From Octopus vulgaris (lineage: Eukaryota), in the NCBI GenBank assembly GCA_951406725.2, contig OX597822.1, positions 112,158,001 to 112,222,000 of the forward strand: a DNA stretch of 64,000 nucleotides, written 5' to 3'. A program made the translations under genes and the position numbers. A model generated the notes under the pieces. That model searched no databases and was not told where the DNA came from. It saw only the letters and a program-made list of their open reading frames with translations. Position 1 is the stretch's first letter. Every line of letters starts with the position of its first letter. Of this stretch, positions 1 to 64,000 are shown piece after piece.

Positions 1-1487
1 GAACTCCACTAAAGAAACTCAAAGGCCTAGTGGTGGCAAAATTGTTAGAATGCTGGGCAAGACACTTGGTGGAATTTTACCCATCTTTATATTCTAAGTT
101 CAAATCCCACTGATGTTGACTTCACCTTTTATCTTTTTTGGGGGTCAATGAAATAAATACCAGTTGATCACTAGGGTTGATGCAACCAACTTACCCCGCC
201 CCTAAAATTGCTGGCCTGGTGCCAAAATTTGAAACCAATATGATACTATGAGTTTGGCAAAACAAAAAGTTTCTGATTTCTTTTTTAATATTGCAATTTA
301 TTAAAGATTTTGACAGAGCACTTTATATTAGGGAAACATAAAATATTCTTTATATATTTTCCTATGCCTCTTGCCATAGAGATTGAGGAGTGTTCTTGAA
401 AGATTATTGAAATATATCAATTAACAAGGAATCAAAACGTCGATATTTTTGTAGATTAGAATTGGATTTTCCAAGTATGGGGGATCCCCAACCCACCACC
501 TAAATGTGAGTTATCAATCAAGTTGGTTCAGTTACCTCAAAATTGTTGTCCCTTACAAGAGATCAATATGTTTGTACCATCAAGATCAGTGGTTCTCATC
601 TCCTTTTGGCCTGTGAACCACTTTAATACCTATTTTATTCAGGTGGACCCTCATAGCGATTTGATGTTTAAAATGTCCTATTATATCTCTATGATTATAT
701 ATTATCAGGTACCAAAATATTTTGTGTATTGTAGAATTATAAGCAATTTCTTGCGCACAATTTTTAACAAACAAAATCTTCTATGGACCCCAGTTGAGAA
801 CCACTGATCTACATAGGTGGTTTATTTGAGAAAAGTACTTGAGTTAGAATTCATTTCCCCACAGCATTTTCCTAGGCTCTTATAAATGGTGCCATTTTCT
901 CAATGTAACCAAGTATGAGCTTTTTTTTTTTTTTTTTTTGTTTGAGAGACTGAGAAATTTATTAATTTGCATAGAAACAGGAAAGGGTTGGCATAAAGAA
1001 GGGTTTCTGGCCTTAGAAAACTCTACCACAAGGTGGTCTCATGTGATTGAGCATGGAAGAGTAGATGTTAAAACAAGGGTGATGATGACAACGACAACGA
1101 CGACGATGATGATGACAATAACAGTAATAACAATGAGAATGATGATGATGAATTACTTGTATTTCATACAATTAGGAAGAAAATCAAATTATGAAACACT
1201 TAATTAAACAATCCCAACATTTAAAGGATGGTCTATTCATACTGTTTTTCTGCTAAGGAACCACAAATATAGGTCTCTCAAGATGTATGTTAAGATTAAA
1301 CATTTGTACAGGATGTGACATTGATAGCAAAGAAGTATGGAACTATCACAGGACCACTAATAATGAGAAGAAGTGACCATATCATTCTCAGACTCTCTCT
1401 CAAAATGGAGAAGTTTATTCCATTTATAATGAGTCGTAGAAAAATGGCAAAAAGAAAGAATAAACATAATGATGATTTGAATTAAGG

Positions 1488-2045
1488 TTCATCATCATCA
1501 TCATCATCATCGTTTAACGGCCGCTTTCCATGCTAGCACGGGTTGGATGGTTCAACTGGGATGTGGGAAGCCAGAAGGCTGCACCAGGCCAGTCAGATCT
1601 GGCGGTGTTTCTACAGCTGGATGCCCTTCCTAACGCCAACCACTCCATGAGTGTAGTGGGTGCTTTTTATGTGCCACCGAGACAGGTGCCAGACGAGGCT
1701 GGCAAACGGCTATGCTCGGATGGTGTTTTTTTTTGTGCCACCGACACAGGTGCCACGCTCGGATGGTGTGTTTTTTTGTGCCACCGACACAGATGCCAGA
1801 TGAGGCTGGTGAACGGCCACGCTTGGATGGTGTTTTTTACGTGCCACCGGCACAGAGGCAAGGCAAGGCTGGCAAGGCAAGGCTGGCACGGCCACGATCG
1901 GATGGTGTTTGTTACGTGCCACCAGCACGGAGGCCAGTTGATGCGGTGCTGGCTAAGGCCACGTTCGGATGGTTTTCTTATGTGCCACCGGCACTGGTAC
2001 CACAAAAATACAAATTCGATTGATGTTCATCGATTTTGATTTGAA
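1488..2045 (-). mobile_element. Meta-domain-like SINE with internal gtgccaccggcac repeats and a (GAT)n RTE-type tail. Other copies: ~12600-12822, 19165-19375, 24270-24598, 31912-32192, 35435-35707, 36117-36295, 37130-37400, 38308-38490, 40381-40630, 41962-42305, 48950-49377, 52527-52725, 62400-62796, 63113-63495
   Basis: Shared core ggttggcgttaggaagggcatccagctgtagaaa and tail ggacgttaaacgatgatgat. Confidence 0.85.
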
Positions 2046-2114
2046 GGTTCAAGTTTAATATACTTGTGTCACCAATGACCAAGCCTTTAGCTTCATTTGT
2101 ATTGAATTCTTGGC

Positions 2115-2553
2115 AGGCGTAGGAGTGGCTGTGTGGTAAGTAGCTTGCTTATGAACCACATGGTTCCGGGTTCAGTCCCACTGCGTGGCAACTTGGGCAA
2201 GTGTCTTCTACTATGGCCCCAGGCCGACCAAAGCCTTGTGAGTGGATTTGGTAGATGGAAACTAAAAGAAGCCTGTCGTATATATGTATATACATATATA
2301 TAAATATGTGTGTGTATGTGTGTGTGTATATGTTTGTGTGTCTGTGTTTGTCCCCCCCCCCCACCACCACCACCAACATCACTTGACAACCGATGCTGGT
2401 GTGTTTACGTCCCTGTAACTTAGCGGTTCGGCAAAAGACACCGATAGAATAAGTACTAGGCTTACAAAGAATAAGTCCTGGGGTCGATTTGCTCGACTAA
2501 AGGTGGTGCTCCAGCATGGCCACAGTCAAATGACTGAAACAAGTAAAAGAGAG
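2115..2553 (+). mobile_element. tRNA-derived SINE with an internal TA/TG microsatellite. Other copies: 4511-4908, 20951-21365, 29046-29460, 42346-42757 (-), 45241-45565, 56795-57095
   Basis: A/B-box head gtggctgtgtggtaag..ggttcagtccc; tail tgactgaaacaagtaaaagag. Confidence 0.88.
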
Positions 2554-2727
2554 TAACTGCCAGACGAGATGGTGAAGATGCCGACGACCGCTTTGTTCAA
2601 AGCCTCCCTGGACCTCAAGTGGCCTGAACTCTTTACATGAACACCACCCTGTACTTAACTCCATGTCCCCCTACATGGCCTTGCTATTTGCTTTTGAGCC
2701 AAATTAACTAACTAACTAACATCTATC

Positions 2728-2843
2728 TATTTATAATAAGAGGTCTAGTTTGGATTTGAAACCTGAACTCTTGGTTCACGGACTTTAAATCTCAGCACAT
2801 TTGCAAGCTGGTGTTTTTAATTTAATTTCTTCTGTAGGTGAGT
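2728..2843 (+). promoter_or_regulatory. Candidate TATA-like box and non-coding first exon (ending 2837) of the cyt c-like gene
   Basis: atttataataag at ~2729-2740 and a strong donor ag|gtgagt at 2837/2838. Coding exon 1 has a splice acceptor, so an upstream exon is required. Confidence 0.4.
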
Positions 2844-3008
2844 AACAAAACCAAACATGTCCTTTTAATCCTCTTGACCCTGTTATTTGTGACTTTTTTC
2901 TAATGGACTGCCATAAAGACAAAGGTTGGTAATTTAGTTGGTGCCTGGCATCAAATCACAGAAGCAGTGGTAGAAATGAGTCACTGCAACCGGTCAGCAA
3001 TAGCAATG

Positions 3009-3375
3009 GAGGCACAATGGCCCAATGTTTAGGGCAGCGGACTTGCGGTTGGAGGATCGCGGTTTTGATTCCCAGACCGGGCGTTGCGTGTGTTTATTGA
3101 GCGAAAACCCCATGAGGCTCCAGCATGGGGTGGTGGCAACCCCTGTTCTACACTTTTGCTCCAACTTTCTCTCACTCTTTCTTCCTGTTTCTTGTCCCCC
3201 GACTTTCTACGCAACCGCTGAGCCTGGATGCGCATTCGTCCATCCGTCGATGCTCTCGGTGTCGGGGGTTGACCTGCTTTCTCTTCTGCGGGTCTTACGA
3301 ATAGCAGAGGATCACGTTTCGGACTTCTCCCACTCTGGGACGAAGACCGCTTCGCTCAACAAACAAACAAACAAA
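3009..3375 (+). mobile_element. Fourth tRNA-derived SINE family (minus-strand copies at 32980-33338 and 38520-38820)
   Basis: Head ggaggcgcaatggcccagtggttagg..ggtttcgattccc shared among copies. Confidence 0.75.
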
Positions 3376-3651
3376 CAAATCAGCAATAGCAAACACCATT
3401 GCCATTGATGGCTGCTTTAGTTGGTCACTTATAAAGAGAGTTACAACCATTAAGTTGTTTAATGTAACACACACACACACAAATACAGGGATGCATTTGT
3501 GTTCACCAACCGATTTCTTGTTATTGCTTAGACAATATTCCCGGAATTGTTACTGTTAAGCTGACAATTGTAGTCTCTATGAAGATAAACATATTTTAAT
3601 ATTTGAAAGGAAACTTTGGCAATGAGTTGACAATCATTAGCATGCTGGTTA

Positions 3652-4440
3652 AAGGTGGTGAGCTGGCAGAAACGTTAGCATGCCGGGCAAAATGCTTAGC
3701 GGTATTTCGTCTGCCACTATGTTCTGGGTTCAAATTCTGCCGAGGTCGACTTTGCCTTTCATCCTTTCGGGGTCGATAAATTAAGTACCAGTTATGCACT
3801 GGGGTCAATATAATCGACTTAATCCGTTTGTCTGTCCTTGTTTGTCCCCTCTGTGTTTAGCCCCTTGTGGGTAATAAAGAAATAGGTATTTCGTCTGCTG
3901 CTACATTCTGAGTTCAAATTCCACTGAGGTTGACTTTGCCTTTCATCCTTTCGGAGTCGATTAAATAAATACCAGTTATCCACTGGGGTCGATATAATCG
4001 ACTTAATCCGTTTGTCTGTCCTTGTTTGTCCCCTCTGTGTTTAGCCCCTTGTGGGTAGTAAAGAAATAGGTATTTTGTCTGTCGTTACGTTCTGAGTTCA
4101 AATTCCGCCGAGGTCGACTTTGCCTGTCATCCTTTCGGGGTTGATAAATTAAGTACCAGTTACGCACTGGGGTCGATATAATTGACTTAATCCATTTGTC
4201 TGTCCTTGTATGTCCCCTCTGTGTGTAGCCCCTTGTGGGTAGTAAAGAAATAAGAATCATTAGCATGCTGGGCAAAATACTTAACAACATTTAGTCTGTC
4301 TTTTACACTCTGAATTCAAATTCCACCAAGGTCAACTCAGCCTTTAATCCCTCTGGGGTCGATAAAATAAGCACCAGTTGAGTACTGGGGTCAACATAAT
4401 TGACTTCTTACCTCCCCTGAAACTGCTGGCCTTGTACAAA
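3652..4440 (+). mobile_element. tRNA-derived SINE with a Nin/Deu-like core, tandemly iterated (~180-bp unit). Other copies: 25-237, 22293-22527, 43900-44120, 48233-48460, 51950-52350 (-), 61535-61855 (-)
   Basis: Head gagctggcagaaacgttagc..gttcaaattcc; core gactttgcctttcatcctttcggggtcgataaattaagtacc. Confidence 0.85.
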
Positions 4441-5002
4441 AAATTTGCAATCAATGTTTTAAAGGAAATTCATTGATTTATTCTTTCATAAGACATTTTT
4501 ATTCTTTTTTAGGCATAGGAGTGGCTGTGTGGTAAGTAGCTTGCTTACTAACCATATGGTTCCAGGTTCAGTCCCACTGCGTGGAACCTTGGGCAAGTGT
4601 CTTCTGCTATAGCCTTGGGCCGACCAAAGCCTTGTGAATGGATTTGGTAGATGGAAACTAAAAGAAGCCCGTTGTATATATGTATGTATGTGTGTGTGTC
4701 TATGTTTATCCCCCCAACATCGCTTGACAACCTATGCTGGTGTGTTTACGTCCCCGTAACTTAGCGGTTCGGCAAAAGAGACTGATAGAATAAGTACTAG
4801 GCTTACAAAGAATAAGTCCTGGGGTCGATTTGCTCGACTAAAAGCGGTGCTCCAGCATGGCCACAGTCAAATGACTGAAACAAATAAAAGAGTAAAAGAG
4901 TAAAAGAGCAACAACAGTCAATATACCAATTCTTGATGTTTAGTTCAGTAACTGTAATGTGGAAAAAAAAAAAGTATGTTTTTTTTTCTGTTTTAGGACA
5001 TC

Positions 5003-5051
5003 ATGAAGCTCATTGTTTTGGCAGTATTACTCTGCATGGTTATAAATTTTG
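5003..5051 (+). CDS. Cyt c-like gene coding exon 1: signal peptide [16 protein letters not shown]
   Basis: Polypyrimidine tract and ttttag acceptor at 4996, ATG at 5003, donor G|gtaagt at 5051/5052. MK followed by a hydrophobic core. Confidence 0.75.
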
Positions 5052-8000
5052 GTAAGTAACTATAATACAAGTATTTAATAATAATAATAATGAAATTATT
5101 GTATACAGTGCTCAGGTGCACCACAACTTGTCAAAAGTGTGTATAAAGCATATGCAGTAATGTACAAATGTCTGGGAGGTGAACAGTGTATGAGTCAGAT
5201 ACAAGCTTGCGTGTGTATGGAGGGGAGAAAGATCAGGTGTAGCATTGGCGAATCTCAGGAAGCATGGAAGTTTTGAAGGATGCAGTGCTCAGACAACTAA
5301 CAACTGATGCCGGCAGTTTGTTCCATGCTTCAGCAACTCTCAGCGTGAAAAAACTTTTTTCGAAATTAATAGGAGCTGTGCTGTTTTCTGACTTTGTAAA
5401 CATCTCCACGAGTGTTAGACAGGTGGAGTTTGAAAAGGTACTCAGAGTTATTGTTAGTAATAATAATAATAATAATAATAATAATGAAATTATTGTATAC
5501 AGTGCTCAGGTGCACCACAACTTGTCAAAAGTGTGTATAAAGCATATGCAGTAATGTACAAATGTCTGGGAAGTGAACAGTGTATGAGTCAGATACAAGC
5601 TTGCGTGTGTATGGAAGGGAGAAAGATCAGGTGTAGCATTGGCGAATCTCAGGAAGCATGGAAGTTTCGAAGGATGCAGTGCTCCGACAACTAACAACTG
5701 ATGCCGGCAGTTTGTTCCATGCTTCAGCAACTCTCAGCGTGAAAAAACTTTTTTCGAAATTAATAGGAGCTGTGCTGTTTTCTGACTTTGTAAACATCTC
5801 CACGAGTGTTAGACAGGTGGAGTTTGAAAAGGTACTCAGAGTTATTGTTAGTAATAATAATAATAATAATAATAATAATGAAATTATTGTATACAGTGCT
5901 CAGGTGCACCACAACTTGTCAAAAGTGTGTATAAAGCATATGCAGTAATGTACAAATGTCTGGGAGGTGAACAGTGTATGAGTCAGATACATGCTTGCAT
6001 GTGTATGGAGGGGAGAAAATCAGGTGTAGTGTGGGCGAATCTCAGGAAGCATGGAAGTTTTGAAGGATGCAGTGCTCCGACAACTAACAACTGATGCCGG
6101 CAGTTTGTTCCATGCTTCAGCAACTCTTAGCGTGAAAAAATGTTTCCGAAAGTCATGGAAGGAGCTGTGCTGTTTTCTGACTTTGTAAACATGTCCACGG
6201 GTGTTAGACAGGTGGAGTTTGTTTAGCAGTAGATAAAGTTTCTGTGATAGAGTTATTGAATGTTATATTCTCAGTTTTATTATAAACATTTACAAACTTG
6301 TTTTTTTTTTTCAAAGACCAATGGTTTTGCTCAAAAAATCAATTATCTTGTCTCTCTATAGTAGACAAACTTGTCTAAATTTATAAAATTTATTGGTTGA
6401 CATTATAATTTAACCCTTTAGCGTTCAAATTAATATGTCAGAAGTAATCCTTATTCATTTACATTTAAAAAAATTAACCTGGTATTATCTTGTAGCTTCA
6501 AGATTTGAAAGATGTAATTGTTTATTTTAGAATGACATTGCAGGGTAGGTGTGAGATACTGGTTCTGGCCAGTTTGAGCATAAAATGAGTAGACTATTTG
6601 GGCTGGATATAGCCGGTTTAAACACTAAAGGGTTAAGTTGAATTGTTCAAGTGACAGCATCCATATGGAAGAGCAGTTGATAACTCTTTAATTGATAACT
6701 GTTTTATGCCACCAGGGCTTTCACCAACTTGCCCTCTGAGTCCCCAAAGGTCATCCTCAAGCTTGACCTTAAAATGCTTTTAACTCCATCAGTCGAGACA
6801 TCATCCTCCACACAGTAAGGGAAAATTCCCCACCACTTTATCACTTTGCTTGGCAAGCCTATCAGGAGCCCTGCTAGACTCCATCTGCTTCTGCAGTCTA
6901 ACAGGGTGATCCATTTGGTCCTGCCCAATTCGCATTGGGTATTAATGATGTTACCTTGATGGGAGCCGACCTTGACCTAAATGTCTGGCACCTCGATGAT
7001 GCTTCTTTGGGAGACCCTCCTGACAAGGTACTTGCAACTGTGAGGACAATGATTGAGGAACTTGGTCATAGGGGTCTTAGTGTTAACAGCTCCAAATGCA
7101 AGCTCTGGTGCTTCAACCGCCCAGCTTTGCATGAGCAGACTACTAAACTATTTGTTGACTCTTTCCCCTCAATAGCAATTCCTCCTTCATCAGCATGGTG
7201 CTCCCTTAGAGCCCTAATTACTGACCTAGCTTTCAAGTCCATCTTTAAATCCAAAATGAAAAACCTTGAACAACTTTTAAAAGCCTTGAAGTAAGTGAGC
7301 CCCACCAAGATCTTTTGGTACTTAGGAATTACTTGTCAATTCCTAAGCTATTGTATTTTCTGAGAGTTGGCCCCTCTTACAGATTCCTGTTGTCCCTTCT
7401 ATACTTTGATGACCTAATCTTCAGGAAACTTGAATGCTTGGTCAATGTCAAACTCTCTCCAGACTCCCACAACCAAGCTGCTTTGCCCAAATGGTTTGGG
7501 GGTCTAGGTCTGCGCAAGTGCTCATCTTTATATCTTCCCTGTTGTCTTTCCTCCACCCACACTTGCTCCCCTTTAGAAGGCAACATCCTCACCTCTCCAG
7601 CATGGACTAATTCCAACAGGGAGATGGATTAAGCTCAATTACAGTGGAGAGAGCTGGGTTTGTCAGTTCTGGTTACAGTAGAGGATAGACAGAAACAGAG
7701 AGTATGGGACAGTCTGCATTCAAGTGCCACTTTCAGCTCTCTCCTTGTAATAGGGCAAAATTCTCAGGGGACTGGATTGACGACCTGCCAATGGCCAACA
7801 TTGGAGGTCTACTCAGTCTGTCCAGATCATCTCTGCATCTCCATCACACTCAGAGTGGGAGCTGACGTCTGTAGGGGACTCGGATGCCGCTGTGGTAGGC
7901 CCCTCAACCCAACAGGTCTTTAAGGTCTGTCTTGCCACCTAAATGCTGGTCACTTCACTTGTCACACCAAGCTAAACCCTAATCCTTAAGCCAATCCTGG

Positions 8001-11000
8001 CTCGGATTAATATCCCCTCAGTTCTGGAGCTGCCAGGGTTATCCAGAAGTGATGGAAAGAGACCAGATGGTCTTATCCTCTGTCCCTGGGTTAGAGGTAG
8101 CCAGCAACAAACATCTGACCTCATTCCACAGGACTCACTATCACAACAGCCTGTTTCTGCTACTACATCACCAGTACCTGACCCGATTCCACCTGCTAGC
8201 CCTGCTGTTGCAAGTCAAGTTTCACTGCTGCTACAGCAACAACAACACTCTGCTATAGAAAAATCACCCATACACCCATATCAAACACCCTGCCGTTACT
8301 ATGCTCAAGGTAACTGTAAATTTGGCCCCAGCGGCAACAACAATGAGGGACGCTGTGCTTTTTTCCATCCTACTTTATGTCGTAGACTTGTTAAGGGCAC
8401 CTGTCCATATTGTATAACAGGAAAAAACTGCCCTCACCTCCACCCCAAATACTGTCCTAAATACAGAGTCCATGGTCCTGATCCCAAATATGGATGCACA
8501 AAAGGCAATAGATGCACCTTCTTTCATCCTAAACTGTGCCAAACTTCTGTGTCACTAAGGATGTGCCTGAACCCAGAATGCAACCACCACCATCTGAAGG
8601 GCACAAAACGATCACAAAATAGATATAAACAGCAACAGAGGAGATCTTCAACAACAATAAAAACAAAATACAACCACGTTTCCCCTCCTACAATCAAACA
8701 ACGAAGACAGAACCATGAAAAAACCATAACACCAAATAACATAAACATGAAATATGTATCCTCCGACCAAGTGGCAAACCAAAGTGGTAACTCTATTTTA
8801 CTGACTTACCTAGAAAATATGAAGGCCGACCTAAGCCAGGAGATCCAACGAGCTATCAGCAACCACCTATGCAAATCACAAGGACCACACACCCACTACT
8901 AACAAGAAAATCATACACACACAGCTCCATACAAGAACTACCCACATTGTTACCACTGAACAACTTAGAACAATGCAAACATCAAACTTCACTTACCTCG
9001 ACATTCCTATTAAATGTACGTGGCATCAACCCATCAATTATTGCCCAAAAATGGAAGATCCCATATATAGAGAGTTGGCTTGCCGAAACGACACATTGCT
9101 TCCCTTTCTTTATCCTTACCGAGACTCACCTGAACAACACCCATATAGACGCCGAGGTGAAAATAAAAGATTTCACCATTGTTCGTGCGGATCGCACAAA
9201 CCGAAATAAGGGAGGGACAGCCATCTTTATCCATGACTCCTTCTCACTTGATGCCAAGGACATATTTTCCAATGGCTACTGTGAATCGGTATCACTATAC
9301 AACAAAGCCAAGGGCATAACCATTGTTGGTCTTTACAGGCCTCCCCAAGCACCTTTAAAGTGCTTTGAAGAGTGCCTTAGCAAAGTCAAGTCCTTCCTTT
9401 GGAAGTACCACTCCGGAAACATACTAGTGATGGGTGATTTTAACCTCCCTCATGTGAACTGGCCCACAAATACTCTGAAGTTAGGCAAGTGCTCTACATC
9501 AGATAGAGCAGCAGCAGAACTGCGCTTTAATCTAATGGATGAATACTTCCTGACTCAGCTAGTGCTCGAACCAACGAGACAGAATAAAACGATCTTGGAT
9601 CTGGTATTGACCAACCACTCTAGCTTCGTTCACAGTATTTCAGTTGAAAAAATTCTCCTCTCAGACCACAACATGGTACTCTGCAATTTCAATTCCCAAC
9701 ATATAAAAACCAAGCCAGCCAATCCCACTCCATGGCACTCATTTGATAGCATAAATTTCCACAAAGCGGACTGCGGAGCAATCAGAAAGGATCTGTCTTT
9801 CATCGACTGGTCTTTTACTCTCAATTCCACCTATGTTGAGACCGCATGGCAGCACTTTCAAAACATTGTCACATATACATGCTCTAAACACGCTCCCACG
9901 AAATCTAACACAAACAGAAATTGGCTCCCTAAAAAGAAAAAAACACTCATCAGGCGCATCAAAAGACTTAACAAAAAAATCAAACAATTAAAATATTCCC
10001 ACAAACAACATCCACATTCAACAACAATGAAAAGGCTAGAGCTGGAAAAACTTCATCTGCAGAACGACATGAAAACCTCCATTGAAAATCAAAGAGCTGC
10101 GGAGGAACAGTGGGTAATCAAAAACATCAAACAGAACCCAAAAGTGTTGTATTCCTATGCAAATAAGCATAGAATCACTGTCTCACCCATTGGGCCATTG
10201 ATTGATGCTAACGGCATTCCCCAACACGATGCTAAAGAAATGGCAGAAATACTGCAGAAACGATACTGCTCTGTCTTTAGTGTTCCCACTGATATTGACG
10301 TAAGAGAAGCGAACGAAATTGATTCCCAACATAAAGTCTCGGACATAACCTTTCACTGCCTCTGACATCATAGCAGCAATATATGAGATTAAATACTATT
10401 CTGCTGTAGGCCTTGATAGATTCCCCGCTAGTCTCCTGAAGGAATGTAGACACCAACTTGCAGTCCCTCTGACCAACCTCTGGAGAAATTCGTTAGACGC
10501 AGGTTATATACCGAAACAGTTTCTATCCCAGTCAGTCATCCCGGTTTTCAAACAGGGAAACAGATCCCTCGCACTCAACTATAGCCCAATCTCACTCACC
10601 TCCAACATCATCAAAGTGTTTGAAAGAGTGTTAAGATCAAGGATGGCTGACTTCCTGGAGACCCAGAAACTCCTAAATGCAAATCAGCATGGCTTTCACT
10701 GTGGCAGGGACTGTCTAACACAGCTCTTACACAACATTGAAGATGTACTCAAAGCCTTGGGAACAGGTTCGAACTCTGATGTCATATATCTTGACTTCAG
10801 TAAAGCGTTCGACAGGGTAGACCATAATATCCTACTCTCAAAATTGTCAAATGTTGGAATCCGTGGAAAAGTTCTACACTGGATCAAGTATTTCCTGGCG
10901 AATAGAACACAACATGTTGTAGTTGATGGAGTTCACTCAAGCCCAGCAAAAGTCACCAGCGGTGTCCCCCAGGGGACTGTCTTGGGTCCGCTACTCTTCA

Positions 11001-14000
11001 TAATCTACATAAACGACCTTTCCAGTGTAGAACATTACTGCAAAGTGAAAATATTTGCTGATGACACCAAGCTCCAGCAAATCGTCAATGAAGAAGCAGA
11101 CCGAACTCAACTCCAGTCTGATCTATATGCTGTGAGTCAATGGGCAGACAAACAAAATGCAACTGAACGAGGGAAAATTTGAGCTGATGCATTTTGGAAG
11201 AAATTCCTCACTAAAACAGCCATACTCTCTTCCTTCAGGGGAACCGCTCACAGCCTCTAACAACATCAGAGACCTGGGTGTAATTGTTGATGACGATCTC
11301 AGTTGGAGTGCACACATCAACAAGAAGGTCGATATAGCTCGTAGGATGAGTTCCTGGATCTTAAGAACTTTCCAGTCCAGAGAACAAGGTGTCATCATAC
11401 CACTCTTCTCCTCCTTTGTATGGCCACAGCTCGAATACTGCTGCCCACTGTGGTCTCCCCATACAAGACAAAACATCTCGAGGATTGAATCATCCCAGAG
11501 AGCACTCACTAAACGAATGGAAGGCATGGCTGCTCTCGATTATTGGGATCGCCTTAAAGCCTTGAAACTCTACTCTCTCCAGCATCGCCGTGAGCAGTAC
11601 ATCATTTGTACGATGTGGAGAATATACCGCCAACTTTGCCCAAACGACCTGAACATAAGCTTCAAGGTTCATCCAAGACTGGGACCACGGGCCATACGTC
11701 TCCTGCCCAATTCAAGATCACAGCATACATATACACTACAACATAATTTCTTTTCCTCAACAGGCCCTGCCCTATTTAACATTGTCCCGAAAGAGATCAA
11801 AGAGGAACTGGATCCCATCAACTTTAAACGGAGTCTGGATAGATTCCTTCAAAGAATACAAGACAAGCCACCCATAATTGGATACAATTCACCCAACAAA
11901 AACTCACTACTTGAATGGACCATAAGCAAAACTTGACTTAAACAGGATTCAAATAATCCTATCAGGTGGTGCTATTAAGTTAGACATGGCCTAGAACAAT
12001 CATTGGTCGAAACACATCTAAGTTTATAATGTTAGTGCAGTATAAGAAGAAAAGAATTCTATTATTCTGGGCAAGGTCATTTTTGAATTAAATCTTATGG
12101 TTCTGATGGATGAATTCTGGGTACATATGTTAAGGAGTTGTGTGTAAGAATGGAGATGTTGAATCATCTGGAATACTGCAGGCCAACTTAGTTTTGAGCT
12201 TTGATAAGTTTTAATTTCTAATACATTTAAATAAAAGTTTCATGTATCATATCCATTTTTTAATGAAAAATAAATTTAGAGTAAAATTCAACAAAACCAC
12301 CTTTTAGTTTTGTAGTGACACCATTTTGGAAGTCTTCAGCACACATGCATAGAGTTGGATTTCTTCCGGGTGGCTTGCCGGAAGTTCCCTCATGCACATG
12401 TGCAGAGAACTAGCAGCAGCAAAATTTCCCTCTCTCGAAGCTGACAGTCAAATGGAAAGGACGTGTTTTAGCTGCTCTCCCGAGCTGCCACCATGTGGCG
12501 ATGCTACACTATGCTGGAACGAGACAGGATTTGGTTCACTCCATTTGACCACTGCGACTAGTTCCTAGGCTACAGATTCAACCTGAAAGAAATGCATGCC
12601 AGCGCCGCCTTGACTGGCTTCCATGTTGGTGGCACGTAAAAAGCACCCACTACACACATGGAGTGGTTGGCATTAGGAAGGGCATCCAGCCGTAGAAACA
12701 TTGCCAGATCAGACTGGATCCTGGTGCAGCCTCCTGGCTTCCCAGACCCCTGTCAAATCGTCCAACCCATACTAGTATGGAAAACGGGCGTTAAACGATG
12801 ATGATGATGACGATGATGATGATACTGCGAATCCAGAAATAAAAATATTTTATTCTGTTTGAAGATATTCGGAAGTCTTGGCTTTTCCTTCGATAAATAA
12901 TTTGATGTAAGGGGATGAAAGCTGCCCCCCCCCCCCCAGTGTTACAGACCTTTCATCTTGTTACAGTTTTAATTTGTTGTATTCTCATTGATTGAGCAGA
13001 TTTATGATCAAAGATGACTCAACTGTAATCATCAATGGTATATTCAACCACAATGTATCTTGACCATGTCATCCAGTGTTTCCTTCCTTTTTAAAAAATA
13101 GTAGAATGTGATTTGGGAGGCATTTGGTTGTTATTTGCAGCAGGTTGAGTAATGACATAGTTACCACGTCAATGGTTCGAGTTTTTGACTCGTGACACTC
13201 AGTATCTTATATGTATTTAACAAACAATTAATGTAACAATATCTTTCATGTTATTACATGTTCCAAAATATATGCATTTACATTATTTCAACAACAAAAT
13301 GGAAAATATGTTTTAACATTAGAATACCGAGACTTTCTAATTATTATTTTGGTAACAAAAGTTAATTTGCTTTGCACCCTTAATATAACATCCTTCAATG
13401 AATTGTCTCCGCTTCAATGTAAGATGGCTTTTTGTCTATTCAAAACAAAATGTTTTGCAAGAATTTCATCACCTTTAAACTCTACTAATCAATGATGCTA
13501 TCATGATGTAATAAAGGAAAACATTCCTGTCTTTGATATGATAATAATTCAAATTTTCTCATCTTATTGCTACTTCAGATACCTGTTTGGGAACTGCAGA
13601 TGGAAACACCATTTTTAAGAGAGCAATACGATCGTAAGAAATAAAATTTTTAAGCTCTGAAGATTACAATTTTATATTTGAACAATTGTATAATATACTA
13701 GCAGTATCGCCTGGCATTGCTCGGGTTTGTTTCGACCCTTTAGAATTGGAATTTTTGAAAAGTAAAAATTTTGCATTATGTAGCTTGTTATTCTCTTTAA
13801 GTGAACATTTTTCTGGTTGAAATACACTGAAAAATGGTGACACAGCAGTCAAAAAATCGCAAAATATAGGGGTTTTCATAGAAAAAAAGCACCTTTTTGA
13901 TGTAAATAATTTTTGGTGTTAACATGGTCTGATTTGAATTTTTTCTTGTACAGAAGGAAGAGCAAGCCTTCTTCTGTCATACTCTCAATTTTGGTCAACT

Positions 14001-17000
14001 TGCACTGCAGGGTCTCGGGGGAGATAGTGTTAGTTGAAGGCTACCAAAGTGCCATACACAGACAACTTCAGCTTTATATATAGAGAGATTTGAAGATGAC
14101 AATAACTTTAATACGCTTTTAAAAAAAGGGAGATAATTTTCCAGATTTTTAACTTAATTTTTAGAAATGGACTTTTTTAAAAAAAGTACATTCAGCTATT
14201 CCTGACTTAAACGTTTCTCCTCTCATTAAGGCTTCCCATGTTTTTCTATTCTGACATTTAGGAATGTCCTAGTCTTTCCTACAGAAGACCTTCTACAAAT
14301 GCTTGTGTAGGTTTAATTTTAGAAAGGATTCTTTAAAATGTGTTACTTTTGAATAACCTGACTGCCTTTCTATCTGTCTGTCTTGCTATCTATAGATGCT
14401 GTGTTTCTCTCTGTCTCCGTCTCTAGCCCACACCTACAAAAAAAAAAAACTAATTTCAGAATATTTGAATATAAAATATGAGATATAAAGTAAGTCATTT
14501 TTTATGTAGTAGAAAATTAAGATAAACCATCTTGCTTCACATTTATAAGAAGGGCTGCTGGAATAAATCACAAGTTATATGGAAATTCTGTTGAGAAATT
14601 ACTCAATATTATCTTTATATATAAAAGTGAGGTTGTGTGCTGTCTGTCTCCTACGATTTAGATTCCTAACTCCTCCCACATTTTGCGGTGCAGTGTAACC
14701 AACAGCGGGTATCTTATAGTTGTGATTCATATCGAGCCCTTCTGGGTATTAGCGCGCGTCTACGATGAGTCTACGATTTTGAAAATAATTTACCATCAAT
14801 TTTTCCTGTTTTTAATACATTTTTTAGCTATTATATAAGAGAAGTAACTCTCTAAAAATGTATTATTAAATCTCAGAACGTAAAAAGCTACAGTAACACT
14901 CCCCCTTTGTGGTTAGCCATATTGAGATGGCTATTATACTTTACATCTCTAAAAATGCTTATATAGTTATTTCCCTTACAAACCCGAGCAACGCCGGGCG
15001 ATACTGCTAGTATTCAATACAATTTTAATACAATTTCAGTTTGTTTTTATTTTGCAAATAGTTTTTAAAGAGACTCTTTATTTTAAGTTTAATGTATGTC
15101 CTCACTTTTGTTATCCATTATCTACATTTTAGGAGAAATTTGAGAATCAATCTTAGAGCTGGCGAGAGAATATATAAACGTTTAGGCCCATATCTACTGA
15201 TTATATGTAGTGAGAAGGATGAAGATGTTGGCTTGATGAATATCATAGATGAGGCACACATGGGTAATTATTCTTTAATTTGGACATTTTAGTCAGAAGT
15301 TTGTATTTGTTTAGAACATTCTACTATTTTTCTATATCAATAATTTTTGACATCTCTATATATAAAACAAAGGACGTGTCTGTGTGCATATGTGTGTGTG
15401 TGTAATACGTATGCATTTCTACAGTTTTCAACCAATTTTTACCAAACTTTATACACATATTACTTATATGCCAAGGATAGTCATGGACTATATTTTGCCC
15501 TGAGCTCCCATGTAATGCGAGAAACTGACCTGGTTTTTCACATGGGTTTTTCTGTAAAAACTGCAGTTTTCAACCGATTCTCTCCCTTTGACTTCTGCAA
15601 TGATCAAATGATTCTTTCTCTGTTTCTCTTCTCTTTCTCACTTACATCCTCTGCAATTCTTCTCTCTCTGTCATGTGTAAATATCTTTGCTGTCATGCTA
15701 TTTGCGCGTTCTCCCTACAACATTACTTATTAAAAATTTTTTGCACTCTGTCTATTTAAATACACTATTTACATTTCTCTCTCTATTGAAAACTGTTGTG
15801 ATACAGCAGACAAGCCTTCATTACTAACCAATGGGAATTCAACCATGCCACTGAGTATTCATGCATTAGAAAAAGATATCCTAAAGTGGCTCAAGTTTGT
15901 TCACTCAGCCCATTTTCTTCTACAGTTAATTTGCTGAAATTGGGTTTGTAATTTCTGTCTACAAATTAACTTCTTCGTGTGAAATAATATTGTTGCACTT
16001 TATTCTTTCACTTTTAATTCTAATGTAATAAGACTATTGTTTCACTTTATGTGTGTGTCCTTGCGTGTTCGATACGTATGAAATAGTAAAGGACGTTTTA
16101 TATCACGACAACAATGTCACATATATGAGTGTGCATGTGTCTCTGAATTTACGTGTGTGGGTGTATGAGTGTGTAAGTCTCTCTGACTGTGTGCGTGTTT
16201 CCGCATTAAGTACATTATTAAACACAAACACACACACATCTATACATAGATATACACATGTGACAACTGACATGCGTGAATGTATGTCTGTATGTGTCTC
16301 TCTTACTATAGCATATGAATGTGTGCCTGTGAGTGTGTGTGTGTGTGTTTGTGTGCCTGTTATGTATGTTACTAAACGCACACATACATCACCACATGCA
16401 CAGCTGGAGGTGAAACTCTTGACAAAAAACAATTACGTGGAAGGCCCAAGTTATATACATCTCTAATGTTCATTCAACATTTCATAATTATTGCAGCAGT
16501 CGCAAAGTATTTACAATTTGCTTCTATTTTGTTAATTTACACTGCATGCAAACATATCGACATACAACATACAACTGCTAACAAAAATAGAGATCAATGT
16601 ATATTATTATTATTACAATGACAGGACACGTGTTATCTTGTTTCTGAATTATAAGTTGGTTATTAAAGCCGGTTATTGACGAGAATTTGTCTGGCAGATA
16701 ATATTGTTTTGCTAAATTACCTATTAAAGGATGGCAAATAATCTTATTTGCTAAAGAAATTTGAAACCATGGTATAACCGCTAATAAAAATAACAAGGTA
16801 AAAGTTTTTATTTTTCATTTACTTCGAAAATTGCTATTAAATCGGTGTTTTGGCCGTGTTGGCTGCTATTTCTAGCATGTAAAAATTACCTGCTAAAGGG
16901 TAGTTTTCTTTTGTGTTTAAATGTACACTATTTTAAAATATGAATATGTCATCTATTGACTATTTATACATGCTGGGCTACAGGTGGTGATATTTATAAC

Positions 17001-17015
17001 GAATATTTGCTACCC

Positions 17016-17091
<76 letters not shown>

Positions 17092-18210
17092 AATACAGGG
17101 TGTGGTGAATATACAGTCGTCTAAATTACATAAAAATGAAAATAACACTGACTGCCCCAGCATGACCACAGCTCATGAGCTTAAACTAGATCAAATCAAT
17201 CAAATTATCTCATTTTAACAGATATATTTACCAAAATTAGATAAAAGTATTTTGAAATACTAAAAAGTAAATTTATTCAATAAAATTGCCATTGGCTTCA
17301 ACCATAGCCTTAAGATGACTTCAGAATCTCCTGCAACTCTTCTGGATGGTGAATGCCACCATAATCCTTGCTTTCAGTTCATCTTCAGTATTATAAGGAG
17401 TTTTGTTGGTCTCTAGCTCAGCTGTGCTCCACACCTAATAATTAAGAGGGTTCCAGTCAGGGGAGTTAAGTGGCCAGATCTTAAGGGTGATGTGGTCGCA
17501 GATGTTGTCTGACAACCATCACTGGGTTCTCCTGCTTGTGTGGCATGGTGCAGAATCCTATTGCCAGACATAGGGTCTTCTAGCAGCCACCCTCTTGACC
17601 CAGGGTAACACTACCTCCTCCAGGCACTTGATGAAGGCCTCCGTGTTAAGTGTGAGCCGATGTAGGAAGATGAATGGAGGCATAACATCGCCATCACGAG
17701 TGATCGCTCCAAACACTATGATGTTGACTGGTTATTTGGTTTTTATCACTCTCAGTTCATGTTTTGAGGACATGGCAAACCAATGCTTGTACTGTGTGTG
17801 CACCATCTGTATGTATCGTTGCTTCTGGTGTGAACGCCAAACAGTACAGCATGTTGTTTCCAAATATCTAGTAGAGTGAATTGTGTCATGATACTGTTTT
17901 TCTCACAGACAGTCCCCAACCAACCCTACAATACTGTGTAGTTGATAAAATCAAAAACAGACAATGCCCATGCATAAAATTAAAAATAGTAACAATTTAC
18001 CCATCACACCCTGTATATATATATATATATATATTATATAATTAGGGCTTAGTAAAATAAATTACTTTGCCACATACTGAACTTAGTAGAAATATCAGCC
18101 CAAAAAAATTTTTTTAGCTATTTCTACTACTTAAAGAAAATTTCTCTCAGATAATGTTTACTCCAGACAGCTCACGAAGGTTTGGAGGTAAATACAGAAA
18201 AATATCACAA

Positions 18211-18250
<40 letters not shown>

Positions 18251-20877
18251 CAAAAATGGGACAAGAACACAAAACATCCAGACAGACGATACAAAGAACA
18301 CAAGGACGGGTCATTCGGAGTTTTCTTTCCTCAGTTGAATTCCAGATTATCTTTGCAATTTTGGCTGGTTATACTTGAGATTGCTCCAATTTGGCCAGCC
18401 CCAAGAAAAAACTAAGGTAAGAGCATTAGATTCCTTGGAAGAAAGCAGCGAATGTATATGGAAACAAGGACAGTAAAAAAACTGGAGAAATGTTACACAA
18501 ATACGAATGCATGTAACAGGACATAACAACAGGTGTCTTTCGACTAAGGACGAATTAAATTAAGCTGGTGTGTGGGTAAGTAAAGCCTTACGACAGGCAC
18601 ATAAGATTTGGCAGGCAGAGGGAGGAATATAGATGTTGCATGGATGATAGTCGAACCAAGAAAGAAAGGTCAGGCTTGGCCAAACACTGGTTACGTGGGG
18701 AGAGTAGAGTGAGAGGTAGAGGTAGAGGGATAGAAGAATTAGGAGGGGTAAAAAAAATGAAAGGGACACAGTGAAATGAAAAGAGGAGGGAAAGTGAGCT
18801 TGAAGAGAAGGTCAGGAAATGTGAGAGAGGGGGAAACGAAAGAATGAAGAGTGGAATGAATGAAGAAGGTCTGAAAGGGCTGACAGAAAGAATGAAAGAA
18901 TAGAAAGAATAATAGAGTTGTACATAAATTAGACATATGTATATAATTACATATAAGAGACCAAAGTGTACGTACGCCTTATATATAAAAAATACAAAAA
19001 TGGGACAAGAACGCAAAACTTCCAGACAGTTAGGTGATACAAGAAAGGGGACAACAAAACATCCAGACAGGTGATACAAAGAAAACAAGGATGGGTCATT
19101 CGGAGTTTTCTTTCCTCAGTCGAGTTCCAGATTATCTTTGCAATTATATATCTATATATATAACGTGGCCGATGCCAGTGCCGCCTTGACTGGCTTCTAT
19201 GCCGGTGGCACGTAAAAACCACCAACTGATCGTGACCGCTGCCAGACTCCCCTGGCACCTGAGCTGGTGGCATGTAAAAAGCACCCACTACACTCACAGA
19301 GTGGTTGGCGTTAGGAAGGGCATCCAGCTGTAGAAACTCTGCCAGATCAGACTGGAGCCTGGTGCAGCCTCCAGACAGTTAGGTGATATAAAAAAGGGAT
19401 AACAAAACATCCAGATAGACGATACAAAGAAAACAAGGATGGGTCATTCGGAGTTTTCTTTCCTCAGTCGAGTTCCAGATTAGCTGCAGGACTGTTTCAA
19501 GTTCCAGTATTTATTTTAGACTGGTTTCTGTGGCGGAATGCCTTTTTTAATCCCTACCACATTACAATGTGCATTAGGAGTTTTTCGTGTTTTTGTGTAT
19601 AACACACTGGTACTTGTGAGGTCAGCAAGTAACTTAAAAAAAGTTTAAGACCCGTTACCTGAATGGGAGTGTATTGACAGTGGGACCGGTGGTTTTATGC
19701 CAGGTGTTAAAAGACTAAAGTATGATAGAGGGGCAAGCATAAGTAGTTTGCTTTAGGGGAGATTCATGGTAATTTTGCATTATATAAAGGTGTGGAAGGG
19801 ACTAGCTGGGAAGAAATTAGAAATGGTGTCAATGACATGTCAGAGTGAACTGTCAGTGTACAAGAAGGTGAATATAGGAAAAAAAGGATCTTTTCACTTT
19901 GACTGGCAGATTTTAAAAATAATTTCTTTGTAACTAAACACTTTTTAACTTCATATACTGGTAGAATGTGTTACATAAAACATCTTTTTCTCTTGGCTTT
20001 CTTGAGAAAATTCTGTAGTTTGTAAGCTATTAGTTGTTTAATTTCTTGCATTTCGGCAATTTTAACCAATCAATGACGTCTATTGAGGTGAATACAATAT
20101 CTGCTGTATTTTGTACAAATGACGTTTTTGAAATGCCCAAAGTACAAATGAGGGATGAAATATGTGCAATTCTATTCTTGTATAATTACAGCAACTAAGA
20201 AGATAATGCCATAGTTAGAAGTGTGATGGAGGAACGGAAGTCACAAAGATAAGTTATTGGGAAGGCTTAAAGACTTGGGTCCAAGGAGTAGGCATTGATA
20301 TAAACAATATATTGGGTCATCCCATAAATAATGCGTTTTTTTTTTCAATTGCATGAACTAAAAGTCGAAGGGGACAGGATAAACTGTGTCAACTTCCTAT
20401 AAAAGCAGGTAGTTACTTGCCTTGTACTTATTCTTAGTGCAAGTTTTGAAGAGTGCAGTTTGATTTTAGTTTTTCAAAGCTTTAATAGAAATGACAAAGG
20501 AGCATATTCAGCTTATTTTGCTTTATGAAAAGTGTGAAGAATATTAATGCAGTATATTAGGGGGTGGGCTCTGAAAAGGGTCTCGGGGAGTAGGGTCCCT
20601 GCCTTGCTGAGCTAGTTTTCCACTACATTTTTAAAAAATTGTGGCAGAGGCCTTGGTCTCAAGACCACTCATGTCTAATAAACTGAGGTTGGGGATAAGC
20701 AAGGGCATGCTGCCCATAGAAAATCCAGCTAAAAAAAAAATCCTCATGACAGCAAAGGAGAATGGGTACCAGCCAGCCCAAAGATTGGGGTGGGCTGCAC
20801 CTGCCTACCTCGGTTGCTACGGCATTGAGGTAGATCCGGTCACCCCTGTTAACGGGGGCAAACCCAGATTTAAAACA

Positions 20878-20910
<33 letters not shown>

Positions 20911-23900
20911 ATACAAGGATGGGACAATAAGTGTAAACCAGTGTCAACAGTGGCGCAGGAGTGGCTGTGTGGTAAGTAGCTTGCTTACCAACCACATGGT
21001 TCCGGGTTCAGTCCCACTGCGTGGCACCTTGGGCAAGTGTCTTCTGCTATAGCCCCGGGCCGACCAATGCCTTGTGAGTAGATTTGGTAGATGGAAACTG
21101 AAAAAAGCCTGTCGTATATATGTATATATATGTATATATATGTGTGTGTGTGTGTGTGTTTGTCCCCCTAGCATTGCTTGACAACCGATGCTGGTGTGTT
21201 TACGTCCCTGTCACTTAGCGGTTCGGCAAAAGAGACCGATAGAATACGTACTGGGCTTACAAAGAATAAGTCCCGGGGTCGATTTGCTTGACTAAAGGCG
21301 GTGCTCCAGCATGGCCGCAGTCAAATGACTGAAACAAATAAAAGAGTAAAAGAGAAAGAGAGAGTGGTTTCAGAAATTCTGAGCCAGAAACTACAGCTTA
21401 GGAAACGAGCCATATCCTGGAAGATCTGTAGAGCTCGGTGAGGATGTCCTGCAACCCATGGTGGAACAAAATCCTGTCGTATCTATTGAGGAACTAGCAA
21501 AGAAACTTGGATTTAGCCATTCAACCTTTCATTGATACCTGCATGCTATTGGAAAAATCATCAAATTGGCTCAATGGGTTCCAAGTCTAATCGTGGGCAG
21601 AGAGCAAATGTGTGCTCTTCTTTGCTGTCAAGTCTCATCAATGAACTTATTTTGCCCCACCCACCATATTCACTGGACATTGCTCCATCTGATTAACATT
21701 TATTCTGCAGTCTTCAAAATTATTTGGACAGAAAAAGTATGAATTCCGTAGATGAGGTCAGAACAGTACTTGAAGAGTATTTTTCATCACAGACAAGTGA
21801 ATTTTGGAAGAGGGGCCTTGCAAGTCTACCAGATAGATGGAAGAGCATTGTAGAAAAGGAAGGAGAGTATATTTTAGATTATAAAAAGAACTTTGTTTAT
21901 CTTAATTTTGAAAAATAAAATGAATATAAAAAACCCACATTATTTATGGGATGACCCAATATATGAGCACATATAATCTTTACATTTATATATAAATTCA
22001 TTTTTAGGTCATGTTTACAAAAAGGATGAACTTAGGAAGTTTTTGAATCGCCCAAAGTCTGTTTTACCCTCTACAAAGATAAAAGTTGCTGGTATGGAGA
22101 AAGATAATGTTAATATGCTAATAGCTTATATGACCCATGCATGTAATGAGAATTAGTACAAAATGTTTGGTTTAAATTAACTTTTGAGGACTTTAAGGAT
22201 GGTAAGTATCATATGATTTCATATTTGAGTAATTCTGAGGATCGGAAGAAAAAATAATTTTTCCATGGTATATTATAAGGTGGTATCAAAACATAAGGCA
22301 GCGAGCTGGCAGAAATGCTAGCACGCCAGGCGAAATGCTGAGCAGTATTTCGTCTGCCGTTACGTTCTGAGTTCAAATTCCGCCGAGGTCGACTTTGCCT
22401 TTCATCCTTTCGGGGTCGATAAATTAAGGACCAGTTACGCACTGGGGTCGATGTAATCGACTTAATCCGTTTGTCTGTCCTTGTTTGTCCTCTCTGTGTT
22501 TAGCCCCTTGTGGGCAGTTAAGAAAACGGTATCAAAACGTTCCTATCAAAACTAGTTATGTTTAATCAAACAAATGAGCTATTTATGTAAGTTTTAACAT
22601 CATTTCCTTTTAAATAGACATCTTGTGCTGCAGTACACCAGTCCCAGTATTCTTGCCACTTTTGGAATGGGGTCTGGAAGTCGTTTTCCACAAGTGGGTT
22701 GAGGACCTTCTGCAATTCACTTGGATCTTGACAACAGCGACCTTTGAGCTGCATTGTCATTTTTGAGAAGAGACGGAAGTCCACAGGTGCTAAATCTGGT
22801 GAATAGGGTGAGTGTGGAAGTGAAACCCTGTTGTTTTGGGTGAAAACTCATGAGTGAGGAGAACTCAGTGATAGGGTCAATTGTTGACATGAAGAATCCA
22901 ATTATTTGCATCCCACAGATCCAGTCGCTTTTGCCGAATGTTCTCCCTCAGATGCTTGGAACCATTGCAGTAGAACTCAGGATCGATGGTCTGGCCTTGG
23001 ACGAATTCTTGATGCACAATACCACATTTCTGGGGTGACGCTTGTTGCATGTCTTCCAGATCGCTCATCATCTTCCCAGGATGTTCTTCTACTTTTGAAT
23101 TTACTTGTACTTGTGGTGACATTCACCCTGGGCGGGTTGAATCGGCTTCTTTTTTGGAAGAAGTTTCGTGGGAATATGTGGATTTCACAAGCGGTCCCCA
23201 ACAATCCCGCATGTAGAGACATCCTGTTTGCTGCAGATTGTCCACAGATGCAGGGACAGAACGACCGAGGAGCCACCGGTTGCCAAAACAGACACTCTAA
23301 GGATTTCACCAGAGCCCCGTCTGCCGGGTTGTGGCCCTAATACTACTCGGTGTCAGACCAATCCACCTTGGGTGGCCCTACCAGGAACTGAAGTTCCCAA
23401 CGACATAGCTCTGACACTACCCATTGCCAGCGTCCCCACCACGGTGAGGAGGGGATGGATTTTGGGGAGGCAAAGTGTCTTTTGAAGTACCCATGCCACT
23501 CTAAACATTGTGTACAACCCATTGCCTTGTTGCCATAAGCTTGCTGAAGCATGCTCAATGTCTCCGTAGCACACTTCCCAAGTTTAACACAAACTTTCAC
23601 ATTGGCGCTTAGTTCCAGTCTTTGGCAAAATTGCAAACTACAGCCTACACATGATCCCAAAAAGGCAAATTTCACAGCTTGCGGAGTAAACACAGCAATG
23701 TCACATGACACACTGCCTCATGAAGGTCACTACTAGCTCTCACTGCACATGCAACTGTGTGCTGCCATCTGTTGGTGAACAACAAAACTTGTCTGGAAAC
23801 ATTATTTACATTTGACGGATATTTGTCCTCATCTTGTTTGTTAATACGTTTCGGCTGATATACCCTCCAGCCTTCATCATGTGTCTTGCAGAAATTTCAA

Positions 23901-26900
23901 ACCTGGGTTCTCATTCCTATGGTATTTCTCGATTGGATTGCAAGACAGCGTGTGAGAGAAAATTGTGATGTCACAGGATGTGTCATGCAAGAGAGACGTT
24001 TGCACTGGTATGGTCATGTACTACAGATGGATGAGGAGAGCTGTGTGAAGAAGTGCTATTCCCAAACAGTTGAAGGAATCTGGGATAGAGGTAGACCCAG
24101 GAAGACATGGGATGAGGTAATGAAGCATAACCTTTAAACATTGGGCCTCACAGAGGCAATGACGAAAGACCAAGACCTTGGGAGATATGCTGTGACTGTG
24201 AAGACCCGGCAAATAAAGTGAGTTCATGACTGCATCCTACACCAGTTTTGCATATCCAGTCCCAGCTCATTCAAAGTACCTTGGATCGTAGGGCAACCTG
24301 CTGTGCTTGAGGAGACCTATTGAGTCAAGTACATCAACATCAACTTCAAAATGAAAATCAAATGGAAATTGCAGTTGTGACACCTGTACCGGTGGCATGT
24401 AAAATGCACCAACCGATCGTGACCATTGCCAGCCTTCTCTGGCCCCTGTGCCGCTGGCACATAAAAAGTGGTTGGCATTAGGGAGGGCATCCAGCTGTAG
24501 AAACCACTGCCAGATCAGACTAGAGCCTGGTGCAGTCTCCTGACTTCCCAGAACCCAGTCGAACCATCCAACCCATGCTAGCATGGAAAACGGACATTTT
24601 TACTGCCTGGAATTGAACTCAGAACCTTGGGGTTAGTAGCCCGCACTTTTAACCACCATGCCATATGCCCATGGGCAATTATGGAGTGAATTTTAGGGTT
24701 TATAAATCTAATATTTTCCTATCCTTCCTGAATACCAGTTCCCATATGCTACTCATATCTGCACTCAGTCTGCTTAGAAGTTGTTGTCTCCTAGCATATG
24801 TATTTTCGTATTTTCCAGTGGTGTTCTCTAGTATTTAAACTTCATCCCACAGGGGGAGCTGGTCTCCATTTTTCCATACATGATCAGCTATATTGATATC
24901 TCCTCGTGTCACAGCTTTGCGATATTCCTCTACCCTTATTTTGAGGGGTCGGCATGTTTCGCCTTTGTATAACCTACCACAGTTGCATGGGATGGAGTAC
25001 ACGCAGTCTTTTGCCATATTCTCTTCTATTGGTGGTTTTACTCGAAGGAGATATTTGCGAAGTGTTGTATTACTCTTGAATACTGTCCTGATGTCATATG
25101 GGCCACATATCTTTTGTATCTTTTCAGAGAGGCCTTTCACATAGGTTAGACAGACTGTGGACAGTTTATTGGTTTCATCCTCTCTTTTCTTCATAATTGG
25201 ATTGGAGAGTATGTTTTTGGGGTAGTTGTTGCTCAATAAGTTGTTAATGAGCCTGATCATTTCTTCATGGTGTATACAACTATCACTACTTATATTTTTT
25301 GCTCAATGTTTCAGGCACTGAGCAATCCTTCTCTTTACACTGTATGGATGGTGGGAATTGAAGTTAAAGTATCGTCCAGTGAAGGTCGGCTTGCAGTATA
25401 CTGATGTCCTGAATCCATACTTGGTGTGAGTTATTAATATGTCCAGGAATGCCAGCTGATTGTCTTTTGCCTTTTCCGTTGTGAACTCTATGAATGGCTT
25501 TATTGAGTATACATGATCTAACAGCACTTGGACATCTTCCTAGTGGGGCCAGAGTATAAAGGTGTTATCAACATATCCCAGCCATAGGGTTGGTTTTAGT
25601 GGTGTTGATCCTAAAGCCAAATTCTCAAAGTATTCCATTTAATATATTGGCTATTATCGATGATAATGCCAAACCCATAGCTAAACACTCTTCTTGTTGA
25701 TATATATCAGTGTCCATACTGAAGTAGGTAGTTTCTACAGAGAAGGTCAATATTTCTATCAAGTTTCTTATTGGTATACTAGTGTGTTCTTTTAGATGGG
25801 TGTCTGTCACTAGTTTTCCTTGTATCACAGATAGTGCTTCACCAGTTGGGACTTTGGTGAACAGACTTATCACATCTAGACTCACCATCTGGTTCGATTC
25901 AATGGGGATATCCTTGATCAATTCTGTGAAGTGGGTGGAATTCTTCACGTACGATGTTGACTTTCCTGCTAATGGACTGATTATATCCACAAGGAAGCGG
26001 CTCAGTTGATGACGTGCTGAACCTCTACAGCTCACTATAGGTCTTAATGGAATACCATCCTTGTGAATCTTAGGGAGACTGTACATGTGTGGTAGTTTAC
26101 TGAAGTGTTGAATCAGTTGTCAGTACTTCATTGGTGTAAAGTGATCCTTGTTCTTGATCAAGATCTGTGACTTCCTCTCTGTTTTTGAGAGTTGGGTCTT
26201 TCTATTATTTGCTGTAGCTACCATCACTTATGATACTTGCCAATTTTTCAGAGTAGTCAGACTTGTCCATCACCACTGTAGCATTTCCCTTGTCCGCTGG
26301 AAGTATTATGATGGAATTTTCACTCTGTAGTCTTTTGATAGCGAACTTTTCTTCCTTAGTGATGCTTTGTTCGGAAAGTTTCACTTTTTCTAGTACCTGT
26401 CTCATCTAGTTCATCTCCCCGAGCTTTTGGCATCTTTATGGCTATCTCTTCAATAAGGGCTATTATATACATATACATAAATATATATATATACACACAC
26501 TCACACATACTTATATACATACATATATATATACACACATATACACACATATATACACATATATATATACACATATATATATACACACACATATATACAT
26601 ATATATATATACACACATATATATATATATATATACACACACATATATACATACATATATATATATACACACATATATATACATATATATATTCAACAAA
26701 GTCATGTCTTGTCCTTACCTTCGGAACACAGAGTAGGCAAAACAGGGACATGTCTTGTACTCTGTTTTGTCATTGTTTTAAAAAAGTTCGTTTCCATGTT
26801 TTCGTTTCTCATTGTGTTCAACGTTTTTTTGATGTCCGGTACCTATATATCCTTGTAATATAGATGTAAGTATGTACATATATGTATGTATATATGCATA

Positions 26901-27667
26901 TATTTATATATGATTTATATTATTATATGATCGAATGCCACGCATCCTTTTCCAAGTAAGTTTTATCTTCATAATTATGATGTGCACTCTTCAACTTTTA
27001 CTATTTCTCCTCTGTCTATCTCTCTCCCCCTCTTGTTCTTCATCTTTTCTGGTTTTCTCTCCCACACTTGCCTATTCTTCTCCTCTCCCCTTCACCATTC
27101 CCTCTCTCTTACTCCTCCTCCTCGACTCTCTCATCACTGACACATGATTAGTGGGAAGCCATCTTTCCAACTGCTATCTTCACCAAGACAAGACCGCTTA
27201 TCCTGTCTCCTCAAGCATCCAGAATAATTTTTCCACATCGTTTATTTTTTTTTACTGTGCTATTCTCTTTGTTCTGTCTTTTACTGTTTTTACTTTTATT
27301 GTTCTTTCTGTCCTGTTCTTCTTACCACTTTTACCCCTCTGCAAAAAAATTCCAAATTTTATTTAATTTGCTTTGCGGGAAGGACTGTTTCAACGAAGTC
27401 GCATCTTGTCCTTACCTTCGAAGCACAGAGTAGACAAAACAGGGACAACTGAAGAAGGGGAATATTCCTTGAGTTGTATGTCTTGTACACTGTTTTTTCG
27501 TTGTTTGAAAAAAGTTCGTTTCCATGTTTTCGTTTCTCATTGTGTTCAACGTTTTTTTGATGTCCTGTAACCATATATGCATGTATATATATATACATAT
27601 AGATGTAGGTATGTACATATATGTATGTATATATGCATATATTTATATTTTTTATATTATTATATAC

Positions 27668-27716
<49 letters not shown>

Positions 27717-37700: not shown

Positions 37701-40700
37701 GATATGACTGAAGGCCACAACTTCACTGTTGTTCTACACTTCCTATCTCTGCACAAGATTATCTCGTTGAAGTAGCCACTACAATCTGATTCTATGAATT
37801 ATCATCGAAAGAAGAATTAAATATATTTTTTTTTAAGGAAATGTATAGATCTTGTATTCAATCTTTCATCTCTGTGTGAACTCTTGTGATAACACGACAC
37901 GCAGCCACATCAAACCCATTGTACTATCTACATAATTCACTGCAGAGTTAAAAGAATGGTCAAGAGCTTTCATGAAGCTGTAAAGGCCAACACACTAAAG
38001 AAAAATGAATCTTACCAAGATCATGGCAACGTGTGAGAACCTTTCGTATGTTTGACAAATATAAGACAAACCCGTTTCATCTAGGAGAATTTTTTGTAGT
38101 ATGAAAGTAGCAACCTGTAAAGAGAAAAAGAGAGGGAAAAAATATGCAATTTCAGCACCAGTTGGTAATCTTATTACCTGTGAATTCTTATTTGAAATGA
38201 GACATTGGTAATAAAAAAAGAATAGAAGTTTTTATAGAAAATTAATGACAGCACTTTGTAAGTTATGGTTTTATTAAAAAGACCAACATAATTATATATA
38301 TATATATCATCATCATCATCGTTTAACGTCCACTTTCCATGCTAGCATGGGTTGGACGGTTCAACTGGGGTCTGGCAAGCTCGAAGGCTGCACCAGGCCA
38401 GTCAGATCTGGCAGTGATTCTACAGCTGGATGCCCTTCCTAACGCCAACCACTCCAAGAGTGTAGTGGGTGATTTTATGTGCCACCGACACACACATATA
38501 TATATATATATATATATTTCTCACTGTGACCGACCAGGCTATCAGATGTTGCTACATATCGCTGGCCACAATGCGCTTCTCATTGTTTTAGCCTTCAAAT
38601 GATGCCACCCTGCTGGCGAAGCGAGCAGGCCAACAGAAGAGTGAGAGAAAATTGTGGCGAAAGAGTACAGCAGGGATCGCCACCACCCCCTGCCAAAGCC
38701 TTGTGGAGCTTTAGGTATTTTTGATCAATAAACACTCACAACGCTCGGTCTGGGAATCGAAACCGCGATCCTACGACCACAAGTCTGCTGCCCTAACCAC
38801 TGGGCCATTGTGCCTCCATATATATATATATATATATAGTTGTTTCTAAGATAATTTTCATGTGAGATATAGTTTGTTAGTGTAATGTAAAAAGATAATC
38901 CTGGAGCAACAAAAATATTAAAATTTATCACTAATTAATGTTAAAGAGAATTACTTTGATGAAATAATTTGATTTGGAATTCAATGAATTAATTTATATG
39001 CTAATTTTATGCAAAAAAAAAAAAGATAAAAATATTGGTTCCTGTGAGAAAGGAACACTAACAAAAGAGATAAGAGACAAACTAGAAAAAAAGAAATTAT
39101 AACAGAGAACACTTGTTTATACCAGTTATTTGCCTGATGATGTTTCTTGGGATAATTAGAATGGTAATTCTTTAATTAAGTATAAAAATGACCAAATGAG
39201 CAACTATAATAATAATAATAATAAACATTGTGTACAGTGCTCAGGTGCACTACAACTCATCGAAAGTGTATATATAATCAGGTGTAGTTTCGACGGATTT
39301 CGGAAAGCATGAGGGCCTTAAAGGATGCAGTGTCATGGCAGTCAACAACTGACGCAGGCAGTTTATTCCATGCTTCAGCAACTCTGAGTGTGAAGAAATG
39401 TTTCCGAAAGTCATGGGAGCTGTGTTGTTTTCTGACTTTGTAGGCATGTCCACGTGTGTTAGACACATGGAGATCAAAAAGGTGTTCAGTGTTGTTATTG
39501 GTGAGGTGGTTGACAACTTTGTGGGCGTTTACCAAGTCCGTCGCCAGACGCCGGAGCTTCAGTGAATCCATGCCCAGGGAAACAAGGCGCTCAGAATATG
39601 GTAGGTGTCTGATGGAGGGTATGCGTTTGGTTGCACGTCTCTGAACAGATTCCAGGAGGTCAATGTTCTGAGCAAGATAGGGGTTCCAAACTGATGATGC
39701 GAATTCCAAGTGTGGTCGTACCATAGCTGTATACAGTTTTAAATAGATGGCTGGAGAGCGGCTAACAAAAGTCTTGCTGAGTGATGCCAAGACACCCTCG
39801 GCCTTCTTGACAATTTTAGAGATAAATCTTATAATAGTTGCTATTAAGAATACTACAATAGCACTGTGTTTTAACAAAGATTTGCTGTGTTAGTTAACTC
39901 TGGTTGAGTCCAATAGAAGTTGATTGAAGTGTTCATTAGTGTTAAGGGCAGAGAACTACAGAATAAATGTTCTTGAACACAGCACAAACAACGATTTTTT
40001 ATTAGTTGGCAAATATAAGCGCCTAACAGCAAGCAATTTGTTTAGGCTCAGAGTTCTCATTGCTTTTGGCTGATGAGATGCAACATGTTGAAACACCGGT
40101 ACCCAAAAATGCCATATGCTAATGAGTTGAGTATGTTGAACACACTAGTAAAAGAGAGAAGTTCTATAATGTACACTACAGCAGCCAGCATATTTTGTGT
40201 CCAAACCTGATTAGATGTGTTAAGAATAAATAAGTAAATAATCGCTGAATCTAATTTTTTCCCTATAAAGTAAGTTTTTTTCTCTCTTTCAAGTTTAATC
40301 AGAAAATTTGTTAGAAAGTCAAAAGAACCACAATGTTGGTAGCTCAACCTTAAGAAAATAAGCCCTTTTGCAGGGCTCTGTCATCATCATCATTTAACGT
40401 CCACTTTCCATGTTAGCATGGGTTGGACGATTTGACTGGGGTCTGGCGAACCAGACTCCAGTCTGATCTGGCAGTTTCTACAGCTGGATGCCCTTCCTAA
40501 CGCCAACCACTCCGAGAGTGCAGTGGGTGCTTTTATGTGCCACCGGCACGAGGGCCAGTTTGGTGGTACTGGCAACGGCCACACCCAGATGGTGCTTTTT
40601 ATGTGCCACCTGCACAGGAGCCAGTCCAGCGGCACATCATTTAATAGTTTTCTATGCTGGCATGAGTTGGGCAGTTTGACGGAATCCAATGATCCACATC

Positions 40701-42562
40701 ATTGTGTTGAGGTCCAATGTTTGCTTTGGCATGGTCTCTACAGCTGGATGCTCTCCCTAATACCAATCTTACTATAGAGTTACTGGATGCATTTTTTTTT
40801 TGACATTGATACTATTAAGGTGACCAAGTAACATACAAGACAAAAAAAGAAGCTCCCTTCAGTTGAATGGAGTTGTAGCAGAGGAGGAGATGGCTTTATT
40901 GATGAAAATGAAAAATTACTCACAGTCTTAGATAATTCGCTTCCTGACTCCATTATTCGCAAGCAGAGAGGGATTATTTCAGTTGTAAGAAGAAATGTAA
41001 TTACTTCTTGTTCATCAGGCTAGAAATAACAAAACAAACAATTCCCCAATTTATAATTACAGGTGAAGTCATTTATACATAGGCATAACTATGGATCGAA
41101 GGAAGTTTTCTAGAGTGATAAAGTTAATTGTTGGTTCTGGTAGAAGTATTTGAAGCTACAGCAAGAATCACTATTACCTCTTTGTAGCCTTGTAGCAAAG
41201 GTCTAACTCATTTTCTTTTTAACACAGGAGAGCCACCATGAATACCTATCTTCCCCTACACTGATATTCTGAGAGAGTCACTGAGGCTACCACATCATTA
41301 ACCCTTTTGTTACCAACCTGGCTGAAACCGGCTCTGGCTTTGAGTACAAATGTCTTGTTTTCATAACTTTTGAATTAAAATCTTCCACCAAACTTTAGTC
41401 ACAACTTATGTTCCTAATACTAGCTTAATGATAACTAGGCTAGTTTACTAAATTCCTTGTTATATTTAAAATAATTGAAAGAAACACAGAGCATCTCAAA
41501 ATAAATACGGTAACGAAAGGGTTAAGTGTATTTCCAAAGAATTTTTGTTTCTAAAAAATAACTTTTCTCATCTGTGGCTTAATAGATAAAAGTTATATTA
41601 TGTATGTTGATATTAAATAGATTAATATTTTCCATGCTGGAGTACACATTTATATTATCCACAAAAATCCTTGGCCAATGTGTTAGGGTTATTTGGGTAG
41701 TCTTTGAAGTAGTCTTTTAGGTTGCTGAAGGGACTAACACCAAGCTAGAAGATTATGTGTGTCCCTATAACTCACTGGTGTCATGGGTTACCATACGAAG
41801 ACTATAAAATATATCTAGAGCAAATCAGCTTGGCAATGCCCATCTCTCTTTCCAACTTATACTCCTAAGAGGACTTGGACTGAGTGCCTGTAACATTCAT
41901 GAATTACATAGCATTAACTTCCAGTTAATTTCAACTCCCAGTACCATCTTTCTGTTGACATTCATCATCATCACTTAACGTCCGTTTTCCATGGTAGCAC
42001 GGGTTGGATGGTTCGACCGGGGTCTGGTAAGCCATGGAGGCTGCACCAGGCTCCAGTCTGATCTGGCAGTGTTTCTACAGCTGGATGCCCTTCCTAACGC
42101 CAACCACTCCGTGAGTGTAGTGGGTGCTTCTTACGTGCCACTGGCACAGGGGCCAGAGGAGGCAGGCAAACGGCCACGATCGGTTGGTGCTTTTACGTGT
42201 CACCGACACGGATGCCACTCAGGCGGCGCTGGCACCTGCCACGTTCGGACGGTGCTTTTTATGTGTCACCAGTGCGGGTGTCTTAACTACAATTTCCATT
42301 TGAATTTTTATTTTGGTTCTAAAAGTTAAAAAGGAAAGTGAATGTATACTCTTACTCTTTTACTTGTTTCAGTCATTTGACTGCGGCCATGCTGGAGCAC
42401 CGCCTTTTAGTCGAGCAAATCGACCCCGGGACTTATTCTTTGTAAGCCCAGTACTTATTCTATCGGTCTCTTTTGCCGAACCGCTAAGTGACGGGGACGT
42501 AAACACACCAGCATCAATTGTCAAGCAATGCTAGGGGGACAAACACAGACACACAAACACAG

Positions 42563-42607
<45 letters not shown>

Positions 42608-45600
42608 TGTTTCCGTCTACCAAATCCACTCACAAGGCATTGGTCGGCCCGAGGCTATCGCAGAAGACACTTGCCCAAGATGCCACGCAGTGGGACTGAA
42701 CCCGGAACCATGTGGTTGGTTAGCAAGCTACTTACCACACAGCCACTCCTGCGCCTATTATAAAATTATAAAATTTATTTCAGAAAATATCTTTTAAGTA
42801 CGACACTTCAGATATTATAATCAAAAAAGAACACAGATGTCAATTAGAAATGACATCTCCTAATTAAGAACATGACTTGGCTCTCCATAACAAAATATCA
42901 TTTTATTGTTTTGAAATGAGAACAATTTTAAATTAGGAAGAGAAAAATTACCTTAACAAGAGCCCCTATAACACCAAGACTTGTTAAACGGAGATACTCA
43001 AATGGACGTGTTTTACTGACAGTGTGAAGAAATGGATAAAGAAACAGTGGGATGTGAGCTGTGGAAAACGAAAGAAATAAATCATAATAAAAGTTGTTTT
43101 CTTAAACAAAAATGTCATCTATTTAGAACAAAGAAGAGGCATATATCGAGTCTTAGTCTAGAAATTAAAAACCACACAACTTCCTGACAGAATAATGATG
43201 AAGAAGGTATTAATTTTCCAAATACCTTGATACAAACATATGCATCAATCTATGTCTGCATCCAAACCAGGTTGGGACTGAAAATTATGTCATTGTTGTC
43301 AGTGTTGTTTTACACCTACTTACCATGTTGGTATTGATTGGCTGAATCGGCATGGCCCAAACCAGTTTGTATTTGAAGTTATTTTCTTCCTAGACATGTT
43401 GGGAGATCAAGTGTTACAAGATTTTGTTTCAAGTTTGGTATGGTTTGTAAGCTGGATACTATTCTTAGCACCAACCACTTCACTAAGTGTATGGGTGCAG
43501 CTTATCATGGCACCAGCACTAGAAAGGTTGTCCTATCTTCAGTAATACAAATTAAGAGTCTTCTCAACTCTACATCATCTCTGCCTGTTCACCAACTACT
43601 TTACAGTGTACTGGGAGCATTTTATTGTGGCTCCAGCACTAGTGCTTTTCATCCTCCAAAACAAAAAGGGGTTCTCCATGCTCAGTACTGTCTCTGTTTG
43701 TAGGGGCTAATGTGGCTAAGAGTGGGAAGAAAAGAGAGGAAGATAGGATAATTGGAGTGTCAGTGTGTTAAAGAGAGAGAGAGAGAAATGGAGGGGATAG
43801 AGTGTAAGAGGACTTCAGGAAGAGAAAGTATTGGGAAAGGAAAAGAGCGAGTGAGAGATGGACAGTCATAAAATGGTCAGTGGTAAAAGTATTATTTAAG
43901 GCGGCGAGCTGGCAGAAACGTTAGCACGCCGGGTGAAATGCGTAGCCATATTTCGTCTGCTGTTACGTTCTGAGTTCAAATTCTGCCGAGGTCGACTTTG
44001 CCTTTCGTCCTTTCGGGGTTGATAAATTAAGTACCAGTTACGCACTGGGGTCGATGTAATAGACTTTATCCATTTGTCTGTCCTTGTTTGTCCTCTCTGT
44101 GTGGGTAATAAGGAAATAAGTAAGAGTATTATGGAAGTGAATAATGAGTGACATTTACCTTGTAAAAATGCTGATCTTGTTTCTGGGTGAGAAGCAACAC
44201 ATTGTAGAAGTGCTAAGGCATTGCAAACTCTGTTGGATTGATGAGCCTTGCAGGGGATAAATAATAGATAAATAAAAGTGTCATCATAACTTAATCAACA
44301 AAATGTATTTCATTCAACAATAAGCAGCAGTTAATTTCATTTCTTAATTTGGAGAGACAAACATGTTTTTATGTTCTTAAGTTAATCTTGAACACAAAGC
44401 GTAGCCAATGTTGAAGCACACAAAATACAACGAAAATAGTTTGATAGGCTTCCATTTTTAAACAGTATAATATTGGTAGAACCATTTCATAAAAAAGATA
44501 AAACAAAGAGCTATTCTAGATTAAAATACCATACTTCTTTGAATTAGTAACGCTCATTGCAGGGTAGGTGTAAGAGGTTAGATCTGGATAGTCTGAACAT
44601 AAAACTGGTAGAATATTTGGGTGAGATATGGCTGGTTTCAATGCTAATCATCATGATGACAACGATGACGACGACGACGACGATGATGATTAGCATTGAA
44701 ACCAGCCATATCTGGCCCAAATATTCTACCAGTTTTATGTTCAAACTATCCAGATCTAACCTCTCACACCTACCCTGCAATGAGATTCTAAAAATATGCA
44801 ATCGAATCACTGATATCTCGAAGCTATGAGATAACGCATGATTAATTCAAAACGGTCTGAGTAAATAAGCATTACATTCGACAGAGTAATCTGAATGCGG
44901 AAGAGTTGAGAGGGAGGAGACAGGAAGAAAGTAAAGGAGTACTTGTGTTAAAGAATTCAATTAGCGGGAAGAGGGGCTAAAAACAGTTATTTGAGGGAGT
45001 ATGTGGAATTTTTTCAAGTTATAGGCAAATGAATGACAACAACAAGAGTTTATAATTAATCAGAAAACATGAATATTAGGAAAATAGTGAAGCATCAAGT
45101 GAGAATGATATGCAGTTTATTTAGAACTATGCAAGTTAACATGGAAAGAGAGATCCTCAAGAAAATGCCAAGTTTGATAGTATTTCTGCAGTACAGAATT
45201 CGTTAATTTTTATGCTTAACTCAGTAAAGTAATCGACAAGTGGGCCGATCAAAGCCTTGTGAGTGGATTTGGTAGACGGAAACTGAAAGAAGCCCGTCGT
45301 ATATATGTATGTATATATATATAAATATGTATATGTATGTGTGTGTGTATGTTTATGTGTTTGTCCCCCCCCCCCCAACATCACTTGACAACCGATGCTG
45401 GTCTGTTTACGTCCCTGTAACTTAGTGGTTCAGCAAAAGAGACCGATAGAATAAGTACTAGGCTTACAAAAAATAAGTCCTGGGGGGGTTGATTTGCTCA
45501 ACTAAAAGGTGGTGCTCCAGCATGGCCACAGTCAAATGACTGAAACAAGTAAAAGAGTAAAGAGTACCTTTCTAAACCCAGTTGTTATTGCATGTCAGTT

Positions 45601-48600
45601 GAAATACACTGTTGTTATTTCAATTAATTTTTGAAAATAATAAAGAATTTAGTAAAATGACTTGGTCATTATTAAGGTGCTGTCTGGAAGATACATTAAC
45701 ATGAGATTTTGAGGGAAGGTTTTAATTTAGAACACTGTAAAACAGGAATTTTGAGTCAGAGACCCAAATGCAGTCTTTAGTGAGTTGGTATTGAGGTAAG
45801 ACAGGAATCGAAATAAGGCTCTGTGGTGAGCGTTTCTCCCTGTAAGGTAGTTGTAAGCAGATGTCACCATAATGTAAGTATTGTCCTGCATTCCGAATCT
45901 TGCAAGGAGACGCACACAGCGGCTTCTTTCAGTTTCTGTCAACTAAATCCACCCAAGTCTTTGGTTGGTTGATTTTATAGGAAGACACCTGCACAAAGTG
46001 TTATGCAGTGGGATTGAACCTGGAACTATGTGGTTGGGAAGCAAACTTCTTACCTCACAGTCATATATGCATCTACATGAACATGTATTTCACTAATGGT
46101 TCTATTATGAATGACACAATTTGTTAATAAAAAAATAAACTAATTACCTAATCAACTGATGACAATAAAAACTGAAGTGAAATACAGTTAGGGGTGTATG
46201 TGTATTATTGGCAGTTTGACCCCCTTAACCCTTTAGTATTTAAACCGGCCATATCCGGCCAAAATATTTAATCTGTTTTATGTTCAAACTGACCAGATCC
46301 AGGCTCTCACACCTACCCTACAATGTTATTCTACATTAAGTAATTACACCATCAAGATCTTGAAGATATGAGATAATACATGATTAATTCAAATCAATGG
46401 GAATCAATAGGCATTATGTTTGATTGAATAATCTGAACACTAAAGGGTTAAAGTACAACATTTCACGATTTCACATTAAGAAATGTTAAAAAAAATAGGT
46501 AATTCTCCTTTAACTAAATCTCTTCTTCCAGAATATACACTTTCCTTTCACCTTGCAGATTATGAATTTATATTTTTCACTTTTTACAAACTTTTAAACA
46601 ATAAACACTTATCAAGAATGTTGTCTTTAGTATAGGATCATTTAGTAGAGTTTATTTTCAGCATGGTATACACAATCAGGAAATAACTGAGGCAAGTGGG
46701 AGTCAGAAGTGGTGGCACAGGTAGGCAAAATGGGTTTGTTGCTATTCATTAATTTGTGTTGGAGACAAACACAAACACAAATTAATGAATAACAACAATT
46801 CAGTGTGACACCAGTGCAGAATCACCTCCCTCCGACAAGTCATCCTAACGAGATGTCTGCGTTGGCTGGGTCATGCCCTCCGTCGTCAACCAGGAGAATT
46901 CATCTACGAAGCAATTGCCCCAGCTTCCCTTCAGGGTTGGTGAAAGCAATGTAGTGGACAACGAAAAACCTGGCTGATGACAGTCAAGGCTGATCTGGAA
47001 CCCAACCTAGGCCCCCATGTCTACGGCGTTCGCCGCTGGAATAGGGAGTGGTTGGAGATCACGTGGTTGTTAGCCTCAAATTGCCAGGCCTGGTCGGCAT
47101 TTGTGAGAGATTCAGCATTGAGGATGAATGAAGCCAGCTCAACCCACCCCGGGTGAATGCTGTCTCAAGATAAGAAGACAAGATTAATTTGTGTGCTGAC
47201 AATAGTATTTACTTTGTGTGAGACACCAATATAATAATGAAAATATTGCTTTAATAATAGAAGTATTGTTAGGATTCAATAACGTAATATCTGTAATTAT
47301 ACTTACAGTTAATTGTGGAGGATTGATTGCAGGATAAATGTTGATAATTTCTTGAAGAAGAGCAGCTATGGTTCCAAATGAGTGCCATAGCATTGGAGCA
47401 AGATCTGGGACAACCTCCCTTTTTTTGCTAGAAACAGAAAAATGATAAAGAATACATAATATATAAACAGGAAGTAAATATGAAAGAAGGCTCTTAGTAA
47501 ACCATATACATCGTCATTTTTTTCACTTGTTTTCCATCTTGGTAAGGACTCAATAGGTCATCACAGTCTGAGTCATCTCCTCTTGGGAGCTGTTGCTTCC
47601 AACAGACTGATGCTCGGACATGACATCTGGTTTGGTTTTTTCTGTAGTTGGATGCCTTTCCTATCACCAGCCACACTACAGGGTGTACTGAGAGCATTTT
47701 TATGGCCCCCAACTAGAAACATTGAATAAAGTGACCTCTGACAGCTGAGCATTCTCTGCTTAGTTTGTCAACCACTTTACAGGGTATACTGGGTATGGTT
47801 TTGTGCTACAAACACCAGAAAGAGATTGTCTCACTCACTCACCAGTTTGAGGGAACACGAATTGTTAGCTGGCACTACCACAGGAAGAGTGGTGTCTTGT
47901 ACACAAGCAATGTAGGGCATATTCAGGGCTCAGACATATATATATCAGGGAGGAGAAATAGGCAAGGTACGGTGTCAGTAGTGAGACTGGAAGTGGATGA
48001 GGGGAGTAATTGCTGAGAATAAACAATAACCTAGAGCATGTATGTTTGTTAAGTGACTAAGAAAGGGGTTAGAAGAAAGAGAAATGACAGAAGAGCCTGG
48101 ATAGCTGGGTGGAAGAATGAAAGGAGCAGCAGTATGAGATAAGTGATAAGGTTATTTAGAACAATAAAGATGGGCAAAGGTAAAAAGTGATGGATAGTAA
48201 GGTAAGTGGCCCAGGAGATATGGGGGAGCATAAGGTGACGAGCTGGCAGAAACGTTAGCACACCGGGCGAAATACGTAACCGTATTTCGTCTGCCGTTAC
48301 GTTCTGAGTTCAAATTCCGCCGAGGTTCAACTTTGCCTTTCATCCTTTCGAAGTCGATAAATTAAGTACCAGTTACGCATTGGGGTCGATGTAATCGACT
48401 TAATCTGTCTGTCTGTCCTTGTTTGTCCCCTCTATGTTTAGCCCCTTGTGGGTAGTTAAAAATAAATAAAGGCTGGTACTTGAGAAGAGTAAAGAGAGTA
48501 AAGAAGATGCACAAAAGAAAAGGAATTATAGAGGCACAAGTATGGCCCAATGTTGTCTCCTACACATCAGTCTAGTGAAGAGGTGAGAGTGGATTAGTGT

Positions 48601-51600
48601 GGTCTTCAGGCGAAGGGTTAAGGAGGACCGATACAGTCTTTTGTCTATAGGCCTAGTGGAAGAATGAAGGTGAATTTATGGGAGAGTGTGCAAAAGGGTG
48701 AAGTGGGGGAATCAAAATAGTGAAAAGTGATGAGAAGTACACATTGGCATAGGAGAAATTCTAACCACATGCAGCAAAGTGAAATAGATTTTAATTTGTC
48801 ATGTAGAAACTATTTCCAGTATTTCTCTTCAAAGACAAACACAGACTAATATAAATTGTCTTATGGCAACAGGTTATGGCCTCGCAATTTTTACTGTCAC
48901 ACTGGAACTAATGTATAATGTTTCTTATATTAGTAATTTAAAAGAAAATTTTTGAGTCAAGTACATCAACATCAAAAGGAAATTGTAGTTGTGATACCTG
49001 TGCCGGTGGCATGTAAAAAGCACCATCTGAACGTGGCCGATGCCAGCGCCGCCTTGACTGGCTTCTGTGCCGGTGGCACGTAAAAAGCACCAACCAATCG
49101 TGGCCAATGCTAGCTACGCCTTGACTGGCTTCTGTGCCGGTGGCACATAAAAAGCACCAACCGATCGTGGCCGCTGCCAGCCTCTCCTGGCACCTGTGTC
49201 GGTGGCACGTAAAAAGCACCCACTACACTCACGGAGTGTTTGGCATTAGGAAGGGCACCCAGCTGTAGAAACACTGCCAGATCAGACTGGAGCCTGGTGC
49301 AGCCTCCTGGCTTCCCAGACTCTGGTCGAACCGTCAAACCCGTGCTAGCACGGAAAATGGACGTTAAATGATGATGTATCACATTAACCAGACTGTACTA
49401 TATCTTAACAGAAATAAATAGAACCAGTGTTAAGTAGTATAGCACGAAACCATGTCAAATAATTTTACTTCAACTGTTATTATTTAGTTTTCCTATCATT
49501 TTGGAAACCAAATCAAACTGAAGGAATTTTGTAACAAGAATTGATTATTTAAAGTCAAAATTGCTGCTTTAAAGTGACATAAGCAGATTCAACATGCAAA
49601 GGTCAAGTATGGAGGTCATACCGATCTGAGATGGCAGAAGAAATCTAAGCCATTTTGGCCATCTTCAGTATATGCATAAATATAGGTAACCAAAAAAGAT
49701 GTTTGGTTCCTAGGGCAATAGCACCAGAGTTTAAAGTTATTCAAAGACATTGACAACTGGAATCAATGTTAGAATAAGAAAAAAAATCAAGATTAGAGTA
49801 AGATGATAATGATTACATTGGGGTGATAGCATCCAAGAATTGTATTCTGAGATAAAGAGAGGAATAACTTTACAGTTGTAAAACTAGGGAAATAAAATTT
49901 GGAGGCAATAGTCTCTATCAAACTACTGGTACACATGTGTAGTAAAGATAGATTTAAAATTTGAAGCATTAGCTTTAAGATATTCTACCAAACAAAGATG
50001 AAGAAACCTACCTTAATTCAAGAAGGGCGTTTTCTCGTGTGTCTGGATTAGTGAGTTCAATAATCCACTGATAGATTTTATCCCTATCAACGCTAATCAT
50101 GCTAGGACAAGCGGCACCTTGTTGTGGATTCATCATGCGTGGCTAGAAAAGTAGGTTAAAAGAATTAAACACAATTATATGAAATATATATATGAAGTAT
50201 AGAATTATTCCAAGTCCTACCCCTATCATTCCCCTCACCACCTTGCCCCAATTCTGTAAGAAACCTGTTCTCTTCTGCTCACTTCTTTCATATTTTAATC
50301 CCATCATCTAGCATAAAGCTACCTCTCTAGGGGTTCAGAGCTTTGCAAGCTGCCTGGTGACCTCTTTGGTGCTGGCGACATGAAAAAAGCAGCCAGGACA
50401 TGCAGTGATGTGTTTGGCCATAGAAAGGCCATTCGGCTGTAAAAACCAAGTCTAACTAGACAATGGAGCACAAAGCAGTCCTTGGACTTCTCGGATCCTG
50501 CAAGGCCATCCAACTTATTCCAGCATTAAATAATGATGACATGTTGAATGTTAAAGGATGAGAAAATAACTAGCAGTAAACACACAAAGTGATGCCATCA
50601 CTTTGTCTCCAACAATTTGGTGCAACACCAGTGCAGAATCACCTCCCTCCGACAAGTCATCCTAACGAGATTTCTGTGTCATGCCCTCTGTCGTCAACCA
50701 GGAGAATTCATCTACGAAGCAATTGCTCCAGCTCCCCTTCAGAGTTGGTGAAAGCAATGTGGTGGAGAACGAAAAACCTGGCTGATGAGTCAAGGCTGAT
50801 CTGGAACCCAACCTAGGCCCTCATATCTACGGCATTCGCTGCTGGAATAAGGAGTGGTTGGAGATCACGCGGTCGTTAGCTTCGAATTGCCAGGTCTGGT
50901 CAGCGTTTGTGAGAGATTCAGCATTCAGGATGAATGAAGCCAGTTCAACCCACCCTGGGTGAATGCTGTCTCAAGTCAAGTCAAGTCAAACACATAAAAC
51001 ACAGTTACTTTTCTGTCAAATCTTGGCTTTCTCCACTGCAGATGACCTCGTCATGATTGTGGTGCGGATATAAAGGTAAGTGAAAATCTACATTGTGCAC
51101 ACGGATTTTTCTAGTTAGAATATGTCACTGGCCTCATATTTCAATGGTCATATGATATAATGAGAATTGGCCCTAGAAAGGGTGCACACATTTTTTTATG
51201 TAAAAAAAAAAATGCTTATGAATTATAATCAGAAATAGTTAGTTAGTTAGTTAATTTTTTGGCTCAAATAGCAAAAAGCAAGGCCATGTAGGGGGACATG
51301 GAGTTAAGTATAGGGTGGTGTTCATGTAAAGAGTTCAGGCCACTTAAGGTCAAGGGAGACTTTGAACTGAGCGGTCGTCCGTATCTTCACCATCTCGTCC
51401 AGCAGCTTATTCCACGGATCCGCAACCCGGATGGAGAAAGCCCCTCTCCTTCGATTGAGATGAAATCGTCGCAGATAGAGCTTTTCGGAATGACCCCGCA
51501 GCCAACGCTCTGGAGCAGGAGTGAAGAACAGCTCTTTCGAGAGGTTACACTTTCCGCTTATGATGAGACACACACACTTGTGGATTCATATATACCCACA

Positions 51601-53857
51601 TCTTTGTACACACACTCATACATATCAATATCTATATATGCATTCATAAAAGGGTTTTGCTTGTTTGTAACCCATTGTCTTGTCAAGCATTCTTCACATC
51701 TCGTTCCTCTAACATTCAGCTCTCCATCACTCTTCTAAGGTGCTACCTGGCAGCTGTAATCACTCTTGGGCAAGTTACACGTTACTCCTCCCCATTTACT
51801 CTGCACTACCAGTTACCTCCTCCCTTCTCCCACCCACTCCATTTCACTGATTACTTCCTTCTGTGCCTTCAATTTTCTCTCTTCTGCCTTATTCCATTTA
51901 TGGGGTGCTGACATATCTGCTTTCAGTTTCAGCACCCTCTCAGACATACCTATTTCTTTACTACCCACAAGGGGCTAAACACAGAGAGGGCAAACAAGGA
52001 CAGACAAACGGATTAAGTCGATTATATCGACCCCAGTGTGTAAATGGTACTTATTTAATCGGCCCCGAAAGGATGAAAGGCAAAGTCGACCTCAGCGGAA
52101 TTTGAACTCAGAATGTAGCGGCAGAGGAAATACCGCAAAGCATTTTGCCCAGCGTGCTAATGTTTCTGCCAGCTTGTTGCCCTCTCATACACACCATCAT
52201 GCCCCATCCACTATACCTATTTCTTTAATACCCACAAGGGGCTAAACACATAGGGGACAAACAAGGACAGACATCTCACAACGTAACGGCAGACGAAATA
52301 CGGCTACGCATTTCGCCCGGCGTGCTAACGTTTCTGCCAGCTCGCCTCTATACCGACCTCTAAGTACCCCTCGATATCCCCCTCTTCACTGCTCCTACAC
52401 TTTACTCACCATCCTTCTGATCTACCTCCTTGAGGCACCACTATCTCTCACCTTAACCCCACTCCATTCTGACATTTCCAATCAACTGTATCTCTTCTAC
52501 CCCAAATTCTACCTTTTACTTCCCACTCATCATCATCATCCGTTCTCCATGCTAGCATGGGTTGGATGGTTCGACCGGGGATCTGGGAAACCAGAAGGCT
52601 GCACCAGGCTCCAATCTTACCTGGCAATGTTTCTACAGCTGGATGCCCTCCCTAACGCCAACCACTCCGTGAGTGTAGTGGGTGCTTTTTACGTGCCACC
52701 TGCACAGGTGCCAGGCGAGGCCAGTCGAAAATATCTGCTCACTCTTCTCACGACCCACTGTCTATATTCTCTTTTATGCTCAGCTTCCTGTACTCTGAGA
52801 GTTTGCTCTGGCACTCCAAAACTAAATTCTTTTCTCTCCCTGTCAACTATTCCCACCCACTTCTGAATGTGTGGTAGTTACGGATCCCCTCCATAGCAAC
52901 AGACCCATCCTTGTCTCTCAGTCATATATTAGAGCCTTTCAACACTTACAAAGCCACCACGCCCATTTTGTCGTGGAAATTTTCCCCCTTTACCTTTCTC
53001 CCTATTTGTGCATGTTTACTTGGCAATCTCAACAGAGACGGTGGCACAAAACAAAAAAAAAAAGAGAAAGCACCCAGTACAGCTTGTAAAGTGGTTGGCA
53101 TCAGAAACCATAACAAAAGCTGACACTAGAACTCAGTGCAGGTCTGCTGTTGGCTGGGTCCTGCCAAACCATCCAACCCAAGCCAGCAGGGAAAACGGAT
53201 GATAAATGATGACAGTCATACATACCAATATCTATATGCAAGTACACTCATATACATCCCCATATATATATAAATTATTAAGGTGACTATTCACAATTTA
53301 CAACTAAAAGGCAGAAGTCAGCACCATCTAACACTCATACATATCTATATATATACATATATATATACACACATACATATATATATATACACATACATAC
53401 CTATACATATATATACATACACATATATATACACACACACATACACATATATATACACACACACATACATATATACACACACATACACATATATATATAC
53501 ACACACATACACATATATATACACACACACATACCTATATATATATACACAAACACATATATATACACACACACATACCTATATATATATACACAAACAC
53601 ATACCTATATATATATATATACACACAGACACATACCTATATATATATATATATACACACAGACACATACCTATATATATATACACACACACATACATAC
53701 CTATATATATATACACACATACCTATATATATATACACACACATACCTATATATATACATACGCACACACATACCTATATATATATACACACACACACCT
53801 ATATATATATATACACACACACACACACCTATATATATATATACACACACACACACC

Positions 53858-53888
<31 letters not shown>

Positions 53889-54952
53889 CTATATATATAT
53901 ATACACACACGCACACCTATATATATATATATATATACACACCCACACAGACATCCTTCCTACACAGACTCTTGCACCCATCCACACATGTACGTGGGAG
54001 TCACGGGGGGAACTAAGAGAGGGTATGTCCTCTTTGTAGTTAAACTAAGTAAACGCGATTCAAGCGGGTATCTATTTCGTTAATATATGCAACAAAGAAC
54101 AGGGGACAAAGTACAAATCCTTATAAGACACCAAGCATCATATCATAGGATGCAGAATGTTGCCTTGGTACTGTGACTAACCAATTTTCAATGGACAATG
54201 AAGATCTCCAACTAGTTACAAAGATTAGTCTACCGCAGAGAACTTTGGCATATCTCGCCTGTCTGGTATTTATTGAACCCAGTGTGTGTGTGTGTGTAAA
54301 GCATACACACAAAACCGAGTACAAGAACCATTCTTAGCAAATTGAGAATACTATTAGGTGCAGACAACTTCGTTTTAACTAATAGAAAACTGTGAAGAAT
54401 TTCCAGTTTGGAAAATTGTTAAAATAATAAAGTGAATTTGAAAAGATGGGATGGAATAGGGAAAACAAATAAAGGCGAACTTCATGTTTTCATTTTAATA
54501 TTGAATATCCACAAGTATATATAAAGTAGCAGACCGAGTTTTTAAAGGATGTCATTTTGACGAATTTTCTGGAATAACTAATTGACATTAGCAGCAAACA
54601 GTTAAATTTTTTTCATTAGAATCTCAAATGAAATAACGAACATAATAAATAGATTTATATTGTTTTTATCTTTTATTAACAAATTACAAAAACACCAGTC
54701 TTTAGTATAGAACTATGACCCTTAATGAAGGACTGGGTGTGGTCACAGTATTTCTGAATGTACTGTCAAGGGTACGCGATGTAAAAAGAGAAAAAATAGC
54801 CCAATTTGTCAAGAGTTTAAAACATTTTAAGATGCAAGAATTTATGTAAAGTTTACCATTTTTAAATTCAGAATATATATAAACATATTTATTACCTGTG
54901 GATATACATTATCAGCTAAATAGGGTCGAGGAGGTAAGAAACGCATGTCCAT
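34608..54952 (-). CDS. CNOT9: CCR4-NOT transcription complex subunit 9 (RQCD1/Rcd1/CAF40), 9 coding exons, ~319 aa (298 aa from the MMNPQQ start)
   Basis: Exons translate to hallmark segments [137 protein letters not shown]. All junctions are GT-AG and phase-consistent. Confidence 0.97.
35941..36032 (-). CDS. CNOT9: CNOT9 exon [30 protein letters not shown]
   Basis: tttcag acceptor and gtgagg donor; conserved sequence. Confidence 0.96.
38016..38114 (-). CDS. CNOT9: CNOT9 exon [33 protein letters not shown]
   Basis: tacag acceptor and gtaag donor; conserved sequence. Confidence 0.96.
39207..39815 (-). mobile_element. CR1/L2-type LINE 3' fragment
   Basis: [46 protein letters not shown]; (TTA)n tail. 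Confidence 0.9.
40924..41019 (-). CDS. CNOT9: CNOT9 exon [32 protein letters not shown]
   Basis: ttctag acceptor and gtgagt donor; conserved sequence. Confidence 0.96.
42952..43058 (-). CDS. CNOT9: CNOT9 exon [35 protein letters not shown]
   Basis: ccacag acceptor and gtaatt donor; conserved sequence. Confidence 0.96.
44159..44246 (-). CDS. CNOT9: CNOT9 exon [29 protein letters not shown]
   Basis: caag acceptor and gtaaat donor; conserved sequence. Confidence 0.96.
44553..44784. repeat. ~100-bp-arm palindrome with a (GAC/GAT)n loop, derived from the piggyBac-like MITE
   Basis: The arms are reverse complements, which produces the mirror ORFs 44544 and 44557. Confidence 0.9.
46800..47180 (+). 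mobile_element. RTE-like LINE 3' fragment, with a near-identical direct copy at 50620-50990
   Basis: Shared ~350 bp from caccagtgcagaatcacc to gggtgaatgctgtctcaag; (CAAGT)n tail on the second copy. Confidence 0.75.
47307..47427 (-). CDS. CNOT9: CNOT9 exon [40 protein letters not shown]
   Basis: ttctag acceptor and gtaagt donor; conserved sequence. Confidence 0.96.
50012..50142 (-). CDS. CNOT9: CNOT9 exon PRMMNPQQ...[23 protein letters not shown]
   Basis: ttctag acceptor, |gtaggt donor, conserved Rcd1 sequence. Confidence 0.95.
51235..51555 (-). mobile_element. CR1-type LINE 3' end with a (TAAC)n tail; a shorter + strand copy lies at 2555-2720
   Basis: [24 protein letters not shown]; gttagttagttag tail. 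Confidence 0.8.
53330..53950. repeat. Compound (TA)n(CA)n minisatellite
   Basis: Repeating acacacacctatatatatat units. Confidence 0.95.
54896..54952 (-). CDS. CNOT9: CNOT9 probable first coding exon [19 protein letters not shown]
   Basis: ATG at 54952 and cag|gtaata donor. Phase 0, in frame with the next exon. Confidence 0.55.
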
Positions 54953-54999
54953 AGGAATTGTTGAAAGACAGAATAATAAAAACAGGAAATTTTGCGGTG

Positions 55000-55500
55000 A
55001 CAAACGAAGAATAAAGAATAAATCTGAGCCGAGGAGAGAGAGAGAAGTTGTGACACTCAGGAGGGAAGATTACGATCTGAGAACTTTCCAAACAGTTTCG
55101 CTTTTAAATACTTTCCTTTCTCCATAATTTATTCATTTTTCTTCTGAGGCAGAAATTATTGGTTCCCGCATTTCTACTTTGGATCCGTAAATTTTTACGC
55201 CGTTAATTTATGGATTGTAAATTTACGGATATTAAAATAAATCAGGTGAGTTTTTGAGCCGTTTTAAATAAACAAATAAAGGAATAGAAGATATTATATT
55301 TACCTGCTGAGCACTGATTGTATGCATTCTATAGAAAGGGCAAAACAAGACTTGCCGGAAGTCCCAGCTCCGCAGTGAATCATTTCCGTTTCGTTCTATA
55401 TTAAACAACTAAGCGTTACGGGGAATTGCAAGGAACAGCAGGTCCGCAGTGAAGGTTCTCGTTTCTTATTAGAGTTTAACCTCTATTACGTCGTTCGCTA
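55000..55500 (-). promoter_or_regulatory. Probable CNOT9 promoter / 5' exon region
   Basis: CpG-richer unique sequence upstream of the first coding exon, an ETS-type CCGGAAGT near 55355, and a minus-strand donor cag|gtaaat at 55304/55303. Confidence 0.4.
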
Positions 55501-55510
55501 TATAAAACAG

Positions 55511-56206
55511 GGCACTACTTGAGAACAGTGGTCCCGGTGCGCGCACTCGCGCTAGCTAGTCAGGACTAGTCGATCCTTACTTTGTGGTTTTGTGTTATTT
55601 ACTTTGTTTCAAAAAATTATTTACTTTGTTTAAGAAAAAGGAAACTGGGCGATCTTTCGTCTCTAGTAGACCTTTCCGTCGATTTCCGTAAAAAAATTTT
55701 TTTTACATATGGGCTTGCGGGAACTTTTGAAGTAATATACATACATGTTGTACACATACACCGAGTAAAAAATTTCACTTATCTCTTTCTTTCACACATT
55801 ACTCTGTCTCTTCACACACACTAACAGAAGCACTTCACTTACACAACATACTGTCTGTCTCCCACACCCCATCAAACACACACACACACACATGTACATC
55901 AATTCTTTCCCATGCACGGTAACTTCAAAAGAACTTCCCTCGTCATAAAATGGCTTTCTCTTAGTCTCTTTCGCTCTCATTACTTCAAAAGTTCCCGCAA
56001 GACCATATGTAAAAAAAAAAAAATTTTACGGAAATCGACGGAAAGGTCTACTAGAGACGAAAGATTGCCAAATATCCTTTACTTTGTGTAAAAAAATTAT
56101 TTATTTTGTGTTTTATTTACTTTGCTAGGTAGTCGTTGTAGGATCGACTAGTCACGATTAGCTAGCGCGGATGCGCACATAGGGACCACTGTTCGCTAGT
56201 AGTACC
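55511..56206. mobile_element. Longer foldback member of the same MULE-like MITE family
   Basis: Same termini as 30339-30553 (opposite orientation) plus ~90-bp internal inverted repeats at ~55645-55735 and ~55985-56070. Confidence 0.8.
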
Positions 56207-59200
56207 GGGTCACCTACTTGCAAACAAATGTGGTAACATGTAACAGTATTGACCGAGGTTACCGTGGTCTTTTTCGTAGGCTTTTCTTTCCACGGATAAA
56301 CCTTATCTGCTTCCCCCCTTTACACTTTACACCATGACATTTCTGTGATACACGATCCCTATTGATCGTTTCTTTTTCTTTTTTCTTTCCCTTTTGATCG
56401 AAAACCTACCCCACTTTTTTTTTGTTTTGTTTCTCTCCCCCAAAAGAAAAGCTCTACCTTGTAATCTGTCCCGTCTGTGTGCAGCCCTGTGTGGCTAATA
56501 AAGAAACATATTACGCCGTTCACTCACTCATTTCGCTTGGGGAATCATAAAATAATTACTAAAAATTACATAAGATACACTTCTATGTTGTTTTAATAAT
56601 TATTATATTTTATGGCAATGTTTTATTTTGTAAATTTCTTGAGCGATATTCAATATTTATTATGCAGAAAGATGAATAAAATTAAGTTAAAGGTCAATTT
56701 TATTTTGTAAAAAGATATTTCAGTCTCTTTTAAATTAACACAGTTAAGATCATTACTAGACCTTTTTATTAATCGAGTTATTATATAACTTGAATTTCTG
56801 CTATAGCCCCGGGCCGACCATTGCCTTGTGAGTGGATTTGGTAGACGGAAACTGAAAGAAGCCTGTCGTATAAATATATATATATATATATATGCTTGTG
56901 TGTGTTTGTCCCCCTAGCATTGCTTGACAACCGATGCTGGTGTGTTTACGTCCCCGTCAACTAGCGGTTCGGCAAAAGAGACCGATAGAATAAGTACTGG
57001 GCTTACAAAAAGAATAAGTCCCGGGGTCGATTTGCTCGACTAAAGGCGGTGCTCCAGCATGGCCGCAGTCAAATGACTGAAACAAGTAAAAGAGTAACTA
57101 AGCTATTCAGGTCCGTAATGTATTATATTTATCTATACTCAGAAAAATTCCTCGAAATTAGTCCGAAGAATCTTGTTTCGGACTGCGTCGATAAGTAAAA
57201 AGGTAGAAGTATGTGTCGTGAGAATTACTTATGGCTTTCATCAGTCTTTCGTAATATCTGTCCTACGTAAGTTGGATTTCCTCGCACGGGGTGGGGGCAA
57301 CATTTAAAGAATTGTAGATTAAATATTTTCTCAAGGAAAACCTTTTTCCTCAATATTCTGAAGTGCCAGAGTTAAAAAAAAAAAAAAGTTTAAAATCCTG
57401 GCTAAACGGAGAAAATTCAACTTGTGGGAACAGCTATTCCGAAAGTTTGCCCTTTCTTCGAGTAAAGAGTTTTGCCAAAAATATCAGAAATCATTTTCTA
57501 TAATTTGAAGAAAATGAGTTATTTTATTTTAAAATGAAGATGTTTTCGACCATTCTTTAAATAATTTTTTTTTTATTTTAGTTAAGGGGAACATTTCCTT
57601 GGTTCATATTCTCAAGAAAAATAAAAATGAATGGTTTTTGAAGAATTATTTCTCAAGTATTTAAAGAAAGGTCGAAAGAATAAAATCTTCTTTGAGAATG
57701 AATGACGGAGAATTCTTCAAAAGGAAAAGAACTATTCTGAGGTGAATACAACTTCCGGTTAATGAAGTAATAATTAGATAATAATATATTTTCTAAACAA
57801 ATATTTCATGTAATAATTACTTAATTTTACCCACGATATTAATCAAAACCTGTATGGAATCACTACGAAATAAATTATTTTTATATATATAAAGAAGCAT
57901 TTAAATAATATTTTTTTTTTTTTTGTGGGGTAGCAATTCAGCAGAAAAGTATTACGAATGAGGAAACCAACAAACAAAAAAAAGAAATCACAAATGTCAA
58001 TATTCCATTATTATTCATAAGTCGATCCTCACTTGACGGGTAATTTCTCAAGAATCAGGGCATTACTCACACCCAATTGAGAGCTCAGTCTCTTAATTAG
58101 TACATCGCAAGTTGGCTGTTTTGCTATGAGGGCGCACTTGGAGCAAATAAAAGACTAATTAAGACCATGTCGAAATTGGGAGAGAAAAATCTCTTTGCTT
58201 TTGCCTTGCACACACTTCATTCACACAACTGACTCTCAAACTTTCACTAAAACCTCTTTTATTCCCATTAATTATGTTACCAAAATACCAGGCTGAAATA
58301 CTCTTTTTATTATCAGAAAGTTGTTAGATATCTCTGTGGTTTTTATTGGGATGCTTGGATGAAGGGAACCAGTTTTCTTTTGATATTTTCTCCTCCTAAA
58401 ACCATTTCCTATGGCCAAACTCAGTTGTGATCAACACTCGCAATAAAACCAACCTTATTACTTTATATTGTTATCCTTGAAATCAAAGGTAAGTGATCGA
58501 ATTACCTGTTTTTAATGAGCAATGTCTGTGTAACAACAATAATCTAGACATAATGTTCCATTCTTTCTACTAAAATTATTGAGATTCTTGATTTTCATTT
58601 AATCAGTCTTTTTGTGGACGATTAATTACGCTTTGTTTTCATAGATTTATTATTATTATGATTAATTTTTTAAGTTGAATTCACCTGGAATTTGGTACGG
58701 AAGTCTTTTTACCTGTTGTTTACTTGTATTTACTGTTTACTAATAAGTCTTTTGTTTACTCCTTTTTGTTTTTTGTTATTAAAATTCTGGACAGAAATAA
58801 GAACATCTCATTTGTACCAGCTGCTGACACTATTTACTCATACTATTTAACCTTGTTTTGTTTTTCATACAAACTCTTCTGAAAGCCAGAGTTCTTTTAA
58901 TTCTCATCATTCATGGCATAAACAGGAAAGAAAGCAAAACATTTCAATCCACAACACCTACATCATCATCATCACCATCATAATCTTCTCTAAAGCATCA
59001 TTTCGTTTATTTTCTGTCCACTAGTACTACTACTACCTGGTTTGTTTTCGATTTATACCAAAGGACTGGGTTCTGTTGGAATTACGTTGGAAGGCGTAGA
59101 ATAGAAATAAATTTTAGATTAGTTTTAGATTATATAAGGACACCCTTTTGTATGTATTTCGTCGACCTTAATCTAGAAGTACTCTAACTTTTATATTTCT

Positions 59201-62200
59201 GTGACCCCCAGTAATTTAGCATTTGGTAAAATTTGACCCACTCCCCAAAAAATATCAAAGGTTAATATCCGGAATACGATCTCATTACCTGATGTCCTTC
59301 CTATGTTATATTCAAACTGATTTACGTAGCTGTGCAATACGAAGAAATACAAATGAAAGGGGGAAAATTTAAAGAAAATGAAAATAAACGAATACTAAAT
59401 ATATTTAGTCTCGATGTACGAAGATGTTGTGCTTCAGATTCGATTCACTAGAAGAAAAAAAAGTCATCTGATAATGGAAAAAGAAAAAGCATTAACAGGT
59501 AGATTGGAGAATGTTATGCCAAATTGAAAATTAACAAACAAAGCTTTTGATATTCGCATTAAAACGAAGGCATATTATATAATATTGACATTATCAAATT
59601 GCCAGGCATTCATTATTGCCCAATTAATTTAGGTGTTCTGTGTTTGATGGAAGGGCAGACATAGCAAAAGAGTTCTGAAGAAAGCATTATCATAACAAAG
59701 TCCAAGATATTATTATAGTGTGGGTTCATAACATTGGGAAAAGCTGGGTGCGTGGTGAGACGAATCTGACAAGTTGAGGGCCATTATAGTAGTGTACGTT
59801 TTTAATTGCTAGGTTCAAGAAAGAAGGCAACCACTTAAGAAGACTGCATAAGATCGTGGGAAGAAGTGTTTGGTTGGAAGTGGATAGCTGCTGTTTGTGG
59901 TGCAGTTAATGTTGAAGATTAGCGTATTGTAATAGTTTTAAAATTAGAAAGCTATGTTTTTTTTTCCTCTTTCATTCCCTAATGATTGAAGTGTCAGCCT
60001 CTACTTTTAAGTACAAAACTGAAATCTCTAACGAAATTCAAATCAAATGTTCATTCGTCCTCACAGATTGTGTCTCTATATCTGAAGTGAATCACTGTTA
60101 ATAAGTCCCTGAAGTATATAATATAAAAGATACACAGTCGAACACTTGTTAACATGGCCTCTTCACTAAAGTAATTATGTTTAATGATGTTGTAGTTAAG
60201 AATTGATCAGCTAGTATTTGCAAGAATCAGCTGAAATAATTACATAGTGAAAATAACTATGATTGAAAATTATCATCCAGTATTTTCGAAGAGTGCTCTT
60301 TGCAGTACAGGCTTTGATGACATCAACTATTATTTATAAATACTTTTAGATGCTTCTGTTTTTTTCTTTCTTTCATTCTTTGCTACTAATTTGTTGTTTG
60401 GATTTGAGATGAGCTTTTATTAAAGTATTCCCAAATTATTAAACTTCTCTTTTGTATGAATTGAATTTTTTTTTGTTGTTATTTTTATTAGTCCAGTCTC
60501 CAGTTGTCTTAGGCTGGGCTCAAACTCAAATGCTTTTATTTATAATGCAGTTTTCAGCACTTTTTCCATTACTCATTAAACTCATTTCACTAATTATAAC
60601 CATTTTGAAGTTAAATTGTTATCCTGATTTCCCCCTTGCAGTTGTCTGTCTGTGATACCAAACTTTATTTACTTGAAATGAACTCAACTCCCAGCTTCAT
60701 GACTCGAAATTTCTCATACACGTCTTTAACAAGAATTAAATTAAGTGCATATAAAGATGAAATAAACATCGGAGATACTTTGTCCTATGCAAAAACTGCA
60801 GGAGCTATTCAGAGGTTTTGCAAGCTCTTCTAAATCCATTGCAATGCTCGAAACCCTTCCATATTGTCAGCAAATATCACAGGGTCACACGTGTTTCACT
60901 CCTTTGCCTGTATGCTTCATCTGAGTGTGACAGTGTGAACTGAACTAGTCTTCACCTGTGGAAGGCTTCCGTTTGTGGTCTTTTATCAACCATAACCACC
61001 CTGAGCTGCTGTGCCTGTCCCTTTGATGGCTCTCTCTCCTGTTGTCTGGGTTCCAGACCTATTCTCCACAAGAAATAGGGCATTTTCCTTGCTGGAAAGC
61101 CATGGTAGCTGACCAGTGGGGTATGAGGCTGCATGCCATCCTTTGACAAGGGCCTCTTTGACTAAGTCCCGATATTCTGTTTTTTGTTTACCTGGTGGGA
61201 TATATCGAGTATGTTCTTCCCTGGCTCTGTGAGTTCAACCACAATGATTGTTTTTGTACTCCTGGAGAGTGGGGACATGTCTGGTCAGAGTGATATTAAC
61301 ACTATCACCTCTAAGAAGACAAATCAGCCCTTCAGGTCCACTTGCATCTCCCAGTTGGAGGTTGAATGCAAAATAGAAAATGGGTCCCTTGCCTTTGCTT
61401 TCACCTTTGAGCTTTGTTGCCTTCTTTAAGAATTGGATACCCTTTGGTGGTGGTGGTGGCTGGAGTTTATTAGTCTATACTCTTTGCAGATCGGTCCACT
61501 CACTGACTTTTGCAAGAATCCTGTCATAATTTATTTCTTTATTTCCCCTCAGGGGACTAAATATAGAGGGGACGAACAGGGACAGACAAAGGGGTTAAGT
61601 CGATTACATCGACCCCAGTGCGTAACTGGTACTTAATTTATCGACCCCGAAAGGATGAAAGGCAAAGTCGACCTCGGCAGAGTTTGAACTCAGAGCGTAA
61701 CGGCAGACGAAATTCCTATTTCTTTACTATCCACAAGGGACTAAATATAGAGGGGACAAAAAAGGACAGACAAAGGGATTAAGTCGATTACTTCGATCCC
61801 AGTGCATAACTGGTACTTTATTTATCGACCCCGAAAGAATGAAAGGCAAAGTCGGTTAAAATGTGGTTTAGGGCAGAAAGAGTGCTTGCAGGATGGGTTT
61901 TTTTCGTTTGCTCCATATTTGAAAGTTATTTGGGGTTGGCAGGAGATCAGTAATAGCACAAAGCATAGAGGACACTTTTCTCTGGTCAGTGTTTCAGAGT
62001 TCCTTCTAGGACATTGGGTGCTAGAGTGCTGGGTCCCACTGTATCCATTGACACTGGGGGGGAAAACCCTAATGTTTTCACCTAGTGATCCTTGTCTGTT
62101 GAATCATGGATCCGTTGCACTATGAGCTATGCACTATGCTCCTGGTATTGGTGTTTTTCCACCTCTTGGTGCTGTAGTTGCCAAGTCCAAGTTGTCCTTG

Positions 62201-64000
62201 GCTTACTACTCTGACAGTCTCCTGGTGTTTCCTGTTTGTCCCCACTTCTTTCACAGCTTCCTGGGGTTTTCATTTTCTGCTACATTTTGTTTCATAGTTT
62301 AACATCTGTTGATGGGCTCCCTGAATTAAGATAAAATTTGGACTAAGCACAAAATCTATAGTGCATTGAGATATAGTGGAATATATTAAAACTACTAGCA
62401 CGAGCCCCGTGCTAGTAGGGTATTAAGAGCACCATCCGTGCGTGATCATTGCCAGAGCGGCTATCTGGCCTCCATGCCGGTGGCACATAAAAAACACCAT
62501 TCGAGCATGATCGTTACCAGCATCGCCTTACTGGCACCTGCGCCAGTGGCATGTGTAAAAGATTCGAGCGAGGTCGTTGCCAGTACTGCCTGACTGGCCC
62601 CGTGCCAGTAGCACGTAAAAAGCACCCACTACACTCTCGGAGTGGTTGGCGTTAGGAAGGGCATCCAGCTGTAGAAACTCTGCCAGATCAAGATTGAAGC
62701 CTGGTGCAGCCGTCTGGTTCGCCAGCCCTCAGTCATACGTCCAACCCATGCTAGCATGGAAAGCGGACGTTAAATGATGATGATGATGATGATGATAATA
62801 TTAAAAGTTTTCTGGCTGTGCAATTGATGAGAGGTAAAGGTGAGTGAGTGATGAGTAATAGGGATATAGGTACTGGGAACAAAAGCAAGAAAGATAAAGG
62901 TATAAGCAAAAGGGGGCATGATTGATGACAGTGGTATGGATAATAGATAGATATGTAATAGAGATGTGTGATACAAGGGACATGAGAAAGAGTCTTGAGT
63001 GATATGGCTATCACTGAAGGGGTCGATGATGTACACGGACAGTAGGCAGACATGCATGCAATATATATGTGCTCACCAGTACAGGCATAAATCTAGCAAT
63101 ACATACCAGTGTTATCATCATCATCATCGTTTAACGTCCGCTTTCCGTGCTAGCATGGGTTGGACGGTTCGACCGGGGTCTGGGAAGCCAGGAGGCTGCA
63201 CCAGGCCTAGTCTGATCTGGCAGTGTTTCTACAGCTGGATGCCCTTCCTAACGCCAACCACTCCGTGAGTGTAGTGGGTGCTTTTTACGTGCCACCGGCA
63301 CAGGGGCCAGGCGATGTTGGCAACGGCCACAATCGGTTGGTGCTTTTTACGTGCCACCGGCACAGGGGCCAGGTGAGGTTGGCAATGGCCATGATCGGTT
63401 GGTGCTTTTTACGTGCCACCAGCACGGAGGCCAGTTGAGGCGGCGCTGGCAACAGCCACATTCGGATGGTTCTTTTACGTGCTACTGGCACTGACAAATA
63501 TACCAACAATTTTAAAGATCATTTTGTCATGCCTGAGTGGGTAAGTAGATCTTTTCCCACATAGCATACTGCGAGTCATTGGAGCCCCTTGTCTCCCTCA
63601 TGAAGTGTAACAGCACTTGAGATCTGATTTCACTGTTTTGTCCCAAGTTTTCCTCAGTCTCTCTCTTCCACAGATTTCATTTACTTTGAGTGCTTGGCAA
63701 ACCTTTATACAACATTTCCTCCATATGTACCACATACCAATGCAGGCTTCTCTCTTGCACACCACAACTGGCTCTTCTTTGTTTTAGTTTTTCTCTCAGC
63801 TTATTTATGCTCCATCATTCACACACACTTATATTATATCCAGTGATGCATGCTTACCTCATTTCTTTCTAGGGTTGCCAGACCCTTTGCTTTCAAGGTT
63901 CACATCTCATTACAATGTAGCATCACACTTTACACATAATCTTCATAGAATCTTCCTTTTATTCTGAGGGAGAGGTTCCTTTGTTGCCAGTAGAGTTAAT

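What the first reader, a model, noticed from the sequence alone, without database searches (positions are those of the whole stretch)
15133..15263. Precise loss of the heme-binding machinery: CXXCH segment deleted, Met80 and Trp59 replaced
Seen: within one exon, the N-helix-like [12 protein letters not shown] (cf. DVEKGKKIFVQK) runs directly into GPYL (cf. GPNL, 29-32). About 15 residues (C14-T28, containing CXXCH and the axial His18) are therefore absent. From GPYL to the exon-junction Gly there are 27 residues versus 28 in cyt c, so the rest is colinear. The Met80 position is Leu in exon 4b (PGTRLVF) and Ile in exon 4a (PSTKIKV), and Trp59 is Leu or Tyr. Established: these residues are essentially invariant in class I cyt c, and apo-cytochrome c is largely unfolded. 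Inference: concerted loss of all ligands with open frames fits a neofunctionalised heme-free protein better than random decay. The vacated pocket might bind another hydrophobic ligand.
Basis: partly seen in the sequence, partly recalled or inferred. Interest (0 to 1): 0.88.

Follow-up and report, generated by a model that had tools for sequence, protein, structure and literature searches.

The report
Octopus heme-free, secreted cytochrome c
Octopuses and argonauts carry, next to their normal cytochrome c gene, a spliced and conserved copy that has lost the heme-attachment motif and gained a likely signal peptide, so a mitochondrial electron carrier has likely been turned into a secreted, heme-free protein whose job is untested.

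Summary
The locus is real and more interesting than first described, but the 'precise deletion' is not the best-supported reading. The exon belongs to a four-coding-exon Octopus vulgaris gene about 57 kb downstream of the intact cytochrome c gene. A public contig joins exon 3 directly to exon 4b. Orthologues occur in O. sinensis, O. bimaculoides and Argonauta hians. CXXCH and Trp59 are gone in 7 of 7 family proteins; Met80 in 6 of 7. Not mentioned in the finding: a signal-peptide-like N-terminus, and two invariant cysteines at cytochrome c positions 36 and 102, a likely disulfide. HHalign, MAFFT, HMMER and DNA similarity place the N-helix in exon 2, not exon 3. CXXCH then sits at the exon 2/3 junction and was replaced in place (about 50%), rather than deleted inside exon 3 (about 50% with or without a partial exon duplication). 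AlphaFold resolved only the C-terminal half. Likely logic: once routed to the ER the protein never meets the mitochondrial heme lyase, so heme contacts decayed and a disulfide took over. Function is untested. No description was found in seven literature searches.

The parts
4997..5051 (+). First coding exon (ATG at 5003): basic start and hydrophobic core of a signal-peptide-like leader; preceded by an acceptor, so an untranslated exon likely lies upstream
   Evidence: exon ends that reproduce P0001; hydropathy peak 3.56 at residues 4-14
13579..13633 (+). Exon 2: end of the leader (invariant Ala23), then N-helix-like motif A ending in invariant Ile-Phe-Lys-Arg-Ala; ends in phase 2 at cytochrome c codon 16 if A is the N-helix
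15133..15263 (+). Exon 3 (the finding): motif B (20s loop or second N-helix copy), cytochrome c 29-55 equivalent, invariant Cys60 (position 36); no CXXCH; phase-1 donor in the Gly56 codon as in the parent gene
22008..22156 (+). Exon 4a, alternative C-terminal half (position 80 Ile, 59 Tyr, Cys102); coding part to the stop codon
   Evidence: matching isoform X2 records in O. sinensis and O. bimaculoides; splicing not seen directly here
29864..30015 (+). Exon 4b, C-terminal half (position 80 Leu, 59 Leu, Cys102); coding part to the stop codon, with 3' UTR covered by contigs to about 30300

Best explanation
This is a spliced, conserved, CXXCH-less copy of the neighbouring cytochrome c gene that is likely secreted through a newly gained signal peptide, likely held together by a Cys36-Cys102 disulfide in place of heme, and likely acts as a non-redox extracellular binding protein through its basic surface. 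Shown: gene structure, adjacency to the intact parent, the exon 3-4b splice, orthologues in three Octopus species and Argonauta, loss of CXXCH, Trp59, Tyr67 and mostly Met80. Inferred: tandem duplication, then gain of a leader that sends the chain to the ER, where there is no heme lyase; heme contacts were then free to change while core residues (Leu32, Gly45, Leu68, Pro71, Pro76, Thr78, Tyr97) stayed. CXXCH was most likely overwritten in place at a new intron after codon 16, with the N-helix in exon 2. Two alternative last exons would give two versions of the C-terminal face. The most likely activity is binding to acidic membranes or surfaces in a secretion; this last step is the weakest (about 0.3).
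For: Parent gene intact, same strand, about 57 kb upstream, with the same phase-1 intron in the Gly56 codon. One locus only in the genome for exons 2, 3 and 4. Contig 18 of run X2 covers exon 3 and exon 4b back to back; in 4 of 4 runs laid, a contig starts matching exactly at the 4b acceptor and carries 328-407 further letters upstream. Seven full-length family proteins from four species; the profile search drops from E 1e-38 to 5e-10 between the family and ordinary cytochromes c. HHalign of the family against 37 ordinary cytochromes c: probability 99.0, 100 columns, residues 23-127 against 5-104, nearly colinear. MAFFT and HMMER (O. bimaculoides proteins) give the same register. Phe10-to-Gly23 spacing is 13 in cytochrome c, 13 in Argonauta, 12 in O. 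bimaculoides, 16 here. Exon 2 DNA aligns unforced to the first 53 bases of the parent exon (p 0.012; with the acceptor flank it is the only one of 438 acceptor-like sites reaching its score), and the parent has a GT at codon 16 phase 2, where exon 2 ends. Hydrophobic core at residues 3-15 with small residues at 21 and 23. The only two cysteines beyond the leader are invariant in 7 of 7, in both exon-4 versions. Net basic: Lys+Arg 17 against Asp+Glu 11 here. The ESM Atlas model (pTM 0.55) matches cytochrome c clusters at TM 0.53-0.61 over 86-109 residues, more than exon 4 supplies. Heme lyase works in the mitochondrial intermembrane space and needs the His of CXXCH (PMC4158909). A cytochrome c fold without heme or CXXCH exists in qNOR (PMC5826923, PMC10256718).
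Against: Both AlphaFold models are poor over exons 1-3 (pLDDT under 50; pTM 0.37 and 0.38), and fold searches align only the last 45-55 residues to cytochrome c (Z 5.4, rmsd 3.2 over 54 residues). No signal-peptide predictor was available; the leader is judged by hand, and Argonauta's hydrophobic stretch is long enough to be an uncleaved anchor. One annotated form (P0003) starts at Met12 and lacks most of it. Gly6 of motif A is Glu in Argonauta, and motif B keeps Gly-x-x-[Ile/Leu]-Tyr in all family proteins and is modelled as helix. The disulfide geometry was not measured. No peptide or accession of this protein was found in the stored, truncated supplements of an O. vulgaris posterior salivary gland proteome or ink proteome. 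There is no tissue, localisation or activity evidence. The DNA test was designed after I saw the similarity by eye.
Confidence: 0.6

Rival explanations
1. CXXCH was deleted inside exon 3. Exon 3 is a whole copy of the parent's first coding exon with about 15 codons removed, and motif B is the N-helix. Exon 2 is either a second, truncated copy of the same exon (about 0.3) or an unrelated propeptide ending in a Lys-Arg cleavage site (about 0.2). The end product is the same kind of heme-free protein, with a shorter mature chain.
For: Motif B scores as well as A in Octopus and better in Argonauta (14.6 against 6.9). Two such matches in one chain are unlikely by chance (p 0.0002 here). Gly45 and Tyr49 are invariant. 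Under the colinear reading the two inserted residues happen to be Ile/Leu-Tyr, the Ile9-Phe10 equivalents. Exon 3 begins with one base before the first full codon, as the parent exon does. With cheap gap extension the O. vulgaris sequence aligns this way. AlphaFold draws B as a helix. The locus has duplicated exon 4 in tandem. Residues 1-32 are 31 of 32 identical between O. vulgaris and O. bimaculoides against 26 of 35 and 35 of 50 downstream, as in prepro leaders.
Against: HHalign, MAFFT and HMMER choose the colinear register, as does the profile alignment for O. bimaculoides at all three gap settings; these methods do penalise long gaps. The six residues before and around B's Gly score the same as the 20-25 loop and as helix 3-8, so B's helix likeness is partly built into cytochrome c. 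The A-to-B spacing equals the Gly6-Gly23 spacing in two of three lineages. Exon 3 shows no DNA similarity to the parent.
Confidence: 0.45
2. Only the C-terminal half keeps the cytochrome c architecture. The N-terminal half has refolded or is flexible, so the product is a new small disulfide-linked helical protein rather than a heme-free cytochrome c fold.
For: AlphaFold gives pLDDT under 50 for exons 2-3 and aligns only residues 61-115 of the model to cytochrome c. Pfam's cytochrome c model does not match any family protein. Apocytochrome c is generally unfolded (PMC3884852). The family stem is long, 2.2 changes per column.
Against: Shallow alignments (6 and 34 rows) explain low confidence. 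The Atlas model matches cytochrome c over 86-109 residues. Leu32, Gly45 and Tyr97 are invariant.
Confidence: 0.25
3. The leader is an uncleaved membrane anchor and the protein is a membrane-tethered domain in the secretory pathway or on the cell surface.
For: Argonauta's hydrophobic stretch runs about 19 residues.
Against: In Octopus the hydrophobic core is about 13 residues, followed by polar residues and small residues at -3/-1 of an invariant Ala23.
Confidence: 0.15
4. It still binds heme or another porphyrin or metal, but non-covalently and with new ligands, as an extracellular scavenger or peroxidase-like protein.
For: Met70 (position 47) is invariant and a His occurs at position 53 or 54 in every family protein; Met80 survives in one isoform.
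Against: The His is not in one column. Trp59, Tyr67 and (in 5 of 7) Tyr48, which line the heme site and are 94-95 of 95 conserved in ordinary cytochromes c, are replaced; Gly34 (91 of 95) becomes a large aliphatic residue.
Confidence: 0.12
5. It is a transcribed, decaying pseudogene.
For: Very fast divergence from cytochrome c and loss of nearly all functional residues; no protein-level detection found.
Against: Open frames, conserved exon order, both exon-4 versions and 37 invariant columns across six proteins from Octopus and Argonauta; 47% identity between the genera.
Confidence: 0.04

Closest known systems
Mitochondrial cytochrome c (class I, PF00034), including the octopus's own adjacent gene
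   Same: Homologous over about 100 columns; about 45-55% identity over the C-terminal half to solved cytochromes c and other eukaryotic ones for exon 4b; same Gly56 intron; core residues kept.
   Different: No CXXCH or His18; Trp59 and Tyr67 lost in 7 of 7, Met80 in 6 of 7; N-terminal leader (mitochondrial cytochrome c has no cleaved signal, PMC4158909); extra introns; two alternative last exons; invariant Cys pair.
N-terminal soluble domain of quinol-dependent nitric oxide reductase (qNOR/NorZ)
   Same: A cytochrome c-derived domain that keeps the fold after losing heme c and CXXCH (PMC5826923, PMC10256718; passages).
   Different: Bacterial, derived from NorC, fused to a membrane enzyme; an independent loss. 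No sequence or structure link to this protein was found or tested beyond the general fold searches.
Bacterial cytochrome c2 with a Sec signal peptide
   Same: Signal peptide followed by a class I cytochrome c domain; such proteins are the nearest ESM Atlas clusters and align end to end.
   Different: They keep CXXCH and are matured in the periplasm. The octopod gene shares intron position and locus with the host gene, and exon 4 is closer to eukaryotic than to the bacterial-type set (0.49 against 0.39 mean identity), so transfer from bacteria is not needed.
Cephalopod enzyme-derived crystallins (S-crystallin from glutathione S-transferase, omega-crystallin from aldehyde dehydrogenase); recalled, no call
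   Same: Housekeeping protein duplicated and reused after losing its chemistry, in the same animal group.
   Different: Those are intracellular lens proteins of other folds; no relocation through a signal peptide.

Membership tests
Class I c-type cytochrome (mitochondrial cytochrome c) | CXXCH heme-attachment motif with axial His18 | tested here: not met
   Absent in 7 of 7 full-length family proteins and in all frames between exons 2 and 3
Class I c-type cytochrome (mitochondrial cytochrome c) | Axial Met80 | tested here: not met
   Leu in 4b and Ile in 4a in this window; Met kept in 1 of 7 family proteins
Class I c-type cytochrome (mitochondrial cytochrome c) | Heme-site residues Tyr48, Trp59, Tyr67 | tested here: not met
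   Trp59 0 of 7, Tyr67 0 of 7, Tyr48 2 of 7, against 95, 94 and 95 of 95 ordinary sequences
Class I c-type cytochrome (mitochondrial cytochrome c) | PF00034 match above the curated cut-off | tested here: not met
   No PF00034 match for any of the proteins and exons scanned
Class I c-type cytochrome (mitochondrial cytochrome c) | Common descent (homology over the whole domain) | tested here: met
   HHalign probability 99.0 over 100 columns; exon 3 tail significant by itself; shared intron and locus
Class I c-type cytochrome (mitochondrial cytochrome c) | Three-helix fold with N- and C-terminal helices crossing | tested here: inconclusive
   AlphaFold confident only for the C-terminal half; Atlas model TM 0.53-0.61 at pTM 0.55
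Class I c-type cytochrome (mitochondrial cytochrome c) | Covalent heme and electron transfer in the intermembrane space | not testable with these tools
   Needs biochemistry; the sequence predicts neither
Heme-less cytochrome c-fold domains (qNOR type, by analogy) | Fold kept without heme c or CXXCH | tested here: inconclusive
   Motif loss shown; fold only partly modelled
Secreted disulfide-bonded preproproteins | Cleavable N-terminal signal peptide | tested here: inconclusive
   Basic start, hydrophobic core, small residues at 21 and 23, conserved in four species; no dedicated predictor or N-terminal data
Secreted disulfide-bonded preproproteins | Even, invariant cysteine set in the mature chain | tested here: met
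   Exactly two cysteines beyond residue 23, invariant in 7 of 7; the bond itself is not shown
Secreted disulfide-bonded preproproteins | Protein found in a secretion | tested here: inconclusive
   Not found in truncated salivary-gland and ink proteome supplements; skin-mucus supplement unreadable

The most novel reading that the evidence does not exclude
Octopods have turned mitochondrial cytochrome c into a secreted protein family: a duplicate gained a signal peptide, replaced its covalent heme with a disulfide, keeps the cytochrome c fold without any cofactor, and presents two alternative C-terminal halves by splicing. It would be an animal, stand-alone, naturally folded apo-cytochrome c with an extracellular job.
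Probability: 0.5. Interest if true: 0.87.

Novelty: new variant of a known kind. Interest (0 to 1): 0.72.

Why it matters
Mitochondrial cytochrome c is a standard example of an unchanging protein whose folding depends on its heme. A lineage-wide animal paralogue that drops the heme and is likely exported would show that this scaffold can be re-routed and reused, and would give a natural test of how a cytochrome c chain can fold without heme: the new disulfide and pocket-filling residues can be moved into or out of ordinary cytochrome c. It also adds a small, unannotated, octopod-restricted secreted-protein candidate that databases label 'cytochrome c', which is misleading about function.

Tried and rejected
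Pairwise protein and DNA alignment of exon 3 to the parent exon: not significant for O. vulgaris. AlphaFold with six family rows and with 28 added C-terminal cytochrome c fragments chosen to avoid biasing the N-helix, many of them with intron read-through at their start: neither resolved the N-terminal half; Foldseek gave no match at E 0.001 or better. One search compared the family with an alignment that contained it and is discarded as circular; one search replaces it. The exon-4 tree (34 rows, 49 columns) groups the six family rows (98/99) but cannot place them; my 'bacterial' labels came from database names for 2 of 9 rows and from appearance for the rest. A GPYL-like stretch near 25100 is not a second exon 3. 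The second PF00034 hit in the genome (C9:54295158) has a stop and no gene-like context. No second copy of exon 2 was found as a donor of the leader. Sequencing runs: no RNA holder listed on record; the runs laid are guessed to be RNA, and four same-species runs held none of the words; depth was not used. The exon 2-3 and exon 3-4a junctions were not seen in reads. Pfam gave nothing. ESM feature scores of 0.85-0.87 are leads only. Literature searches for this protein found no description: (listings only). Supplements searched without a hit: PMC10142993 and PMC7693380 (both cut when stored), PMC9712504 and PMC9699675 (one file each not searched); PMC11431876's supplement was unreadable and its two main-text mentions concern cytochrome c oxidase. 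A search for published Cys102-position 36 geometry gave nothing usable. Earlier scan notes: none. No complex prediction was run, as no partner is claimed.

Full report
What is there. It is the third coding exon of a gene with coding exons at 4997-5051, 13579-13633, 15133-15263 and either 22008-22156 (4a) or 29864-30015 (4b). These ends reproduce letter for letter a 128-residue database protein named 'cytochrome c-like [Octopus vulgaris]'. The intact cytochrome c gene, with CXXCH, Trp59 and Met80, lies on the same strand about 57 kb before the first coding exon and has its intron in the same phase of the same Gly56 codon. Genome searches with exons 2, 3, 4b and the Argonauta protein found no further copy.

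Is it expressed and kept? Of four runs laid (guessed to be RNA), one contig covers exon 3 and exon 4b back to back, and in all four a contig begins to match exactly at the 4b acceptor with 328-407 further letters upstream (the table of pieces was cut, so other junctions were not seen). No C-x-x-C-H exists in any frame between exons 2 and 3. Relatives were found in O. sinensis (4a and 4b forms), O. bimaculoides (4a, 4b and a truncated form) and Argonauta hians (two forms that also differ in exon 3). Beyond these, scores fall to ordinary cytochromes c (E 5e-10 and weaker). No squid, cuttlefish or other animal orthologue appeared in three word-based searches and one full HMMER search; that does not prove absence. 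Six aligned proteins share 37 invariant columns. In O. bimaculoides the ordinary cytochrome c record (XP_014772787) is five accession numbers from this gene's, which hints at the same adjacency.

What was lost. CXXCH, Trp59 and Tyr67 are missing in 7 of 7 full-length proteins, Tyr48 in 5 of 7 and Met80 in 6 of 7; O. bimaculoides X1 keeps Met80. In 95 ordinary cytochromes c Trp59, Tyr48 and Tyr67 are present in 95, 95 and 94 (that set was selected by CXXCH, GPxL and the Met80 motif, so it says nothing on those). Kept in all: Leu32, Gly45, Leu68, Pro71, Pro76, Thr78, Tyr97. That heme contacts went and core residues stayed is the pattern expected from selection on a heme-free product (inference; the roles of these positions are recalled).

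What was gained. Residues 1-23 look like a signal peptide: Met-Lys, a hydrophobic core (peak 3.56 at 4-14), small residues at 21 and 23 with Ala23 invariant. No predictor was available. Beyond the leader every protein has exactly two cysteines, at cytochrome c positions 36 and 102, in both exon-4 versions, which suggests a disulfide; their closeness in the fold is recalled from yeast cytochrome c and was not measured. Heme lyase acts in the mitochondrial intermembrane space, needs the His of CXXCH, and its substrate has no cleaved signal (PMC4158909, passages). A chain sent into the ER would not meet it, which would explain why the heme residues became free to change together. Apocytochrome c is generally unfolded, with exceptions (PMC3884852, passages), so a replacement stabiliser is expected.

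How CXXCH was lost. The last 26 residues of exon 3 match positions 29-55 (p 0.0016 here; 0.0002-0.051 over five sequences), so exon 3 is derived from cytochrome c. There is an equally good match in exon 2 (motif A; 13.9 against 13.6). HHalign against 37 ordinary cytochromes c (probability 99.0, 100 columns), MAFFT, and HMMER on the O. bimaculoides proteins all put A on the N-helix and B on the 20s loop, with the CXXCH columns filled by other residues across the exon 2/3 junction; HMMER did not extend that far for the other five proteins. The Phe10-Gly23 spacing of 13 is matched by Argonauta (13) and nearly by O. bimaculoides (12); O. vulgaris has 16. Exon 2 DNA aligns to the first 53 bases of the parent exon (p 0.012; 51 of 6396 genomic 55-mers score as high; with the acceptor flank 1 of 438 acceptor-like sites, itself), exon 3 DNA does not, and one of the nine GT dinucleotides tabulated in the parent exon falls at codon 16 phase 2, where exon 2 ends (test set up after inspection). 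Against this, B keeps Gly-x-x-[Ile/Leu]-Tyr everywhere while A loses its Gly in Argonauta; A ends in an invariant Lys-Arg that could be a processing site; exon 3 starts in the same phase as the parent exon; and aligners penalise long gaps. Cytochrome c's own segments 3-8 and 20-25 resemble each other, which is why the question is hard. My odds: substitution in place with a new intron 0.5; partial exon duplication, with A and B both from the N-helix and a deletion in exon 3, 0.3; deletion with an unrelated exon 2, 0.2. If a deletion occurred, its ends can slide from 11-25 to 14-28.

Structure. Two AlphaFold models (mean pLDDT 47 and 57) were confident only for exon 4; fold searches ranked cytochrome c first but over 45-55 residues (Z 5.4, rmsd 3.2). 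The ESM Atlas model (pTM 0.55) matches cytochrome c clusters at TM 0.53-0.61 over 86-109 residues.

Function. I commit to a secreted, non-redox binding protein. The chain after residue 31 is basic (Lys+Arg 16-23 against Asp+Glu 9-12 in five proteins), the leader is more conserved than the body within Octopus (31 of 32 against 26 of 35 and 35 of 50), and two C-terminal halves are maintained. Binding to acidic membranes, a recalled property of cytochrome c, is the most economical reuse, at about 0.3. No tissue is known. The protein was not found in the stored, truncated supplements of a salivary-gland or an ink proteome, so a venom or ink role has no support here; supplements that I could not read in full may bear on this.

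Comparison and novelty. It fails the defining tests for a c-type cytochrome but is descended from one. A heme-less cytochrome c fold is known in bacterial qNOR (PMC5826923 and PMC10256718, passages), so the principle is not new. A stand-alone animal paralogue with a leader was not found in seven searches of the held library (listings only; subscription journals are mostly missing) or in earlier scan notes. Verdict: new variant of a known kind, interest 0.72.

Noticed in passing
G000:C9:112103211-112105540 (L001, L004), about 55 kb before the window: The ordinary octopus cytochrome c has Cys at position 34, where 91 of 95 comparison sequences have Gly, and two cysteines at 101-102. The C-terminal Cys of the paralogue may be inherited from it.
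   Followed up: partly
window 22154-22207: A strong donor (GTAAGT at 22202) follows exon 4a's stop codon by 45 bases. Exon 4a may be a cassette spliced on to a later exon, with the stop close enough to the junction to escape nonsense-mediated decay (rule recalled).
   Followed up: no
window 7976-11933: A LINE-type retrotransposon in intron 1, same strand: zinc-finger ORF, then endonuclease and reverse transcriptase in separate frames.
   Followed up: partly
window 30648-30710: Matches the last exon of the truncated O. bimaculoides isoform X3 but has stop codons here, so that isoform is probably not conserved.
   Followed up: partly
   Followed up: no
L001 donor and window 22008, 29864: The parent's CXXCH-bearing exon ends in the same phase as exons 4a and 4b begin, so a read-through chimera would be in frame; no evidence for one was seen.
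   Followed up: no
L013 (about 5-16 kb before the window): A tandem-repeat-like stretch between the parent gene and the paralogue gave repeated weak translated matches.
   Followed up: no
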